Shown here piece after piece: positions 1 to 64,000 of a stretch of DNA of 64,000 bases. The stretch covers positions 405,338 through 469,337 of the forward strand of contig CAVSIO010000002.1 of the NCBI GenBank assembly GCA_963728095.1, written 5' to 3'. The position numbers were made by a program, and so were the translations under genes. The first letter of the stretch is position 1, and each line of letters begins with the position of its first letter. Origin of the DNA: an uncultured Thermoleophilia bacterium (GTDB taxonomy: Bacteria; Actinomycetota; Thermoleophilia; Gaiellales; Gaiellaceae). A model generated the notes under the pieces. The model saw only the letters and a program-made list of their open reading frames with translations. It did not search any database and was not told where the DNA came from.

Positions 1-1678
1 AGCAGCTCGCCGCCGGCGCCGCTCGGCGAGCCAGCCCGCGTACGCCGTGGTGCAGGTCGGCGCGGGCGCTCTTCGAGAGGCCGGCGTAGGCGACCTCGCG
101 GATGAGCACGTGCTTGAACTTGAACGTCTCCTCGCCGGTGATCGTCGTGCGCGGCTCGCGCAGCACGAGGTCGCGCAGCAGGAGGTCGTCGAGGCGCCGC
201 GTCGACGTCCTCGACGTCGGGCGAGAGGTGGGCGAGCGCGCCGCGCATGAACAGGCGGCCCATCACGGAGGCGCGCTGGAGCAGCCGCCGCTGCGGCGGC
301 GGGCAGCCGGTCGATGCGGGCGGCGATCAGCGCCTGGAGCGTGTCGGGGATCCGCTCGACGCCGCGGCCCTGCCGCTCGGCGAGCATCCGGATCGTCTCC
401 TCGACGAAGAGCGGGTTTCCCTCGGTCTTCGCGAGCACGGCCTCGACGTCGACGGGCACGCCGAGCTCGGCGGTCGAGCGCGGCGACGAGCTCGGCGCTC
501 TCGTCCAGCGGCGAGCGGCTCGAGCTCGAGCGTCATCGCCCGCACGCGGCCGCCGCCCCAGGTCGGCCGCACGTCGAGCAGCTCCGGCCGCGCGAGGCAG
601 AGCAGCAGCAGCGGCGCCTCGCGCACCCAGGCGGCGAGGTGCTCGATCAGCTCGAGCAGCGGCTCCTCGCCCCAGTGGACGTCCTCGAACACGAGCACGA
701 GCGGCTGCGCCTGCGCGAGCTGCTCCGCCCAGGAGCGCACGGCCCAGGCGATCTCCTGCTGCGCGCGCTCGCCCTCGACCGCCTCGAGCACGCCGACGGC
801 GAGGCCGAGCAGGTCGGCGACCGCCTCGTCCTCGCAGCAGGCGCGGAGCTTCTCCTGCGCCCGGTCGAGCGGGTCGTCGTCGGAGATCCCGGCCGAGGCC
901 TTCACCATCTCGGCGATCGGCCAGTACGTGACGCCCTCGCCGTAGGGGAGGCAGCGGCCCTTGAGGATCGTGGCGCCCTCGAGGCCCTCGACGAACTCGC
1001 GCGCGAGCCGGCTCTTGCCGACGCCCGGGTCGCCGTAGAGCGTGACGAGCGTGGCGCGCCGGTCGCGGGCGGTACGGCCGAAGGTCGTCTCGAGCAGGTC
1101 GAGCTCCGACTCGCGGCCGACGAGCGGCGCCTCGAGCGCGCGCGAGCGGCGCTCCCGGCTCGACGGCGCAGACGACGCGGCTCGCGACGACCGGCTCGCG
1201 CCAGCCGCGCAGCTCGAGCGGCGGCGAGCGGCTCGAGCTCGACGCGGCCGCGGACGAGCCGCGCGGCGGCCGGGCCGACGAGGATCTCGTCCGTGCCCGC
1301 CTGCTGCTGGAGGCGCGCGGCGAGGTTCACGGCCTCGCCGGTGGCGAAGGTCGACTCGGCGTCCTCGGTGACGACCTCGCCGGACTCGATGCCGATGCGC
1401 GCGTGCAGGCCGAGCTCCTTGACGCGCTCGAGCGTCGCGAGCCCGGCCCGGACAGCGCGCTCGGCGTCGTCCTCGTGCGCGAGCGGGATCCCGAACGCGG
1501 CCATGACGGCGTCGCCGGCGAACTTCTCGACGATGCCGCCGTGCGTGACGATGCAGTGCGAGACCTGGTCGAAGAACCGGCCGACGCGCCGCCGGACGAC
1601 CTCGGGGTCGGCGTCGGCGACGAGCTCGGTCGAGTCGACGAGATCGACGAAGAGGACGGTGGCCAGCTTCCGCTCCAC
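1..1678 (-). CDS. Class III adenylate/guanylate cyclase domain fused to a P-loop (STAND/AAA-type) ATPase. The 5' end is complete and the 3' end runs off the left edge. The frame is broken at least twice.
   Basis: GTG start at 1678. The N-terminus VERKLATVLFVDLVDSTEL...FAGDAVMAAFG (cyclase core, ORF 902..1678) continues in the ORF 327..1739 frame with Walker A YGDPGVGKSRL and LVLVFEDVHWGEEPLLELIE. Further frame changes occur near ~500 and ~300, and the ORF is still open at base 1. Confidence 0.8.
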
Positions 1679-1750
1679 GGGTCACCATCGTAGTCGTGCG
1701 GCGGGCGCCTACCGGGGCGGCGGCGGGCTGGTTTTCCATAGCATCGCGCC

Positions 1751-3115
1751 GTGCTCGACCCGAAGGTCTTCAAGGCGTACGACGTCCGCGGCATCTATCC
1801 CGACGAGCTCGACGAGGAGGGCGCGTACGCGATCGGCCGCGCCTACGTCGAGCAGTTCGAGCCGCGGCGGATCGCCGTCGGGCGGGACATGCGGCTCTCG
1901 TCGCCGCAGATGCAGGCGGCGGTGATGCGCGGCGCCGCCGACGGCGGGCGCCGACGTGCTCGACCTCGGGCTCGTCGGGACGGAGATGGTCTACTTCGCC
2001 GTCGGCTCGCTCGGGCTCGACGGCGGCATCGCCGTCACCGCCTCGCACAACCCGAAGGAGTACACGGGGATGAAGATCGTCCGCCGCGGCGCGCTGCCGG
2101 TCGGCGGCGAGTCGGGCCTGCTCGACGTGCGCGACCGGGCCGCCTGCGCGGGCGTGGCCGAGCCGACGGGCCGGCGTCTGACCCCGGGCACGATCGCATG
2201 AGCACGACATCTGGCCCGCGTACGTCGAGCGGGTGCTGTCCTTCGTGGACGTGTCCGCGATCCGGCCGCTGCGGGTCGTCGATCGACGCCGCGAACGGGA
2301 TGGCGGGCGCGATGCTGCCGCCGGTGCTCGAGCGGCTGCCGATCGAGGTGGTGCGCTGCTACTTCGAGCCGGACGGCTCGTTCCCGAACCACGAGCCGAA
2401 CCCGCTGCTGCCGGAGAACCGCGAGTTCATCGTCGCGCAAGACGCTCGAGGAGGGCGCCGACCTCGGGGTCGCGTTCGACGGCGACGCCGACCGCTGCTT
2501 CTTCGTCGACGACACGCGGCGAGTTCGTCCCGGGCGACTTCGCGACGGCGCTGCTCGCCGAGGCGGTGCTGGAGAAGGAGCCGGGCGCGAAGATCATCTA
2601 CGACGTGCGCGCGAGCTGGGCGGTGCCGGAGACGATCGAGCGCGCCGGCGGCGTGGCGCTCGATCAACCGCGTCGGCCACGCGTTCATCAAGCACCGGAT
2701 GCGCAAGGAGGACGCGGCCTTCGGCGGCGAGGTGTCGGGCCACTACTACTTCCGCGACTTCTCGCAGGCCGACTCCGGCGTCGTGCCGTTCCTGCTCATG
2801 CTCGAGCTCGTCTCGAGGAGGGGCCGGAAGCTCTCGGAGATCCTGGCGCCGCTTCCGGGAGCGCTACTTCATCACCGGCGAGCTGAACACGCCGGTCGCG
2901 GACGTGGCGCTGAAGCTCCAGGAGCTGAAGGAGCGGTACGCGTCCGAGGGGACGGTCTCGCACCTCGACGGCATCTCGGTCGAGGCCGACGGACTGGCAC
3001 TTCAACGTGCGCCCGTCGAACACGGAGCCGCTGCTGCGCCTCAACCTCGAGGCGCGCTCCGCAGGAGCTGATGGAGCGCAAGCGCGACGAGGTGCTCGGC
3101 GCTCATCCGCTCGTA
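1751..3115 (+). CDS. Phosphomannomutase/phosphoglucomutase (alpha-D-phosphohexomutase family), frame broken several times
   Basis: GTG at 1751. Motifs: [20 protein letters not shown]; active-site loop [14 protein letters not shown] (ORF 1956..2201 frame); [10 protein letters not shown]; [13 protein letters not shown]; [20 protein letters not shown]. The pieces lie in all three plus frames. The stop is assigned to TAG 3113-3115, assuming one more indel. Confidence 0.8.
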
Positions 3116-3168
3116 GCCGCGGATTCGCGGCTCGGCCAGACCCGGCTCGAAGCGTTGCACTTCCGTGA

Positions 3169-3197
3169 CGGTGTCCGACACCGGGACACGTCCCGAA
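3169..3197 (+). repeat. REP-like repeat copy 1 (GGTGTCCGACACCGGGACACGTCCCGAAG)
   Basis: Two adjacent short palindromes, GGTGTC-n-GACACC and GGGAC-nn-GTCCC. It matches the copy at 3819-3849 apart from 2 substitutions, in the same orientation. Confidence 0.6.
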
Positions 3198-3781
3198 GAG
3201 ACGTGCCGGGCGAGCGTCGCGCCGCGCACTCGCCGGTCGCCGTGCCGAAGAGCGCCGAGCACCTCGTCGACCTCGAGCCACGCCGGCGCCTCCTCGAGCC
3301 CCATCGTCGCGCGGTAGCTGCTGTCGCGCCAGTCGGCCGCGTCCTCGCACGCCAGATGGCTGCAGCGGATTGCGGTTCACGTACGCGATCGACGCGACCT
3401 GGTGCGCGTCGCTCTCGATCGTCTTGCTGAAGAACCGGTTCCGGAAGAGATGGCCGGTCGCGCCCGTGCCGCTGGTTGATACCGCGCGCGTGACCGCCGA
3501 GAAGCTCCTGCATTCCGGTGGAGATCGCCCCGGACGGAGCCCGCAGCACGAAGTGCGCATGATTCGTCATGAGGCACCAGGCGAGCATCTCCCACTCGTA
3601 CATCGTCGGCGATACGGTCGAGCCGCCGTCGGAACAATCGCGCGGTCGACGGCGTCCCGGACGATCCAGCCGCCGTTGTTGCCCTTGGCACGAGATGGTG
3701 GCTGAATGCCGGGTCGAGAATGCGGAGCGGATGACCCATCGCGGCGACGGTAGCGCGGGCATCCGGGCGCCCCGAGCACAA
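3190..3781 (-). pseudogene. IS200/REP-associated tyrosine transposase (RAYT-like, Y1_Tnp), at least 4 frame breaks; 3' end uncertain
   Basis: ATG at 3781 (MGHPLRILDPAFSHH). The HUH motif WCLMTNHAHFVL lies in ORF 3103..3933. TGHLFRNRFFSKTIESDAHQVASIAYVNRNPLQ lies in ORF 2796..3560. A C-terminal DWRDSSYRAT-like piece lies in the ORF 3041..3304 frame. Confidence 0.6.
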
Positions 3782-3818
3782 TTGAGCGTTCTGCGAGGAA
3801 GTTGACCCACATTTGCGT

Positions 3819-3849
3819 GGGTGTCTGACACCGGGACGTGTCCCGAAGG
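3819..3849 (+). repeat. REP-like repeat copy 2 (GGGTGTCTGACACCGGGACGTGTCCCGAAGG)
   Basis: Same double-hairpin architecture as 3169-3197. It lies 38 nt upstream of the RAYT start and just upstream of the thioesterase gene. Confidence 0.6.
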
Positions 3850-3871
3850 GGCACGCGTAGGATCAGCGGCG

Positions 3872-4305
3872 ATGAGCACGGCGAAGCCACCCTTCAAGTT
3901 CTCCGCGCGGACGCGGGTCGGGTTCTCCGACACCGACGCGCAGGGGATCGTCTACTACGGGCGCTACAACCCCTACTTCGACCTCGCGCGGGTCGAGTAC
4001 CTGCGCATGCTCGCACTGCTCCGACGCGACGGCGACGGCGACTTCGTCATGCGCGCGAACGACGTCGAGTACTTCGCGCCCGCGGTCTTCGACGACGAGA
4101 TCGAGGTCTTCGCGCGCATCTCGCGGATCGGAAAGACGAGCGTGACCTTCGAGTTCGCCGCCTACCGGGAGCCGGACGACGCGCTGATGGTCACGGCGCA
4201 CCAGACGCTCGTCTACGTCGATCTCGCCGAGCGGAAGGCGTGCCCCGTCCCGGACGAGTTCCGCGCGACCGTGCTCCGCCTTCGAGGGGGACGATGTCGA
4301 CTCCT
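3872..4305 (+). CDS. Acyl-CoA thioesterase, hotdog fold (4HBT/YbgC-like)
   Basis: ATG at 3872 (MSTAKPPFKF). Motif VGFSDTDAQGIVYYGRYNPYFDLARVEYL. The 3' end is uncertain: there is a G5 run at 4286-4290, and TAG 4303-4305 is in the adjacent frame. Confidence 0.7.
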
Positions 4306-4652
4306 AGCGCGAGCGGCGCGCTCGAGGCGGTCGACCGGATCCTCAACCGCGGCGGCGACGCCGACGACGTGCTGCGCCAGGTCGTCGCGGCCCTGCACGA
4401 GCGGGCCGGCTACGCCTGGGCGGGGATCCTCTTCGTCGAGGGCGGCGACCTCGTCCTCGGGCCGCAGGCCGGCGAGCCGGACGAGGCGGCGCGCCGCGCA
4501 TCCCCGTGACGTGGCAGGGCGAGCGGATCGCCGAGCTCGCCGTCGACGGCGCGACCGCGGCCGACCGCGGCCTCCTCGAACGGGTCGCCGTGCTCGTCTC
4601 CGGCCACTGCCTCGTCGGCTGGGACACCGGCGGCGAGCCGTGGGAGTCGTAG
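4294..4652 (+). CDS. Small GAF-domain-like protein, one frame break near 4500
   Basis: ATG at 4294. MSTPSASGALEAVDRILNRGGDADDVLRQVVAALHERAGYAWAGILFVEGGDLVLGP continues in another frame as IPVTWQGERIAELAVDG...GHCLVGWDTGGEPWES, ending at TAG 4650-4652. Confidence 0.5.
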
Positions 4653-4771
4653 CGACCGAGGCGACCACGGCCGCTGCGCGCCCGGCCGTGTCCTCGCCGG
4701 CCGGGCGCGGCAGCGCTGTGCGGTCCCTCCTCCCCTAGACCCGTTCTAGTCGCGGCGGGCCTCGGGGTCGA

Positions 4772-4910
4772 TCCCTCGTTCGAGCGAACGCGCGCCGGAC
4801 GCCGACGATCCCTCGTTCGAGGGAACCGCTCCGAGAAGCCATGCGGGGTTCCGACCCCTGTCCCTCGTTCGAGGTACCCCCGCCTCGACTGCGTTCCGTC
4901 CCTCGTCCGG
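4772..4910. repeat. Three copies of the 13-mer TCCCTCGTTCGAG plus one degenerate copy, in the intergenic region downstream of rel
   Basis: Copies at 4772-4784, 4809-4821 (here the perfect palindrome TCCCTCG-TT-CGAGGGA) and 4861-4873. A variant TCCCTCGTCCGGG lies at 4898-4910. Confidence 0.6.
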
Positions 4911-4911
4911 G

Positions 4912-7129
4912 CTAGGACGGCGTGACGCGGTACGCGTCGAAGACGGCCTCGACGATTCCGGAGCGCGGTCAGCAGCGCGCGCAGCCCCTTCACGTCGCCG
5001 ACCTCGACCACGTACCAGTTGCGCGCCATCTGATCCTCGACGCGTGCCGCCGTAGGAGACGATGTTCGTCCCGTGCTCGGAGAACGTCCGGGCGACGTCC
5101 TCGAGCAGGCGCGGCCGGTCCCACGAGTCGACCGCGATCTGGACGCGGAAGCTCTGCGAGACGCCGCCCTCCCACTCGACCGGCGTGAACCGCTCCGGGT
5201 TCCGGCGCAGCGCGCGCACGTTCGGGCAGTCGTCGCGATGGATCGTGATCCCCTTGCCGAGCGAGATGTAGCCGACGATCTCGTCGCCCGGCACCGGCGT
5301 GCAGCACTTCGCGAGCCGGACGAGCACGTCCTCGACGCCGACGACCTTGATCCCGTACGTGTTGCTGTCGATCGCGTCGCGCGCCCTCGGCTTCTTGCGC
5401 GGGAGGACGAGCCTCCTCCTCGGCGACCTCCTCGACCTTCAGCCGCTGGAGCACCTTGTTGACGATGCTCCCCGCCGTCAGCTTCCCGGAGCCGAGCGCG
5501 ATGTAGAAGTCCTCCGCCTTCTTGAAGCCGGACTCCCGGATCACGCCCGCGAGCACGGCCGAGCCGGCGAGCTTCTTGTACGGGAGGTTCTGGCGCCTTC
5601 AGCGCGTGCTCGAGCGACTCGCGGCCCTTCGCCTCGAGGTCCTCCTTCTGCTCGCGCGAGAAGAACTGGCGGATCTTGTTCCGCGCCCGCGACGAGGCGA
5701 CGAGCGAGAGCCAGTCGCGCGACGGGCCGCGACCCGCCTTCGCGGTGAGGATCTCGACGCGGTCGCCGCTGTGCAGCCTGTAGTGGAGCGGGACGATGCG
5801 GCCGTTCACCTTCGCGCCGACGGTGCGGTGGCCGACGTCGGTGTGCACGGCGTACGCGAAGTCGATCGGCGTCGCGCCGGCGGGCAGCGTCTTCACCTCG
5901 CCCTTCGGCGTGAAGACGAACACCTCCTCGTCGAAGAGGTCGGTGCGGAAGCTCTTCACGAACTCGCGCGCGTCCGCCTCGTCGGCGTGGATGTCCATCA
6001 GCTGCCTCACCCAGGCGACCCACTCGTCGTCGGCGGCCTTCGAGGCAGCCGTCCCGCTTGTACGCCCAGTGGGCGGCGACGCCGAGCTCGGCCGTCTCGT
6101 GCATCTCGCGCGTCCGCACCTGGATCTCGAGCGGCCGTCCCTCGGGCCCGATCACCGTCGTGTGCAGCGAGCGGTAGCGCGTTGAACTTCGGCATCGCGA
6201 TGTAGTCCTTGAAGCGGCCGGGCATCGGCTTCCAGAGCGAGTGGATCAGGCCGAGCGCGCCGTAGCAGTCGCGCGTCCCCTCCTCCGCGCCGCGCTCGAC
6301 GATCACGCGCATCGCGGTGAGGTCGTAGATCTCGTTGAACTCGCGGCCCTTCTTCGCCATCTTGTCGTAGATCGAGTAGAAGTGCTTCGCGCGCCCGGAG
6401 ATCTCGGCCGGGATGTCGACCTTGTCGAGCTCGCGCCGGAGCACGTCGGCCGCCTCGGCCACGTGGCCCTCGCGGTCGGCGCGACGCTCGGCGACCATCT
6501 GCTTGATCTCCTCGTACTTGCGCGGGTGGAGCGTCTGGAACGCGAGGTCCTCGAGCTCCCACTTGAGCGCGTGGATGCCGAGCCGGTGCGCGAGCGGCGC
6601 GTAGACCTCGAGCGCCTCCTTCGACTTCTGGATCTGCTTCTGCTTGCCGAGGTACTCGATCGTGCGCAGGTTGTGGAGGCGGTCGGCAGAGCTTGACGAG
6701 GATGACGCGGACGTCCTCCGCCATCGCCACGACCATCTTGCGGTAATTCTCGGCCTCCGCCTGCTCGCGGCTCTGGAACTGGACGCGGGTCAGCTTCGTG
6801 ACACCGTCGACGAGCTGCGCGATCTCGTCGCCGAACTCCTCGCGGACGGCGGCGAGGTCGGCCGCGGTGTCCTCGACGACGTCGTGCAGCAACGCTGCGG
6901 CGATCGTCTGCTCGTCGAGCCGCAGCTCGGCGCAGATCTTCGCCACCCCGGCCGGGTGCATGATGAACGGCTCCCCCGAGCGGCGGGTCTGGCCCTCGTG
7001 GGCCGCGGCCGCGAAGCGGAAGGAGCGGGTGACGAGATCCTGGTCGACCTCGCCGCTGTAGCGCGCGAGCTCCTCGAGCAGCGGCTCGAGCAGCTCTCGA
7101 TGCCTCTCGCCTGTCTCCAGCGTCGCCAC
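4912..7129 (-). CDS. relA: Bifunctional (p)ppGpp synthetase/hydrolase RelA/SpoT family, about 7 frame breaks
   Basis: GTG at 7129 (VATLETGE). HD domain: [20 protein letters not shown]...LLHDVVEDT. Synthetase domain: [31 protein letters not shown] and [28 protein letters not shown] domain: [35 protein letters not shown] domain: [30 protein letters not shown]. The stop is inferred at 4912-4914. Confidence 0.9.
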
Positions 7130-7342
7130 CGTCTCAGTGTACTCCCGGCCTTCGCGGGCGCACCCCCCGGGAAGGAAGGGGCGTTTCGGGGTGGAAATAG
7201 CCCTCCCCGTGCTCAGGATCCGCCGTCGCGACGCCCGCAAGGCCGCGCAGCTCGCGCGGATCCTCGTCGCGCTCGACGAGCAGGCGAGGGCGGCGCGGCC
7301 CGAGCCCAGGAGGGCCGCGCGCCTCTCGCTTCGGCCGGCGCG

Positions 7343-8758
7343 CTAGGAGGCAGGAACCTCGGCGCCGGCACTCTCGACGCCGCCCACCCGGAAGGGGGCG
7401 AGCGGCTCGAACCGCGCCTGGAAGAAGCGCAGCTGCTCCGGGGAGTAGGTCATCTGCAGACCCGGGATCCCCTGCGCGTGCTTGTGCAGGTCGGCGACGA
7501 CCTCTGCGACGTAGGAGAGGTGCTCCTGCGTGTAGACGCGCCGCGGCAGAGTCAGCCGCACGAGCTCGAGCCCGTCGTAGGGCTCGTCGCCGTGCTGGCC
7601 CGAGACGATCCCGCGCTCCATCGTGCGGACGCCGCCGGTGAGGTAGATCGCCGCCGCGAGCGCCTGCGCCGGGAACTCCTGCTGGGGCACGTGCGGGAGG
7701 AACCGCTTCGCGTCGAGGAACACGGCGTGCGCGCCCGGCGGCAGCACGATCGGCACGCCGGCCTCCTGGAGCAGCGAGGCGAGGTACGCGACCTGGTCGA
7801 CGTAGTGCCCGACGATCCGCTCGTCCGCCGCCTCGTGGATGCCGACCGCGAGCGCCTCCATCGCGGCCCCGGACATGCCGCCGTAGTGCGGGAAGCCCTC
7901 GTACACGACGACGAGCTCGCGCAGCCGCTCGGCGAGCGCGTCCTCGTTCACGGCGGCGAGCCCGCCGATCGGGACGAAATGGTCCTTCTTCGAGGAGAAG
8001 ATCGCGCCGTCGCTCAGGTCCGCGATCAGCTTGATGATCTCGGCCAGCGAGTGGCGACCGTAGCCGGACTCGCGCCGCTTCACGAACAGCGCGTTCTCCG
8101 AGCTGCGGGTCGCGTCGAGGATCAGCGGCAGCCCGTAGTCGAGCGTGAGCGCGCGCACTTCGACGAGGTTCTCGATCGAGAACGGCTGCCCGCCGGCCAT
8201 GTTGAGGCACGCCTCCTGGCGGACGAAGGCGATGTTCTCCGGGCCCGCGCTGCGGATGACCTCCTCGAGCCGCCCGACGTCGATGTTCCCCTTCCACGGG
8301 TGGGTGGACTCCGCGTCCTTCGCCTCCGGGACCGAGACGTCGGTCCAGACCGCGCCGGCGAGCTCGGCGTGCGCGCGGGAGGTCGTGAAGTAGAGGTTCG
8401 AGGGGACGAGCTGCCCCGGAGTGACGAGCACCTTGGAGAGCAGGTGCTCGGCGCCGCGGCCCTGGTGCGTGGGGATCACGTGCTTGTAGCCGTAGACCTC
8501 GCGCACGGCGCGCTCGAGGCGGAAGTAGCTGCGCGAGCCGGCGTAGGACTCGTCGCCGAGCTCCATCGCGGCACGCTGCTCCTGCGAGACGGCGGAGGTG
8601 CCGCTGTCGGTCAGCAGGTCGATGAAGACGTCCGCGGCGTGGAGCAGGAAGGTGTTGTAGCCGGCCGCGGCGAGCGCCTCGCGGCGGTGCTCCGAGTCCG
8701 CCAGCGCGATCGGCTCCACGACCTTGATCTTGTACGGGGGCGCATGCATGGCGCCCAT
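7343..8758 (-). CDS. PLP-dependent beta-eliminating lyase of the tryptophanase / tyrosine phenol-lyase family (looks closer to TPL), intact
   Basis: ATG at 8758 (MGAMHAPPYKIKVVEPI). Motifs: AGYNTFLLHAADVFIDLLTDSGTSAVS; GDESYAGSRSYFRLERAV; HVIPTHQGRGAEHLLS; NLYFTTSRAH; FSSKKD (PLP lysine region). Single uninterrupted ORF. Confidence 0.85.
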   Translation of the reverse strand: MGAMHAPPYKIKVVEPIALADSEHRREALAAAGYNTFLLHAADVFIDLLTDSGTSAVSQEQRAAMELGDESYAGSRSYFRLERAVREVYGYKHVIPTHQGRGAEHLLSKVLVTPGQLVPSNLYFTTSRAHAELAGAVWTDVSVPEAKDAESTHPWKGNIDVGRLEEVIRSAGPENIAFVRQEACLNMAGGQPFSIENLVEVRALTLDYGLPLILDATRSSENALFVKRRESGYGRHSLAEIIKLIADLSDGAIFSSKKDHFVPIGGLAAVNEDALAERLRELVVVYEGFPHYGGMSGAAMEALAVGIHEAADERIVGHYVDQVAYLASLLQEAGVPIVLPPGAHAVFLDAKRFLPHVPQQEFPAQALAAAIYLTGGVRTMERGIVSGQHGDEPYDGLELVRLTLPRRVYTQEHLSYVAEVVADLHKHAQGIPGLQMTYSPEQLRFFQARFEPLAPFRVGGVESAGAEVPAS

Positions 8759-8816
8759 CGTCACGGAGCCGCCGTGGCCCCGCATCCGGGGTGCGGCCGA
8801 GAATCGGTGCGGAGGA

Positions 8817-9314
8817 TTACTGAGGAAATCCGGGCGGGTAGACCAGGCGGCCCTGCGGCAGCTCGGCCGCTTCGTCGAGGATCGCGACCTGGAACGCCCA
8901 GTCCGGGGTGCCCGGCGGCGGCAGGAGCCCGCGCTCGTCCGCACGGACGAACCCGAAGCGGGAGTAGTAGGCGGGGTTGCCCTCGAGCACGACGACCGGC
9001 TCGCCGAGGGAGGCCGCGCCGGCGAGTGCTGCGCGTACGAGCGAGCCGCCGATCCCCTCTCCCTGCCACTCGGGGACGACCCCGATCGGCCCGAGCAGGA
9101 GCACCCGCCGCTCCGTGCCCTCCAGCGACGCCCAGCTGACGAGGACGTGCCCGACGAGCCCGCCGCCCTCCTCGGAGACGAGCGAGAGCTCCGGGATGAA
9201 GGCCTCCGTGCCGCGCACGTCGTCGACGATCCGGGCCTCCAGCTCGCGCCCGAACGCCTGCTCCTGGAGCGCGTGGATCGCAGCGGCCTCCTCCGGCCGC
9301 TCCGGGCGGATCAT
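8817..9314 (-). CDS. GNAT family N-acetyltransferase
   Basis: ATG at 9314 (MIRPERPEEAAAIHALQEQAF). The motif GVVPEWQGEGIGGSLVRAAL is an acetyl-CoA binding Q/RxxGxG/A pattern. Its start overlaps the recJ stop (ATGA at 9311-9314). Confidence 0.8.
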   Translation of the reverse strand: MIRPERPEEAAAIHALQEQAFGRELEARIVDDVRGTEAFIPELSLVSEEGGGLVGHVLVSWASLEGTERRVLLLGPIGVVPEWQGEGIGGSLVRAALAGAASLGEPVVVLEGNPAYYSRFGFVRADERGLLPPPGTPDWAFQVAILDEAAELPQGRLVYPPGFPQ

Positions 9315-11195
9315 GCGGCGCGGGCGAGCGCCGGTTCGCCGGCGAGGAGCCCGCGGAAGCGCTCCGACTCGAGCAGGTGTCGCCGGCCGAGCCCGGCCTC
9401 CTCGATCTCGAGCTGGGCGAAGACCGTGACCGCGTCGGGATGCCGCGTCTCGGCGGGCTTGCGGTACTCGTCGACGAGCCAGTCGCGCAGCTCGTCGAAG
9501 CGCTCGTCGGCCGCGAAGACGCGACGGACGACGAGCTGCGGCGAGACCGTTCCGTTCCAGCGGTTCTCCTCGAGCCGGAAGGCGACGTCGTAGCGCCCCT
9601 CGCGGCGGTACGAGTCGAGCCGCCCGCCGAGGCCGAAGGCGATCGCGCTGCCCGCGTCCGCGCCGTCCAGGCGGACGCGGAAGCGGAGATGCTTGCCCTC
9701 GCCCACCGTGGCGAGGTCGACCGAGCTCGCAGCCGGCCGCGAGCAGAAGGACGCCAGGGTTGCCGAGCCCGAAGGGAGCGAGGCGCGCGAGCTCGGCGCA
9801 GAGGTCGAGCGTCAGGCGCTGCCCGCGCGGGACGATCGCGTCCACGTGCGTCACCGGCCGGAGATCGTCCTCGACGAGCAGGCCGGCGGCGTGCGCGGCG
9901 AACGCCTCGGCGAACGCCTCGACGCTCTCCGGCGCGATCGCGAGCCCGGCGGCGGCGCGATGGCCGCCCCAGCGGCCGAGCAGCGAGGCGCACGCGGCGA
10001 GGCCCCCGTGCAGGTCGAAGGACGGAATCGAGCGCCCCGAGCCCTTCCACTCCCCCTCCCCGCCCGCGATCAGCACGACCGGCCGGTTGTAGCGCTCGAC
10101 GAGCCGCGACGCGACGATGCCGATCACGCCCTCGTGCCAGTCGGCGCCCGCGACGACGTAGGCGGAGTTGCGGCGCTTCGCCTCCGGCCACTTCTCGACC
10201 TGCGCGATCGCCTCGCGCAGGATCCGGCCCTCCACCGCCTGCCGCTCGCGGTTCAGCTCCTCGAGCGAGTCGGCCAGCCGGCGCGCGTCGTCGCGGTCCT
10301 CCGTGAGCAGGAGCTCGAGCGCCGCACGCGGGTGTCCGAGCCGCCCCGCGGCGTTGATCCTCGGCCCGAGCCGGAAGCCGACCGCTCCCGCGTCGACGGC
10401 GGCCGGGTCGACGCCGGCGGAGCGCATCAGCGCCTGCAGGCCCGGCTTCTGCGTCCGCGCGAGCGAGCGCAGTCCGGCGATCGCGAGCGAGCGGTTCTCG
10501 TCGAGCAGCGGCACGACGTCGGCGATCGTCGCGAGCGCGACGAGGTCGAGGTGACGCTTCGGGATCTCCGAGTCGACGCCGAAGAGCGCCTGGCCGAGCT
10601 TGTGCACGACGCCGGTGCCGCAGAGCTCGGGGAAGGGGTACTCGGACGGCCGCGTGGCCACGATCGGGCAGTCCGGCAGGGTCTCGCCCGGGCGGTGGTG
10701 GTCGGTGACGATCACCTCCAGGCCCCGCTCGGTCGCCTCGGCGACCTCGGCGGCGGCGGTGATCCCGCAGTCGACCGTGAGCACGAGCCCCACGCCCTCG
10801 TCGGCGAGGCGGGCGAGCGTCTCGCTGCGGATGCCGTAGCCCTCGTCGAAGCGGCTCGGCAGGTGCCAGGCGACGTCGGCGCCGAGCTCGCGCAGGAGCA
10901 GGACGGCGAGCGTCGTCGCGGCGATCCCGTCGACGTCGTAGTCGCCGTGCACGCAGATCCGGCGCCCCTCGGCGACCGCGGCGCGGATCCGCTCGCACGC
11001 GAGCGTCATGTCGCCGAGCAGGAAGGGGTCGTGCGGCGGCTGCTCGCCGTCGAGGAACGCGCGCGCCCGGGCGGGGTCGTCGTAGCCCCGCCGGACGAGG
11101 ACGGAGGCCGTCAGCTCGCTGATTCCGAGCTCGCGGACAAGCTCCGCCTGCGCCGCATGGGAGCACGAATCGATCGTCCAGGTGCCGTCGTGCAT
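9311..11195 (-). CDS. recJ: Single-stranded-DNA-specific exonuclease RecJ, one frame break near 9710
   Basis: MHDGTWTIDS... DHH motifs: ICVHGDYDVDGIAATT, VLTVDCG, VIVTDHH. DHHA1 motif: GGHRAAAG. The C-terminal OB-fold part lies in ORF 9311..9706. Confidence 0.9.
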
Positions 11196-11428
11196 CGTGC
11201 GCCCACGCTACGGGCAGGCCCGGACGGCAATCGGTCTCGGGGCCTGTCCGTAAGGGTCCTTGTGGACGCATTGCCAGCCTCTCGTGACGAAGCTGCGACC
11301 CCGGCGTGACGCTTTCCGGCGCACACTTGCGGCACTCCCCTGGGCGGGCGGGGGTTAGGGACGGAGAAGATAAGGAGAAGGCGACGCCGGGCCCGACACG
11401 CCGGTACGCGTCGTATTCTCCGCCTGGG

Positions 11429-12400
11429 GTGCTCGCGTTTTTCGTCCGCCGGGTGCTGCTCGGGTCCGTGGTCGTGGCCGCGGTCTCGTTCGTCTCGTGG
11501 GCGTTCTTCGCAACGGCCGCGAGCCCGATCTGGGGCTTCTATGCGAGCCCGAACGACCCCAAGGTGATCGAGATCGCCCGGCGTGCGCACCTGCACGACC
11601 CGCTGCTCACGCGTTACTGGCTCTGGGTGAAGGGGCTCTTCACCGGGCAGGGCTTCGGGCGCACCGCGGTCGACGACGTCCCGGTCGGCAAGGTCGTCTG
11701 GCCGGCGCTTCGCATCTCGCTCGAGCTGATCGGCGCCTCCCTGCTCGTCGTCGTCGTGCTCAGCCTCCTGCTCGGCGCCCTCGCCGCGCGCCGGCGGCGC
11801 TCGCCGCTCACGCTCGGCCTGCGCGGCATGTCGTACGTGGCCTGGTCGGTCCCGGCGTTCCTGCTGGCCGAGCTCGCGCTCCAGGGCGTCGTCCGGGTCG
11901 GCCCGGCGTGGCACCTCCACCTCGCACTCGGCGGGCCGCCGACGCCGGGCCTCGGCTGGAGCCCGCACGCGGTCGGCGACTGGTTCTCGCACATGACGCT
12001 GCCGGTGCTCGTCGTCGCCGCCGGGCTGGTCGCCGCGTACAGCCGCTACGTGCGCTCGGCGATGCTCGGCGCGCTCGCGGCCCCGTACACGACCGTCGCC
12101 CGCGCGAAGGGGCTGCCCGAGCGCAGCGTCGTCCTCCGCCACGCTCTGCGCAACTCGCTCGGGCCGTTCGTCGCCGTGCTCTCGCTCGACTTCGGCGCCG
12201 TCTTCACCGCCTCGCTCGCCGCCGACTGGGTCTTTCAGCTGCACGGGCTCGCCTCCGTCTTCCTCGGCCAGATCGCGAACACCTCCGACCCGTTCGTGAT
12301 CCAGGCAGAGCTCGTGCTCGTCTCCGTGTTCGTCGTCGTCGCGAACCTCGCCGGCGATCTCGCCGGCGCGTGGCTCGACCCGCGCGCGCGGGTGACCTGA
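11429..12400 (+). CDS. ABC transporter permease, DppB/OppB-like (binding-protein-dependent family)
   Basis: GTG at 11429 (VLAFFVRRVLLGSVVV). EAA-loop region YTTVARAKGLPERSVVLRHALRNSLGP. C-terminus GDLAGAWLDPRARVT. Intact. Confidence 0.8.
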   Translation: MLAFFVRRVLLGSVVVAAVSFVSWAFFATAASPIWGFYASPNDPKVIEIARRAHLHDPLLTRYWLWVKGLFTGQGFGRTAVDDVPVGKVVWPALRISLELIGASLLVVVVLSLLLGALAARRRRSPLTLGLRGMSYVAWSVPAFLLAELALQGVVRVGPAWHLHLALGGPPTPGLGWSPHAVGDWFSHMTLPVLVVAAGLVAAYSRYVRSAMLGALAAPYTTVARAKGLPERSVVLRHALRNSLGPFVAVLSLDFGAVFTASLAADWVFQLHGLASVFLGQIANTSDPFVIQAELVLVSVFVVVANLAGDLAGAWLDPRARVT

Positions 12401-12405
12401 CGCGG

Positions 12406-13338
12406 TCAGGTCGCCGTCGCGGCGAGGGCGTCGTCGAGGCTGTCGCCGACGACGTTGAAGCAGAGCAGGAGCAGGACGAGCACAAGCGCCGGAAAGGCCC
12501 AGACCCACCAGCCCCGGGGCCCGTTGAAGAGGCCGTAGCGGGCGCCGTCCGCGACGAGGTTCCCCAGGGTCGGCCCGGAGATCTGCTGGGTGCCGAAGTT
12601 GAAGAAGTCGACGGTCGACTCGAGCGTGACGGCGATCCCCATCACCGAGGTGGCGGCGACCACGATCGCGCCCGACGTGTTCGGGAGCAGGTGCCGGAGC
12701 ACGACGCGCGGCGCCGAGGCTCCGGCCGCGTGAGCCGCCTCGACGTATTCGAGCTCGCGCAGGGACGCGACGCTCGCCCGCACCACGCGGGCGACGAGCG
12801 GCCACATCGTCAGCATCAGCACGTAGCCGATCTCGCGCGTCGAGAGCTGGTGGTGCTGGCGCGCGACCACGGCGAGGAGGATCGCGAGCGCCGGGATCGT
12901 GACGACGAGGTCGACGATTCGCATCAGGACGGCGTCGAGCCAGCCGCCGAGATAGCCGGCGACGGCCCCGACGAGCGTCCCGGCGACCGTCGCCACGGCG
13001 GCGACGGCGAGCGCGAGCAGCACCGAGACATGGAGCCCGTACAGCACCTGCGCGAAGACGTCGCGGCCGAGGTCGTCGGTGCCGAAGAAGTGCTCCCCCG
13101 CGAGACGCGGGCCGGACTTCTTGCCGATCAGGTCGAGCTTGAGCTGGCCCGACCAGTACGGGGTCAGGTGGGCCGCGAAGATGCCGGCGGCGATCAGCGC
13201 GACGAGCACGAGCAGCGCCAGGACTCCGAACGGCTGGCGCAGGTAGCGAAGCAGCGCGCGCCGCCACGGGCCACGCGAACGGATCCGCGCCTGCGCCGCA
13301 GGCTCGCCCGCTGCCGCCGTCCCGACCCCGTCGCTCAT
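12406..13338 (-). CDS. ABC transporter permease, DppC/OppC-like
   Basis: ATG at 13338 (MSDGVG...). Motifs FFGTDDLGRDVFAQVLYGL and YVEAAHAAGASAPRVVLRHLLPNTSG. Intact. It is convergent with the DppB-like gene across a 5-nt gap. Confidence 0.8.
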   Translation of the reverse strand: MSDGVGTAAAGEPAAQARIRSRGPWRRALLRYLRQPFGVLALLVLVALIAAGIFAAHLTPYWSGQLKLDLIGKKSGPRLAGEHFFGTDDLGRDVFAQVLYGLHVSVLLALAVAAVATVAGTLVGAVAGYLGGWLDAVLMRIVDLVVTIPALAILLAVVARQHHQLSTREIGYVLMLTMWPLVARVVRASVASLRELEYVEAAHAAGASAPRVVLRHLLPNTSGAIVVAATSVMGIAVTLESTVDFFNFGTQQISGPTLGNLVADGARYGLFNGPRGWWVWAFPALVLVLLLLCFNVVGDSLDDALAATAT

Positions 13339-13387
13339 GCCGTCGCTCGATCCTACGCCCGCCACCGGCAGGCGCGAGACTGCACGG

Positions 13388-14544
13388 GTGCCCGACGCCG
13401 ACGAGCTGCGCCGCGAGTTCCTGCTCGACCCTGAGGTGACGTTCCTCAACCACGGCTCGTTCGGGGCGTGTCCCCGACCGGTGTTCGAGCGCTACCAGGC
13501 GTGGCAGCGGGAGCTGGAGCGAGAGCCGGTGCAGTTCATCGCGCGCCGCCTGCCGGGGCTGCTGGCCGAGGCGCGCGGCGCGCTCGCCGCGTACGTCGGC
13601 GCGGAGCCGGGCGACCTGACGTTCGTCCCGAACGCGACGACGGGTGTGAACCTCGCCGCAGGGGCGCTCGGGCTGCGGCCCGGCGACGAGGTGCTGGCGA
13701 CGGAGCTCGAGTACGGCGCCTGCGACCTCGCCTGGGAGCGCGCGTGCGAGCGGGCGGGCGCCCGCTACGTCCGCGTGCCGATGCCGTTCCCGGTGCACGA
13801 CGTCGCGGAGCGGCTCCTCGCGCGCCGGACGGAACGCACGCGCGCCGTCTTCGTCAGCCACGTCACCTCGGAGACCGGGCTCGTCTTCCCGGTGGCCGAG
13901 ATCGTCTCCCGGGCGCGCGCCGACGGAATCGTCACCGTGGTGGACGGCGCGCACGCCCCGGCGCAGGTGCCGCTCGACATCGCAGCGCTCGGCGCGGACT
14001 TCTACGCGGGCAACTGCCACAAGTGGCTGTGCGCACCGAAGGGCTCGGGCTTCCTGCACGTGCGGCCCGAGCATCAGGAGCGGGTGGACGGGCCGATCGT
14101 GAGCTGGGGCTACCGGGGCGACGCGACCTTCCTCTCCCGGACGGAGCAGCAGGGAACGCGCGACCCGGCCGCCTACCTCGCCGTGCCGGAGGCGATCCGT
14201 TTCCAGGCGGAGCGGGACTGGGAGGCCGTGCGGAGCGCTGCCGCGCACTCGCCCGCGCCGCGAGGACGGAGCTGTGCGCGCTGGCGGGCTCCGAGCCGAT
14301 CGCGCCCGAGGCGATGGTGGCGCAGATGGCGAGCGTCGAGCTGCCGGCGTGCGACGGCGAGGAGCTGGAGCGCCGGCTGTTCGACGAGCACCGGATCGAG
14401 ATCCCGGCGAGCCGCCGCGAGCGGCCGCTGCTCCGGCTCTCGGTCGCGGCCTACACGCGGGAGGAGGACGTCCGGCGGCTGCTGGACGCCCTCCCCGCGC
14501 TGCTCAGTACTTCCCGCAGCCCTGGAGGGGCTCGAAGCCGGTGA
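13388..14544 (+). CDS. Class V aminotransferase (isopenicillin-N epimerase / cysteine desulfurase-like), one frame break near 14260
   Basis: DPEVTFLNHGSFGACP; FVSHVTSETGLVFP; GADFYAGNCHKWLCAPKGSGFLHV (PLP lysine). The C-terminal part lies in the ORF 13468..14544 frame. The start is either GTG 13388 or ATG 13337. Confidence 0.75.
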
Positions 14545-15121
14545 GCGGGCGCAGCTCGGCGCCGTTCGGGAGCGCGCCCTTGGTCGTGCGCACCGGATTC
14601 CAGTAGCCGACGCCGGTCAGCCGCGCCGTCGCTCCCAGGAACTGCCACTGCTTCGTCGCCGGCTGGCACGACGTCGTGAAGGTCTTGCGGGCGGCGAGGA
14701 TCTGCGCGCGGCCGCGCGTCTGCTTGCTCAGGCACTTCGGGTTGGGCAGGTAGGCGTTCATGTACGTCGACGAGCCGATGTCGTAGAGGACGAGCACGAT
14801 CTCGCCGTTCGACGCGATCCGGTAGCGGTCGATCACGGCGGTGAGCTGCCAGACGCGGCGCTGGAACGGGGTGCTCCGCTTCGTCGGTGTCCGTGCCGGC
14901 GAGGCGAGCTTCGCGATGTCGGCGATCGCGGTCTGGGCGGGCGACCAGGCGACGGATGAGCGGCCGGGATCGCTCAGCGTCATCAGCCGCCAGAGCGTGC
15001 CGCCGCACCAGGTGCCGGGGCCGGCGCCGTGCGCCACGACGGGTCCGGCCAGGACGACGGCGGTCGCGACCGCTCCTGTGAAGGCGGCGAGCGCGACACG
15101 GATTCGCTGCGGCTCGTTCAT
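14504..15121 (-). CDS. Secreted hypothetical protein (signal peptide, Cys-containing)
   Basis: ATG at 15121. MNEPQRIRVALAAFTGAVATAVVLAGPVVAHG is a typical Sec signal. No family recognised. Its 3' end overlaps the aminotransferase 3' end by about 40 nt. Confidence 0.55.
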   Translation of the reverse strand: MNEPQRIRVALAAFTGAVATAVVLAGPVVAHGAGPGTWCGGTLWRLMTLSDPGRSSVAWSPAQTAIADIAKLASPARTPTKRSTPFQRRVWQLTAVIDRYRIASNGEIVLVLYDIGSSTYMNAYLPNPKCLSKQTRGRAQILAARKTFTTSCQPATKQWQFLGATARLTGVGYWNPVRTTKGALPNGAELRPLTGFEPLQGCGKY

Positions 15122-15203
15122 CGTTCGGAACCTCCGGGTCGAGACGAAGCCGCAGCATCCTCTTGATCGACCCACGGGACGGGCTGGAACAGCCCCGAAC
15201 GAG

Positions 15204-15487
15204 CTATCCCTCGCGGGGCAGCTCGACGCCGAGCACGTCAGCAGCACGAGCAGCGCGAGGCCGGCGAGCCAGAGCGCGAGCACGAGCCGCGGCCGCCGGC
15301 TCTCGCGCAGCGACTGGGCGGCGACCTTGCCCCAGAGGATCACGAGGCCGACCGCCGCCGCGCCGCCGACGACGATCACGGGCGCGAGGTAGACCGCCTT
15401 CTCGAGCGGCCACGCCATGAGCCAGGCGGTGAAGGCGACGAGCGCCAGCACCGCCGCCAGTGCGGCCGGGATCCGGAGCGTGCGCAC
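15204..15487 (-). CDS. Small hydrophobic (about 3 TM) protein, end uncertain
   Basis: GTG at 15487. VRTLRIPAALAAVLALVAFTAWLMAWPLEKAVYLAPVIVVGGAAAVGLVILWG...LALWLAGLALLVLL. The stop at 15204 is reached only after one frame change. Confidence 0.3.
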
Positions 15488-15546
15488 ACGGCCACTGTAG
15501 TGCCTCTCGGGGTGAGGTTGCCCGTCTGGGCGGATACCCTTCGCCC

Positions 15547-16009
15547 GTGGACGCGGAGGCGAACTACCAGCTCCGGGGACGACTACGTCGTCGAGTTCCT
15601 CGGTTACCGCTTCGGCTTCAGCGCCTTCGACTTCGAGCAGCGAGTGACGGCAGCCGCCGTCAAGCTCGGCCTCCTCGCGGGGAACGAGCTCGACGACGAC
15701 GAGACGGCCGACCTGGTCGAGCTCGTGGAGCGGGACGTGATCGAGGAGCCCCGCAGCGCGCTCGGCCGCTACCTCGTTCGCCACTGGGAGCGAGATCTCC
15801 CTCGTCGACGGCGAGTCGCTCGTCTACTGGCTGAAGAAGCTCGTCTTCCGCGGCGCGTGGCTCGACCACCGCGTCAAGGAGGGGCTGCTCGAGGTCGGCT
15901 GGGACGACGACCGCGGCCGAGTTCTCCTACCGCGACCCGCGACGGCGGGCGCGCCCTGCTCGAGCTGCTGCCGACCCCGAGCTGGCACGAGCTCCAGTAC
16001 CGCCGGTGA
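15547..16009 (+). CDS. Hypothetical protein, about 3 frame breaks
   Basis: GTG at 15547. The pieces VDAEANYQL / GDDYVVEFLGYRFGFSAFDFEQRVTAAAVKLGLLAGNELDDDE...RYLVRHWERD / SLVYWLKKLVFRGAWLDHRVKEGLLEVGWDDD / [17 protein letters not shown] are spread over three frames. Confidence 0.4.
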
Positions 16010-16702
16010 GCGGCGTCCCGCGCTGGTACGCGGCGGCCGGGCCGGCGTATCTCGCCGCGCTGCTCGCGATCGACACGCAGGTCGGGCTGCGGAGCAGCTC
16101 GCGCTCGGCGGCGCTGACCTGGCTCGTCCTGCTCGCGGCGCTGCCGGCCGCTGCCGCGCGCTCGCGCGCGCACAGGCGCTCGGCGTCGTCGCTGTTCGCG
16201 ACCGTCGGCGAGGTGACCGGCTCGCTCGTCTGGGGCGTCTACCACTACCGGCTGCACAACCTGCCGCTCTTCATCCCGCCGGCGCACGGGCTCGTCTACC
16301 TGAGCGGCGTCGCGCTGCGCCGGCTCGTCGCGCGAGCGGCCGCTCGTGTCGCGGCGGCGCTCGCGGCCGCTCGCCTGGGGGCTCGCGGCCTGACCGTCCT
16401 GCCGCGGCTCGACGCCGCCGGCGCGGTCGGCGTGCCGCTGCTCTGCCTCTTCCTCTGGCGCTCGCGGTTTCGGGCCGCCTACGCGGGCGTCTTCCTCGTC
16501 GTCGGCGGCGCTCGAGCTGTACGGGACGTCGATCGGGACCTGGCGCTGGGCGGCGGAGCTGCCCGGGCTGGGGATCCCGGACGGGAATCCGCCGAGCGGC
16601 GCCGCGAGCGGCTACGTCTGGTTCGACGTGATGGCGCTGCTCGTCGCGCCGTGGCTCGTGGCGGCCGGGCGGCGGGTGCGCGCAATGCCGGCGCCGGCCT
16701 AG
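16006..16702 (+). CDS. Integral membrane protein of unknown function, frame broken
   Basis: GTG at 16006 overlaps the preceding stop (GTGA). Hydrophobic segments [31 protein letters not shown]. The tail [50 protein letters not shown] lies in another frame. Stop is TAG 16700-16702. Confidence 0.45.
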
Positions 16703-17028
16703 GCGCCGGTCTGCGGCACCGCGAAGCCGAAGCGGGCGACCCGCTCCTCCGGCGCCTTGCGCAGCTCGATCCGGCGGATCGACCCGATCGGGACGATCAG
16801 CGCGTCCGGATCGTCGTCGCGGGGCTCGCGAACGTAGAGCGTGACCATCCCGAAGCCCGGCTCGGGCTCGATCCGGTCGAGCACGAAGCGGGACGTGTCG
16901 GCGAGCTCGATCTCGACGACGGGCTTCTCGACGCCTTCCGACTGCGCGAAGCGGGCGATCGTCCGGTGGAGCCGCTCGACGAACGCCTCGTGCGGCCCCT
17001 CGACGACAGGTGTCCAGAGCTCGGGCAC
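16699..17028 (-). CDS. Conserved-looking hypothetical protein (109 aa)
   Basis: GTG at 17028. [66 protein letters not shown]... Uninterrupted. Its stop shares the palindrome CCTAGG with the convergent gene. Confidence 0.5.
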
Positions 17029-17057
17029 GCGCTGAGCGTACCGCCTGACGGTTCGGT

Positions 17058-17089
17058 GATCGCGGTGGCCACGCCACGCCACCGCGATC
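17058..17089 (-). terminator. Strong hairpin downstream of ruvB (12-bp stem GATCGCGGTGGC / GCCACCGCGATC, 8-nt loop)
   Basis: A perfect inverted repeat read directly from the sequence. It is followed by a second small hairpin, CCCTG-CATA-CAGGG, at 17091-17104. There is no clear T tract. Confidence 0.4.
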
Positions 17090-17210
17090 TCCCTGCATAC
17101 AGGGCTTTCGGACGGTGGCGACGCCACGCCACGCCACGCCACTCGGCCTAGGGGGCCAGCCGCGCGCAGAGCTCTTCTTCGCGCAGGAAAGCGACGCGGT
17201 GCGAGGAGGA

Positions 17211-18228
17211 TCAGAAGAGCCGGCTGTCCGGCTCCGGCGCGGCGCCGAGGTGCGCGCGGCCGAGCTTCGTGACCGTGCGGCCGCGCGGGGTGCGCTGGAT
17301 GAAGCCGAGCTGGAGCAGGTAGGGCTCGTAGACGTACTCGATCGTCTCCGGCTCCTCGCCGAGCGAGGCGGCGAGGGTGTTGACGCCGACCGGGCCGCCG
17401 TCGAACTTCTCGACGATCGTGCGCAGGAGCGCGCGGTCGAGCCGCTCGAGCCCCGCCTCGTCGACCTCGAGCAGCGCGAGCGCCTCGCGCGCGATCGGGC
17501 ATCGTGATCGAGCCGCTGTGGCGTACCTCGGCGACGTCGCGGACGCGGCGCAGGATCCGGTTCGCGATCCGCGGCGTGCCGCGCGAGCGGCCCGCGATCT
17601 CGTCGGCCGCGTCCGGACGGCGACGTCGACGCCGAGGATCCGCGCCGACCGCGTGACGATCGCCGACAGCTCGGCCGGCTCGTAGTAGTCGAGCCGGAAG
17701 GTCATCCCGAAACGGTCGCGCAGCGGCGAGGTCAGGAGGCCCGGTGCGAGTCGTCGCGCCGACGAGCGTGAACGGCGGCAGGTCGAGCGTGAGCGTCCGC
17801 GCCGCCGCGCCCTGACCCATCACGATGTCGAGCCGGAAGTCCTCGAGCGCCGGGTAGAGGATCTCCTCGGCGGCGCGGCTCATCCGGTGGATCTCGTCCA
17901 CGAAGACGACGTCGCGCTCCTCGATCGAGGTGAGGATCGCGGCCACGTCCTTCCGCTCGAGCGCCGGCCCGGCGACCGAGCGGAGACCGACGCCGAGCTC
18001 CTCGCGGACGATGTGCGCGAGGCTCGTCTTGCCGAGCCCCGGCGGGCCGACGAGCAGGACGTGGTCGAGCGCCTCGCCGCGCGCCTTCGCTGCGGTGAGC
18101 GCGATCCCGAGCTGCTCCTTCACGCGCTCCTGGCCGACGAAGTCGTCGAGCCGGCGCGGGCGGAGGCTCTGCTCGAGCTCCTCGTCCTCCTCCTGGATCT
18201 GCGGCGCCAGAAACGGGGCCGAGCTCAT
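17211..18228 (-). CDS. ruvB: Holliday junction branch migration helicase RuvB, at least 2 frame breaks
   Basis: ATG at 18228. [19 protein letters not shown]; Walker [15 protein letters not shown]; Walker [10 protein letters not shown]. The C-terminal winged helix [17 protein letters not shown] lies in ORF 17211..17705. Confidence 0.92.
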
Positions 18229-18795
18229 GCCGCCACCTTCAGCGCGTGCCGGACGCGCTCCTCCGGCGGCAGATCGGGATCGGTCTCGGCGAGCGCGCGC
18301 TCCGCGTCGGCGATCGTGTAGCCGAGCTCGACGAGCGCGTCGCGCGCGACGACGTGCGCGTCGTCCGAAGGCGTCGCGACGAGCCCGGTGACGCCGTCGG
18401 CGAGCTTCTCCTTCAGCTCGAGCACGATCCGCTCGGCCGTCTTCTTGCCGATGCCGGGGATCGCCTGGAAGCGCGCCGCGTCCTCGCGCACGATCGCGCG
18501 CCGCAGCTCCGCCGGCGGCGAGCCGGAGACGATCGCGAGCGCGACCTTCGGGCCGACGCCGTTCACGGTCAGCAGCTGTGTGAACAGCTCGCGCTCGGCG
18601 CGGTCGGCGAAGCCGTAGAGCTGGAGCGCGTCCTCGCGGACGTGAAGGTACGTCTCGACGGTCGACCTCCTGCGCGCCGTCCGCCTTGCGCACCGCCGAC
18701 GGAGTCGCCGCGACGAGATAGCCGACGCCGCCGACGTCGAGGACGAGCCCTTCGGGCGTCGAGGCGACGGGGGTGCCGCGCAGGCGCGCGATCAT
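18225..18795 (-). CDS. ruvA: Holliday junction DNA helicase RuvA, one frame break near 18660
   Basis: ATG at 18795 ([28 protein letters not shown]). The HhH part [14 protein letters not shown]...[17 protein letters not shown] lies in ORF 18225..18566. ATGA overlaps link it to both ruvC and ruvB. Confidence 0.9.
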
Positions 18796-19280
18796 CCGGC
18801 CAGCCTCAGCAGCGGCGGCGCGAGCGCGTGGCAGATGGCGACCGCGAGCGCGTCGGCGGCGTGGTTCGGGGTCGGCAGCTCGCTCAGGCCGAGGATCGCC
18901 TTCACCATCCGCTGCACCTGCGCCTTCTCGGCGCGCCCGTAGCCGCAGACCGCCTGCTTCACGCTGGCCGGCGCGTACTCGGTGCAGGCGACGCCCGCAT
19001 TGGCGGCCGCGACGAGCACGACGCCGCGCGCCTGCCCGACGGAGAGCGCGATGCGGGCGTCGGCGCCGACGTACGACTCCTCGAGCGCCACGGCATCCGG
19101 CTCGTGCTCCGCGATGAGCGCGGCCACCCCGTCGAAGATCGTCTTCAGACGCAACTCCTGGCGCTCTCCGGCGGCCGTCGACCAGCACCCGTGGCCGATG
19201 CCCTTGAGGCGCCCGCCGCTTTCGTGGACGATTCCGTACCCGCACGCCGCCGTCCCCGGATCGATGCCGACGACCTTCAC
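18792..19280 (-). CDS. ruvC: Crossover junction endodeoxyribonuclease RuvC, intact
   Basis: [18 protein letters not shown]...[10 protein letters not shown]...[14 protein letters not shown]...[13 protein letters not shown]. Confidence 0.93.
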
Positions 19281-19342
19281 GCCGAGACGTTAGGCGCCGG
19301 GTCGGACGACTCCTCCCCCGCCTCGCACGTAACAGTCTGTTA

Positions 19343-20098
19343 CTAGCCGGCGACGGCCTCGAGCACGCGCTCGGGGATGTCGAAGTTCGCGTAGACGTCC
19401 TGGACGTCGTCGTTGTCCTCGAGCTGGTCGATCAGGCGGAGCACCTTCTTCGCGTCGCTCTCGTCCTCGACCTCGACGGTCGTCTTCGGCACCATCGTCA
19501 GCTCGGCGGAGTCGATCGCGAAGCCGGCCGCCTCGACCGCCTCCCGCACCGAGGCGAGCTGCTCCGGGGCCGAAGTGACGACGAAGCTCGAGCCGTCCGC
19601 CGAGACGTCGTCCGCGCCGCCCTCAGCCGCCGCCAGCACCAGCTCGTCTTCGTCGGAGCCCTCGACCGGGACGATCACGACGCCGCGCCGCTCGAACAGC
19701 CACGCGACGACGCCCGAGCTGCCGAGATTGCCGTCGTTCTTCGCGAAGGTGTGCCGCACCTCGCTCGCCGTGCGGTTGCGGTTGTCGGTCAGCGCCTCGA
19801 CGATCACGGCGACGCCGCTCGGGCCGTAGCCCTCGTAGACGATCGCCTCGTACGCCTCCGAGTCGCGTCGGTCGCCCGCGCCCTTCGCGATCGCGCGGTC
19901 GATGTTGTCCTTCGGCATCGAGTACGAGCGCGCCTTCTCGATCGCGTTCTGGAGCGCGAGGTTGGCGCCCGGGTCGGGGCCGCCCTCCTTCGCCGCGACG
20001 ATGATCGCGCGCGTCAGCTTCGAGAAGAGCTTGCCGCGCTTCGCGTCGGCGGCGCCCTTCTTGTGCTTGATCGTCGACCACTTGCTATGCCCGGACAC
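19343..20098 (-). CDS. yebC: YebC/PmpR family DNA-binding transcriptional regulator, intact
   Basis: [32 protein letters not shown]...[23 protein letters not shown]. Confidence 0.93.
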
Positions 20099-20651
20099 TC
20101 GTCGCCTCCCTTACGAGGTTCAGAAACAGCTCGTGGATGCGCGTGTCGTCGGTCAGCTCCGGGTGGAACGCGGCGACGAGGATGCGCCCCTCGCGCGCCA
20201 GCACCGGGTGGCCGTCGACCTCGGCGAGGATCTCGACGCCCGGCCCCGCCTCCTCGATCCACGGCGCGCGGATGAAGACCGCGCGCACCGGCTCGCCGCC
20301 GCGGTCGATGTCGAGGTCGGCCTCGAAGCTCCGCACCTGGCGGCCGAACGCGTTCCGCCGCACACGGAAGTCGCCGAGCCCGAGGTGGTCGCGATCGAGG
20401 ACGATCATCCCGGCGCACGTGCCGAAGATCGGCGCCGTGAAGCGCTGCAGCGCCTCGTCGAGCCCGTAGAGCCGCATCAGCCGCCCGATCGCGGTCGACT
20501 CGCCGCCCGGGATGATCAGGCCGTCGAGCCCGTCGAGCTGCTCCGGCAGCCGCACCTCGACCGGCTCGGCCCCGAGGCGCCGCAGCATCGCCGCGTGCTC
20601 GCGGAAGTTGCCCTGCACGGCGAGGACGCCGATCCGAAACGGCTTCTCCAC
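20085..20651 (-). CDS. pdxT: Pyridoxal 5'-phosphate synthase glutaminase subunit PdxT, intact
   Basis: GTG at 20651. [13 protein letters not shown]...[14 protein letters not shown]...[10 protein letters not shown]...AAFHPELT. Confidence 0.92.
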
Positions 20652-20671
20652 GGGGCGGATTGTACGGGCGG

Positions 20672-21574
20672 CTAGGCCGTGCGCCGCCGCCCGGCGCGCA
20701 GCCCGAGCGTGACGAGCAGGAAGCCCGTGAACGCGAAGACGACGGACGGCACCCAGAGCTTCGGCGCGGACGAGCTCGAGCCGCCGAACGGGATGATCGA
20801 GCCGCCCGTCCACTCGGCGGCGAAGTGCGCCGACGCGAGCAGCAGCCCGACCGCCGCGAGCACCGCCCAGCTGGAGCGGCGGCTGCGTCGCGCGATCTCG
20901 ACGTAGCCGAGCGAGAGCACCGCGATCAACGCCCACTGCCAGTCGCTCGAGTGCCACCAGTAGAGGACGCTGCCGCCGATCAGCGCGCCGGCGACGAGAT
21001 GGAGCCAGAACGCGCCCGGCTCGTCGCTCGCGCCGCCGGCTGCGAGGTAGACGAGCCCGACCAGGAGCGTGACCACCGCCGACCAGGTGCCGCCGCCCGA
21101 GACGAGGTCGGTGACGAAGAACCAGCCGACGACGGCGTAGATCGAGACGAGCAGCGGGAAGCGGAAGCGGCGCCGCGTCGCGACGGCCGCGATCAGCACG
21201 AGCAGCTCGAGCGAGAGCCGCGCGACCGAGAAGCCGGCGAACGGCGACGAGGAGGACGAGGCGGCGACCGTGGACGGCGTGGGCGCGGCCGAGAGCCAGC
21301 CGAACCACGTCCAGAGCGCGCCGAGGAAGACGCCCCACGCGATCACCGACACGAACGCGAACACGCCCGCCGCGATCCAGCGCTTGCGCCGGTCGAACGC
21401 GTGTGCGATCCCGTTCAGGACGACCAGCACGAGCGCCGCCCAGCCCGCGTATGCCGCGTCGCCGTAGCTGCTCGACAGGTACGCGAGCGCCCCGAACGCG
21501 GAAAGCAGCACGGTGAACCCACCCGCGTAGAGCAGGAAGGACGACGTCCTCCAGGTCGGCTTGCGCTCGTCCAT
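20672..21574 (-). CDS. Polytopic integral membrane protein (about 300 aa) between pdxS and pdxT, function unknown
   Basis: ATG at 21574 ([24 protein letters not shown]). About 8 hydrophobic segments. Uninterrupted. Confidence 0.6.
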
Positions 21575-21606
21575 CCGGCGGATCTTCCTCCGCCGGCCGG
21601 ACGGAG

Positions 21607-22492
21607 CTACCAGCCGCGCGTCTCGAGCAGCTCGCTCGGGTCGAGCGAGGCCGTCGAGATGCCGACCATCGGCTCGCCGAGGCCGGCGGAGACGCGCGCG
21701 AGGATCTCCGCGTCCTGGTAGTGCGTCGTCGCCTCGACGATCGCCTTCGCGCGCCGCTCGGGGTCGCCCGACTTGAAGATGCCGGAGCCGACGAAGACGC
21801 CGTCCGCGCCGAGCTGCATGCAGAGCGACGCGTCGGCCGGCGTGGCGATCCCGCCCGCGGTGAAGGTGACGACCGGCAGCCGTCCGTGCTCGGCCACCCA
21901 GCGGACGAGCTCGTACGGGGCCTGGAGCTTCTTGGCCTCGGCGTACAGCTCCTCCTCGGCCATCGCCGTCAGCTTGCGCATGTGCCCGAAGACGGAGCGC
22001 ATGTGCGTGACCGCGTTGACGATGTCGCCCGTGCCCGCCTCGCCCTTCGTGCGGATCATCGCCGCGCCCTCCCCGAGGCGCCGCAGCGCCTCGCCGAGGT
22101 TCGTCGCGCCGCAGACGAACGGCACCGTGAACGCCCACTTGTCCACGTGGTGCTCGAGGTCGGCGGGCGTCAGCACCTCGGACTCGTCGATGTAGTCGCA
22201 CCTCGAGCGCCTGGAGGATCTGCGCCTCGGCGAAGTGGCCGATCCGGCACTTCGCCATCACCGGGATCGTGACGGCCTCCTGGATCTCCCGGATCTTCTC
22301 CGGGTCGGACATGCGCGCGACGCCTCCGTCGCGGCGGATGTCGGCGGGGACGCGCTCGAGCGCCATCACCGCGACCGCGCCGGACGCCTCGGCGATCTTC
22401 GCCTGCTCGGCGTCGACGACGTCCATGATCACCCCGCCCTTGAGCATCTCGGCGAGGCCGCTCTTCACGCGCATCGTCCCGTATTCGGCCAT
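21607..22492 (-). CDS. pdxS: Pyridoxal 5'-phosphate synthase lyase subunit PdxS, one frame break near 22190
   Basis: The N-terminus [64 protein letters not shown] is in the ORF 20672..22492 frame. The rest ([30 protein letters not shown]..) is in ORF 21607..22176. Confidence 0.93.
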
Positions 22493-22513
22493 GCCCTCAG
22501 TGTAGCCGCGCCG

Positions 22514-22940
22514 CTACGGCGCGAGGCACGAGACGACGTCGTCGAGCTGCTGCTGCTTCGGGGTCACCGTCCAGACGAGCACCGCGTTGCCCCTCGACTC
22601 ATGATGTCCGGACATGTGCGGCTTCAGCGCCCGCGGCGCGTGCCGCCGGAACGCCTGCTCGGTGTCTCTCGCGGCGGCCACGTTCTGCGCGAAGGCGATC
22701 GTGAGCACGTTCTCGTCCGTCGTCCGCGCTGCAGGCCGCCGTGGCCGGCCGCGCCGGCGATCAGGCCGATCTTGAACGGGTCGGTGGTCAGCTGCCGGAA
22801 GCCCTTCTCCTTGAGACAGGGCGCCGTGGCCTTCGCCGTGTAGACGGGGCTCCGGAGCCAGGGCCGGCGCCGCCGCAGCCGGCGAGGAGCAGGCCGAGCG
22901 AGGCGAGCAGTGCGAGCGCGGCGGGGACGCGACGGGTCAT
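22514..22940 (-). CDS. Lipoprotein of unknown function, 2 frame breaks
   Basis: ATG at 22940. [24 protein letters not shown] contains a lipobox (LAGC). The body pieces [32 protein letters not shown] and [21 protein letters not shown]...[20 protein letters not shown] lie in two other frames. Confidence 0.55.
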
Positions 22941-22990
22941 GCGGCGACTGTAGCGACGGCGCGCGACGATCCGGTGGAAGAATCGCGGCC

Positions 22991-24017
22991 GTGGACCCCT
23001 GGGCCCCCGACACGGCAGGCCGCTTCGACGAGCACGAGCTCGAGAGCGCCGCGCTGCGGGGAAACGCGCTCGGCGACCCGCACCTGCGGCCGCTCTGGGT
23101 CTACGTCCCGCCGGCCTACGACGCGGAGCCGGAGCGGCGGTTCCCGGCGCTCTACCTGATCCAGGGCCACACCGGCCAGATCGACATGTGGCGGAACCGC
23201 TCCGCCTTCCGCCCGACGGTGCCGGAGCTCGTCGACCGGCTGTTCGCGGAGGAGGGCTGCCCGCCGGCGCTCGTCGTCTTCGTGGACGCGTGGACGTCGT
23301 ACGGCGGCTCCCAGTTCCTCGACTCGCCGGCGGTCGGCCGCTACCACACGTACCTCTGCGACGAGGTCGTCCCGTTCGTCGACGAGCGCTACCGGACGCT
23401 CGCAGGCGCGACCCACCGCGGCATCGCGGGGAAGTCGAGCGGCGGCTACGGCGCGATGGTGACGCCGATGCTCCGGCCGGACCTCTTCGGCGGGCTCGCC
23501 ATCGCACGCCGGCGACGCGCTGTTCGAGCACTGCTACCTGCCCGACTTCCGCGAGGCCGTGCGGGCGCTGCGCGACGCGTACGACGGCTCGTGCGACGCG
23601 CTTCTGGGAGGACTTCCGCTCGCGGCCCGCGTTCACGAAGGGCACCGACTTCCCGCTCCTCAACACCTGGGCGATGGCCGCCTGCTACTCGGGGAACGAG
23701 GACGGCTCGGTCGAGCTGCCGTTCGAGCCGGAGACCGGGAAGCTGCGCGACGACGTGTGGCAGCGCTGGCTCGCATGGGATCCGGTGCGGATGCGCCGAG
23801 CGGCACGCGGACGCGCTGCGCGGCCTGCGCGCCGTCTACCTCGACGCCGGGCAGGCGCGACGAGTTCTTCCTCGACGTCGGCGCGGAGGCGTTCCGCCGC
23901 GAGCTGGAGCGGCTCGGCGTGACCGAGGTCTTCTTCGAGCTGTTCGACGGGACGCACAGCTCGATCGAGTACCGCTACCCGCTCGCGCTGCGTTACCTCG
24001 CGGAGCGGCTTCAGTGA
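22991..24017 (+). CDS. Esterase family protein (enterochelin-esterase / esterase D-like alpha/beta hydrolase), 2-3 frame breaks
   Basis: GTG at 22991. [30 protein letters not shown]; nucleophile elbow [12 protein letters not shown]. The later parts lie in the ORF 23188..23922 and 23559..24017 frames, ending ...[15 protein letters not shown]. Confidence 0.7.
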
Positions 24018-24040
24018 CCGTCCACCGGAAGGAGTCAGTG

Positions 24041-24503
24041 ATGGAGAGCAGCCACCGTCTCGCCCGCGCGTCCGCCCGGCCGAGGAGCTACGCGAGCGAG
24101 TTCAAGCAGTTCCTGCTCCGCGGCAACGTCGTCGACCTCGCGGTCGGCATCGTCATCGGCGTCGCGTTCGGGGCCGTCGTCACCGCGCTCGTCGCCGACC
24201 TGCTGACGCCGCTCGATCGCAGCGATCTTCGGCAGCCACGACTTCGGCGCGCTGTCGTTCACGATCCACGGCAGCCGCTTCCTCTACGGCGACTTCGTCA
24301 ACGCGCTGATCGCGTTCGTGACGATCGCGGCCACGGTCTTCTTCGTCGTCGTCCGGCCGGTGAACGCGCTGATGGCGCGGCGGAAGACGGAGCCACCGGT
24401 GGACGAGACGACCCGGCAGTGCCCGGAATGCCTGAGCGAGATCCCGCGCGAGGCGCGCCGGTGCGCGTTCTGCACCGCACAGATCGGGGCGGCAGCCGAG
24501 TAG
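24041..24503 (+). CDS. mscL: Large-conductance mechanosensitive channel MscL with a C-terminal CxxC...CxxC zinc-ribbon tail; one inserted base near 24215
   Basis: ATG at 24041 preceded by [46 protein letters not shown], then (frame +1) IAAIFG...[24 protein letters not shown]...[19 protein letters not shown]. The 463-nt length is consistent with a 1-nt insertion. Confidence 0.88.
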
Positions 24504-24577
24504 GCGGGCGACCCGGCGAGGCGCTCCACGACCGGCGGCCGTGCTCACACCGCCGATCCCGGGGTTACCCTGCGCGC

Positions 24578-25208
24578 GTGAAGACCATCCTCCCCGCGGC
24601 CCTCGCGGCACTCTCGCTCGCCGCCCCCGCAGCGGCCGCGCCCGACCCGGCGCTGCTCCATCCCGCGAAGCTCCACGCGAAGGCGCCCGCCGTCTTCAAG
24701 GTCCGCTTCGCGACGACGAAGGGCGCGTTCGTCGTCTCCGTCCACCGCGCGTGGGCGCCGCGCGGCGCCGACCGCTTCTACAACCTCGTCCGCGCCCGCT
24801 TCTACGACGGGAACCGGCTCTTCCGCGTCGTGCCCGGCTTCGTCGTCCAGTTCGGGATCAGCCCCTCGCCGACGGTCGTCGGAGGCGTGGCAGAACGCGA
24901 CGATCGAGGACGACCCCGTGCGTCACACGAACGCCCGCGGAACGGTCAGCTTCGCCGCGACCGGGGCGCCGAACTCGCGGACGACCCAGGTCTTCGTCAA
25001 CCTCGCGAGCAACGCGTTCCTCGACCCGCAGCGCTTCGCGCCGTTCGCGCAGGTGACGAGCGGCATGAAGGTGCTCGGGAAGCTCTACCGCGGCTACGGC
25101 GAGCAGCCGTCCTCCGCACAGGGGCAGATGTCCACGCAGGGCGACGCCTTCGTCCGCACGGCGTTCCCGAAGCTCGACCGGATCCTCACGGCCGGAGTCG
25201 TCCGCTGA
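24578..25208 (+). CDS. Secreted cyclophilin-type peptidyl-prolyl cis-trans isomerase, one frame break near 24890
   Basis: GTG at 24578. Signal [21 protein letters not shown]. Motifs [20 protein letters not shown] and, in the ORF 24918..25208 frame, [26 protein letters not shown]. Confidence 0.85.
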
Positions 25209-25939
25209 AGGGACTGGCGGGCAAGCGGGTCGTCGTCACCGGCGGCACGAGCGGGATCGGCGAGGCGACGAGCCGGCGCTTCGCCGAGGAGGGCGCTCGT
25301 GTCGTGGCGCTGGCCGTCGGCGAGCGCGAGGTCGAGACGGCGCACGAGCGCATCGCGGGGCTCGAGGCGGCCCTGCTCTGCGACGTCGCCGACGCGGCGC
25401 AGGTGGAGCGGGCGTTCGGGCGGGTGGACGACCTGCTCGGCGGCGTGGACGTGCTCGTCGCGAACGCGGGCATCTCCGTCCGGGCGCCCTTCCTCGAGAT
25501 CCGCGAGGAGGACTGGCGGCGCGTCCTCGACGTGAACCTCACCGGCGTCTTCCTCTGCGCCCAGCAGGCGGCGCGGCGGATGGTGGACGCGGGCGGCGGC
25601 ACGATCCTGATGACGGCCTCGACGAACGGGCTCTCCGGGCACCCGTTCTACGCCGACTACAACGCGTCGAAAGCGGGCGTGATCCTGCTCGCGCGGACGA
25701 TGGCGCTCGAGCTCGCGCCGGCGGTGCGCGTGAACGCGGTCTGCCCCGGCTACGTGCTGACGCCGATGCAGCAGGCGGAGTACACGCCCGAGCTGCTCGC
25801 CGAGGTGGACGCGTCGATCCCGCTCGGCCGCCACGCCCGCCCGGAGGAGGTCGCCGCGCTCTTCGCCTTCCTCGCGAGCGAGGAGAGCGCGTACCTCACG
25901 GGCACGACGATCTCGATCGACGGCGGCGAGACCGCATAG
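25205..25939 (+). CDS. SDR family oxidoreductase; start codon unclear (only a CTG is available in frame)
   Basis: [18 protein letters not shown] (TGxxxGxG), NAG, catalytic YADYNASK, and C-terminus [15 protein letters not shown]. Uninterrupted from 25205. CTG 25205 overlaps the PPIase stop (CTGA). Confidence 0.85.
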
Positions 25940-25979
25940 CCGCGCGAGAGCGACCGTAGGCTCGCGCCGTCCGGCCACG

Positions 25980-27116
25980 TCACGAGGCAGCCGCCTGCTC
26001 GGGAAGGGCCGGGCCGTCGCACGGCAGCACGATCCGGAACGTCGTTCCTCGCCCGACGGCGCTCTCGACGTCTATCCGCCCGGCGTAGAACTCGACGATG
26101 CGCGCCACGGTCGCGAGCCCGATTCCGGTGCCTCGACCGCGAGGCTTCGAGGTGTAGAACGGCTCGAAGAGGTGCGCGCGCGTGGCGGCGTCCATCCCGG
26201 ATCCGGTGTCCGCGACCGTGATCTCGACGGCGGTCTTGCCGGGTCCCAGCGCCCCGTCGGCCGCGCGCGTCCCGATCGTCAGCGTACCGCCGCCGGGCAT
26301 GGCGTCTCGCGCGTTGGCGGCGAGGTTGAGGAGCATCTGCTCGACGTGGCTCGGATCGAGTGTCGCCCGCGGAAGGCCCGGCCCGAGCGCGAGGTCGATG
26401 CCCACGTTCGCCTGCACGAGCTGCCGCAGGAGGACGACGTTCGAGACGATCTCTGCGTTCAGGTCGAGGGATCGCGGCGTGACGTCTTCCTGGCGGACGA
26501 ACATCATGACCTGCCTGACGAGCCGCGTGGCGGTGTCGCAGGCCGCGAGGGCGCTGGCGAGGAGGGCCGTCCGGCGGTCAGGGTCTTCCGACGTCTGCGC
26601 CATCGCCCCGAACCCGCGGATGGCGGTGAGCAGGTTGTTGAGGTCATGGGCCAGCCCGGTCGTCAGCTGGCCGACCGCTTCCATCTTCTCCAGCCCCCGT
26701 ACCTGCGCCTCGAGCCGGTAGGCGGCCGTGTTGTCCTGCGCCATCTCCAGCGCACCGATCACCTCGCCCCGGGGTCCGTGCAGGGGCGACACGACGAGCG
26801 CGACGTCGAGCTCCTCCCCGTCCGAGCGGAGCCGCGAGGCGCGGGCCCGCACCACCGTTTCGCCCTCGGCCACGCGGGCGAGGATCGCGTCGATGTCCCC
26901 ACGCTCCGAATCGGGCACGAGCATGCCGATCCCCTGCCCGAGCGCCTCCGCCTCGGAATACCCGTACAGCGCGGCCGCGGCGAGACTCCAGCTCGTGATC
27001 CGCCCGTCGAGCGTCTTGCCGACGACCGCATCCGTCGAGGCCGCGACGATCAGCGCCGCCGCCTCCTGCCGAACGGCGGCGACTTCCTCGAGAGAGCGTC
27101 CGTCGGACACGAGCAT
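25980..27116 (-). CDS. PAS-domain sensor histidine kinase (soluble), intact; no adjacent response regulator
   Basis: ATG at 27116 (MLVSDGRSLEE). PAS: DGRITSWSLAAAALYGYSEAEALG. H-box: LTTGLAHDLNNLLTAI. N-box: LLNLAANARDAM. G-boxes: DTGSGM and GTGIGLATV. Confidence 0.88.
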   Translation of the reverse strand: MLVSDGRSLEEVAAVRQEAAALIVAASTDAVVGKTLDGRITSWSLAAAALYGYSEAEALGQGIGMLVPDSERGDIDAILARVAEGETVVRARASRLRSDGEELDVALVVSPLHGPRGEVIGALEMAQDNTAAYRLEAQVRGLEKMEAVGQLTTGLAHDLNNLLTAIRGFGAMAQTSEDPDRRTALLASALAACDTATRLVRQVMMFVRQEDVTPRSLDLNAEIVSNVVLLRQLVQANVGIDLALGPGLPRATLDPSHVEQMLLNLAANARDAMPGGGTLTIGTRAADGALGPGKTAVEITVADTGSGMDAATRAHLFEPFYTSKPRGRGTGIGLATVARIVEFYAGRIDVESAVGRGTTFRIVLPCDGPALPEQAAAS

Positions 27117-27358
27117 CGCGGTCTCCACAACCTCGGAATGTCTCCGGCGAGGGCGACCCTGGCGAGTCGCGGCGGGACGTTCGCCGCCGTTGCGTCCCAG
27201 GCCGGCGTCCACACGGCTCGCGCCGTGTAGGACTAAAGTCAGCGTGCGGTCCGATAGGTGCCCCAAGCGGCCGATCCGCAAACGACGGCGGCGCTGGCCC
27301 GGGCCGCGGCGACGGTCGCGTGCATCGGGAGCGCGCCGCGTTTCAGTAGCATCGTGCC

Positions 27359-28026
27359 GTGCGCGAGTTGCGTCCGGGCCTGTGGCACTGGGAGGCACCG
27401 CACCCGCAGTGGCGGCCGTCCGAGCCGTGGAGCGAGAACGTGTCGTCCTACGCGATCGACGACGGGGAGCGGCTGCTGCTCTTCGATCCGCTGGCCGTGC
27501 CGAGCGAGCTCCGGGATCTCGCGGCCGGCCGCGAGACGGCGATCGTGCTCACCGCACCGTGGCATGAGCGCGACGCGCAGAGCCTGGTCGAGCGGCTCGG
27601 CGTGCCGGTCTACACGCCGCTGCCCGACACCGCGCAGTACCTCATGGACACGTACGGCATCACCGCCGAGCAGGCCGGCGAGGGCAGCCCCGACCTCGTC
27701 TGGCTGCTTCGCGAGGAGAAAGGCGAGGTACGCCCGTACTCGTCCGGCGAGCGGCTGCCGTTCGGTGCCGAGGTGTTCCCGGGCATAAGGCGAACGACAT
27801 CGTGCTCTGGGTCGAGAGCCAGTGTGCGGTGATCTCGGGAGACACGCTCGTCGAGTTCGGCCGGGGCCTCGAGATCAACGAGAGGTGGCTCCGCCCTGGC
27901 GTGACGCGCGAGGAGATCGCCGAGGGGCTGCGCCCGCTACTCGGACTGCAGGTCGAGCACGTGCTTGCGACGCACGGCGGGCCGACCGACCGGGCCAGCG
28001 CTCGAGCGCGCGCTGTCCTCCTCCTA
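27359..28026 (+). CDS. MBL-fold metallo-hydrolase-like protein, about 2 frame breaks
   Basis: MRELRPGLWHWEAPHPQW...RLLLFDPL...IVLTAPWHERD. It continues in ORF 27802..28080 (VLWVESQCAVISGDTLV...HVLATHGGP). The end is assigned to TAG 28024-28026. Confidence 0.6.
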
Positions 28027-28103
28027 GGACATTCCCGCTCGCCGGCGCGTGCGACGAGACCACGACGTGGTGTGGAGTGACGAACGCGCCTGGAGGCCAG
28101 GCG

Positions 28104-28862
28104 CTACGCCAGGCCGCGAGCCGTCCAGGCGCGCGCCGTCAGCGCGAACGGCGGATCGGGGAGCAGGGCCCGGCAGTGCTCGCGCAGCTGCGCTCGCCGT
28201 TCCGCATCGAGTCCGGCGACGTGGGAGCCTGCGGGCCCGACGCCGAGGGTGATCGGCTCCCACCACTCCTCGAAGCTCGGGTGCTCGACGCTCACCGACA
28301 GAGCCGTCTCCTCGATCCCGCGGAGTCCTGCAGACTCGAACAGCCGTGCCAGGTCGCCCTGGCGGGAGCCCGCTAGCCGAGACTCGCCCTCGACCTCGGG
28401 GTCGAGCTCACGCGCTGCCTCCCAGAACGGGCTGAGCGGTCCCTGACCGCCGGCGTGATCCCAGACGCAGGCGGCGACGACACCGTCCCGCCGGGTCACG
28501 CGCCTCATCTCCGCCAGTCCTGCGGCAGGGTCAGACATGAAGTGGACGACGAGTTGCGCGAGGGCCGCGTCGAACACCCGGTCGGGGAAAGGCAGTTGCT
28601 CTGCAGACGCCTGCTGCACGCTGACCGCCGGGTTGCGCGCTCGAGCAGCCTCTACGAACTGCTCGGAGGGATCGACGGCCGACACGGCGGCAGGCCCGAT
28701 TCGCTCGACCAACTCGGTCGTGAGCGCGCCGGGGCCGCAGCCGACGTCGAGCACTCGCTGACCGCCGCGCACCCCGGCGAGGTCGGCAAGCTGCCCCGAG
28801 AGCGGAACCGAGTACCGGCCCATGAAGCGGTCATACGCATCCGCAGTTACGGCGAAGCTCAC
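28104..28862 (-). CDS. Class I SAM-dependent methyltransferase, intact
   Basis: Motif I: [13 protein letters not shown]. Post-I: [27 protein letters not shown]. Confidence 0.88.
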
Positions 28863-28922
28863 CGGCGCATCTTCGCTCCCGCACGCCGGGAAACAAAGCG
28901 ACCGCTACCCGATCGCCGTCGG

Positions 28923-29573
28923 CTACGCCGAGAGGCCGACCGGGCAGGTAACGCCGGTGCCGCCGAGGCCGCAGTAGCCGTTCGGGTTCTTCGCGAGGTA
29001 CTGCTGGTGGTACTCCTCGGCGTAGTAGAACGGCCCCGCCTCGGCGATCTCGGTCGTGATCTCGCCGTAGCCCGCCGCGCGCGAGCCGCGCCTGGAACGC
29101 GGCGCGCGACGCCTCCGCGGCGCTCCCGCTGCGCCTCGGTCGTCCAGTAGATCGCCGAGCGGTACTGCGTGCCGACGTCGTTGCCCTGGCGCATGCCCTG
29201 CGTCGGGTCGTGGCTCTCCCAGAAGAGCCGCAGCAGCTCCTCGTAGGACGTCTGCGCCGGGTCGAAGACGACGAGCACGGCCTCGGCGTGGCCGGTCCGC
29301 CCGGAGCAGACCTCCTCGTAGGTCGGGTTCGGCGTGTGGCCGCCCGCGTAGCCGACCGCGGTCGTGTAGACGCCCGGCGCGCGCCAGAAGACGCGCTCGG
29401 CGCCCCAGAAGCAGCCCAGGCCGAAGACGGCCTGCTCGAGCCCGTCGGGGAACGGCGGCTCGAGCGGCGTGCCGAGCACCTCGTGCCGCGCGGGCACGGG
29501 CATCGGCTCGTCGCGGCCCGGGCAGCGCCTCCTCGGGGCTCACCCGGCGGATGCTCTTCGGGAGGAGGAACAT
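28923..29573 (-). CDS. msrA: Peptide-methionine (S)-S-oxide reductase MsrA, about 2 frame breaks
   Basis: ATG at 29573 ([19 protein letters not shown]). Active site [36 protein letters not shown]. The C-terminal [15 protein letters not shown] lies in another frame. Confidence 0.9.
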
Positions 29574-29577
29574 GCCG

Positions 29578-32073
29578 TCAGGGTACCCCCGCGGGGCAGG
29601 CTGCGCGCCCGGCCCGGCCGGCGCACGGTCTTCGCGGCCTCGACGAGCGCGAACGGCACGAGCGCGAGCGCCGCCGCCGCCAGCGCCTCGCGCGGGCCGA
29701 GCGCGACCGTGGCGAGCGCCTCGTGCGTCGCCGGCAGGTAGACGGTCGCGGCGACGACGGCGGCCGACGCGGCGACGCTCCAGAGCAGCCACGGGTTGCG
29801 CGGCAGCCGCCAGGCCTGCGCCGTGACCGAGCGCATCCCGAAGACGAGCACGAGCTCCGAGAGGGCAAGCGTGGCGAAGGCCATCGTCTGCTCGACGCCG
29901 CCGCCGAACGCGCGGCCGAGCGACGAACGAGGCGAGCGTGACCCCGCCGACGGCGAGCCCGATCAGCCCGAGGGCGAGCCAGTCCGCCGGCCGAACAGCC
30001 GGTCGCCGTGCCGCGGCGGCGACAGCATCGTCGCCGGCTCGGCCGGGTCCTGCGCGAGCGCGACCGCCGGGAGCCCGTCGGTGACGAGGTTGACCAGCAG
30101 CACCTGCACGACGGCGAGCGGCGGCCCGAGTCCCGCGCCGACCGCTGCGGCGAAGACGAGCACCTCGCCGAGGTTGGCCGAGAGAAGGAACGCGACGAAC
30201 TTGCGGATGTTGTCGCCGATCCGGCGTCCCTCCGCGACGGCGGCGACGATCGTCGCGAAGTCGTCGTCGGTGAGGACGATCGCGGACGCCTCGCGCGCGG
30301 CCTCGGTGCCGTCCCTGCCCATCGCGACGCCGACGTCGGCGCGCCGCAGCGCCGGGCGCGTCGTTGACGCCGTCGCCCGTGACGGCGACGACCTCCCCGG
30401 CCTCCTGGAGCGCCGTCACGAGCGCCAGCTTGTCGGCCGGCGTCGCGCGCGCGATCACCGCGTCGTCCGCGAGACCGAGCGCCCGGCCGATCGTGCGCGC
30501 CGTCGCCGGGATGGTCGCCGGTCAGCATCCGGACGGAGATGCCGGCGAGGCCCGCGGCGGCGACGGCCTCCACCGCGGTCTCCCGCAGCGGGTCGTGAAA
30601 TGCGATCGCTCCGACGAGCCCACCGCCGCGCTCCACCGACTCGTCGAGCGCGTCCTCCTCGTCGAGCGGGCGCGCCGCGACGACGAGCACGCGATAGCCC
30701 TCCGCCGCGCGTTCGGCGGCCGTCCCGAGCAGCGGGTGCCCGGACGCCCCGGCCACCTCCGCGACGAGTTCCGGCGCGCCCTTCGTGTAGGCGACGCGGC
30801 GCTCGTCGTCCGCCCAGACGAGCGTCATCCGCTTGCGGTCGGAGTCGAACGGCAGCTCGTGGACGAGCTCGAGCGCGCCGGCGAGGTCCTCCGGCGAGAG
30901 CCCGTGCTCCACCGCCGAGCGCAGGAGCGCCACCTCGACCGGGTCGCCCGCGAACCCGCCGTCGCCGCAGCGCGGCGTCGAGGCGAGCGCCGCCGCCTCG
31001 AGCAGGGCGCGCTCGTCGAGCCCCGGCGCGGGCAGCAGCTCCGCGACCCGGATCCGGTTCTGGGTCAGCGTGCCCGTCTTGTCCGTGCAGATCACCGTCG
31101 TCTCGCCGAGCGTCTCGATCGCGGCGAGCCGGCGGACGATCGCGCCGCGGCGGGCCATCGCGCGGGCGCCGAGAGCGAGCGCGGCCGTGACGGTGGCGGC
31201 GAGGCCCTCGGGAACCGCGGCCACGGCGACCGCGACCGCGGTCAGGAACGCCGCGTGCAGCGGCTCGCCGCGCAGGAGCATGACCCCGCCGAGCGCGAGC
31301 GTGATCGCCACCCCGAGCACGACCATCTGCCGCGCGAGGCGGCCGAGCCGCTGCGTGAGCGGCGTCGGCGGCGGCTTCGCGCCCGCCGCGAGCACCTCGA
31401 TCCGCCCGAGCTCCGTCCGGCTCGCGGTGGCGGAGACGACGCCGCGGCCGCGGCCGCGCGTGACGCCGCTGCCCGCGTAGAGCATCGACGTCCGCTCGGC
31501 GAGCGGCGTCTCGGCGGCGTTCGGCTCGGTGCGCTTGGTCACCGGCAGCGACTCGCCCGTGAGCGCCGACTCGTCCACCTCGAGCGAGCGCGCCTCGAGG
31601 ACGCGTGCGTCCGCGGGCACGCGGTCGCCCTCGCCGACGACCACGACGTCGCCGGGCACGACCTCCTCGGCGGGAACGACGCTTTCCACCCCGTCGCGGA
31701 CGACGAGCGCCGTGCGCGTGAACGCCTGCGAGAGCGCCCGCACCGCCCGCTCGGCGCCTGCCTCCTGCCAGAAGCCGAGCACGCCGTTGAGGACGAGGAT
31801 CGCCCCGATCGCCGCGCCCTCGACGGCGTCGCCGATCGCGACCGAGATCGCGGTCGCCGCGAGCAACAGCCCGACGAGCGGGTCGAGCAGCTGGTTCAGC
31901 GCGAGCCGCAGATAGGGCGGCCTGCGCACCGCGCGCGGCCGGTTCGGCCCGTAGCGCGCGAGCCGCTCGGCCGCGTCGGCGGCGGAGAGCCCCCGCTCCG
32001 GATCCGTGCCGAGCGCCGCGGCCGCCGCCCGCGCGTCGAGCGCGTGCGCGGGGCGCTCCTGCGCCTCGGTCAT
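29578..32073 (-). CDS. Cation-transporting P-type ATPase (P2-type, Ca2+/CtpF-like), at least 3 frame breaks in the C-terminal third
   Basis: [13 protein letters not shown]... Motifs: TGES; PEGL; phosphorylation site [12 protein letters not shown]; MLTGDHP; [12 protein letters not shown] (ORF 28923..30458 frame); TM segments in ORFs 29963..30322 and 29540..29884. Confidence 0.9.
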
Positions 32074-32885
32074 GCTGGCGGTCGCACGACGAGCACCGAG
32101 CAGCCCGCGCGGTGCGCAACACGCTCCGAGACGCTGCCGAGGGCGCGCACGCCGTGCAGGCCGCGGCTGCCCACGACGAGCAGGTCGACCCCGTCCGCGG
32201 CCTGGCAGAGGGCCTCGGCCGGCCCCGAGTCGATCTCCTCCGCGAACGGCGTCCGCAGCCGGACGCGCTCGAGCTCGACGCCCTTGCCGCGGAGCGCGAC
32301 GACGACCCCCAGCGCGGCGCCGAAGCGCTGCGCGAGCCCGTCGGCGAGAGCGAGCGCCGCTTCCGACTCCGGCGAGCCGTCCACTCCGACGACCAGGCTG
32401 CGCGGAAAGCCGCGCCCCGACGCCGGCGGCCGCGCGACGAGCACCGAGCAGGGCGCGGAGTGCAGCAGCTCGCCGACGACGCCGCCCAGCACGATCTCGG
32501 AGGCGCGGCTGTGCCCGTGCGTGCCGAGCGCGACGAGTGTCGCCCCCGTCCGCCCGATCTCCCGCAGCAGGGTCGGCGCGGGCGGCCCGTGGACGAGCCT
32601 CACGCCTGCGTCCGGGCCGACGAGCTCCCTTGCGGCGGCGATCGCCGCGTCCCCCTCCCGCTCCAGCTCCTCGGCGAGCCGTCCCGCCGAGAAGCCCGCG
32701 AGCGCCGCCTGCGCCGCGTCGACGACGGTGACGAGCTCGAGCGTCCCCCCGGGAACGACGAGCGCCGCGGCCTGCCTGCAGGCCTCGAGACCGGGTTCGG
32801 TCCCGTCAACGCCGACGATCACGCGGCCGAGAGCGGACTGCATGACCACTGTCGGCTCCGTCGTCTCGGGCGAGCCGGTCATCAC
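32070..32885 (-). CDS. Tandem universal stress protein (two UspA domains), intact
   Basis: RVIVGVDGTEPG...LVALGTHGHSRASEIVLGGVVGELLHSAPCSVLVAR, and a second repeat SLVVGVDGSPES...LLVVGSRGLHGVRALGSVSERVAHRAGCSVLVV. Its stop overlaps the ATPase start (ATGA at 32070-32073). Confidence 0.88.
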   Translation of the reverse strand: MMTGSPETTEPTVVMQSALGRVIVGVDGTEPGLEACRQAAALVVPGGTLELVTVVDAAQAALAGFSAGRLAEELEREGDAAIAAARELVGPDAGVRLVHGPPAPTLLREIGRTGATLVALGTHGHSRASEIVLGGVVGELLHSAPCSVLVARPPASGRGFPRSLVVGVDGSPESEAALALADGLAQRFGAALGVVVALRGKGVELERVRLRTPFAEEIDSGPAEALCQAADGVDLLVVGSRGLHGVRALGSVSERVAHRAGCSVLVVRPPA

Positions 32886-32991
32886 GTACCTCCCGATCCC
32901 AGGCTACGGCCGGCCCGCCCGCCGCACGTCACCGAGCCTCCCGATCGGCGCTGGGGGTTTCTACCGATTCCGGCGGCGGCGGCAGCCCGGC

Positions 32992-34106
32992 TCAGCGCCG
33001 GGGCAGCGCATGCTCCCGCACGAGCAGCGACCGGATCGCCGGGACGGCGAGCGCTCGCCGGAACGGCAGCAGGTCCATCCCGTCCGGCGTCCTCAGGTAG
33101 CCCGGCCCGGAGCCCGCGACGTCGGTGTGCCCGTACTGCCAGACGATCTTCCGTGTGCGGACGTCGATCAGGACGACCCGGTCGCCGGAAGTCGTCGTTG
33201 ACCGCGATCAGGCCGCTGCGCAGGCGCAGCGCCAGGGACGGGTGGTCGAGCATCCCGGGCCCGGACGAGGGACCGTAGCGCCAGAGCACCTTCCCCGCCG
33301 GGTCATGATCAGCGCGTGCCCGGGGCGGGCGTAGTCGGCGAGCAGGAATCTCCCGTGACCGAGCCACTGCGGGTCGGAGGGATACGACACCGGCGCCCGC
33401 ACCGACCAGAGCAGCCGCCCCCGCGGCGAGAACGCGTCGATCCAGCCGGCGATCTCGCTCACGAGAAGGCCGCCGCCCGGCAGCGGGGTGCCGGCGTTGA
33501 CGGCGCCGAGCGTGCGCGGCGGGTCGTGGCGGCAGACGCCCCCTGTCCGACCTCGCGGACGACCCGGTGCGAGCGGTCGATGAAGAGGATGCGGCAGTTG
33601 TAGGCGTCCGCGACGGAGAGGAGCCCGTCGCGGAGCAGGTACGCGTCGTCCGGCGTGTTCAGGTAGCCGGGCGCCGAGCCCCTCGCGTTCACGTGGCCGT
33701 AGCGCCAGACCACGCGGCCCTGCGGGAAGGACAGCACCTGGATCGTCTGCTGGTCCTCCTGGTTCGAGACGATCCGGCGCAGATCGGGGCCGAAGAAGGC
33801 GTCGTCGTCGAAGTGGAAGGGATAAGCCGGCGACCGGCCGGCCGCCGGATAGCGCCAGAGGATCCGCTTGCGGCCGTCCACGAGCAGGAGCCTGTCGTTG
33901 CCGCGGTCGGCGATCAGGAGGTAGCCGGGGACCGGGCCGCGCAGCGGCGGCGCGGCCGTGGACGGTGCGGGTGCGGGTGCGGTGGCGCCGGTCGCCGCCG
34001 CCGTCGCGGCCCGGGCGCCGCCGGTTCGCCGCGCAAGCGCGAGACCGCCGGCGGCGGCCGCCGCGAGGAGCAGGAGGGCCGCAAGCAGCCTGGTCGGCAA
34101 CCGCAT
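32992..34106 (-). CDS. Secreted/anchored beta-propeller-like repeat protein, at least 3 frame breaks
   Basis: ATG at 34106. MRLPTRLLAALLLLAAAAAGGLALA. Repeated units: LLIADRGNDRLLLVDGRKRILWRY; LSVADAYNCRILFIDRSHRVV; FLLADYARPGHALIM..GKVLWRYG; LIAVNDDFRDRVVLIDVRTRKIVWQYG. They are spread over 4 frame segments. Confidence 0.6.
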
Positions 34107-34155
34107 CGGGCACGACCCTGCCGCCGCGAGATGAGCGCCCGGTGAAGGCCGGCGG

Positions 34156-35145
34156 TTACTCCGGCGCCTCGGGGGCGGCGAGGCCGTCGCGCAGGCGCCC
34201 GAGCGTCAGCCCCTCCCGCAGGAGGAACACGACGCCCAGGACGTAGCCGACCGACGACTCGATCGCCTGGAGCCCGATCCCGTAGGCGAAGCCCTGCGAG
34301 TACGCGACGCCGTACGAGAGCAGCGGCAGCGCGATCGCCGCCTGCTGGAGACCGACGTTGCCCGGCCACAGAGGCAGGATCAGCGCCACGTTCATCAGCG
34401 CGAGCACGGCGCCGGCCGCGGCGATCGGCAGCGAGAGGTGGAAGGCGCGCATCGCGACCCAGACGGCGAGCAGCTGGAGCCCCCACGCGAGCGTCTGGAG
34501 CGCGACCGCGACGGCGGCGGCACGCGGGGTGCGGAGGACGCCGAGCCCCTGCCGGACGCGCGTCACGGCGAGACGGACCCGTCCCGTCTCGAGCCGCCGT
34601 TCCTGATCGTGCCGGCGGGCGAGCAGGAGGCCGAGCGCGAACACGAGGCAGGCCGCGCCGAGCACCGCGAGCAGAGCGACGTGGCCCCAGTGCGGCACCC
34701 TGGCCGCGACGAGCACCCAGGCGATCAGCCCGATCGACGGGAAGACCTCCAGCAGCCGGTGCGCGACCACGCTCCCGAGCAGCGCCGGCCAGAGCCCCGG
34801 CCGCGGTGGCAGCCTCCGCACGAGGACGCCGACCCGCACCACCTCTCCCACGCGCCCCGGCAGGACGCCGTTCGCGAACATCCCCACGAAGAAGGCCGAG
34901 AACAGGTCTCGGAGCCGCGGATGCGGCGGCGGCACGGCCTGGACGACGACCGTCCGCCAGGCGAGGGCGCGCGTGACCGCCGACGCGAGATTGAGCCCGA
35001 CCGCGCCGAGCGCCCACGTCCAGCTCACCGCCGCCAGCGCGTCGCCGACCCGGCTCCAGTCAGGCCCGCGGAACCAGAGCAGCGCCGCCACGCCGAGCGC
35101 CGCGAGCGCGACGAGGACGAGGCGGAGCCGCGGGTTGAACGTCAC
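34156..35145 (-). CDS. Flippase-like / lysylphosphatidylglycerol-synthase transmembrane-region family protein (UPF0104), intact
   Basis: MTFNPRLRLVLVALAALGVAALLWF... Motif FFVGMFANGVLPGRVGEVVRV. 8 hydrophobic segments. Confidence 0.7.
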   Translation of the reverse strand: MTFNPRLRLVLVALAALGVAALLWFRGPDWSRVGDALAAVSWTWALGAVGLNLASAVTRALAWRTVVVQAVPPPHPRLRDLFSAFFVGMFANGVLPGRVGEVVRVGVLVRRLPPRPGLWPALLGSVVAHRLLEVFPSIGLIAWVLVAARVPHWGHVALLAVLGAACLVFALGLLLARRHDQERRLETGRVRLAVTRVRQGLGVLRTPRAAAVAVALQTLAWGLQLLAVWVAMRAFHLSLPIAAAGAVLALMNVALILPLWPGNVGLQQAAIALPLLSYGVAYSQGFAYGIGLQAIESSVGYVLGVVFLLREGLTLGRLRDGLAAPEAPE

Positions 35146-35152
35146 CGTTCCC

Positions 35153-36706
35153 TCAGCAGCGCGGCCGCGACGTCGCCGCGTCGATCAGCTCGTCGGGCGT
35201 CGCCGGCACCCGGAGCGTGAAAGAGCCGGCGGCCGGCAGCACGAGCCACGTCATCAGCCCGGGGCCGCGGCGGATGCAGCCGGCCCCGCTCAGCGTCCAG
35301 TACGGGTTGTAGTGCGCGCGGAGCAGGTAACGGCCGGGCGCCGAGACGCGGCCGACGACCGCGGTGTGCCCGAACCTCGTCACCCGTGCCGTCCCCAGGC
35401 CCGTCAGGAGCGGCGTCGCGTGCGGCAGCTCGTAGATCGTCCAGCCCGCGCTGCGGAAGACGACCCGCAGCCCGGAGCCGGGCGAGCGCAGCACCTTCGC
35501 CTCCTGGGGGCCGCCGACCCAGTCGAGCCGCGTCGCCGGCAGGAGCACGTAGCGCACGGCGTTCGCGCGCAGCCAGCGCCGGTAGCCCGCCGCGTCGAGG
35601 TGCTTCGAGTAGAGCGCCGGGTTGTCCACCACGTCGAGCTGCCGGTACCAGCCGCGCGCGAGCGGGAACCCCGCCTTCGGGATCCAGTACGACTCCCAGT
35701 GCGCCGCCGTGGGCACCACCTCGACCCGGAAGTCGGGCGTCGCGTGCCGGGCCAGGAACGACAGCGCCGGCTGCCAGAACGCCGCCTTCGCCGGCCGGCC
35801 GTCGAGCCGGTACGGGATCAGCAGGAGGTAGGGCGTGACGTTGTACGCGAACGCGACGGCCAGCGCGAGGGCGACGAGCCGCCGCGGCCGGAACCGCGCG
35901 AGCGCGGCCGTCAGCAGCATGAGCGGGAAGACGAAGGCGCTCAGACGCGTCCAGTTGTCCCCGAGCGGCGAGGGAACGACGTAGACCACGATGCTGCCGA
36001 GGCCCCACAGCGCGTAGAAGGCGACGAGCGGCGCGGCGCCGCCCGCCCGCCGGGCGACGAGCGCCCCGAGCGCGGACACGAGCACGACGCCGGCGAAGTC
36101 GATCCAGTGGAACGGGTAGACGCCGTGGCTCGGGAACAGGAGGAGCGCGGCGAGCTCGACCCCGCCGATCGCGACGACGCTCGCGCCGACCAGCAGCGTC
36201 CGCCGCGAGACGCTCCGCCGGGGGAGGAAGACCGCGGCGAGCAGCAGGCAGAGGAACGCGAACGCGAGCGGGCTGAAGCCGACGGTGAGCGCGGCGAGCA
36301 GGATCGCGAGCCACGTCCGCCGCGCCTGGAGCGCCTTGAGCGCGCCCAGCATCGTGGCGAAGCCGAGCGAGTAGCTGTAGAGCCCCGTGAAGACCGGCGC
36401 CGCCGCGAGCACGCCGAAGACGCGGCTCGGCCACAGCGCCGCCTCCCCCCACTGGCGCAGCGCGAGCGAGGAGAAGAGCATCGTCGAGACGACGGCGGAC
36501 GCGAAGACGAGCGGCAGGTTCCCCACGAGCGCCGCCGGCAGGTAGTAAAGGAGGCTGTACGAGGCGAGCGGGTAGTCGCCCGCGTACCAGTAGTTGTCCC
36601 AGACGAGCGTGCCGTGCCGGACGAGCAGCGTCCGGTAGAGGTGCGCGGGCGCGTCCCCCGGCGCCGGCCCGACGAGCAGCAGCAGCGCGGCGACCGCGGC
36701 CGTCAC
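35153..36706 (-). CDS. Large polytopic membrane protein with a C-terminal extracytoplasmic domain, GT-C-like glycosyltransferase architecture (family unresolved), intact
   Basis: Uninterrupted from GTG 36706 (alternative CTG 36784). LVWDNYWYAGDYPLASYSLLYY. About 12 hydrophobic segments, then a soluble ~190-aa tail (WESYWIPKAGFPLARGWYRQLD...). Confidence 0.6.
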   Translation of the reverse strand: MTAAVAALLLLVGPAPGDAPAHLYRTLLVRHGTLVWDNYWYAGDYPLASYSLLYYLPAALVGNLPLVFASAVVSTMLFSSLALRQWGEAALWPSRVFGVLAAAPVFTGLYSYSLGFATMLGALKALQARRTWLAILLAALTVGFSPLAFAFLCLLLAAVFLPRRSVSRRTLLVGASVVAIGGVELAALLLFPSHGVYPFHWIDFAGVVLVSALGALVARRAGGAAPLVAFYALWGLGSIVVYVVPSPLGDNWTRLSAFVFPLMLLTAALARFRPRRLVALALAVAFAYNVTPYLLLIPYRLDGRPAKAAFWQPALSFLARHATPDFRVEVVPTAAHWESYWIPKAGFPLARGWYRQLDVVDNPALYSKHLDAAGYRRWLRANAVRYVLLPATRLDWVGGPQEAKVLRSPGSGLRVVFRSAGWTIYELPHATPLLTGLGTARVTRFGHTAVVGRVSAPGRYLLRAHYNPYWTLSGAGCIRRGPGLMTWLVLPAAGSFTLRVPATPDELIDAATSRPRC

Positions 36707-36901
36707 GAGCGCGCCCAGCCAGAGCTCGCGCCGCCGGGCGGCGAGGGCGCCGAGGTGAAACTCGCTCGTCGTCGGGGCGCTCAGGACATCCTCCCTCCGG
36801 GAACAGGCGGGCGAGCCAAGCCTACGGAGCGCCGCCACGCGCCCGTCGCGTCCCCCGCCCGGCGCAACCTGAACGCAACATCCCGCAGCTAGGCTGCGGC
36901 G

Positions 36902-37846
36902 GTGATCGAGGCTCGCAACCTTACGAAGGACTACGGCTCGAAGCGGGCCGTGGACGGGCTCAGCTTCACGGTCGAGCCCGGCGTCGTCACCGGCTTCCTC
37001 GGCCCGAACGGCTCCGGCAAGTCGACGACGATGCGCCTCGTCCTCGGCCTCGACGCGCCCACCGCGGGCGACGTGACCGTGAACGGGAAGCACTACCGCG
37101 AGCACGCCGCGCCGCTGCACGAGGTCGGCGCGCTGCTGGAGGCGCGCTCCGTCCACACCGGCCGGTCCGCGTACAACCACCTGCTCGCCCTCGCGCAAAC
37201 GCACGGGATCCCGAAGCGCCGCGTGGACGAGATGATCGACCTCGTCGGCCTGCACGAGGTGGCGCGCAAGCGCGCCGGGCAGTTCTCGCTCGGCATGGGC
37301 CAGCGGCTCGGCATCGCGGCGGCGCTGCTCGGCGACCCGAAGACGGTGATGCTCGACGAGCCGGTGAACGGGCTCGACCCGGAGGGGATCCAGTGGGTCC
37401 GGAACCTGCTCAAGCGCCTCGCCGCCGACGGCCGCACCGTCTTCGTCTCCTCGCACCTGATGACCGAGATGGCGCTCACCGCCGACCACCTGATCGTGAT
37501 CGGGCGCGGGAAGCTGATCGCCGACACGAGCGTCGACGACTTCGTCGCCCGCGCCTCGAAGAAGGTCGTGCTCGTCCGCTCCCCCGAGCTGGAGCGGCTG
37601 CGCGGACTGCTCGCCGCCCCCGAGGTGACGTTCGAGCCGCGCGAGCGCGACGGGCTCGAGGTGCACGGGCTGACCGCGGAGCAGGTCGGCGACCTCGCCG
37701 CCTCCAACGGGATCGCGATCCACGAGCTCACGCCGCAGCAGGCGTCGCTCGAGGAGGCGTTCATGGACATCACGCGCGACGAGGTCGAGTTCCGCTCGCT
37801 GTTCGAGGACGAGCCGGCGCCGGAGCCCGAGGAGGCAGCGGCGTGA
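36902..37846 (+). CDS. ABC transporter ATP-binding protein (ABC-2 exporter type), intact
   Basis: Walker A: GPNGSGKST. Signature: FSLGMGQRLGIA. Walker B: VMLDEP. H-loop: VSSH. Confidence 0.92.
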   Translation: MIEARNLTKDYGSKRAVDGLSFTVEPGVVTGFLGPNGSGKSTTMRLVLGLDAPTAGDVTVNGKHYREHAAPLHEVGALLEARSVHTGRSAYNHLLALAQTHGIPKRRVDEMIDLVGLHEVARKRAGQFSLGMGQRLGIAAALLGDPKTVMLDEPVNGLDPEGIQWVRNLLKRLAADGRTVFVSSHLMTEMALTADHLIVIGRGKLIADTSVDDFVARASKKVVLVRSPELERLRGLLAAPEVTFEPRERDGLEVHGLTAEQVGDLAASNGIAIHELTPQQASLEEAFMDITRDEVEFRSLFEDEPAPEPEEAAA

Positions 37847-37903
37847 CCGCTCTCGGCGGCATCGACCGGATCCCGCGCCTCGAGCGCACCGGGCACGTGA
37901 CGC

Positions 37904-38668
37904 ATGCCGCGCGTGCTGCTCTCCGAGTGGACGAAGCTCCGCTCGGTCCGCTCGACCGCGTGGTCGCTCGCCGTCGCGGTCGTCTTCACGATCGGGATCG
38001 CGGCGCTCGCGTCGGGGATCGTCGCGCACCACTGGCCGCAGATGCACCCGCGCGACAAGGCGGACTTCAACCCGCTCGACGTCAGCCTCGCCGGCGTCCA
38101 GCTCGCGCAGCTCGCGATCGGCGTCCTCGGCGTGCTCGTGATCACCGCCGAGTACTCGACCGGGATGATCCGCTCCTCGATGACGGCGGCGCCGCGGCGC
38201 CTGCCCGTGCTCTGGGCGAAGGCGATCGTCTACGCGCTCGTCACGCTCGCCCTGCTGACGCCGGCGGCCGTGGCGGCGTTCTTCACGGCGCAGGCGATCC
38301 TGTCCCGCCGCGGCATCTCCTACGCGTTCGCGCACCCGGGCGTTCCGCGCGTGGTGCTCGGCGCGGGGCTCTACCTCGCCGTGGTCGGCATCTTCGGGCT
38401 CGGGCTCGGCGCGATCGTCCGCAACACCGCCGGCGGGATCGCAACCTTCGCCGGGATCATGTTCGTCCTGCCGCCGCTGATGAACGTCCTGCCTGCGAGC
38501 TGGAACGCGGCAGCGTCGCCGTACCTGCCGCTCCAGGCGGGCGAGGCGCTGCTGGCGCTGCACCGCGGCAACCAGCTCGCGCCCTGGACCGGCTTCGGCG
38601 ATCCTCTGCGCGTACGCCGCCGCGTCGCTCGCGATCGCCGCGGTGCTGCTCCTGCGCCGCGACGTCTA
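37904..38668 (+). CDS. ABC-2 type transporter permease, one frame break near 38595
   Basis: MPRVLLSEWTKLRSVRSTAWSLAVAVVFTIG...VITAEYSTGMIRSSMTA. The last TM segment (ILCAYAAASLAIAAVLLLRRDV) is in the adjacent frame. Confidence 0.8.
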
Positions 38669-38716
38669 GCGGCAGACGCGAGCGCGGCGGCGGGCCCGCC
38701 TGCGACGATTCGGGGC

Positions 38717-40213
38717 ATGACGGAGGAGAACCGGACCTCCCGCGTCCTCGCCGACATCTCGGCGCTCGCCTCGGCGGCGGCCGGAGCGGCGTCCGAGCGC
38801 CTGACGGTCGTGCTCGGCGGCGCCGAGCGCAAGCGCGTGATCGTCGTGCTCGCGTGCGTGCTCGGGTTGAGCGGGGCGGACGCGGCGACGGTCGGCGCCT
38901 CCGCGACCGAGCTGCGGGCCGGCCTGCACATCTCCAACACCGACATCGGGCTGCTCGTCGCGGTCACCTCGCTCGTCGGCGCGGTCGGGACGCTCCCCTT
39001 CGGCGTGCTCGCCGACCGAGTGCGCCGCACGTGGACGCTCGGCGGCGCGATCGTGCTCTGGGGCGCCGCGATGCTGTGGAGCGCCGCGGTGTCCGACTTC
39101 CACGAGCTCCTGCTGGCGCGCCTCTTCCTCGGCGCGGTCACCGCGGCGGCCGGCCCGCTCGTCGCCTCACTCGTCGGCGACTACTTCGGGAGCTGGGAGC
39201 GCGGCAAGATCTACGGCTTCATCCTCAGCGGCGAGCTGCTCGGCGCCGGCATCGGCTTCGGGGTCACCGGCGACATCGCGGCGCTCTCGTGGCGGGCGGC
39301 GTTCGTGATCCTCGCGCTGCCTGCCTTCGCGCTCGCCTGGCTCGTCGTCCGCCTCCCGGAGCCGGAGCGCGGCGGCAGGGGCGTGCTCGCGCACGCCTCG
39401 GAGGCCCCGCCTCCGGCGAACGCGGACGTCCCGCACGAGACCGACGCGCAACGGCTCGCGCGCGAGCGCGGCCTCGAAGCCGACCCGAGGCTCGTCCTCG
39501 ACGGCGACCCCGCCCGGATGAACCTGATCGCGGCGGTGCGCTACGTGCTGCGGATCCGGACGAACATCATCCTGATCGCGGCGAGCGCGTGCGGCTACTA
39601 CTTCCTCGCCGGCGTCCAGACGTTCGGCGCGGAGTTCGCGAAGGAGCAGTACTCGATCAACCAGGCGCTCGCGAACCTGCTGCTGCTCGTGATCGGGACC
39701 GGGGCGATCGGCGGCGTGCTCGCCGGCGGCAATGTCGGCGACGCGCTGCTGCGCCGCGGCCGCCTGAACGGGCGGGTCGTCACACCCGCGGTGGCCGCGG
39801 CGCTGACGACGATCCTGTTCGTCCCGGCGCTCTTCACGCGCAGCGTCGTGACCGCCGTGCCGTACCTGATGGCCGCGGTGTTCATGCTCTCGGCGCAGAA
39901 CCCGCCGCTCGACGCGGCCCGGCTGGACATCATGCCGCCGCTGCTCTGGGGGCGGGCCGAGTCGGTGCGGACGCTGCTGCGCTCGCTCGCCCAGGCGCTC
40001 GCGCCGCTGCTCTTCGGCGTGGTCTCCGACCACGTCTTCGGCGGCGGACGCTCGGGGCTCCAGTGGACGTTCGTCGTGATGCTCGTGCCGCTCGGGGCAA
40101 GCGCGTGGCTGCTGTTCAAGGCGCGGCGCACCTACCCGGCAGACGTCGCGGCGGCCGCTGCCGCACCCCGCCCTCGCCCGCGGCCCGTTCCGGCGGCGGC
40201 CTCCGAGGCGTAG
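38717..40213 (+). CDS. MFS transporter, intact
   Basis: ATG at 38717. GVLADRVRR (MFS motif A-like). 12-14 hydrophobic segments with a central loop. Confidence 0.85.
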   Translation: MTEENRTSRVLADISALASAAAGAASERLTVVLGGAERKRVIVVLACVLGLSGADAATVGASATELRAGLHISNTDIGLLVAVTSLVGAVGTLPFGVLADRVRRTWTLGGAIVLWGAAMLWSAAVSDFHELLLARLFLGAVTAAAGPLVASLVGDYFGSWERGKIYGFILSGELLGAGIGFGVTGDIAALSWRAAFVILALPAFALAWLVVRLPEPERGGRGVLAHASEAPPPANADVPHETDAQRLARERGLEADPRLVLDGDPARMNLIAAVRYVLRIRTNIILIAASACGYYFLAGVQTFGAEFAKEQYSINQALANLLLLVIGTGAIGGVLAGGNVGDALLRRGRLNGRVVTPAVAAALTTILFVPALFTRSVVTAVPYLMAAVFMLSAQNPPLDAARLDIMPPLLWGRAESVRTLLRSLAQALAPLLFGVVSDHVFGGGRSGLQWTFVVMLVPLGASAWLLFKARRTYPADVAAAAAAPRPRPRPVPAAASEA

Positions 40214-40225
40214 GCGAGCGCCCGG

Positions 40226-40465
40226 CTAACGGCCGGTGGTCGTGCCCGACGACGAGCCGGCGCCGGAACGGCGCAGCGGCGGCAGGAGGTCGCCCGTCAG
40301 CTGCGAGAAGGGACGCCAGGGCTCGTCCTGCCAGTCCCGCCCGCCGCACATGGGGCACGCCGGGACGGCGCCGGCGACGACGATCCCGTACCCGCATCCG
40401 GCGCACCGGTAGCCGATCCGGCGTCGCCGGGCCGGCCGCAGCGCCGTCGCACGGTCGGTGCTCAT
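40226..40465 (-). CDS. Small zinc-ribbon protein (79 aa)
   Basis: ATG at 40465 preceded by GGAGGAGGA. YRCAGCGYGIVVAGAVPACPMCGG carries two CxxC pairs. Confidence 0.5.
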   Translation of the reverse strand: MSTDRATALRPARRRRIGYRCAGCGYGIVVAGAVPACPMCGGRDWQDEPWRPFSQLTGDLLPPLRRSGAGSSSGTTTGR

Positions 40466-40603
40466 CTTCCTCCTCCGGTCCCGCTCCGCCGAGCGGGACG
40501 AGTTCTCCGCCACCGACAATAGCGCTCCCGGCGCTCGAATGCCGGGAACGTCCCGGGGCGCAGAGCGTGCGACCGCGCCTCGCCTCCCGCTACGCTCGTT
40601 GCG

Positions 40604-41359
40604 ATGAGCGCCGCCTTTCTCGTCGCCTCCGCGTTCCTGGCGAGCGCCGTCGAGATGGTGGAGGCGCTGACGATCGTGCTCGCCGCCGGGCTCGCGCGCG
40701 GCTGGCGCTCGTCGCTGACCGGCGTCGGGGCGGCCGCGGTCGCGCTCGCCGTCGTCGTCGCCGCGCTCGGTCCGGCGCTCACCGTCGTCCCGCTCGGCGC
40801 GCTGCGGCTCGTCGTCGGCTCGCTCCTGCTCGTGTTCGGGCTGCAGTGGCTGCGCAAGGCGATCCTGCGCGCGAGCGGCTTCAAGGCGCTCCACGACGAG
40901 GACGCGATCTTCACGCGCGAGCTCGAGGAGGCGCGGAGCGCGGGCCACGTGGAGCGGGCGGGGCTCGACTGGTACGGCTTCACGCTTTCCTTCAAAGGCG
41001 TGTTCCTGGAGGGGCTCGAGGTGGCCTTCATCGTGCTCACCTTCGGGAGCACGCAGGGCAGCATCCCGCTCGCGGCGCTCGGCGCGGCCGCCGCGATCGT
41101 CCTCGTCGCCGGCGTGGGCGTCGCGGTGCGCGCCCCGCTGGCGCGCGTGCCGGAGAACGCGATGAAGTTCGCGGTCGGGATCATGCTGACGACCTTCGGG
41201 ATCTTCTGGGGCGCCGAGGGCGCCGGCGCGGACTGGCCCGGCGGGGACGCCGCACTGCCCGGCGTGCTCGCGTTCGTGATCGCATCCTCGCTGCTGCTCG
41301 TCGCCCTGCTGCGGCGGACGCGGCGGGCACTCCCGGTCGCCGCGGGAGCCGAGGCATGA
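40604..41359 (+). CDS. Integral membrane protein (about 6 TM, COG4280-like), intact
   Basis: MSAAFLVASAFLASAVEMVEALTIVLAAG...FLEGLEVAFIVLTFG. Internal two-fold repeat of E-x-x-E/hydrophobic helices. Confidence 0.6.
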   Translation: MSAAFLVASAFLASAVEMVEALTIVLAAGLARGWRSSLTGVGAAAVALAVVVAALGPALTVVPLGALRLVVGSLLLVFGLQWLRKAILRASGFKALHDEDAIFTRELEEARSAGHVERAGLDWYGFTLSFKGVFLEGLEVAFIVLTFGSTQGSIPLAALGAAAAIVLVAGVGVAVRAPLARVPENAMKFAVGIMLTTFGIFWGAEGAGADWPGGDAALPGVLAFVIASSLLLVALLRRTRRALPVAAGAEA

Positions 41360-41565
41360 GCCGGCTCGCCGCCTTCGGACGCTTCTGGTGGAGCTTCGTC
41401 ATCGGCGACGACTGGCTCGCGGCCGCAGGCGTCGCGACGGCGCTCGGCGCGACGGCGCTGCTCGCCACGGAGAAGGTCGCGGCGTGGTGGCTGCTCCCGG
41501 TCGCCGTGGTCGTCGTCCTCTACGCCTCGCTCCGGCGCGCGATCGCGCAGCGGGCCGCGCCGTAG
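41356..41565 (+). CDS. Small membrane protein (69 aa), translationally coupled to the preceding gene
   Basis: ATG at 41356 overlaps stop 41357-41359 (ATGA). MSRLAAFGRFWWSFVIGDDWLAAAGVATALGATALLA...WWLLPVAVVVVLY. Confidence 0.45.
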   Translation: MSRLAAFGRFWWSFVIGDDWLAAAGVATALGATALLATEKVAAWWLLPVAVVVVLYASLRRAIAQRAAP

Positions 41566-41596
41566 TCCCCCGCAGGAGGCGTCGGAGCTTCCGCTG

Positions 41597-42118
41597 ATGG
41601 CCTGCGCCGGCCGGCGGCCGAGGCTTCCGGCTGTGCGGCTTCCTTCGGGACGTCCTTCCTGGCGGCGCCTGCTCGGCTGGAGCGCGCTCGGGCTCGTTTC
41701 CCTCTTCCTGCTCGCGCAGGTGGTGCCCTACGGGCGCAACCACTCGAATCCTGCCGTGACCAAGGAGCCGGCCTGGGACTCGCCCCGCACGCGGGTGCTC
41801 GCCGCACGGGCCTGCTTCGACTGTCACAGCAATCAGACGACGTGGAAGTGGTACTCGAACGTCGCGCCCGTCTCGTGGCTCGTCGCGAGCGACGTCAGCG
41901 GCGGCCGCAGCCAGTTCAACTTCTCGGAGTGGGACAAGCCACAGGACGTGAGCGGCAGCTCACTCGACGAGACGATCCGGGGCGGCTCGATGCCGCCATG
42001 GTTCTACACGATCGTCCACAGCAGCGCGAAGCTCAACGCCGCCGACCGGGAGGCGCTGATCGCCGGCCTCGCCGCGACGCTCGCCGCCTCGCCTCCGGTG
42101 CCCGGTGGCGGCGGCTAG
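41597..42118 (+). CDS. Haem-binding-domain protein (membrane-anchored, CxxCH)
   Basis: TM anchor LLGWSALGLVSLFLLA. CFDCHSN haem c-type motif, followed by WYSNVAPVSWLV and GSMPPWFY. Confidence 0.7.
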   Translation: MACAGRRPRLPAVRLPSGRPSWRRLLGWSALGLVSLFLLAQVVPYGRNHSNPAVTKEPAWDSPRTRVLAARACFDCHSNQTTWKWYSNVAPVSWLVASDVSGGRSQFNFSEWDKPQDVSGSSLDETIRGGSMPPWFYTIVHSSAKLNAADREALIAGLAATLAASPPVPGGGG

Positions 42119-42314
42119 GCCCGCGTCATGCCGCTTGCCCGCGGGCGCCGGCGGAGGCGCCGAGCCCGGCGGCGCGTAGGAGCGCCCGCCGACCCGACGC
42201 GCCCGGGGTTCGTTCGGTGCGCGAGCGGGCAGGATCAGGCCGAAGCACGTCTCGGAGCCGTCCCCGTGACGTGACGACCAACCGATGCGAGCGAGACGTC
42301 GCCCAGCGCGCACA

Positions 42315-45214
42315 ATGTCCGCCCGCGAGCCTGTCGGGCTCTCCTACGTCTACCTCGGCCTCGGCGCGATCGCCGTCGCGGCGTACCACTTCGTCGGGCC
42401 CGCCCCTCAGACGATCGTCTGGGACGCGCTCGGCTACAGCGCGGTCGCGGCGATCGTCGGCGCCACGCTTCGCCGGCGGCCGACGGTGGCGGCCGCCTGG
42501 TATCTGTTCGCCGCCGCCGTCTTCTGCAACGTCACGGGCGACGCGATCGACGGCGCCTATGCCCAGGTCACCGGCCGCGAGGTTCCGCTGCCGTACTACT
42601 CGGACGTCTTCTCCATCGCGAGCTACGTCCTGCTCGTCGCGGGCGTGGTCGGCTTGGCGAGGGAGGTCGGTCACGGCCTGTCCTTCCCCGACCTGGCCGA
42701 GGCGGGAGTCTACGCGGCCGGTGTCGCGCTGCTCGCGTGGGATCCCCTCGTGGGCGACCTCGGGCACCAGGCCGGCGTCACGACGCTCGGGCACGCCGTG
42801 CTCCTCACGCACCCGGCCGGCGACGTCCTCGTCCTCGCCGTCCTCGGTCTCCTCGCCGCCGCCGGCGGGTGGCGACACGCATGGGTCCGGCTGCTCGCAG
42901 CCGGGCTCGTCTCGTTCCTCGTGGCCGACGTCCTCCACGCGACGGCCTTCGCCTCCTACTCGCGCGGCTCCGCCGTCGACACCGGCTGGCTCTGCGCCTA
43001 CGTGCTCTTCGGAGCGGCTGCGCTCCAGCCGCACCGTCGCGCTGTCGAGCGGGGTGGGGAGCGCCCCCTGTACGCCGGCTGGAGGCGCGCCGGCCTGGTC
43101 GCGGCGATCCTCGCCGCGATCGGCCTGATCTTCGAGGACGCCGCCACCGGCGAGACCCTGACGTGGGCGGAAGCCGGGCTCACCGCAACCCTGATCGGGC
43201 TCGTCGTGCTGCGGCTCGTGATGGGCATGCGCGACTTCGAGCGCGCGAACGAGACCGAGCGCGCCGCGCGGAGCGCGCTCGAGCAGTCGCACCTCGAGCT
43301 CGCGGCGGCGGAGGAGCGCTTCCGCTCGCTCGCCGAGAACGCGACCGACGTCATTCTCCGCCGGCCGCCGAACCTCGACGATCCCTACGACTACGTGAGC
43401 CCGGCGATTTTCCCGATGACGGGGTACACCCCTCAGGAGCTCTGCACCACGCCCGGCATCCTGCGCACGATCGTCCATCCAGACGACATCCCGCTCCTCG
43501 CCGGCCTCGCGAACACGGAAGTCCTCGCGTCGATCCTGATCCGGTGGATCCGAAAGGACGGGGGGACGGTCTGGACGGACGGACGCGGATCGCTCATCAC
43601 GGATGAGCACGGAGCGCCCACGGTGCAGGCGGTCGTCCGCGACGTCACGGAGCGCGTCCTCGCGGAGGAGGAGCTCCGCCGCAGCGGGGAGCGGTTCCGG
43701 AACGTCGTCGAGCAGTCGTTCGACGCCGTCTCGATCGTCGATGCGGAGGGCGTGTTCCGCTTCCAGAACCGGGCGCTCACGACGCTTCTCGGCTACGAGG
43801 TGGACGATGTCCTCGGCACGAGCGCTTCGACCTCGTGCATCCGGACGACGTCCAGTTGCTGGCCGCCAGCCTCGCGAGCGTCCTTGCGGCTCCGGACGGA
43901 CAGGTGCAGACCACGTTCCGCATGCGTCACAGCGATGGGAGCTGGCGCACGATGGAGGGGATCGGCCAGAACCTCCTCGGCGTTCCCGGCCTCGACGGCA
44001 TCCTCGTCACGAGCCGCGACGTCACCGAGCGTCAGCTCGCCGACGAACGCCTGCGTGCGAGCGAGGAGCGCTTCCGGACCGCGTTCGACAACGCGCCGAT
44101 CGGGGTCGCCACGATGACGCTCGACGGCGCCTTCGAGTCGGTCAACCCGGCGCTCGCAACGCTTCTGGGGCTCGAGTCGAGCGAGCTCGAGGGACGGCGC
44201 ATAACGGAGTTCGTCCCGGACGCGGACCTGGCAGAGGTCGCCGCGAGACTCCAGCACGTGATCGAGACGGGCGAGCCGCTGGTCGGCCTCGAGAGCCGAG
44301 CGCTCACGGCCCGGGCCGAGGAGATCTCGCTCCTGGTCAGCGCCGCGCTCATCCACGACGCGGCCGAAGCGCCGAGCCTCATCCTCGTCGAGGTGCTCGA
44401 CGTCACGGCGAGCAAGCGAGCCGAGACCGAGCGGGAGCAGGCCTTCGAGCTCGTGAACACGCAGAACGCGCTGCTGGCCGAGGCGGACAGGCTGAAGGAC
44501 GAGCTCATCTCCGTCGTCTCGCACGACCTGCGCACGCCGCTCACGTCGATCATGGGCTACCTCGAGCTCGTCATGACCGAGGAGTCCGGTGCGCTCAACG
44601 ACGAGCAGCGGCAGTTCCTCGAGGTCGTCCGGAGAAATGCCGACCGCCTGCTCGCGCTCGTGAACGACCTCCTGTTCATCTCGAGAACCGAGCAGGGGGC
44701 GGTGGCGCTCGATCTGACGGAGGTCGACCTGGCGGCCGTGGCCGTCGAGGCGATCGAAGCGCTCGAGCCGCAGGCCGCCGAGAGCGAGGTCGAGCTGATC
44801 CTGAGGGCAGAGGCGATTCCCACCGCCCTCGCCGACCGTGCGCGCATGGCCGACGTGCTCGCGAACCTGCTCACGAATGCCTTGAAGTTCACCGCCGCGG
44901 GCGGAACGGTCGAGACCAGGCTCACCTCGACGGCCACGCACGTGGTGCTCGAGGTGGCCGACAGCGGCGTCGGGATCGCGGAAGCCGACCAGCAGCACCT
45001 GTTCCAGCGCTTCTTCCGGAGCGCCCGCACCCAGGCGACGCCGGGGATCGGGCTGGGGCTCTCGATCGTCAAGGCGATCGTCGACGCCCACGGCGGGGAC
45101 ATCTCGCTGACGAGCCGCGTGAACGAGGGGACGACGTTCCGGGTGGAGATCCCGCTGGTGCCGCCCGCCCCCGGCGAGAGCCCGGAGCCGGTGGGTGCGG
45201 CCGCGGGCGGCTAG
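42315..45214 (+). CDS. Membrane-bound multi-PAS sensor histidine kinase, one frame break near 43825
   Basis: ATG at 42315. N-terminal region of about 8 TM. PAS repeats: EERFRSLAENATDVI, GERFRNVVEQSFDAV, EERFRTAFDNAPIGV. H-box: VVSHDLRTPLTSI. N-box: LANLLTNALKF. G-boxes: DSGVGI and GIGLGLSIV. Confidence 0.88.
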
Positions 45215-45221
45215 AGGCGAG

Positions 45222-45245
45222 GAATCGGCCCGCCTGGACTCGAAC
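45222..45245 (-). repeat. Displaced copy of the 3' end (acceptor + T arm) of tRNA-Met: att-like repeat
   Basis: See the islet feature. The match covers the 3'-terminal ~21 nt of the tRNA plus 3 nt of flank. Confidence 0.6.
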
Positions 45246-45371
45246 ATCCCCGCAAATAGGCGTCTTCTTGCGCTCGTGGGGCGCCGCTGGGGTACGCCAC
45301 GCACGCGCACGGTTCACGAAGGAAGCGGTTGGGCGCCTGCGAGCAACCTGTGCGGCCCTAGACCGATCCGC

Positions 45372-45565
45372 TCAGCGTGAGCCTGTCGGTGGCGGAATCC
45401 CGAGGTCGGCGCAGATCTTCCGGGCAAGGCGAAAGTCGATCTCTCGGTGGCGCGGGACGGCCGTCGAACCCTCCGCGTCAAAGCCCCAGAAGCTGTGGTT
45501 GCGCCCTCGCGGAGCAGTCGTACGCCGTGGCTCCGGAGGTGACGCTCGAGATCGCGGCGCTTCAC
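45372..45565 (-). CDS. hicA: HicA-family mRNA interferase toxin, one missing base (194 nt)
   Basis: GTG at 45565. VKRRDLERHLRSHGVRLLREG, then (frame shift) NHSFWGFDAEGSTAVPRHREIDFRLARKICADLGIPPP, ending at TGA 45372-45374. Confidence 0.75.
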
Positions 45566-45792
45566 GCGCCGATGAACAGCTCGAGCGGCTCGCTGTCGGT
45601 CGCTTCGCTCACCTCGGGATGCCCGCCGAAGCGGAGCTCGAGGATCCCCCGGAGAGCGTCGATCACATTCGCCCGCGCCTCCTCGCGAGTGCGTCCCTGG
45701 CTGTGGACGCCGGACACTTCGGGGATCGAGGCGACCACCCAGCCTTCCTCGCCCTGTTCGTAAACGATCGTGACCTTGAGCGGATCGCTCAT
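45562..45792 (-). CDS. hicB: HicB-like antitoxin (short, UPF0150-type fold only)
   Basis: ATG at 45792. MSDPLKVTIVYEQGEEGWVVASIPEVSGVHSQGRTREEARANVIDALRGILE. Its stop overlaps the hicA start (GTGA). Confidence 0.75.
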   Translation of the reverse strand: MSDPLKVTIVYEQGEEGWVVASIPEVSGVHSQGRTREEARANVIDALRGILELRFGGHPEVSEATDSEPLELFIGA

Positions 45793-45973
45793 CGAGGACA
45801 CCGTAGCGGAGCGCGTGGCTCCCGTCTCACGCCGCAGCGAGTTGGTACGTCGACGAACCAGGCGGCCAAGCCTTACCGGGCCGGCGGGTAGCACCCCTGA
45901 ACGGCCGGGCTGGGAACCTCCGGCCATGCGACAGGCGTACTCTCTTCGTGACGATCACGTCGACTCGGCGGAT

Positions 45974-47206
45974 ATGAAGCGCCTGCTGTTCTTGACGGCC
46001 CTGCTGCTTGTCCTACCTGGGGCGACGGGTGCGACCGCACGCTCTTCGACCACCACGGCGCGGCAACCGCTGTTGGCAACCCGCGACGGCACGACGGCCT
46101 CGCGGCTCTTCTACGCCGATCCGGTCTCGCTCCAGCCCATTCCTGCAAGATCGCTCCATCTCGATTTCCATTGGGGCGACTTCCTCCGCTCGCCGAACGG
46201 TTCGTTACTCGCCCTGAGTCGCAACGACGCGCCCGAGTTGCGCTTCGTCCGCCTTCACGGACTGCGGTTCGCGGGAGCGATGTCGTTCACGGAGGGACAG
46301 TTCGTCCGTCTGGTGTCCTGGCCCTCACCGCATCTGCTCCTCGCGCTCGTTGACTCCTCGCAGGTGCTGGCGATCGACCCGACCGCCCGGAAGGTGCTCT
46401 GGCGGCGCTCGATCGACGGCTCCGTGATCGACATCCAGCCAGCGCCCGGCGGCGTCGTCGCACTTGCCGCGCCGGCCGCCAGAATCGGTCCATCCAGGAT
46501 CGTCGTGCTCGGAACGGACGGCTCGCGGCGGTCCGTCTTGCTCGAACGGGTGCTTGCAGGCTTCCATCGCAACCAGAGCTGGCAGGACTTCACAGGCACG
46601 ATACGCACCCCGGGACTCGCAGTCGACGCCGGTGGCAAGCGCGCCTACGTGGTTGGGGCGAGCGAGCCGGTCGCGCAGATCGACTTCGCCTCGATGCGCG
46701 TCAGCTACCACGGAGGCGACCGAGGACTGGCAAAGGCGGCGCGCGGACCGCGACGACAGGCGACCTGGCTCGGCAACGGACTGCTCGCCGTCAGCGGCAC
46801 CGACTCGAGCATCAGCACCGACGTGCAGTCGAAGGTCCAGGAAAGCATCACCCCGAGCGGGTTGGTGTTGATCAACACGCGCACCTGGACGAGTCGGAGC
46901 GTGCAACGGAACGCGGACACGGCGACAACCGTGGACCGCCTGCTGCTCGCCTATCGCTCGGGCTACGACTCGGGCACCAACGCTCGCGTCGGCTCAGGCC
47001 TCACCATCTACCGACTCGATGGAAGGCCCTTCGCCCACATCCTCGGCCGCACGCCCATCTCTCGGGTTCAGGTCCAGGGCGGTCTCGCCTACGCGTGGCT
47101 GACCAGGGGAAGTGGACCGTCCGACCAGGTGGCTGTCGTCGATCTCCGCTCCGGCCGGATCCTCGCTAGGGAGACCCGCTCGATCGTGCTGCTCACCGGC
47201 TCCTGA
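45974..47206 (+). CDS. Secreted hypothetical protein (410 aa), lower GC than the surroundings
   Basis: ATG at 45974. Signal MKRLLFLTALLLVLPGATGATA. Repeats of the type VLAIDPTARKVLWRRSIDG suggest a beta-propeller-like fold. Uninterrupted. Confidence 0.65.
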   Translation: MKRLLFLTALLLVLPGATGATARSSTTTARQPLLATRDGTTASRLFYADPVSLQPIPARSLHLDFHWGDFLRSPNGSLLALSRNDAPELRFVRLHGLRFAGAMSFTEGQFVRLVSWPSPHLLLALVDSSQVLAIDPTARKVLWRRSIDGSVIDIQPAPGGVVALAAPAARIGPSRIVVLGTDGSRRSVLLERVLAGFHRNQSWQDFTGTIRTPGLAVDAGGKRAYVVGASEPVAQIDFASMRVSYHGGDRGLAKAARGPRRQATWLGNGLLAVSGTDSSISTDVQSKVQESITPSGLVLINTRTWTSRSVQRNADTATTVDRLLLAYRSGYDSGTNARVGSGLTIYRLDGRPFAHILGRTPISRVQVQGGLAYAWLTRGSGPSDQVAVVDLRSGRILARETRSIVLLTGS

Positions 47207-47356
47207 GGCGCGCTCTCGCCGCGCCCCTCTGGCGATCGGCCGAGCGGCCCGTTTCCGTGTGGACAACGATGGGTGCACGCCGCGCACAACGGCGATCCCC
47301 GCGGCACACTCGTCCCGCTCAACCATGCGATTTCCGCTCCGGGCGGCGGTGTCGAA

Positions 47357-47430
47357 TGGGCCCGCCTGGATTCGAACCAGGGACCAAGGGATTATGAGTC
47401 CCCTGCTCTGACCAGCTGAGCTACGGGCCC
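47357..47430 (-). tRNA. tRNA with anticodon CAU (Met; lysidine-modified Ile2 not excluded)
   Basis: Cloverleaf read by hand: GGGCCCG-TA-GCTC-AGCTGGTCA-GAGC-A-GGGGA-CTCATAA-TCCCT-TGGTC-CCTGG-TTCGAAT-CCAGG-CGGGCCC-A. CCA is not encoded. Confidence 0.9.
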
Positions 47431-47565
47431 GCTCGGACGGAGCGTACCGTGGCCGCAGGCGCGGATCAGGGTCTCCTGAGGGAGGGGCTTCCACGGTTGC
47501 GCCGGCGGCGGCATCGGCAACAATAGGGCGGTTCCCTGGAGCAAACGAGCGAGGTGGGCGGCGAG

Positions 47566-48018
47566 ATGAAGGTCTTTCAGCGCGAGACACGGTTGCGCAC
47601 CGCGGGCGGGCTGACGGTCACGGACATCACCGAGGAGGTCGTCGAGGCCGTCCGCGAGAGCGGCGTGACCGAGGGGATCGCGTGTGTCTACTCGCCCCAC
47701 ACGACCTGCTGCGTCCGCGTGAACGAGTTCGAGACCGGCTTCCTCGAGGACTTCGCGGAGCTGCTGCGCAGGCTCGTCCCGAGCGAGGGCTACTACGCGC
47801 ACGACGACTGGGACCGGCGTACCGAGAACATCTGCCCCGAGGACATGGACCAGGGCAACGGCCACTCGCACTGCATGGCGATGCTGCTCGGCACCGCCGG
47901 CGAGTCGGTCCCGGTGCGCGACGGCGAGCTCCAGCTCGGCACCTGGCAGCGCGTCCTCTTCATCGAGCTCGACCGCGAGCGCGACCGGCGCTGGCTCGTC
48001 CAGGTCGTCGGGAACTGA
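47566..48018 (+). CDS. YjbQ/UPF0047 family protein (secondary thiamine-phosphate synthase-like), intact
   Basis: MKVFQRETRLRTAGGLTVTDITEEV...ACVYSPHTTCCVRVNE...HSHCMAMLLG...LGTWQRVLFIELD. Alternative GTG start at 47554. Confidence 0.85.
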   Translation: MKVFQRETRLRTAGGLTVTDITEEVVEAVRESGVTEGIACVYSPHTTCCVRVNEFETGFLEDFAELLRRLVPSEGYYAHDDWDRRTENICPEDMDQGNGHSHCMAMLLGTAGESVPVRDGELQLGTWQRVLFIELDRERDRRWLVQVVGN

Positions 48019-48026
48019 GCTCGATT

Positions 48027-48056
48027 GCGCGAGCCTTCGAAGGCTCGCGCTGTTTC
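48027..48056 (+). terminator. Rho-independent terminator after the yjbQ-like gene
   Basis: GCGCGAGCC-TTCGAA-GGCTCGCGC followed by TGTTTCC. Confidence 0.6.
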
Positions 48057-48167
48057 CGTCGCACCGCTTCGCGTCGGCGCGTGAGCCGCTTCGCGGCACA
48101 CGTACCGCCGCTGTGCTTTCCTGCTCGGAAACGGCGTCCGGAAGTGACGGCTGGGCGAACGCAAACC

Positions 48168-48209
48168 GCTCTGGCCCGCGCCCGAGCGTGGTCGGGCGCG
48201 GGCCAGAGC
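48168..48209 (-). terminator. Long hairpin (18-bp stem) immediately downstream of the SDR gene that ends the gamma-glutamyl operon
   Basis: GCTCTGGCCCGCGCCCGA-GCGTGG-TCGGGCGCGGGCCAGAGC. It lies 5 nt after the stop at 48214. Confidence 0.55.
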
Positions 48210-48213
48210 GGGC

Positions 48214-48981
48214 CTACTCGGGCGTCACGTACGCCGCGGTCAACCCGCCGTCCACCACGAACGTCGCCGCGTTGACGTAGCTCGACTCGTCGCTCGCGAG
48301 GAACAGCGCGGCGTTGACGATCTCCCGCGGCTTCGCCATCCGGCCCATCGGCACGTGGACGAGGCGGCGCTCTGCGGCGCCCGGCGTCTCGCTCCAGATC
48401 CGCAGCAGCAGCGGCGTCTCGACCGGGCCCGGGCAGAGCGCGTTCACGCGCACGCCCTGGCGCGCGAACTGGACGCCGAGCTCCTTCGAGAGCGAGAGCA
48501 CGGCGCCCTTCGAGGCCGTGTACGAGATCTGCGAGGTCGCCGCGCCGACGAGCGCCACGAACGAGGCGACGTTGATCACCGAGCCGCCGCCGCGCTCGAG
48601 CAGGTACGGGATCCCGTGCTTGCAGCAGAGGTAGACGCCGCGCGTGTTCACCGCCTGGACGCGCTCCCAGGCGTCGAGCTCCGTGTCGAGGATCGACGCG
48701 TCGTCGGCGGGCGAGATGCCGGCGTTGTTGTAGAGCACGTCGATCCCGCCGAGCTCCCGCGCGGCCGCGGCGTACATCGCCTGCACCGACTCCTCGTCGG
48801 CGACGTCGACCTGCACGGCGAGGCCTCCCACCGCGTCGGCGACCTTCCGCGCCGCGTCGCCGTCCACGTCGGCCACGCAGACCTTCGCCCCCTCGTTCGC
48901 GAACACCTCGGCCGCCTCGGCGCCCATGCCGCCGCCGGCGCCGGTGATCACGCAGACCTTGCCGTCCAGACGACCCGCCAC
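48214..48981 (-). CDS. SDR family oxidoreductase (3-oxoacyl-ACP reductase-like), intact
   Basis: GTG at 48981. GKVCVITGAGGGMGAE, NNAG, catalytic YTASKGAV, PGPVETP. Confidence 0.9.
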   Translation of the reverse strand: MAGRLDGKVCVITGAGGGMGAEAAEVFANEGAKVCVADVDGDAARKVADAVGGLAVQVDVADEESVQAMYAAAARELGGIDVLYNNAGISPADDASILDTELDAWERVQAVNTRGVYLCCKHGIPYLLERGGGSVINVASFVALVGAATSQISYTASKGAVLSLSKELGVQFARQGVRVNALCPGPVETPLLLRIWSETPGAAERRLVHVPMGRMAKPREIVNAALFLASDESSYVNAATFVVDGGLTAAYVTPE

Positions 48982-48982
48982 C

Positions 48983-50333
48983 TCAGCCCTCCGTGGAGTA
49001 GAAGACGTTTTTCACCTCGCTGTAGCCCGCGAGCGCGTGCATGCCGAGCTCGCGGCCGAAGCCGCTCTGCTTGAAGCCGCCGAACGGCGTCGACGGGCGC
49101 ACCGACGAGTTGGAGTTGATCGAGAGCACGCCCGTCTCGATCGCGCGGGCGACCCGCAGCGCGCGGGCGCCGTTCTCGCGTCCAGATCGAGCCGGAGAGC
49201 CCGTAGTCGGAGTCGTTCGCGATCCGGATCGCGTCGGCCTCGTCCTCGAACGGGATCAGCGCCGCGACCGGGCCGAAGACCTCGTCGCGCGCGATCCGGT
49301 CCGCGGGCCGCGCCTCGACGAGCGTGCACGGGTACCAGAACCCGGCGCCGCCGGGCGCGTCGCCGCGGAAGAGCGGCTCGCCCTCGACGAAGCCCGCCAC
49401 GGTCTCGCGGTGCGCCGCCGAGATCAGCGGCCCCATCTCGGTCGCCTCGTCGGACGGGTCGCCGACCGTGATGCGCCGCGTCGCCTCGACGAACAGCTCG
49501 GCGAAGCGGTCGTAGACCGGTCGTCTCGACGAGGATGCGCGAGCGCGCGCAGCAGTCCTGGCCCGCGTTGTCGAACACGGCGTACGGGGCCGCCGCGGCC
49601 GCCCGCTCGAGATCGGCGTCCGCGAAGACACGTTCGCCGACTTGCCGCCGAGCTCGAGCGTGACCCGCTTGATCGTGCCGGCGGCGCCGCGCATCACCTG
49701 CTGCCCGACCTCGGTCGAGCCGGTGAAGCCGATCTTCGCCACGTCGGGGTGCTCGATCAGGCGCTGGCCGACGACGGAGCCCTTGCCGACGACGACGTTG
49801 AGCACGCCCTCGGGGATCCCCGCCTCGAGCGCGAGCTCGGCGAGCCGCAGCGCCGAGAGCGGCGTCAGCTCCGCCGGCTTCAGCACGACGGAGTTCCCGC
49901 ACGCGAGCGCCGGCCCGAGCTTCCACGAGGCGATGTTGAGCGGGAAGTTCCAGGGCGTGATCAGCCCGACGACGCCGAGCGGCTCGCGGAAGGTCATGTC
50001 GACGCCGCCGGCGACGGGGATCGTCTCGCCGAGGTGCTTGTCCACCGCGCCCGCGTAGAAGTGGAAGACCTGCGCGACCATCCCGACCTCGCCGCGTGCG
50101 CCGCCGATCGGCTTGCCGACGTTCTGCGACTCGATCCGCGCCAGCTCTTCGGCGTGCTCCTCGACGAGCGTCGCCAGCCGCCGCAGCAGCCGGCCCCGGT
50201 CGGCCGGCGCGACCGCGCGCCAGGCCGGGTAGGCCGCCCGCGCCCGCGCGACCGCGGCGTCCGTCTCCTCCACGCCCGCCGACTCGAGCTCGGCGAGCAC
50301 CTCCTCCGTGGCCGGATTCACGACCGTCGTCAT
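48983..50333 (-). CDS. NAD-dependent aldehyde dehydrogenase, at least 3 frame breaks
   Basis: ATG at 50333 (MTTVVNPATEEVLAEL). ITPWNFPL; FTGSTEVG; LELGGKSANV. The Cys region NAGQDCCARSRILVE lies in the ORF 49012..50394 frame. The tail ...PFGGFKQSGFGRELG is read from the remaining frame. Confidence 0.88.
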
Positions 50334-51046
50334 CGACCCCGCTCCTCTCTGTAGCGCCGCGCCTCCTCGACGAGCGCCTCGAACAGCTTCGCATCCTCGC
50401 CGGCCTCGGGGTGCCAGAGCACGCCCAGCGCGAACCGCCGCGCCGGATCCTCGACCGCCTCGAGCGTGCCGTCGTCGGCCCACGCGACCTCGCGCAGGCC
50501 CTCGCCGACGCGGCCGAAGCCCTGGTGGTGGTGCGACTTCACCGGCGCCCGCCCGCCGAGCAGCGCGCCGAGCCGTGAGCCCTTCTCGACCCGCACGGGG
50601 TGCTCCGAGAAGACGCCGACGGTCTCCCGGTGCTCCTCGTGGCCCACGACCTCGGGCAGGTGCTGGACGAGGTCGCCGCCGCGGGCGACGTTCAGCACCT
50701 GCGAGCCGCGGCAGACCGCGAGGACGGGCATGTCCCGCGCGAGCGCGCCCTCGAGCAGCGCCAGCTCCGCGCGGTCGCGCTCGGGCTTCGTCCCGCTCGT
50801 CGCCGGGTGCGCCTCGGCGCCGTAGCTCTCCGGGTCGAGGTCGTTCCCGCCGGAGAGGAGCAGCCCGTCGAGCGCGTCGAGGGTCTCCTCCACCCCGTCC
50901 TCGCTCGGCGGCACGAGCAGCGGCCGGCCGCCGGCCCGCTCGAGCGCCTCGACGTACATGAGCGGGATCAGCGCCGCGTCGAGCCGCCAGTGGCCCCAGC
51001 TCGCCTCCTCGACGTAGGTCGTGATGCCGACGAGCGGACGGGTCAT
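50330..51046 (-). CDS. Gamma-glutamyl-gamma-aminobutyrate hydrolase family (peptidase C26, class I glutamine amidotransferase), intact
   Basis: ATG at 51046 (MTRPLVGITTYVEEA). LLLSGGNDLDP; catalytic VLAVCRGSQVLN; GVLWHPE. ATGA overlaps at both ends. Confidence 0.88.
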   Translation of the reverse strand: MTRPLVGITTYVEEASWGHWRLDAALIPLMYVEALERAGGRPLLVPPSEDGVEETLDALDGLLLSGGNDLDPESYGAEAHPATSGTKPERDRAELALLEGALARDMPVLAVCRGSQVLNVARGGDLVQHLPEVVGHEEHRETVGVFSEHPVRVEKGSRLGALLGGRAPVKSHHHQGFGRVGEGLREVAWADDGTLEAVEDPARRFALGVLWHPEAGEDAKLFEALVEEARRYREERGR

Positions 51047-52377
51047 CCGCGTTCGAACATGCGCTCGCGCTCGTAGCAGGTGACGGCCTCGTCGAAGAGC
51101 CGCTGCTCGGTGCGCCCGTAGTTGAGGTAGTGGTCGACGACCTCGTCGCCGAAGGCCGCGCGCGCCATCGTCCCCTGCTCGAGTCCTGCGATCGCGTCGC
51201 GGAGCGCGTGCGGGAACCGCTGCACGTCCGACTCGTACGCGTTGCCCTCGAACGGCGGCCCGAGCTCGAGCCCCTGCTCGATCCCGTAGAGGCCGGAGGC
51301 GAGCAGCGCGGCGAACGCGAGGTAGGGGTTCGCGTCGGCGCCCGGAATCCGCGTCTCGGCGCGCAGCGAGCTGCCCTTCCCGACGATCCGGAAGCCGCAG
51401 GTGCGGTTGTCGTAGCCCCAGGCGAGCGTCGTCGGCGCCCAGCTGCCGGCCGCGTAGCGCTTGTACGAGTTGATCGCCGGCGCGAAGAAGAGCGCCAGCT
51501 CGGCGGCGCAGGCGATCTGCCCGGCGACGAACTGCTTGAAGACGTCCGTCTCGCCCGCGAACGCCGACTCGCCGTCGCGCCACAGCGACGAGTGGATGTG
51601 GCACGAGGAGCCGACCCACGTGTGGTCGGGCTTCGCCATGAACGTGACCGACATCCCGCGCTGCTGCGCCATCGTCTTGAGGCCGGTCTTGTAGATGACG
51701 TGGTCGTCCGCGGTCTTGACCGCGTCGGCGTAGCGGAAGTTGATCTCGTGCTGGCCCGGCCACGCCTCGCCCTTCGAGGACTCGACGCGCATCCCGGCGG
51801 CGGCCATCGCGAGGCGGACGTCGCGCATGAACGGCTCGTCGTAGCTCGAGGCGAGGATGTGGTAGTCGAGGATGTACGGCACCGACGGCGTCAGGTCGCG
51901 GTAGTGCTTGGCGTGCGCCTCCTCGTAGCTCTCCCGGAGGAGGAAGAACTCGAGCTCGGAGCCGAACATCGCGTCGTAGCCGAGCGCGCGCGCCTTCTCG
52001 ACCTGCGCCTTCAGCACCTGCCGCGGCGAGGGGCCGACCGGCGAGCCGTCGTGCCAGACGACGTCGCAGAGGACGAGCACCGTCCCCTCGTGCCACGACA
52101 CCCGCCGCAGCGAGTCGAGGTCGGGCTCGAGCCCGAAGTCGCCGTAGCCGCGCTCCCAGCTCGCGATCGCGTAGCCGGGCACGGGATCCATCTCCATCTC
52201 GAGCGCGAGCAGGTAGTTGCAGCCCTCCACCTCGTGTCCCGCGTCGAGCTCCTCGAGGAAGAACTCCGCGTGCAGGCGCTTGCCCATCAGGCGCCCCTGC
52301 ATGTCGGTGAAGGCGGCGATCACGGTGTCGACCGCGCCGGTCTCGACGTCGGCGCGAAGCTCGTCGATGGTCAGCAT
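51043..52377 (-). CDS. Glutamine synthetase family protein (GlnA2/3/4-like gamma-glutamyl-amine synthetase), intact
   Basis: FGSELEFFLL; SKGEAWPGQHEINF; GSSCHIHSSLW; NSYKRY; RIPGADANPYLAFAALLASG. Confidence 0.9.
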   Translation of the reverse strand: MLTIDELRADVETGAVDTVIAAFTDMQGRLMGKRLHAEFFLEELDAGHEVEGCNYLLALEMEMDPVPGYAIASWERGYGDFGLEPDLDSLRRVSWHEGTVLVLCDVVWHDGSPVGPSPRQVLKAQVEKARALGYDAMFGSELEFFLLRESYEEAHAKHYRDLTPSVPYILDYHILASSYDEPFMRDVRLAMAAAGMRVESSKGEAWPGQHEINFRYADAVKTADDHVIYKTGLKTMAQQRGMSVTFMAKPDHTWVGSSCHIHSSLWRDGESAFAGETDVFKQFVAGQIACAAELALFFAPAINSYKRYAAGSWAPTTLAWGYDNRTCGFRIVGKGSSLRAETRIPGADANPYLAFAALLASGLYGIEQGLELGPPFEGNAYESDVQRFPHALRDAIAGLEQGTMARAAFGDEVVDHYLNYGRTEQRLFDEAVTCYERERMFERG

Positions 52378-52439
52378 GAGGCGACCCTATCGCAGCGCCC
52401 GGGGCGTGGACGGGCGCAGATGCGCAGGACCCCGATCGG

Positions 52440-52468
52440 TTGAAACGTCCGACGCGCAGCGTTAGCTT
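52440..52468 (+). promoter_or_regulatory. Candidate SigA-type promoter for the permease gene (TTGAAA-17 nt-TAGCTT)
   Basis: -35 at 52440-52445, 17-nt spacer, -10 (TANNNT) at 52463-52468. AAGGAGG lies at 52504-52510, before ATG 52516. Confidence 0.4.
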
Positions 52469-52515
52469 CGCCTCACGACCCATCACATCCGGTCCCGGCC
52501 AACCAAGGAGGTTCG

Positions 52516-54114
52516 ATGAGTTCCGGCGCACCTGATGCGCACGCGCACGACGAGGACGAACGTCTGCTGCACAAGCTGGGCTACGCCCAGGTTCTGTACC
52601 GCGAGATGGGCGGGTTCTCGAACTTCGCCATCTCGTTCACGATCATCTCGATCCTCGCCGGCTGCCTGACGTCGTACTTCATCGCGTTCGACAACGGCGG
52701 GCCGATCGCGATCACATGGGGGTGGCTGCTCGTCGGCTTCTTCGTCGTCCTCGTCGCGCTCGCGATGGGCGAGGTCGCATCCGCGATGCCGACGGCCGGC
52801 GCGATCTACTACTGGTCGTCGAAGCTCGGCTCGCCCGTGTGGGGCTGGTTCTCCGGCTGGTTCAACCTGATCGGGCAGATCGGCGTCACGGCCGCGATCG
52901 ACTACGGCGCTGCGATCTTCTGGACCTCGCTGATGAACCTCTGGTTCCCGAGCGTGGGGACGGACACGCACACCGTCTTCATCACGTTCAGCGCGATCGT
53001 CGCGGCGCACCTCCTGCTGAACCTGAACGGCGTTCGGCTGCTCGGGCTGCTCAACTCGCTCTCGGCCTGGTGGCACATGGTCGGGGTCGTGGTGATCGTG
53101 TTCGTGCTCGCGATCGTTCCCGACCACCACCAGTCGGCGTCGTTCGTGTTCACGAAGACGCTCAACGCGTCCGGCTTCAGCGGCCACAACTTCACCAGCC
53201 CGGTCTTCTGGTTCGTGTTCGGGATCGGCCTGCTGATGGCGCAGTACACGTACACCGGCTACGACGCGTCGGCGCACATGAGCGAGGAGACGCGCAAGGC
53301 CTCGCGCGCGGCGGCGCTCGGCGTGGTCATGTCGGTCGTGATGTCGGTGATCTTCGGCTTCATCCTGCTCGTGGCGGTCACCTTCGCGGTGCCCGACGTG
53401 CAGGGGACGATCGACGCCGGCGGCTTCGCCGTGACGTACATCTGGCAGACCTCGCTCGGCAGCACCTGGGCGGAGTTCCTGCTCCTGATCGCGTGCGTGG
53501 CGCAGTTCTTCTGCGGGCTCGCCTCACTGACGGCGGCGTCGCGGATGATGTTCGCGTTTTCGCGCGACGGGGCGGTGCCGGGCCGGACGCTGTGGCGGAA
53601 GGTCTCGCAGCGGCATCGCGTGCCGGTGAACGCGGTGATGGCGATCGCCGTGCTCTCCTGGGCGCTGATGTTGCCGACGCTCGCGAACGGGGCGATCGGC
53701 TACCTCGTCGGGACGTCGATCGCGGTGATCGGCCTCTACATCGCGTACGGCGTGCCGATCTACCTGCGGCTCCGCGCCGGCGACTCGTTCGAGGCGGGGG
53801 CCTGGACGCTCGGCAAGCACTACCGCTGGATCAACCCGGTCGCGGTGATCTGGATCGTCTTCATCGTGATCCTGTTCCTGATGCCGACGGTGCCGACGGC
53901 GATCCCGTGGCACAGCGGCTTCGACTGGAACGTCGTGAACTACGCGCCGATCACGGTCGGCGGAGTGATCGTCCTCGCGGGCGTCTGGTGGATCCTGTCC
54001 GCGCGGAAGTGGTTCAAGGGCCCGGTCGTGCAGGGCACCGAGGAGGAGCTGGCCCGCATCGAGGCGGGCTTCGACGCTCCCGCCCCGGTAAAGCCGGCCG
54101 AGCCGGCCGTCTAG
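52516..54114 (+). CDS. APC-superfamily amino acid/amine permease, intact
   Basis: FSNFAISFTIISILAGCLTSY...LAMGEVASAMPTAGAIYYWS. 12-13 TM segments. Confidence 0.9.
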   Translation: MSSGAPDAHAHDEDERLLHKLGYAQVLYREMGGFSNFAISFTIISILAGCLTSYFIAFDNGGPIAITWGWLLVGFFVVLVALAMGEVASAMPTAGAIYYWSSKLGSPVWGWFSGWFNLIGQIGVTAAIDYGAAIFWTSLMNLWFPSVGTDTHTVFITFSAIVAAHLLLNLNGVRLLGLLNSLSAWWHMVGVVVIVFVLAIVPDHHQSASFVFTKTLNASGFSGHNFTSPVFWFVFGIGLLMAQYTYTGYDASAHMSEETRKASRAAALGVVMSVVMSVIFGFILLVAVTFAVPDVQGTIDAGGFAVTYIWQTSLGSTWAEFLLLIACVAQFFCGLASLTAASRMMFAFSRDGAVPGRTLWRKVSQRHRVPVNAVMAIAVLSWALMLPTLANGAIGYLVGTSIAVIGLYIAYGVPIYLRLRAGDSFEAGAWTLGKHYRWINPVAVIWIVFIVILFLMPTVPTAIPWHSGFDWNVVNYAPITVGGVIVLAGVWWILSARKWFKGPVVQGTEEELARIEAGFDAPAPVKPAEPAV

Positions 54115-54123
54115 TCCCGTTCC

Positions 54124-54154
54124 GGGGGTCGGCCGCGCGCTGCGGCCGACCCCC
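54124..54154 (+). terminator. Rho-independent terminator after the permease
   Basis: GGGGGTCGGCCGC-GCGCT-GCGGCCGACCCCC (13-bp perfect stem) followed by GGCTTCCTCTCTTC. Confidence 0.65.
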
Positions 54155-54267
54155 GGCTTCCTCTCTTCGAGTCTCCGTAGTTCGACCGCGCGCGATCAGC
54201 GCGACGCCGGATGCGCCCGTTACCCGTCCGGGCGACCCTGTGTACGACACCCAGGAAAGGAATCCCC

Positions 54268-54735
54268 ATGTTCGAGACCATCGTCTGGGCAACCGACGGG
54301 TCCGAGCTGGCCGACCGGGCCCTGCCGCACGTGAGGGAGCTCGCCCGGCTGCACCACTCGAAGATCGTGGCGGTGCATGCGAACGAGCTGCTGAGCGGCC
54401 GCTTCGGCGGCGCCCCGCTGCTTGCGGACGAGCCGGACCTGGCCGCCAAGATCGAGCGGCAGGTCGAGGATCTGCGCGGCGAGGGCTTCGAGGCGAAGCT
54501 CGAGGTCAAGACCGGCTCCGGGGAGGTGGCGGAACTGGTCGCAACCGCCGCCCGCGAGGCCGAGGCCGACCTGATCGTCGTCGGCACGCACGGCCACGGC
54601 GGGTTCAAGGCCGCCGTGCTCGGCAGCGTCGCCCGCGGCCTGCTCGGCGAGGCCTGCTGCCCCGTCCTCGCGATCCCGCCCGCGCGCGAGACCGTCGAGG
54701 CGACGCACGAGCGCGAGACCGTCGGTGCCGCCTGA
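54268..54735 (+). CDS. Universal stress protein (single UspA domain), intact
   Basis: ATG at 54268 after AGGAAAGG. MFETIVWATDGSELADRAL...LIVVGTHGHGGFKAAVLGSVARGLLGEACCPVLAI. Confidence 0.88.
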   Translation: MFETIVWATDGSELADRALPHVRELARLHHSKIVAVHANELLSGRFGGAPLLADEPDLAAKIERQVEDLRGEGFEAKLEVKTGSGEVAELVATAAREAEADLIVVGTHGHGGFKAAVLGSVARGLLGEACCPVLAIPPARETVEATHERETVGAA

Positions 54736-54737
54736 CC

Positions 54738-54776
54738 CCTGCAGGGGCGCGCGCCATCCGCGCGCGCCCCTGCAGG
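54738..54776 (+). terminator. Hairpin (16-bp stem) right after the Usp stop
   Basis: CCTGCAGGGGCGCGCG-CCATCCG-CGCGCGCCCCTGCAGG. Confidence 0.55.
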
Positions 54777-54908
54777 AGGCGTCACCCCGGCGGATGAGTC
54801 GGTACTAGCCCCCGATGTGGCAGAATTGGACTTTGGGCAAGGACTCGTGACGTACGATACCTCTCGTTCTCTGCCGATCGTCGTGAGGGCACGTTCGGTT
54901 CGTCGGAT

Positions 54909-55979
54909 TTGGGGGTGAGGACAGTGCCCGAATTCACGCCCTGTCCGGTGTGTGGTGGTTCAGGGGTCGTCGATCCGGCGTCGGGGCAGCTCGACGAGGA
55001 GCAGACGCGGCAGGACTCGGACCAGACCGCGTCCGATCGGGATCAGATCTGGTCCGATCACGATCAGACGGCGAGCGACTCCGACCAGCGCTCTTCCGAT
55101 GCGGATCAGCGGATCGCCGACGCCGAGCTCGCCGCGGGCGGCGATCCGGCCGCGCACGACCGGTCGGCCGCGGCGCGGGCGCGCACGACGCACGACCGCC
55201 TGGACGTGACGGAGCTGCGGGACGAGACCGGGGAGGATCGTGATCGAGGCGCCGAGGCGCGCGACCGCGACGCCGACGCTCGCGACCGTCTCGCCGAGCT
55301 GCACGAGGCGATCGAGCGCGACGCTGGGACCGGCGACCCCGATGATGTCCGTCAACGCGCCGAGCTCGCCCGCGCGCGGGCGGCGACCTACCGCGCCCGG
55401 GCCGCCGAGGACCGGAAGAGAGCGGCGGCCGATCGCGTCAGAGCGGCGGCAGACCGGGCGCTGGCGGTGGCCGAGCGGCAGCAGGCGGCGCTGCAGCAGG
55501 CCGAGGCCAGACGGGCCCTCATGCTCGCCGCGACCGACGATCTGACCGGCGCCTGGACGCGCAAGGTCGGCCTGGACAACGTCGACCGTGAGATCCAGCG
55601 CGCCCGCAGGATGAACGGCACGCTGACCCTCGCCTTCATCGACGTCGACGGCCTCAAGGACGTCAACGACCGCCAGGGCCACGCCGAAGGCGACGATCTG
55701 CTGCGTCGCGTCGTCGCAGCCGTGCGGACGAACGTGCGCCCCTACGACGTGGTCGTCCGGTACGGAGGAGACGAGTTCCTCTGCGCGATGCCCGGCCTCG
55801 CCCTGGCCGCGGCGCAGGAGCGCATGGAGACGATCGCCGCAGCGCTCCGCACCGCCACCCAACGGCACGCGATCACGTTCGGGCTCGCAGAGCTCGGGCC
55901 CGACGACGACCTCGAAGCGCTCGTCGGCCGCGCCGACGCAGTCCTCTTGCAGGCCCGCGACCTCCACCGCGACGGGTAG
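54909..55979 (+). CDS. Diguanylate cyclase (GGDEF) with an N-terminal CxxCxGxG zinc-finger motif, five DxDQxxS heptads and a long charged coiled-coil-like region
   Basis: Start is TTG 54909 or GTG 54915/54924. CPVCGGSG at 54942-54965. Heptads at 55014-55118. GGDEF domain LAFIDVDGLKDVNDRQGHAEGDDLL...VVRYGGDEFLC. Intact. Confidence 0.85.
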   Translation: MGVRTVPEFTPCPVCGGSGVVDPASGQLDEEQTRQDSDQTASDRDQIWSDHDQTASDSDQRSSDADQRIADAELAAGGDPAAHDRSAAARARTTHDRLDVTELRDETGEDRDRGAEARDRDADARDRLAELHEAIERDAGTGDPDDVRQRAELARARAATYRARAAEDRKRAAADRVRAAADRALAVAERQQAALQQAEARRALMLAATDDLTGAWTRKVGLDNVDREIQRARRMNGTLTLAFIDVDGLKDVNDRQGHAEGDDLLRRVVAAVRTNVRPYDVVVRYGGDEFLCAMPGLALAAAQERMETIAAALRTATQRHAITFGLAELGPDDDLEALVGRADAVLLQARDLHRDG

Positions 55980-56029
55980 CGAGAACGCGAGGGCCGCAGG
56001 TCGCACCAGCCCGCAGCGGGCCGCGCGCC

Positions 56030-57029
56030 TCACACGGTGATGACGAGCTTCCCCTGCACGTGTCCCTCGCCCATGGTGCGGAGAGCCTCGGCGACCTCGC
56101 TCAGCTCGTAGCTCCGCTCGACGACGGGTCTCACCGTGCCGGCCTCGAGCAGCTCCCGCAGCGCATCCAGGGTCGGCCTGTCGATCTTCGCCATGTAGTT
56201 GACGGCCTTCTGGCTACTGCGCAGCCCGCCCAGCTTCATGGCGACGATATGGCCGAGCGGCCCGAGCGCGCGGCTCGACTTCGGGCCTCCGGCAAGGACG
56301 ACGGTCGCCCGCGGGGCGAGCACGCGCCGGCACTCCGACCACGACCTGCGTGCCCGCGTTGTCGAACAGCAGGTCGTACCGGTCGCCGCTGCGGGTGAAG
56401 TCCTCGGAGGTGTAGTCGATCACGCGGTCGGCGCCGAGCGAGCGGACGAGGTCGACGTTTCGCGTGCTGCAGACGGCGGTCACCTCGCCTCCGAGCGCTT
56501 TCGCGATCTGGACGGCGAACGTGCCGACGCCGCCCGAGGCGCCGTTGACGAGGACCTTCTGCCCCGGCTGGAGCTTCCCCTTGTCGCGCAGCCCCTGCAG
56601 CGCGGTGATCGCCGCCACGGGCACGGCCGCGGCCTCCTCGAAGGTCAGGTTGGACGGCTTGTGGGCGACGCCCAAGCGCGCGCACACGTACTCGGCGAAG
56701 GAGCCGCTCCTCCCGCCGAACACCTCGTCTCCGGGGTGAAAGGCCGTGACGTCCGCGCCGACCGCTGCCACCGTCCCCGCGAAGTCGGAGCCGAGCACAA
56801 GGGACTTCGGCCCGCGCAGGCCCGTCGCCACGCGTGCGACGTACGGGGTGCCCGTGAGCGTGTACCAGTCGAGCCGGTTCACCGAAGCGGCGTGGACCCG
56901 AACCAGGACGCCGTCGTCCGTGAGCGCCGGCTTCTCGACCTCGCGGAGCTCCAGGACGTCCGTCGAGCCGTACGTGTCGCGGACGACCGCCTTCATCGTC
57001 GCCGCCCGGTCATTCGTCGCTGTCGCCAT
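56030..57029 (-). CDS. Zinc-type/MDR NAD(P)-dependent oxidoreductase (quinone oxidoreductase-like), one frame break near 56335
   Basis: MKAVVRDTYGSTDVLELREVEKP...HAASVNRLDW...VLVNGASGGVGTFAVQIAK. The C-terminal VVERSYELSEVAEALRTMGEGHVQGKLVITV lies in ORF 56030..56323. Confidence 0.85.
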
Positions 57030-57047
57030 CGTCTCCCCTTCGTACGG

Positions 57048-57092
57048 TGTAAGCTTACGGCGTAAGATATACGTACGACGTAAGATCTGTCA
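57048..57092. promoter_or_regulatory. Divergent promoter/operator region between the oxidoreductase and TetR genes
   Basis: Palindrome CTTACG-G-CGTAAG at 57054-57066. Direct repeat CGTAAGAT at 57061-57068 and 57079-57086. TAAGAT (TANNNT) ends 6 nt before the tetR ATG, implying a leaderless transcript. Confidence 0.45.
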
Positions 57093-57746
57093 ATGGCCAC
57101 GCACGCCGAGCCCCGTCTCCCCCTCAGCCGCGACCGGATCCTCCAGGCGGCCCTCGAGCTCGCCGACGAGAGCGGGATCGAGGCGCTGACCATGCGCAAG
57201 CTCGGCCAGGAGCTGGGCTTCGAGGCGATGTCGCTCTACAACCACGTCGCCAACAAGGACGACCTGCTCGACGGCATCCTCGACCTCGTCCTCGTCGAGA
57301 GCGAGCCGCCCTCGCCGGCCGAGGACTGGGCCGCCGCCGTCCGCAAGAGCGCGATCTCCGTCCACGACTCCCTGCGCCGTCACGCGTGGGCGTGCACGCT
57401 CCTGATGTCCCGTATCCGCCCCGCGCGCCTGCGCTACATGGACTCGCTGCTCGGGCGGCTGCGCGAGGCGGGCTTCTCCGCCGAGACGACGTACGTCGCC
57501 TACCACGTCCTCGACGCGCACATCTTCGGCTTCTCCCTCTGGGAGATCAGCCACGCCTACACCCCAGTGGAGGCCTCGGACCTGGCGGCGCTGTTCGAGC
57601 GGGTGATCACCGCCGACGAGTACCCGTACCTCCACGAGCACGGCCGGCAGCACCTCGCCGAGGGCCCGCACCGCGAGGCGAGCGCGTTCGAGCTGGGCCT
57701 CGACCTGATCCTCGAGGGGCTCGAGAAGCTCCGCGCCGCGGGCTGA
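57093..57746 (+). CDS. TetR/AcrR family transcriptional regulator, intact
   Basis: HTH: RILQAALELADESGIEALTMRKLGQELGFEAMSLYNHVANKDDLL. TetR_C-like C-terminal domain. Confidence 0.9.
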   Translation: MATHAEPRLPLSRDRILQAALELADESGIEALTMRKLGQELGFEAMSLYNHVANKDDLLDGILDLVLVESEPPSPAEDWAAAVRKSAISVHDSLRRHAWACTLLMSRIRPARLRYMDSLLGRLREAGFSAETTYVAYHVLDAHIFGFSLWEISHAYTPVEASDLAALFERVITADEYPYLHEHGRQHLAEGPHREASAFELGLDLILEGLEKLRAAG

Positions 57747-57899
57747 GCGCGGCCGTGGCGCTCCTCAACAGGCTGTGAAGCGCAGTCGCCAACGACGGAA
57801 CCGCCGGCGCCCTCGCAGTCGACTAACGCGCCAGGCCTTGAACCGAGGCTGCGACCGACTCCGACTCGGGCATAACGACAGCGGAACCGGGAGACGGAG

Positions 57900-58566
57900 A
57901 TGGGACTCTTCACGAAGCCGAAGCCGGAAGATGCGCTCGCGTCCACGACGCTCTCGTTCGCGGCAAACGGCGACGTCCAGGTTGAAGGACGGCGACCCAG
58001 GAATCCTCATCCGAACGCCGGCGCTCTACCTCGACTGGGCGCTGAACAAGGAGCAGCGGCACCGCGCCAAGGAGATGCTCTCTGTGCTCGATCTCGCCTT
58101 CGCAGTGGCGACGCCGGAGGACGCCGAACTCGACCCCGCCCTCGTGACGGATGGCACGCAGCTTCGGGACGTCGAAATGATCGTCGCTGTGACCGAGAAG
58201 CTCCACGTGAATGTCTCCTTCAGGCCGCGCACTGCAATTACCTCCCATCTCTTTCTGACCTTCGGCGTGCTCTGGAGCTTCTGCGTGCGCCAACTCGCAG
58301 CCGACGGAGCCTACGACACGATCGAATCACTGCTCGACGACATGCGCGATCAGCTTGAGCTCCACCAGAAGATTGGCGTCGGCATGCACGCCGGCAAGGC
58401 CTCCCTCCTCGCCTATCAGCACGGTGCCGGCCGGCGGCTGAAGCACGAAATCGCCACAGAGGCAGGGCTTACCGCTGAGGAGTTCGACGCGCTCTCCGAG
58501 GCCGAGCGCGACCGCGTGATGGACGCGCACACTCAGGCGTCGATCAAACGCGCGGGTCTGACCTAG
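57900..58566 (+). CDS. Hypothetical protein (about 222 aa), lower GC, one frame break near 57985
   Basis: ATG at 57900 after GGAGACGGAG. MGLFTKPKPEDALASTTLSFAANGDVQV, then (ORF 57775..58566 frame) KDGDPGILIRTPALYLDWALNKEQRHRAKEML...DRVMDAHTQASIKRAGLT. No family recognised. Confidence 0.5.
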
Positions 58567-58722
58567 CTGAAGCAACCGCCAGATGTCCCGCATCGGCGGT
58601 GTGTGGGTCGGGCAGCTGCGTCTGCCGCCGTCGCGCCTTCTCGAGAAGACGGTGAAGCCAATCTCTCGGCCGCGCCGGCACGACGAGACGAACGGATCGC
58701 GCATGCCCCCAGCTCGTCTCGA

Positions 58723-59304
58723 TCAGTCCATCGGTGGATCGAAGAGGTCGAGGTCGTCTTCGAGCCAGCCCGAGTAGAACCAGACGAGCTTTCGCTGCAG
58801 CTGCTGCGCGCCACGATAAGCGAGCTGCGAGACGCGCTGGCCCTCGAGGAACGCGTGGTGGAGCGTGACCGGCATGTACAGCAGCGCGACGCTCTCCGGC
58901 ATCGAGAACTCGAGCTCGTCGACCTCGAGCGGCGGCAGGTACATGTAGTTGATCAGGTGGTCGAACCGCCGCAGGTCGTCGAGCGCGGTCTCCTTGACGA
59001 CATCTCGCTCGACAAGCTCCGCGACCGGGAGCACCGGCACGAGCGTCCGGACAGGGTGGCCGTAGCCCGCGGTCCCCTGGGCGCCCATCGAGCAGCTCGG
59101 CGTGATCAGCATCGCCGGCCCGAACTCGAGCGGCCCGCTCAGGAAGCGGCGGCCGCCGCTCTGCTCCTCGTCGACGACGAGCTCGTCGGCCGGCAGCGGA
59201 TACGCGCGAGGCATGTCGCGGAACAGGTCGCCCTGGCTGAAGAGCTCGACGCGGTCGCGCTCGTAGTACTCGCTGTCCGAAGGTCGGTCGGGTCTCGGCG
59301 GCAT
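58723..59304 (-). CDS. Hypothetical protein (193 aa), no recognisable family; co-oriented downstream of the excisionase-type HTH gene
   Basis: Uninterrupted ORF. MPPRPDRPSDSEYYERDRVELFSQGDLFRDMPRAY...AMLITPSCSMGAQGTAGYGHPVRTLVPVLPV...DHLINYMYLPPLE. Confidence 0.55.
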   Translation of the reverse strand: MPPRPDRPSDSEYYERDRVELFSQGDLFRDMPRAYPLPADELVVDEEQSGGRRFLSGPLEFGPAMLITPSCSMGAQGTAGYGHPVRTLVPVLPVAELVERDVVKETALDDLRRFDHLINYMYLPPLEVDELEFSMPESVALLYMPVTLHHAFLEGQRVSQLAYRGAQQLQRKLVWFYSGWLEDDLDLFDPPMD

Positions 59305-59348
59305 CGGCGGGCCAGCCTATCGGCGCGCCCGGTCGGCTTTGTCCTCCG

Positions 59349-59612
59349 CTACTCGGTCGCGTCGCCGAAGACGAGTCGGCCGCTGCGCTTGCGGCCGGAG
59401 TTCACGACGGGCCCCTCGGTCGCCGGCGCGAGCTGCTCGAACATCTCCGTGCGGAGCCGCTCGACGTCCTGAACCGAGAAGCGCCGGTAGCCGCTACCCG
59501 GGAGGCGGACGGCACGGAGGATGCCGCGCGCCTCCCAGTTGCGGACCGTGTTCTCGTGCACGCCCAGCGCGCGAGCGGTGTCGCGAACGTTCAGGAGTTC
59601 TCTGGTTGCCAT
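59349..59612 (-). CDS. Excisionase-family / MerR-like helix-turn-helix DNA-binding protein (87 aa)
   Basis: ATG at 59612. MATRELLNVRDTARALGVHENTVRNWEARGILRAVRLPGSGYRRFSVQDVERL. Confidence 0.75.
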   Translation of the reverse strand: MATRELLNVRDTARALGVHENTVRNWEARGILRAVRLPGSGYRRFSVQDVERLRTEMFEQLAPATEGPVVNSGRKRSGRLVFGDATE

Positions 59613-59622
59613 CGCTGATTCG

Positions 59623-59670
59623 ACTATAGCCCATGTTGGCGTCTTTGTCGAGTCTGTGGACTTTGTCCAC
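59623..59670 (-). promoter_or_regulatory. Near-consensus promoter (TCGACA-17 nt-TATAGT) giving an almost leaderless HTH mRNA, with the adjacent palindrome GTGGAC-TTT-GTCCAC
   Basis: On the minus strand, -10 TATAGT is at 59628-59623 and -35 TCGACA is at 59651-59646. The palindrome is at 59656-59670. The -10 ends 10 nt before the ATG. Confidence 0.5.
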
Positions 59671-59926
59671 CCCTCGTTTCGGCAAACCACGGCGACGGCG
59701 GAGACTCGCGAGCGAACGGCTAGCTCGAAAACGTCTGCCCGAGGATGCGGTGTCCGGCGCCGCGCCCGACATGTGCGGGCGCGGCTCGTGCTGCCACGGC
59801 TCTGAGGGCGCGAGCCGGCGCAACCGGCTCGCTTGCCGAGCAAGCGGAAAGCGGAGCGTTTGCGCACGCGCGCCGCAGGCGCGCCTGCGCCAGCGGAGCG
59901 GGCGAAGCGGGCCGAACCGAACGAGC

Positions 59927-59948
59927 GAGCCCGCCTGCCGGCGGGCTC
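59927..59948 (-). terminator. Hairpin 6 nt downstream of the tmRNA 3' end
   Basis: GAGCCCGCC-TGCC-GGCGGGCTC. Confidence 0.5.
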
Positions 59949-59954
59949 GTGAAG

Positions 59955-60315
59955 TGGAGGCGGCGGGAATCGAACCCGCGTCCGCAGCCGCACCGGCTGA
60001 GCGTCTACAAGCATAGGCTGCCCTTTGTCTCACCCGCCGGCCGGAGTGCAGCCGCCCTACCGACGGGCCAGCCATCCTTGAGTGTCGCGCCTCCGACGAT
60101 TGGCTCTTCTTCGGCGCCGAGCCCGCTGGTTAGCGGCCGGCCGGGTCGCGGGCAGCCCCGGCGGGCCGTCGCTGGATCTAAGTTGCCTTAGGCAGCGATT
60201 GCGAGTTCGTTCTGATTCGCATTTGGTGTTTGCCGGTGGATTTACGAGGCCAACCGGCGACCTCGGCTTGCAGCTCATCCGGATGGATCGACCACGTCGA
60301 AACCAGGTCGCCCCC
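59955..60315 (-). ncRNA. ssrA: tmRNA (ssrA), 361 nt
   Basis: 5' end GGGGGCGACCTGGTTTCGACG... 3' end ...CGCGGGTTCGATTCCCGCCGCCTCCA. The acceptor stem has the G3:U70 alanine identity pair. The tag reading frame GCG AAT CAG AAC GAA CTC GCA ATC GCT GCC TAA (60220-60188) gives ANQNELAIAA. Confidence 0.92.
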
Positions 60316-60367
60316 GTATGTCCGTTCGCACACAGTCTAGCGGGCATCCACGGGCCACATCACTAGG

Positions 60368-60751
60368 ATGCGGGCCATGGCGCTCGAGCGGCCGCAGATC
60401 GACAAGCCCGAGGGGGACATCCCGTTCGAGCTCGGCGTCGAGGACATCGTCGCCGGCGACGGGGACGAGGCGACCGCCGGCACGAAGGTGACCGTCCACT
60501 ACGTCGGCGTCGCGTTCCGCTCCGGCGAGGAGTTCGACGCGTCGTGGAACCGCGGGGAGCCGTTCCAGTTCAAGCTCGGCAAGGGCCAGGTGATCCCCGG
60601 CTGGGACGCGGGCGTCCAGGGAATGCGGGTCGGCGGCCGGCGGAAGCTGACGATCCCGTCCGCGATGGGCTACGGCGCGCGCGGCGCCGGCGGCGTGATC
60701 GCGCCGCACGAGCCGCTCGTGTTCGTGGTCGACCTGCTGTCCGTGGACTAG
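60368..60751 (+). CDS. FKBP-type peptidyl-prolyl cis-trans isomerase, intact
   Basis: VTVHYVGVAFRSGEEFDASWNRGEPFQFKLGKGQVIPGWDAGVQGMRVGGRRKLTIPSAMGYG. Alternative ATG at 60377. Confidence 0.9.
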   Translation: MRAMALERPQIDKPEGDIPFELGVEDIVAGDGDEATAGTKVTVHYVGVAFRSGEEFDASWNRGEPFQFKLGKGQVIPGWDAGVQGMRVGGRRKLTIPSAMGYGARGAGGVIAPHEPLVFVVDLLSVD

Positions 60752-60755
60752 CCGG

Positions 60756-61586
60756 CTAGCGCTGCATCGCCTCCTCGATCGCGCGGCCGACGAGCACGCG
60801 CGCGAGGTGGCGCCGGAAGTCGGCGCTCGCGTGCGTGTCGCCCGACGGCTCCGTCCCCTCGGCCGCGACCGCCGACGCGTCCCCGCCGGCGTTCCAGGCG
60901 GCCTCGGCGGCGGACGGCGCGCAGCGGCGTCCCGCCCATGTTCACGAGGCCGATCGCCGCGTCGGAGACGCCGCCGTTCGTCCGCTTCGCGACCGCCGCG
61001 ACGCCCACGGTCGCCCAGTCCTGGGCCCGCCGGTGGAACTTGAGGTAGCTCCACACGTGGTCGCCGCTCAGCTTCGGGACACGCACCTCGGTCACGATCT
61101 CGTGCGGGCCGGCGGCGGTCTGGAAGACGCCGGTGAAGAAGTCGGCGGCGGCGACCGTGCGGCGGCCGTCCGGGCCGGCGACGTCCACCTCGCCGCCGAG
61201 CGCGAGCAGCACCGCCGGCAGGTCGGAGGCCGGGTCGCCGTGCGCGAGCGAGCCGCCGATCGTGCCGCGGTGCCTGACCTGCGGGTCGCCGATCAGGCCC
61301 GCCACGTACGAGACGAGCGGGTTGTGCTCCTGGAGGAGCGGCGCGGTCGCCACGTCGTGGTGGCGCGTGAGCGCCCCGATCGCGATCGCGTCGCCGGCGT
61401 CGCGGACGTACGACAGCTCCGCGAGCCGCCCCACGTCGACGAGCAGCGAGGGCCGGACGGCCCGCAGCCGCAGCAGCGGCAGCAGCGAGTGGCCGCCCGC
61501 GAGCAGCTTCGCCTCCTCCCGCTCGCCGAGCAGCGAGACGGCGTGCTCCGCGGACTCGGCGACCTCGTAGTCGAACGGCGCCGGGA

Positions 61587-61590
<4 letters not shown>
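60756..61590 (-). CDS. Molybdo-flavoenzyme FAD-binding medium subunit (CoxM-like), one frame break near 60900
   Basis: ATG at 61590. MIPAPFDYEVAESAEHAVSLLGE...KLLAGGHSLLPLLRLR...RHRGTIGGSLAHGDPASD. Confidence 0.85.
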
Positions 61591-63940
<2,350 letters not shown>

Positions 63941-63944
<4 letters not shown>

Positions 63945-64000
63945 CGGGCCACCGCCTCGATCGCCTCGACGATGTTCTGGTAGCCGGTGCAGCGGCAGAG
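63941..64000 (-). CDS. [2Fe-2S] small subunit (CoxS-like), C-terminal 19 codons only; continues beyond the right edge
   Basis: The reverse complement reads ...LCRCTGYQNIVEAIEAVAR-stop. The stop overlaps the large-subunit ATG (ATGA). Confidence 0.75.

Follow-up and report, generated by a model that had tools for sequence, protein, structure and literature searches.

The DNA between positions 45225 and 47377 of the window (the whole 64,000-nt stretch of an uncultured Gaiellaceae contig analysed here) is most probably the relic of a small element that integrated at a tRNA-Met gene and lost its integrase; we put the probability of this reading at roughly 0.8. The family to which it would belong is common in Gaiellaceae, which are dominant, almost uncultured soil actinobacteria, and to our knowledge these very abundant small integrating elements had not been characterised. 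The first-pass annotation, made from the letters of the window, had already suggested a decayed or minimal island without an integrase, and this suggestion is supported by arms shared with other islands, by integrase-bearing relatives and by empty sites. The islet is an ordinary, well-understood sort of genome scar, and it leaves the present picture of how tRNA islands function unchanged. Its value is as a worked example of decay to an integrase-less islet, in a family that can now be defined by its 21-nt core from tRNA-Met, by a motif that is a candidate arm site, and by a toxin-antitoxin module that recurs at the far end. This is useful for annotating islands in metagenome-assembled genomes, and for telling real pseudogenes from long-read indel artefacts. 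For comparison we used about 85 related Gaiellaceae loci (L numbers below), 68 of which have an intact tRNA. The islet is anchored by the following features:

47357..47430, minus strand: intact tRNA-Met gene (anticodon CAU), found by ARAGORN and by Rfam (RF00005, 73 bits) and read in the sequence.
47357..47377, minus strand: tRNA-side att core, GTTCGAATCCAGGCGGGCCCA, covering the final 21 nt of the gene from the T-loop to the discriminator base.
45225..45245, minus strand: far-side att core, GTTCGAGTCCAGGCGGGCCGA, where the displaced 3' end of the tRNA is found again with 19 of 21 positions matching.

ARAGORN and Rfam both confirmed the tRNA(CAU) gene and its orientation, with the 3' end facing the repeat as first described. 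Positions 1 and 72 form a G-C pair, so the tRNA is not of the initiator type; its amino-acid identity is Met or Ile2. The 24-mer GAATGGGCCCGCCTGGATTCGAAC at 47354-47377 has one other copy, on the same strand at 45222-45245, with two mismatches (22/24), and gave no match at three or fewer mismatches in 100 dinucleotide shuffles. The direct repeat seen at first reading is therefore upheld. Of its 24 positions, 21 fall in the tRNA, from the T-loop to the discriminator base, and the other 3 in the trailer. The same 21-nt core also bounds the islands in L028, L077, L061, L082, L107 and L111, and in four relatives the identity of the two copies ends at the tRNA 3' end, from which we take the att core to be 21 nt. 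The three additional matching nucleotides beside the window's core are probably a coincidence. Thus, where the repeat had been described as the tRNA 3' end plus three flanking nucleotides, the tRNA part stands and the flanking part probably does not. The far-side core, together with these three nucleotides, starts 8 nt past the stop codon of a histidine kinase gene. One of its two mismatches breaks the acceptor-stem identity, and the A-to-G difference in the T-loop is the base found in the tRNA of L027, a relative with an empty site. The gene content reported earlier between the two copies (a frame-broken hicA, a hicB and a 410-aa open reading frame with a signal peptide) was also found:

45372..45565, minus strand: hicA-like toxin gene, frame-broken as given, with a repaired product of 64 aa.
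45562..45792, minus strand: hicB-like antitoxin gene, 76 aa, overlapping the start of hicA by 4 nt.
45974..47206, plus strand: ORF410, 410 aa, the sole cargo gene, with a signal-peptide-like N-terminus; NCBI annotates the gene from 45926 (426 aa).

The DNA next to each core is shared with islands in other species, and defines two arms:

47242..47356, minus strand: tRNA-side arm (about 115 nt), containing GAAATCGCATGGTTGAGCGGGAC at 47312-47334, from blastn, alignment and motif search.
45246..45310, minus strand: far-side arm, in which ATCCCCGCAAATAGGCGT (45246-45263) adjoins the core, from alignments with L028, L077 and L061.

In blastn the tRNA-side arm aligned at 78-84% identity with the trailers that follow the tRNA in L028, L029 and L061, and L077 matched a shorter stretch of this end (47312-47435, 85%). 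The trailer type is present in just 7 of about 70 loci. On the other side, the stretch 45223-45810, which spans core, arm, hicA and hicB, aligned at 79-82% identity with the far ends in L028, L077 and L107; the far-side arm and hicBA are thus common to the window, L028, L077 and the integrase-less L107. The window's arms were not present at the empty sites of L027, L073 and L048.

In family members the core is flanked on each side by a 26-nt motif, GCGTGCCCCCACCGGTGCCCCCACGG, in which the 12-mer GTGCCCCCACNG occurs twice. Copies on both sides had 0-1 mismatch in L028, L061 and L111, 1-2 in L107 and 3 in L077, and L029 had a perfect copy on the tRNA side only. In 1.3 Mb of other loci the motif matched only four times at up to seven mismatches. 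Judged by its position and conservation only, the double 12-mer looks like an integrase arm-binding site. The window has homologous arms, and each of them carries the motif in degraded form: the tRNA-side copy (47255-47280) differs from the motif at 5 of 26 positions, and the far-side copy (45274-45297) has four substitutions and, within C5 runs, two deletions of a single C. The substitutions, at 4-5 per 26 nt, are at the level of divergence seen across the element (81-85% DNA identity).

These arms bear on a rival account, in which the tRNA 3' end was duplicated locally, or matched by chance, and hicBA and ORF410 are ordinary chromosomal genes. The islet has no integrase, its bulk composition is weakly atypical, and ORF410 homologues occur elsewhere in core chromosomal contexts, as in L001 between guaA and rplM, all of which would fit. 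Chance is, however, excluded by the shuffles, and both flanks of the repeat carry arms common to the integrase islands of other species, in both tRNA orientations. We regard this account as very improbable.

The tRNA-Met gene is a hot spot in the family as a whole. In 68 of 68 loci with an intact tRNA, in both orientations of the gene, the variable DNA lay 3' of the tRNA, and the trailers diverged directly past its CCCA. Where the 3' end points toward yjbQ (31 loci) the spacer ranged from 83 to 9171 nt, compared to mostly 73-125 nt where the 5' end does so (37 loci). An Rfam scan between tRNA-Met and yjbQ gave no riboswitch or other RNA at threshold. Islands bounded by the core were found at the same tRNA in L028, L077, L061, L082, L050, L063, L107 and L111/L112, with exact 21-nt repeats at both ends in L028, L077 and L111. 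No second core was found in L029, though an integrase and the tRNA-side arm are present there. Empty sites with the same flanking genes were found in L027, which has the same tRNA orientation as the window, and in L073, L048 and L068, which have the opposite one. The presence/absence polymorphism is thus at the level of species; a metagenome scan and a search of 5.8 billion proteins with the left-flank histidine kinase found no empty site at the level of strains, which was counted against the relic reading. By turning up both empty sites and repeat-bounded integrase islands, the comparison of relatives supports the island reading.

Homologous tyrosine integrases (PF00589) are encoded in the islands of L028, L029, L077 and L111. 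Besides the integrase gene, intact relatives have one for an XRE-type HTH regulator as well as toxin-antitoxin genes, and a toxin-antitoxin pair at the far end recurs in several islands of the family. No relaxase, coupling protein, or conjugation, mobilisation or replication gene was recognised in the intact relatives. The integrase is abundant, with 2785 proteins at E ≤ 1e-30 in the same habitats, and L110 has the same integrase type and arm motif at a tRNA-Lys gene. In the window, tblastn with the family integrase gave no match in 45246-47356 or elsewhere in the 64 kb, so the absence of an integrase noted at first reading holds; nor was the source contig represented among the best 120 of the 2785 matches. 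Other members lack the gene as well. The 9.5-kb island of L107 has no integrase and arms with 1-2 mismatches. L061 is an intermediate state: its 2.5-kb island, with a PIN toxin and arms at 0-1 mismatch, retains a stump with integrase residues 291-355 only.

The sequence to the left of the islet raises the question of where the inserted DNA ends. The adjoining 3.7 kb, which holds a 173-aa open reading frame and a PAS histidine kinase gene, is also absent from L027, so a longer stretch is specific to the lineage, and the islet is only the part of it that att sites delimit. On another reading, the 2.1 kb could be the unit nearest the tRNA in a larger insertion (41566-47356), likewise lineage-specific, that includes both of these genes and grew by stepwise accretion at the same hot spot. 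The distance from the conserved small membrane-protein gene to the tRNA is 5791 nt in the window compared to 295 nt in L027, and the kinase is without a close orthologue, its best match being at 55% identity and its two best matches lying in unrelated contexts; a mild dip in GC takes in the kinase as well. The kinase nevertheless has a host-like GC3 (the GC content of third codon positions) of 0.93, and the 173-aa open reading frame also occurs 5' of the tRNA in L010 and is therefore probably native. The region 41000-45221 contains no arm motif and no same-strand copy of the core at six or fewer mismatches; an older second att copy left of the kinase was rejected as a candidate on the latter result. 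Accretion therefore seems to us somewhat unlikely, and we continue with the reading of 45225-47377 as a relic delimited by its own att sites.

Base composition differed less than had been estimated. The ORF410 gene, whose GC content was first put at 60-63% from spot counts, measured 67.7%, and the islet as a whole 68.0%. Against a window mean of 72.4% (SD 2.2% across segments of equal size), this places the islet at the 5th percentile. The dip runs from about 43.2 to 48.2 kb, beyond the repeats, and takes in the histidine kinase gene and yjbQ. This weak deviation in bulk GC, spreading past the islet, was counted against the relic reading. GC3 gave a sharper signal: it was 0.825 for ORF410 and 0.844 for hicB, compared to 0.93-0.98 for the neighbouring genes, and thereby resembled that of the island genes of L028 and L077 (0.79-0.92, mostly about 0.8), a likeness counted in favour of the relic reading. 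These values are quoted for genes with clear homologues only, as frameshifts and wrong-strand open reading frames blur the distribution across the window.

We propose that family members would insert by tyrosine-integrase recombination between a site on the element and the tRNA-Met gene. The element site would consist of the 21-nt core, identical to the tRNA from the T-loop to the 3' end, with a double 12-mer on each side. Insertion would restore the tRNA and displace its former 3' end to the opposite boundary of the element, giving the direct repeat. Deletion or replacement would later have removed the integrase and the HTH-regulator module from the window copy, leaving it with its two att sites, hicB-hicA at the far end and, as cargo, a single gene for a secreted beta-propeller. 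Lacking an integrase gene, and with arm motifs and core that have drifted, the copy is now most likely fixed in place. Both the order of these events and this present immobility are what we infer from the features described above.

Much of this matches known tyrosine-integrase islands at tRNA 3' ends, which have att cores of the T-loop type and lambda-like arm sites. In the window, too, the element lies 3' of an intact tRNA whose 3' end is repeated directly at the element's boundary, and its family has PF00589 integrases, repeated motifs on both arms, and empty sites. Unlike such islands, the window copy is 2.1 kb with three genes and has neither integrase nor excisionase. We know of no description of this element family in uncultured Gaiellaceae. 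The window copy can also be compared with CIMEs, which are elements that have lost their integration genes and kept attL and attR (PMC5704250). Similarly, the islet keeps both att sites but no genes for integration or transfer, its site is also used by intact members of the family, and tandem or partial copies occur (L107, L028). In contrast to CIMEs that derive from the decay of ICEs or IMEs, its att sites are degraded and its relatives have no recognisable conjugation or mobilisation genes.

The fit to the CIME definition (PMC5704250) is one point in favour of a live islet, that is, a cis-mobilizable, att-flanked cassette that a related integrase moves in trans, with HicAB favouring its retention. 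Integrase-less members do recur, as in L107 and L061 with their arms at 0-2 mismatches, and the family integrase is very abundant in the same habitats. The window copy is, however, the most degraded that we have seen, both in its core (2 of 21 positions) and in its arm motifs, and no integrase was found in the 64-kb window or, among the best 120 family matches, on the source contig. We therefore consider present mobility of the islet unlikely. It is equally doubtful that the window, L061 and L107 exemplify a working class of hitch-hikers, integrase-less and att-flanked, that carry a toxin-antitoxin pair with one or two cargo genes and are moved in trans. If they did, the family integrase would shuttle genes for secreted proteins between tRNA sites on such mini-cassettes.

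The relic reading leaves hicB-hicA as a putative pair that may have stabilised the islet. MosAT of SXT is a toxin-antitoxin pair that stabilises an integrated element. So is SgiAT of SGI1 (discussed in PMC5704250). As in HicAB type II modules, the two genes are small, overlap each other and resemble hicA and hicB in sequence; unlike in those modules, hicB comes before hicA, HicB is only 76 aa, and every Pfam score is under its curated cut-off. HicB matched UPF0150 (E 2.5e-5, 24.6 bits, cut-off 27.3) and HicB_lk_antitox (E 1.2e-3, 19.5 bits, cut-off 27), and its PDB matches, to TTHA1756 and HicB, were weak (E 0.04 for HicB). Members of its 90% cluster are called 'HicB family' by JGI. The canonical HicB has an N-terminal RNase H-like domain and a C-terminal DNA-binding domain. 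The window's protein has a candidate N-terminal domain (UPF0150/HicB-like) only, and searches of Pfam, NCBIfam and PDB profiles detected no C-terminal DNA-binding (RHH or HTH) domain.

A single base is missing from hicA between 45501 and 45502, where GGCGGC reads GGCGC, and this breaks the frame. The repaired product matched Pfam HicA_toxin (PF07927) over profile positions 2-58 of 58 (E 7.5e-5, 23.2 bits, cut-off 27), was 90-92% identical to the intact HicA of L028, L077 and L107, and contains the His of the G-x-H motif. At the DNA level, hicBA was 81-85% identical to the copies in relatives. As the codon differences 3' of the break are mostly synonymous (12-17, compared to 3 nonsynonymous), and as at least eight conserved genes of the window are also frame-broken, the break is probably an indel error of the assembly and not decay. 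With many such errors in the window, part of the apparent decay, namely the C deletions in the far-side arm and the hicA break, may be artefactual.

ORF410 had been described as a secreted protein of no nameable family. The absence of a family stands, as Pfam and NCBIfam gave no match and PDB profiles and Foldseek gave only generic propellers, but its fold can now be assigned from the model. We found 37 homologues, the best at 69% identity. In five homologue loci that were checked there was no tRNA, core or arm nearby, and ORF410 was rejected as a marker of the island family; the occurrence of homologues outside islands was counted against the relic reading. Relaxed tblastn gave no homology between ORF410 and the cargo genes of other islands, nor did the protein show a conserved catalytic or ligand motif. 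All of its profile matches to the PDB were propellers, and its profile matches included YVTN, the hydrazine synthase beta subunit and glutamine cyclotransferase. The AlphaFold2 model (pLDDT 87.8, pTM 0.85) is all-beta with 33 strands, in common with secreted bacterial propellers such as BamB, AztD, the d1 domain of NirS and YVTN surface-layer repeats. Unlike these named propellers, ORF410 belongs to a small family, and its Foldseek matches, although at probability 1.0 to many structures, reached a TM-score of at most 0.55 with 10-14% sequence identity. On the model, ORF410 is predicted to be a secreted beta-propeller without a specific family, probably with eight blades.

The islet beside tRNA-Met is most probably (about 0.8) the immobile relic of an integrase-driven element of this tRNA gene that has lost its integrase and regulator. 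Its structure had been described correctly in the first-pass annotation, as shown by ARAGORN and Rfam calls, a repeat search and the following reading frames.

45372-45565, minus strand: hicA-like gene, frame-broken, between the repeat copies
45562-45792, minus strand: hicB-like gene, 76 aa, between the repeat copies
45974-47206, plus strand: ORF410, 410 aa, with an N-terminus resembling a Sec signal peptide
47357-47430, minus strand: intact tRNA-Met gene (anticodon CAT; ARAGORN and Rfam agree)

The 24-mer at 47354-47377, comprising the final 21 nt of the tRNA gene (the core) and 3 nt of its trailer, has a single second copy (45222-45245, same strand, two mismatches), and the tRNA 3' end is directed toward this copy. 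In 100 dinucleotide-preserving shuffles, the 24-mer had no match, with up to three mismatches allowed. Remnants of tRNA-integrated islands classically show such a direct repeat of a tRNA end. The far-side core differs from the tRNA end at 2 of 21 nt, and its A-to-G difference is the same base as in the T-loop of L027, a related locus with an empty site. This match is only suggestive of the far core being the displaced original tRNA end.

Comparison with related Gaiellaceae loci (L numbers) showed that both ends of the islet are shared with other elements. The trailer (47242-47356) is common to just 7 of about 70 loci (the window, L028, L029, L061, L077 and, more distantly, L025 and L062); as so few loci share it, and across both tRNA orientations, it is element rather than host DNA. 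At the other end, 45223-45810 (core, adjacent ATCCCCGCAAATAGGCGT, hicA and hicB) is 79–82% identical to the far ends of L028, L077 and L107. Homologous tyrosine integrases (PF00589) were located as follows.

L028, 6713-7783: tyrosine integrase
L077, 972-2081: tyrosine integrase
L029, 8253-9386: tyrosine integrase

A fourth homologous integrase lies at tRNA-Met in L111/L112, and an XRE-type HTH gene adjoins the integrase gene. This integrase family is very abundant, with 2785 proteins at E 1e-30 or better and more than 100 clusters at 78–97% identity.

A 26-nt motif, GCGTGCCCCCACCGGTGCCCCCACGG, which consists of two 12-mers in tandem, lies (in the tRNA sense) about 95–125 nt past the tRNA-side core and about 45–70 nt ahead of the far-side core. 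It occupies both positions with 0–1 mismatch in L028, L061 and L111, and has 1–2 mismatches in L107 and 3 in L077. In L029, the tRNA-side copy is perfect, but neither a core nor a motif was detected on the far side. A search of 1.3 Mb of other loci that allowed up to seven mismatches gave just four matches. As it flanks the core on both sides, we infer that the motif is a candidate arm-type integrase-binding site. In L110 (1266-2570), an integrase of the same type (82% identity) and the motif with one mismatch (2395-2420) are beside tRNA-Lys(CTT), not tRNA-Met; thus, the family uses more than one tRNA target. Such arms, shared with other islands, contradict an origin of the repeat by non-integrative duplication or chance, which we regard as very improbable.

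We used 80 loci found with the neighbouring yjbQ/UPF0047 gene (85–93% protein identity), all metagenome-assembled, with labels at the level of Gaiellaceae, Gaiellales or Thermoleophilia, or the broader Actinomycetes/Actinomycetota. An intact homologue of the window's tRNA lies near yjbQ in 68 of the 80. Its 3' end points toward yjbQ in 31 of these (spacer 83–9171 nt) and its 5' end, as in the window, in 37 (spacer mostly 73–125 nt). In an alignment of the 170 nt that follow the tRNA, nearly all species diverge as soon as the terminal CCCA ends. Variable DNA therefore builds up 3' of the tRNA in either orientation. The tRNA-Met/yjbQ locus is an insertion hot spot. With second core copies counted at up to three mismatches, core-bounded inserts were present in L061 (2.5 kb), L082 (2.6 kb), L050 (4.0 kb), L111/L112 (4.4 kb), L028 (5.85 kb), L077 (7.5 kb), L063 and L107 (9.5 kb each), and the window.

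Empty sites, which the first-pass annotation had proposed looking for in relatives, were also found. L027 has the left-hand gene block and tRNA orientation of the window, and the distance from a small membrane-protein gene (window 41357-41565) to the tRNA 3' end is 295 nt there versus 5791 nt in the window. L073 and L048 are collinear with both flanks and have no inserted DNA 5' or 3' of the tRNA. L068 has none either, and a different left-hand sequence precedes its tRNA.

Together with about 160–230 nt of trailer, the tRNA-Met gene is inverted between species with collinear flanking genes (for example, L027:9649-9880 versus L068:9731-9912; also L073, L048 and L034); recombination between inverted att cores is one possibility. 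The left island boundary in L107 (840-885) comprises only the last 46 nt of the tRNA, from anticodon loop to 3' end, and the 840 nt between it and the contig end contain no intact tRNA, pointing to either a tandem array or a tRNA that has lost its 5' half. L074 (9414-9693) has, after a complete tRNA-Met, two additional copies of its first 34 nt at about 103-nt spacing; such tandem partial duplication of the 5' half is unusual.

What has the window copy lost? A tblastn search with the family integrase gave no match in the islet or the rest of the 64-kb window, and the unassigned gaps within the islet (126, 181 and 150 nt) are too short to hold an excisionase gene. Homology to family members ends at the hicB start (~45810) and restarts at 47242, so the unique segment is ORF410 with short flanks. 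L061, which retains just integrase residues 291–355, represents an intermediate state. The tRNA-side arm motif (47255-47280) has 5 mismatches in 26 nt, and the far-side motif (45274-45297) has four substitutions plus two deletions of a single C within C5 runs, possibly sequencing errors. The window motif identity (~81–85%) equals the element-wide level, with hicBA DNA 81–85% identical in every pair compared, whereas in other family members the motif is more conserved than the surrounding DNA. The numbers are small, but they suggest that the window's arms are no longer under constraint.

We propose that a family member would have integrated site-specifically in the tRNA-Met 3' end via the 21-nt core, and that later loss of the integrase and regulator module would have left the att-flanked rest (hicBA and the ORF410 cargo) as an immobile relic. 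The decayed island that had been suspected from the sequence agrees with the shared arms, the integrase-bearing relatives and the empty sites. The islet resembles a CIME, the integrase-less, att-retaining state (PMC5704250), in lacking an integrase while keeping att sites. It might, like a CIME, still be mobilisable in trans, as the well-preserved, integrase-less L061 and L107 would allow, but the degraded att sites of the window make this unlikely. The novelty lies in the specific family in an uncultured soil lineage, with its core, candidate arm motif and far-end toxin-antitoxin module.

The GC content of the ORF410 gene is 67.7%, not the ~60–63% first estimated, and that of the islet is 68.0%, compared to a window mean of 72.4%. 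The islet is thus below the mean (5th percentile; SD 2.2% among equal-sized windows), but the dip is mild and overshoots both repeats (~43.2-48.2 kb). Third-position GC (ORF410 0.825 and hicB 0.844, versus kinase 0.93, yjbQ 0.97 and SDR 0.98) sets the islet apart better than bulk GC. The lowest-GC 2-kb bins of the window are at 52-54 kb (0.673) and 58-60 kb (0.679). A tmRNA gene lies at 59954-60315 (minus strand); tmRNA genes are classical integration targets.

A search of 5.8 billion proteins gave no homologue with more than 55% identity to the PAS/HisKA/HATPase sensor kinase to the left of the islet (42285-45214), which is missing from all 80 related loci, despite its host-like GC3. A larger lineage-specific stretch of 5.8 kb, with the islet as just its proximal part, is another reading, as a kinase unique to the window's lineage would suggest; this is doubtful given the host-like GC3 of the kinase and the lack of a further att copy, although it is compatible with a relic.

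The proteins of the window are listed on one contig of 1,072,541 bp. The window assembly contains frequent indel errors, as shown by conserved genes, which carry eight or more frameshifts when compared with intact homologues from several species (near 22200, 23494, 23600, 23790, 23852, 29100, 49174 and 52400), and by the kinase, which is divided into two overlapping frames (43835-44117). Apparent pseudogenes in the window should not, therefore, be trusted. The frame break reported for hicA is present, as one base missing between 45501 and 45502. Repaired HicA is 90–92% identical to intact HicA of three other genomes, and codon differences downstream of the break are 12–17 synonymous versus 3 nonsynonymous. 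Given this synonymous excess and the indel-rich assembly, the break is more likely an artefact than a very recent mutation, and should not be read as a sign of decay.

Repaired HicA matched the whole Pfam HicA_toxin model (E 7.5e-5, 23.2 bits; curated cut-off 27 bits), and HicB matched UPF0150 and HicB_lk_antitox, both under the Pfam cut-off; PDB and NCBIfam searches gave weak or no added support. No DNA-binding domain was detected in the 76-aa HicB. In view of these scores and the short HicB, we call the pair HicAB-like. Four nucleotides (GTGA) are common to both genes, which overlap there, and members of the 90% cluster of HicB are named 'HicB family nuclease' by JGI. A far-end toxin-antitoxin pair recurs across the family, as hicBA in the window, L028, L077 and L107, in the order hicA then hicB in L111, and with a PIN toxin in L061. 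A possible role in retention, by analogy with that shown for SgiAT of SGI1 (PMC5704250), would be consistent with this pattern.

ORF410 has 37 homologues (best 69% identity), and where their loci were checked the contexts were unrelated, with no tRNA nearby. The first reading had named no family for it, and none in Pfam or NCBIfam matched, but the fold could be assigned. The family profile matches PDB beta-propellers (YVTN surface-layer protein, hydrazine synthase beta subunit and glutamine cyclotransferase). The AlphaFold2 model (pLDDT 87.8, pTM 0.85) is all-beta with 33 strands, and Foldseek returned generic propellers only (TM ≤0.55), with BamB, AztD and NirS the best single-domain matches. 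ORF410 is thus predicted to be a secreted beta-propeller, probably eight-bladed.

The window's arrangement of hicBA and ORF410 is repeated in L005 (442-2456), where an ORF410 homologue (64% identity) is next to, and divergent from, a PIN toxin and a small ORF. The tRNA-Met island of L050 carries a different secreted propeller-like protein (7100-8503, 467 aa, weak BNR/sortilin matches). The pairing of secreted propellers with neighbouring toxin-antitoxin genes may recur as a cargo pattern.

What the first reader, a model, noticed from the sequence alone, without database searches (positions are those of the whole stretch)
57780..59954. Lower-GC segment abutting the 3' end of ssrA: excisionase-type HTH plus two proteins with no recognisable family (candidate undescribed module)
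Seen: the 3' end of the tmRNA gene (59955) faces a ~2.2-kb stretch of lower GC; a 120-nt sample at 58141-58260 gives about 58 %. It contains three genes. (a) An 87-aa excisionase-family/MerR-like HTH gene (59349-59612) is driven by a near-consensus TCGACA-17-TATAGT promoter. That promoter leaves almost no leader and is preceded by the palindrome GTGGAC-TTT-GTCCAC. (b) 45 nt downstream, in the same orientation, lies an intact 193-aa ORF (58723-59304) with no motif I can assign; notable strings are GDLFRDMP, LITPSCSMG and INYMYLPPLE. (c) A convergent ~222-aa ORF (57900-58566) is also unassignable. Established: ssrA 3' ends are classic integration sites for islands and prophages, and small HTH genes followed by an unknown effector are a recurrent layout of toxin-antitoxin and anti-phage modules. 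Inference: this is a remnant island with no integrase, and I could find no att repeat by eye. Its HTH-plus-unknown pair may be an autonomous regulatory/effector system. This is the least explained coding content in the window.
Basis: partly seen in the sequence, partly recalled or inferred. Interest (0 to 1): 0.7.

Follow-up and report, generated by a model that had tools for sequence, protein, structure and literature searches.

The report
Toxin-antitoxin-like cassette beside ssrA
Next to the tmRNA gene lies the integrase-less remnant of a small mobile island, and its surviving core is a conserved, undescribed two-gene cassette (a small DNA-binding protein plus a protein predicted to have the MazF/CcdB toxin fold) that in related soil bacteria travels with anti-phage defence genes.

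Summary
The tmRNA, the 87-aa MerR/Xis-type HTH gene, its promoter and palindrome, and the intact 193-aa ORF are all where stated. GC is modestly lower (67.7% against 72.4%).

The third "222-aa ORF" is not intact. A frameshift splits 57900-57986 from 57991-58566.

The HTH gene directly precedes the 193-aa gene in about 78 of 80 loci from Gaiellaceae, Thermoleophilaceae, Solirubrobacterales, Eremiobacterota and Dormibacterota. In Gaiellaceae the pair normally sits in 1.7-13 kb islets at ssrA, with the order tmRNA, integrase, HTH_3, 161-aa gene, HTH87, p193, variable cargo. These islets are bounded by perfect 22-26-nt repeats of the tmRNA 3' end. Cargo includes Qat and Abi_C/UvrD. In Solirubrobacterales, CBASS operons lie divergently upstream. 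The window has lost the integrase and attR but keeps the cassette under purifying selection (dN/dS 0.06-0.19).

p193 matches no sequence family. Its AlphaFold model (pLDDT 83.6) matches only MazF/PemK/CcdB toxins. HTH87 has a conserved C-terminal tail, and its promoter carries tandem ACAAAGTC repeats.

Best reading: a new type II toxin-antitoxin or abortive-infection-like module that anchors defence islets. Toxicity is untested.

The parts
59954..60315 (-). ssrA (tmRNA) gene, tag peptide ANQNELAIAA. Its last ~26 nt (59955-59980) form the att core that is duplicated around islets in relatives.
   Evidence: ARAGORN; Rfam RF00023, 159.8 bits; att repeats in relatives.
59697..59953 (-). Spacer between the tmRNA and the cassette. 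It holds a terminator-like hairpin (59926-59949) and a ~200-nt 'post-att flank' (59755-59951). The integrase, HTH_3 and 161-aa genes of full islets are absent here.
   Evidence: No match to L001, where int and p161 sit. 81% identical to the sequence following attR in L085, and similar to L051 and L004. No integrase tblastn hit in the window.
59641..59670 (-). Operator-like region. It holds two direct copies of ACAAAGTC/ACAAAGAC (59659-59666 and 59641-59648, 18 nt apart).
   Evidence: Sequence. The motif gives 113 direct and 0 reverse hits upstream of HTH87 in 84 loci, against 4.4 in shuffles, with spacing of 18 or 9 nt. There are no such clusters near att sites.
59623..59651 (-). Sigma-70-type promoter TCGACA-17-TATAGT, 10 nt upstream of the ATG, giving a near-leaderless transcript.
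   Evidence: 1 found, 0.1 expected. Conserved across Gaiellaceae loci.
59349..59612 (-). HTH87: an 87-aa truncated MerR/Xis/BldC-type winged-helix protein with a conserved C-terminal tail (QLAPAxEGPV...GRLVFGD). Putative antitoxin and autorepressor.
   Evidence: Pfam MerR_1/HTH_17; NCBIfam HTH_BldC 1.7e-7; PADLOC mad1 3e-11; PDB 2jml, Pukovnik Xis 4j2n, BldC 6amk. Length is 84-88 aa and the tail is conserved in all clades. dN/dS 0.06-0.19.
58723..59304 (-). p193: a 193-aa protein of an undescribed family with a predicted MazF/PemK/CcdB-like fold. Putative toxin or effector.
   Evidence: No sequence-family hit. 698 homologues and 188 clusters at 50% identity. AF2 pLDDT 83.6, pTM 0.81. Foldseek top 50 are all MazF/PemK/CcdB, prob 1.0, E down to 1.3e-4; PemK-like in BFVD. 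dN/dS 0.09-0.17.
58723..59696 (-). The conserved cassette as a unit (promoter/operator, HTH87, p193). Homology to relatives always begins about 60-85 nt upstream of HTH87 and ends at the p193 stop codon.
   Evidence: blastn of the window against 90 loci.
57900..58566 (+). Convergent rare accessory gene, frameshifted near 57986-57991. The N-terminal 29 codons are in one frame (57900-57986) and the rest in another (in-frame TTG at 57982, stop at 58566). Function unknown. It occupies the variable cargo side of the cassette.
   Evidence: Only 4 homologues among 5.8 billion proteins. N-termini of P0122 and P0124. Two-frame tblastn. The homologue in L004 lies at the same ssrA locus, and the one in L005 lies next to tRNA-Gln. 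The AF2 model is unusable, pLDDT 42.6.

Best explanation
The segment is a decayed ssrA-associated mobile islet. Its surviving, still-selected core is a two-gene toxin-antitoxin-like (addiction or abortive-infection) cassette.

Proposed mechanism:
- HTH87 is a truncated MerR/Xis/BldC-type winged-helix protein. It is proposed to bind the tandem ACAAAGTC repeats that overlap its own near-leaderless promoter and so repress the operon.
- Through its conserved C-terminal tail it is proposed to neutralise p193.
- p193 has the MazF/CcdB toxin fold. When HTH87 is lost or degraded (island loss, transcription shut-off, phage infection), free p193 would arrest growth.
- This would stabilise the islet and its defence cargo. 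It would also explain why the cassette outlives the integrase in remnants such as this window.

Shown:
- anatomy of the cassette;
- pair conservation across loci;
- att-bounded islets in relatives;
- purifying selection on both genes;
- fold prediction for p193;
- operator-like repeats;
- defence-gene neighbours.

Inferred:
- DNA binding to the repeats;
- toxicity of p193;
- neutralisation by the tail;
- the target of p193 (RNA cleavage or gyrase poisoning is unknown).
For: - Pairing and order: HTH87 lies directly upstream of p193, mostly 38-45 nt apart, in about 78 of 80 loci from five lineages.
- Fold: the AF2 model is confident (pLDDT 83.6, pTM 0.81). Its 50 best PDB matches are exclusively MazF/PemK/YdcE/MoxT/CcdB toxins (prob 1.0, TM 0.6-0.72 on the target). 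The best viral matches are PemK-like.
- Antitoxin-like features: HTH87 has a fixed length and a conserved, clade-covarying C-terminal tail.
- Autoregulation signature: strand-specific tandem ACAAAGTC repeats lie at the promoter in diverged clades (113 hits against 4.4 in shuffles). This fits the direct-repeat binding mode of BldC (PMC5859096).
- Precedent: truncated MerR-like antitoxins are known, paired with PIN toxins (PMC2701414).
- Mobility: att-bounded islets of 1.7-13 kb and tandem arrays. L088 is an ICE-like context with TraG/TrwC. Cassette identity is decoupled from tmRNA identity: L006 is 90% against 75%.
- Persistence: integrase-less loci keep an intact cassette. dN/dS is 0.06-0.19, including window against L011 and L033.
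- Neighbours: Qat, Abi_C/UvrD, CBASS, Bil.
Against: - No sequence-level link to MazF. hhalign probability is 0.5% and there is no Pfam PemK hit. The assignment rests on a predicted structure.
- The MazF catalytic Arg/Thr could not be mapped. A possible G-x-R-R motif lies in a low-confidence loop and is missing in distant members.
- The family's invariant residues (G25, D26, D115, P124, K172) do not correspond to a known toxin active site.
- The gap of about 40 nt between the genes is larger than in many type II systems.
- The HTH is of the excisionase/RDF type and usually lies within a few kb of an integrase.
- The consistent divergent position next to CBASS operons also fits a regulator role.
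- Nothing experimental exists, and a complex prediction could not be run.
Confidence: 0.55

Rival explanations
1. Regulator module for neighbouring immune operons. HTH87 represses an adjacent defence operon from the shared promoter region. p193 is the signal-sensing partner that inactivates it. This would be a fourth class beside CapW, CapH+CapP and CapK+CapS.
For: - In 10 Solirubrobacterales-clade loci a CBASS operon starts 130-220 nt upstream of, and divergent from, HTH87. Nine have patatin/CD-NTase and one has type III.
- PADLOC and Pfam censuses of the nearest neighbours give 7 patatin effectors, 5 or more cyclases, BilA/BilB and E2 among 114 ORFs.
- In Gaiellaceae, Qat or Abi_C/UvrD follow p193 in the same direction.
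- This geometry matches that described for CapH+CapP and CapK+CapS (10.1101/2022.04.27.489752; PMC13373217).
- The operator repeats sit in the shared intergenic region.
Against: - In the window and in minimal islets (L011, 1.7 kb) the cassette stands alone, with no recognisable immune operon, yet it stays intact under purifying selection.
- The nine patatin loci are related to one another, so they may reflect a single association event.
- All characterised proteins with the MazF/CcdB fold are toxins, not sensors.
- Many loci show no known defence gene next to the cassette.
Confidence: 0.2
2. Excision-control genes of the islet. HTH87 is the recombination directionality factor (excisionase) of the ssrA integrase. 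p193 is an accessory factor for excision, replication or transfer.
For: - HTH_17/'excise' family hits and PHROG excisionase families.
- Similarity to mycobacteriophage Pukovnik Xis, 4j2n.
- The cassette usually lies 0.3-4 kb from a tyrosine integrase in islets targeting ssrA or various tRNA genes.
- Xis-type proteins bind tandem direct repeats, as seen here (RdfS/BldC literature).
Against: - The ACAAAGTC repeats cluster only at the cassette's own promoter, not near attL or attR.
- The pair is retained intact and under purifying selection where the integrase is gone.
- The pair accompanies unrelated integrases (25-45% identity) with different targets. It also occurs in loci with no integrase within 10 kb.
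- The partner has a toxin fold.
Confidence: 0.15
3. Ordinary chromosomal genes. The pair is a lineage-specific core regulator and enzyme that merely neighbours ssrA, and the lower GC is incidental.
For: - Very high conservation (85-92% amino-acid identity) across hundreds of Gaiellaceae metagenome contigs.
- Nucleotide identity to L001 (87%) is similar to that of the flanking FKBP gene (88%) and the tmRNA (86%).
- GC3 is close to host values.
Against: - The pair lies inside att-bounded, integrase-bearing islets and tandem arrays.
- It is absent from L004 at the otherwise syntenic locus.
- It is present in other phyla next to tRNA genes, integrases, relaxase and transposases.
- Cassette identity is decoupled from tmRNA and CODH identity.
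Confidence: 0.03

Closest known systems
MazEF/PemIK/CcdAB-type type II toxin-antitoxin systems
   Same: - Two-gene operon with a small DNA-binding protein first and a MazF/CcdB-fold protein second.
- Operator repeats at the promoter.
- The antitoxin-like protein has an N-terminal DNA-binding domain plus a conserved C-terminal tail.
- Carried on mobile elements.
   Different: - There is no detectable sequence similarity to PemK/MazF or CcdB.
- p193 is about 80 residues longer, with a conserved N-terminal extension (RPxDxxYY) and loop insertions.
- Known catalytic residues were not identified.
- The partner is a MerR/Xis-type HTH rather than AbrB, RHH or Phd.
- The spacer of about 40 nt is longer than usual.
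- Toxicity is untested.
MerR-PIN toxin-antitoxin systems (truncated MerR-like antitoxins; Makarova et al. 2009, PMC2701414)
   Same: The antitoxin candidate is a truncated MerR-like HTH lacking the dimerisation helix and effector domain.
   Different: - The partner here has the MazF/CcdB fold, not PIN.
- The extra segment is C-terminal here, whereas it is described as N-terminal in the MerR-PIN family.
BldC and Xis/RDF small winged-helix proteins
   Same: - Size, MerR-like winged helix and sequence similarity.
- Tandem head-to-tail direct repeats as likely binding sites (PMC5859096).
   Different: - HTH87 is obligately paired with p193.
- Its repeats sit at its own promoter rather than at att arms.
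- No developmental or excision role is shown.
tRNA/tmRNA-targeting integrative islets with variable cargo (tycheposon-like elements, defence islets; from my own knowledge of Hackl et al. 2023 and the defence-hotspot literature, e.g. PMC10121019)
   Same: - Tyrosine integrase next to ssrA.
- Short att repeats of the gene's 3' end.
- Tandem arrays.
- Small size and a hypervariable cargo slot with defence genes.
   Different: - The host lineage is uncultured soil Gaiellaceae.
- The backbone includes two TA-like pairs (HTH_3+p161 and HTH87+p193).
- The window copy has neither integrase nor attR.
CapH+CapP, CapW and CapK+CapS regulators of immune operons
   Same: A two-gene (HTH plus partner) unit lies immediately upstream of, and divergent from, CBASS operons in 10 related loci.
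   Different: - The partner is not a metallopeptidase, WYL domain or kinase.
- The cassette also occurs alone, as in this window.
- No regulatory evidence exists.

Membership tests
Type II toxin-antitoxin system (MazEF/CcdAB superfamily) | Bicistronic unit with a small DNA-binding antitoxin gene directly upstream of the toxin gene | tested here: met
   HTH87 lies immediately upstream of p193 on the same strand, mostly 38-45 nt apart, in about 78 of 80 loci. The window has a single promoter upstream of HTH87.
Type II toxin-antitoxin system (MazEF/CcdAB superfamily) | Toxin has the MazF/Kid/CcdB SH3-like barrel fold | tested here: met
   AF2 pLDDT 83.6, pTM 0.81. All 50 best PDB matches are MazF/PemK/CcdB, prob 1.0, TM(target) 0.6-0.72. 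This rests on a predicted model only.
Type II toxin-antitoxin system (MazEF/CcdAB superfamily) | Sequence membership in PemK/MazF (PF02452) or CcdB families | tested here: not met
   No Pfam, NCBIfam or PDB sequence hit for 32 diverse members. hhalign against B. subtilis MazF gives probability 0.5%.
Type II toxin-antitoxin system (MazEF/CcdAB superfamily) | Conserved MazF catalytic Arg and Thr/Ser, or the CcdB gyrase-binding C-terminus | tested here: inconclusive
   A G-x-R-R/K motif (R52) aligns weakly with MazF GGVRP. It lies in a loop with pLDDT below 50 and is absent in distant members. No coordinates were available for a residue-level superposition.
Type II toxin-antitoxin system (MazEF/CcdAB superfamily) | Autoregulatory operator at the promoter | tested here: met
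   Strand-specific tandem ACAAAGTC repeats overlap the -35 region and lie upstream of it, and they are conserved across clades. Binding itself was not tested.
Type II toxin-antitoxin system (MazEF/CcdAB superfamily) | Toxin arrests growth, the antitoxin neutralises it by direct binding, and the antitoxin is labile | not testable with these tools
   This needs expression and rescue, pull-down and stability assays.
ssrA-integrated genomic island | Tyrosine integrase adjacent to the tmRNA 3' end | tested here: not met
   There is no integrase hit in the window. Only 255 nt separate the tmRNA from the cassette. The feature is met in relatives L001, L003, L006, L007, L014 and others.
ssrA-integrated genomic island | Direct repeat of the tmRNA 3' end (attL/attR) bounding the insert | tested here: not met
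   The window has a single copy only. The feature is met with perfect 22-26-nt repeats in about 24 related loci.
ssrA-integrated genomic island | Content homologous to bona fide islands and variable between close relatives | tested here: met
   The cassette block 58723-59696 is 78-90% identical to the same block inside att-bounded islets. L004 has different content at the same locus. GC is 67.7% against 72.4%.
Excisionase / recombination directionality factor | Small HTH_17/MerR-like winged helix | tested here: met
Excisionase / recombination directionality factor | Binding sites in the att arm next to the integrase, and functional dependence on a cognate integrase | tested here: not met
   There are no ACAAAGTC clusters near attL or attR in 27 Gaiellaceae loci. 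The cassette persists without an integrase. Excision activity is not testable here.
MADS defence system (PADLOC mad1) | mad1 HTH accompanied by the other mad genes (methyltransferase, ATPase and others) | tested here: not met
   Only HTH87 hits mad1 (3e-11). p193 and the + ORF have no PADLOC hit. The match reflects the generic HTH.
CapH+CapP-type immune-operon regulator | HTH repressor paired with an ImmA/IrrE-type metallopeptidase upstream of an immune operon | tested here: not met
   The partner has the MazF fold, not a peptidase fold. No immune operon is adjacent in the window. The geometry is met only in 10 related loci.

The most novel reading that the evidence does not exclude
HTH87-p193 is a previously unrecognised, toxin-fold-derived sensor/repressor pair that switches on adjacent immune operons (CBASS, Qat, Abi and unknown single-gene cargo) when cells are infected or damaged. 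It would be a fourth class of defence-operon regulator beside CapW, CapH+CapP and CapK+CapS. It would double as the portable 'driver' of a hypervariable cargo slot in ssrA/tRNA islets of soil Actinomycetota. The unrelated, unannotated genes that follow p193 in each Gaiellaceae islet would then be a rich source of new defence genes.
Probability: 0.2. Interest if true: 0.7.

Novelty: new member of a known kind. Interest (0 to 1): 0.42.

Why it matters
If confirmed, this defines a new MazF/CcdB-fold toxin family with a MerR/Xis-type partner. The family has about 700 known sequences and none is annotated.

It is confined so far to uncultured soil lineages: Gaiellaceae and other Thermoleophilia, with copies binned to Eremiobacterota and Dormibacterota.

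It marks a family of very small ssrA/tRNA-targeting islets that carry CBASS, Qat, Abi and many unknown genes. The cassette is therefore a practical flag for locating defence cargo in poorly studied Actinomycetota.

Its survival after integrase loss gives a clean natural example of an addiction-type module outliving its mobile element.

It does not overturn any concept. Toxin-antitoxin modules on islands and ssrA hotspots are well known.

Tried and rejected
- Sequence family searches for p193 and the + ORF (Pfam, PHROGs, PADLOC, NCBIfam, PDB sequences, and a 32-member per-sequence Pfam scan) gave nothing.
- A search for attR or a second flank copy in the window found none.
- The AF2 model of the + ORF family (4 sequences) reached pLDDT 42.6 and is unusable, so no fold search was run on it.
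- tblastn of p193 against INPHARED phages and PLSDB plasmids, and a scan of IMG/VR, found no relatives. A prophage or plasmid origin is therefore unsupported.
- My GC3-based gene caller mis-calls lower-GC island genes. Cargo ORF calls are approximate. Only families confirmed by Pfam or PADLOC hits, or by the collection's own gene calls, are used in the argument.
- The variable genes after p193 had no Pfam or PADLOC hit.
- dN/dS values near 1 for L003, L013, L015 (p193) and L018 (HTH87) are artefacts of ungapped comparison across indels and were discarded.
- The PADLOC mad1 hit was rejected as a system call because no other MADS gene is present.
- The idea that the + ORF is a conserved chromosomal flank was rejected. 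Only 4 homologues exist, 2 of them disrupted, and one lies next to tRNA-Gln elsewhere.
Full report
**1. Observation**

- ARAGORN and Rfam place ssrA on the minus strand at 59954-60315.
- Downstream of its 3' end lie an 87-aa gene (59349-59612, minus strand) and an intact 193-aa ORF (58723-59304, minus strand) 44 nt further on.
- The 87-aa gene matches MerR_1, HTH_17 and MerR.
- The promoter TCGACA-17-TATAGT (59651..59623) is the only sigma-70-like match in 57600-60400, against 0.1 expected. It ends 10 nt before the ATG.
- The palindrome GTGGAC-AAA-GTCCAC is at 59656-59670.
The dip is real but mild and is centred on the third gene.

The third gene is mis-described.
- The interval 57900-58566 is 667 nt. 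ATG 57900 opens a different frame from the one that ends at 58566.
- Intact homologues begin MGLFTKP.... They align to the window in two frames, 57900-57986 and 57991-58563.
- The gene therefore carries a frameshift.
- The public annotation of what appears to be the source genome calls a 194-aa product from TTG 57982 (P0121, 100% identical).

**2. What the pair is: context**

- p193 has 698 homologues. The best 120 are 85-92% identical and come from soil metagenomes and Gaiellaceae/Thermoleophilia MAGs. None is named.
- An exhaustive HMMER scan finds 188 clusters at 50% identity.
- In 80 genome loci plus metagenome contigs, tblastn mapping shows an HTH87 homologue directly upstream of p193 in essentially every locus that is not cut by a contig end.
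- The lineages are Gaiellaceae, Thermoleophilaceae and Solirubrobacterales, plus MAGs binned as Eremiobacterota/Vulcanimicrobiota and Dormibacterota.
- In Gaiellaceae the canonical order is tmRNA, tyrosine integrase (opposite strand), HTH_3 (about 96 aa), a 161-aa protein, HTH87, p193, then cargo.
- A perfect 22-26-nt copy of the tmRNA 3' end recurs downstream of p193 in about 24 loci. This defines islets of 1.7-13 kb. L010 and L024 hold tandem arrays with three att copies.
- Known cargo includes QatABCD (L001) and Abi_C plus a UvrD-like helicase (L003).
- In many islets the slot right after p193 holds an ORF that differs in every locus and matches nothing.
- In a Solirubrobacterales contig the pair lies between a type III CBASS operon and an integrase, on an element with TraG and TrwC.
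- In nine further loci a patatin/CD-NTase CBASS operon starts 130-220 nt upstream of HTH87 and diverges from it.
- A census of the nearest neighbours in about 40 non-Gaiellaceae loci gave 7 patatin effectors, 5 or more cyclases, BilA/BilB, E2, 6 integrases and several transposases.
- No relative was found in phage, plasmid or IMG/VR collections.

**3. The window copy**

- blastn shows that homology to relatives covers exactly 58723-59696, from about 85 nt upstream of HTH87 to the p193 stop codon, at 78-90% identity.
- Homology also covers the tmRNA, but it does not cover the 255 nt between them, where the integrase and the 161-aa gene sit in L001.
- There is no integrase remnant and no second att copy in the window.
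- Other loci show the same short form, some with integrase fragments (L015) and most still with attR (L011, L013, L018, L033).
- The spacer 59755-59951 resembles the sequence that follows attR in L085 and L051.
- The same spacer also resembles a 280-nt repeat (tmRNA 3' end, hairpin and flank) that brackets an integrase-less Pycsar island in L004.
- The exact route by which the window reached its present state is therefore unresolved.
- L004 shares the tmRNA, the flank and the frameshift-prone + ORF with the window, but it lacks the cassette. The locus is thus a mosaic hotspot.
- Cassette identity is decoupled from chromosomal identity. L006 is 90% against 75% for the tmRNA, and CODH genes are 75-78% where the cassette is 83-85%. 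This indicates horizontal spread and/or stronger constraint.
- For ungapped pairs, dN/dS is 0.09-0.17 for p193 and 0.06-0.19 for HTH87. These pairs include comparisons between integrase-less loci.

**4. What the proteins look like**

- p193 has no hit in Pfam, NCBIfam, PHROGs, PADLOC or PDB sequences, even for 32 diverse members.
- Its family motifs are QGD(I/L)F..VP, ML(I/L)TP(T/S)C, D..NYMYLP, ES.A.LY and R..QL...A..QL.RKL. The invariant residues are G25, D26, D115, P124 and K172.
- An AlphaFold2 model built from a 44-sequence alignment is confident (pLDDT 83.6, pTM 0.81).
- Its 50 best PDB matches are all MazF/PemK/YdcE/MoxT/CcdB toxins (E down to 1.3e-4, probability 1.0, TM 0.6-0.72 normalised to the toxin). 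The best viral matches are PemK-like proteins.
- Profile comparison with MazF is not significant. The link is therefore at fold level only, and the catalytic residues could not be mapped.
- HTH87 is a truncated MerR-type winged helix. Its nearest relatives are a CarA-type domain (2jml), mycobacteriophage Pukovnik Xis and BldC.
- HTH87 has a fixed length of 84-88 aa. Its conserved C-terminal tail (QLAPAxEGPV, a basic patch, then GD) varies by clade.

**5. Operator**

- Upstream of HTH87 the 8-mer ACAAAGTC (one mismatch allowed) occurs 113 times on the coding strand and never on the other strand in 84 loci, against 4.4 in shuffles.
- It occurs as two copies 18 nt apart in Gaiellaceae. In the window these are at 59659-59666 and 59641-59648.
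- It occurs as 2-3 copies 9 nt apart in other clades whose surrounding sequence is unrelated.
- A third clade instead has 10-nt periodic TATAG-type repeats, read by eye from the upstream sequences listed.
Its variants are not compensatory.
- Tandem head-to-tail repeats are the binding mode shown for BldC (PMC5859096) and for Xis-type factors.
- The motif does not cluster near att sites.

**6. Interpretation**

- The best explanation (confidence 0.55) is a type II toxin-antitoxin or abortive-infection-like cassette.
- HTH87 would act as autorepressor and antitoxin, and p193 as a MazF/CcdB-fold toxin.
- The cassette would stabilise small defence islets and outlast their integrase.
- A truncated MerR-like antitoxin class is already known, paired with PIN toxins (PMC2701414).
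- Rival 1 (0.2): a regulator pair for neighbouring immune operons, analogous in geometry to CapH+CapP or CapK+CapS (10.1101/2022.04.27.489752; PMC13373217).
- Rival 2 (0.15): an excisionase plus an accessory factor.
- Rival 3 (0.03): ordinary core genes.
- The stand-alone, selected state of the cassette in the window argues against a purely regulatory role and against a purely excision role.
- Toxicity, binding and target remain untested.

**7. Novelty and score**

- The p193 family is undescribed and restricted to uncultured soil lineages.
- The kind of system (a toxin-antitoxin module on a tRNA/tmRNA islet next to defence genes) is well known.
- I rate it a new member of a known kind, with interest 0.42.
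- The most novel reading not excluded is a new class of defence-operon regulator or cargo driver (probability about 0.2).

Noticed in passing
L057, L060, L061, L070, L071, L074, L075, L077, L092 (patatin start 130-220 nt upstream of HTH87); L088:3448-7503: CBASS operons (patatin CapV plus CD-NTase; in L088 a type III operon with exonuclease, SMODS, HORMA, Trip13 and Cap17) lie immediately upstream of, and divergent from, the HTH87-p187 cassette. This is the same geometry as known CBASS regulators.
   Followed up: partly
L088:8561-8851(-) and about 28 other Solirubrobacterales-clade loci (e.g. L067:10552-10821, L077:10564-10821): A conserved convergent gene of 90-96 aa overlaps the stop codon of the p193 homologue, so this clade may have a three-gene module. 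No homologue is present in the window or in Gaiellaceae loci.
   Followed up: partly
L001:4964-5449; L003:4670-5448; L091:5431-6206: Full Gaiellaceae islets carry a second TA-like pair between the integrase and the cassette: an HTH_3/XRE protein (about 96 aa) followed by a 161-aa protein with no Pfam or PADLOC hit.
   Followed up: partly
L013:2781-3620, L014:10673-11611, L015:10630-11475, L018:10595-11737, L021:10649-11488, L030:10692-11537: The slot directly after p193 and before attR holds an ORF of about 280 aa that is unrelated from locus to locus and has no family hit. This is a hypervariable single-gene cargo position. The gene calls are my own and are approximate.
   Followed up: partly
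L004:3500-3778 and L004:7720-7996: A near-identical 280-nt direct repeat (last 26 nt of the tmRNA, a hairpin and a ~230-nt flank) brackets an integrase-less island carrying Pycsar genes (cyclase plus PycTM). The window has one copy of this flank (59755-59951). ARAGORN did not call the tmRNA in L004, although it aligns at 86%.
   Followed up: partly
L010 (att copies ending 1579, 5509, 12571), L024 (2343, 8319, 15242), L039:9484-10758: There are tandem arrays of ssrA islets with three att copies. L039 has a second, decayed integrase-HTH87-p193 copy after attR.
   Followed up: no
L021:12566-13106: ARAGORN calls a second, oversized (541-nt) 'tmRNA' that spans the attR repeat. It is probably a false call seeded by the duplicated tmRNA 3' end.
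   Followed up: no
L004:2201-2861 and window 57900-58566: The rare + ORF is disrupted by frameshifts at different positions in two of its four known copies. Both copies come from long-read-style MAG assemblies. Either the gene is decaying or these are assembly indels.
   Followed up: partly
window 54909-55979 (+): This 356-aa ORF has a repetitive Asp/Arg/Ala-rich N-terminal half (for example DQTASDRDQIWSDHDQTASDSDQRSSDADQR) followed by a GGDEF-like C-terminal region, judged by eye from the translation. It was not analysed.
   Followed up: no
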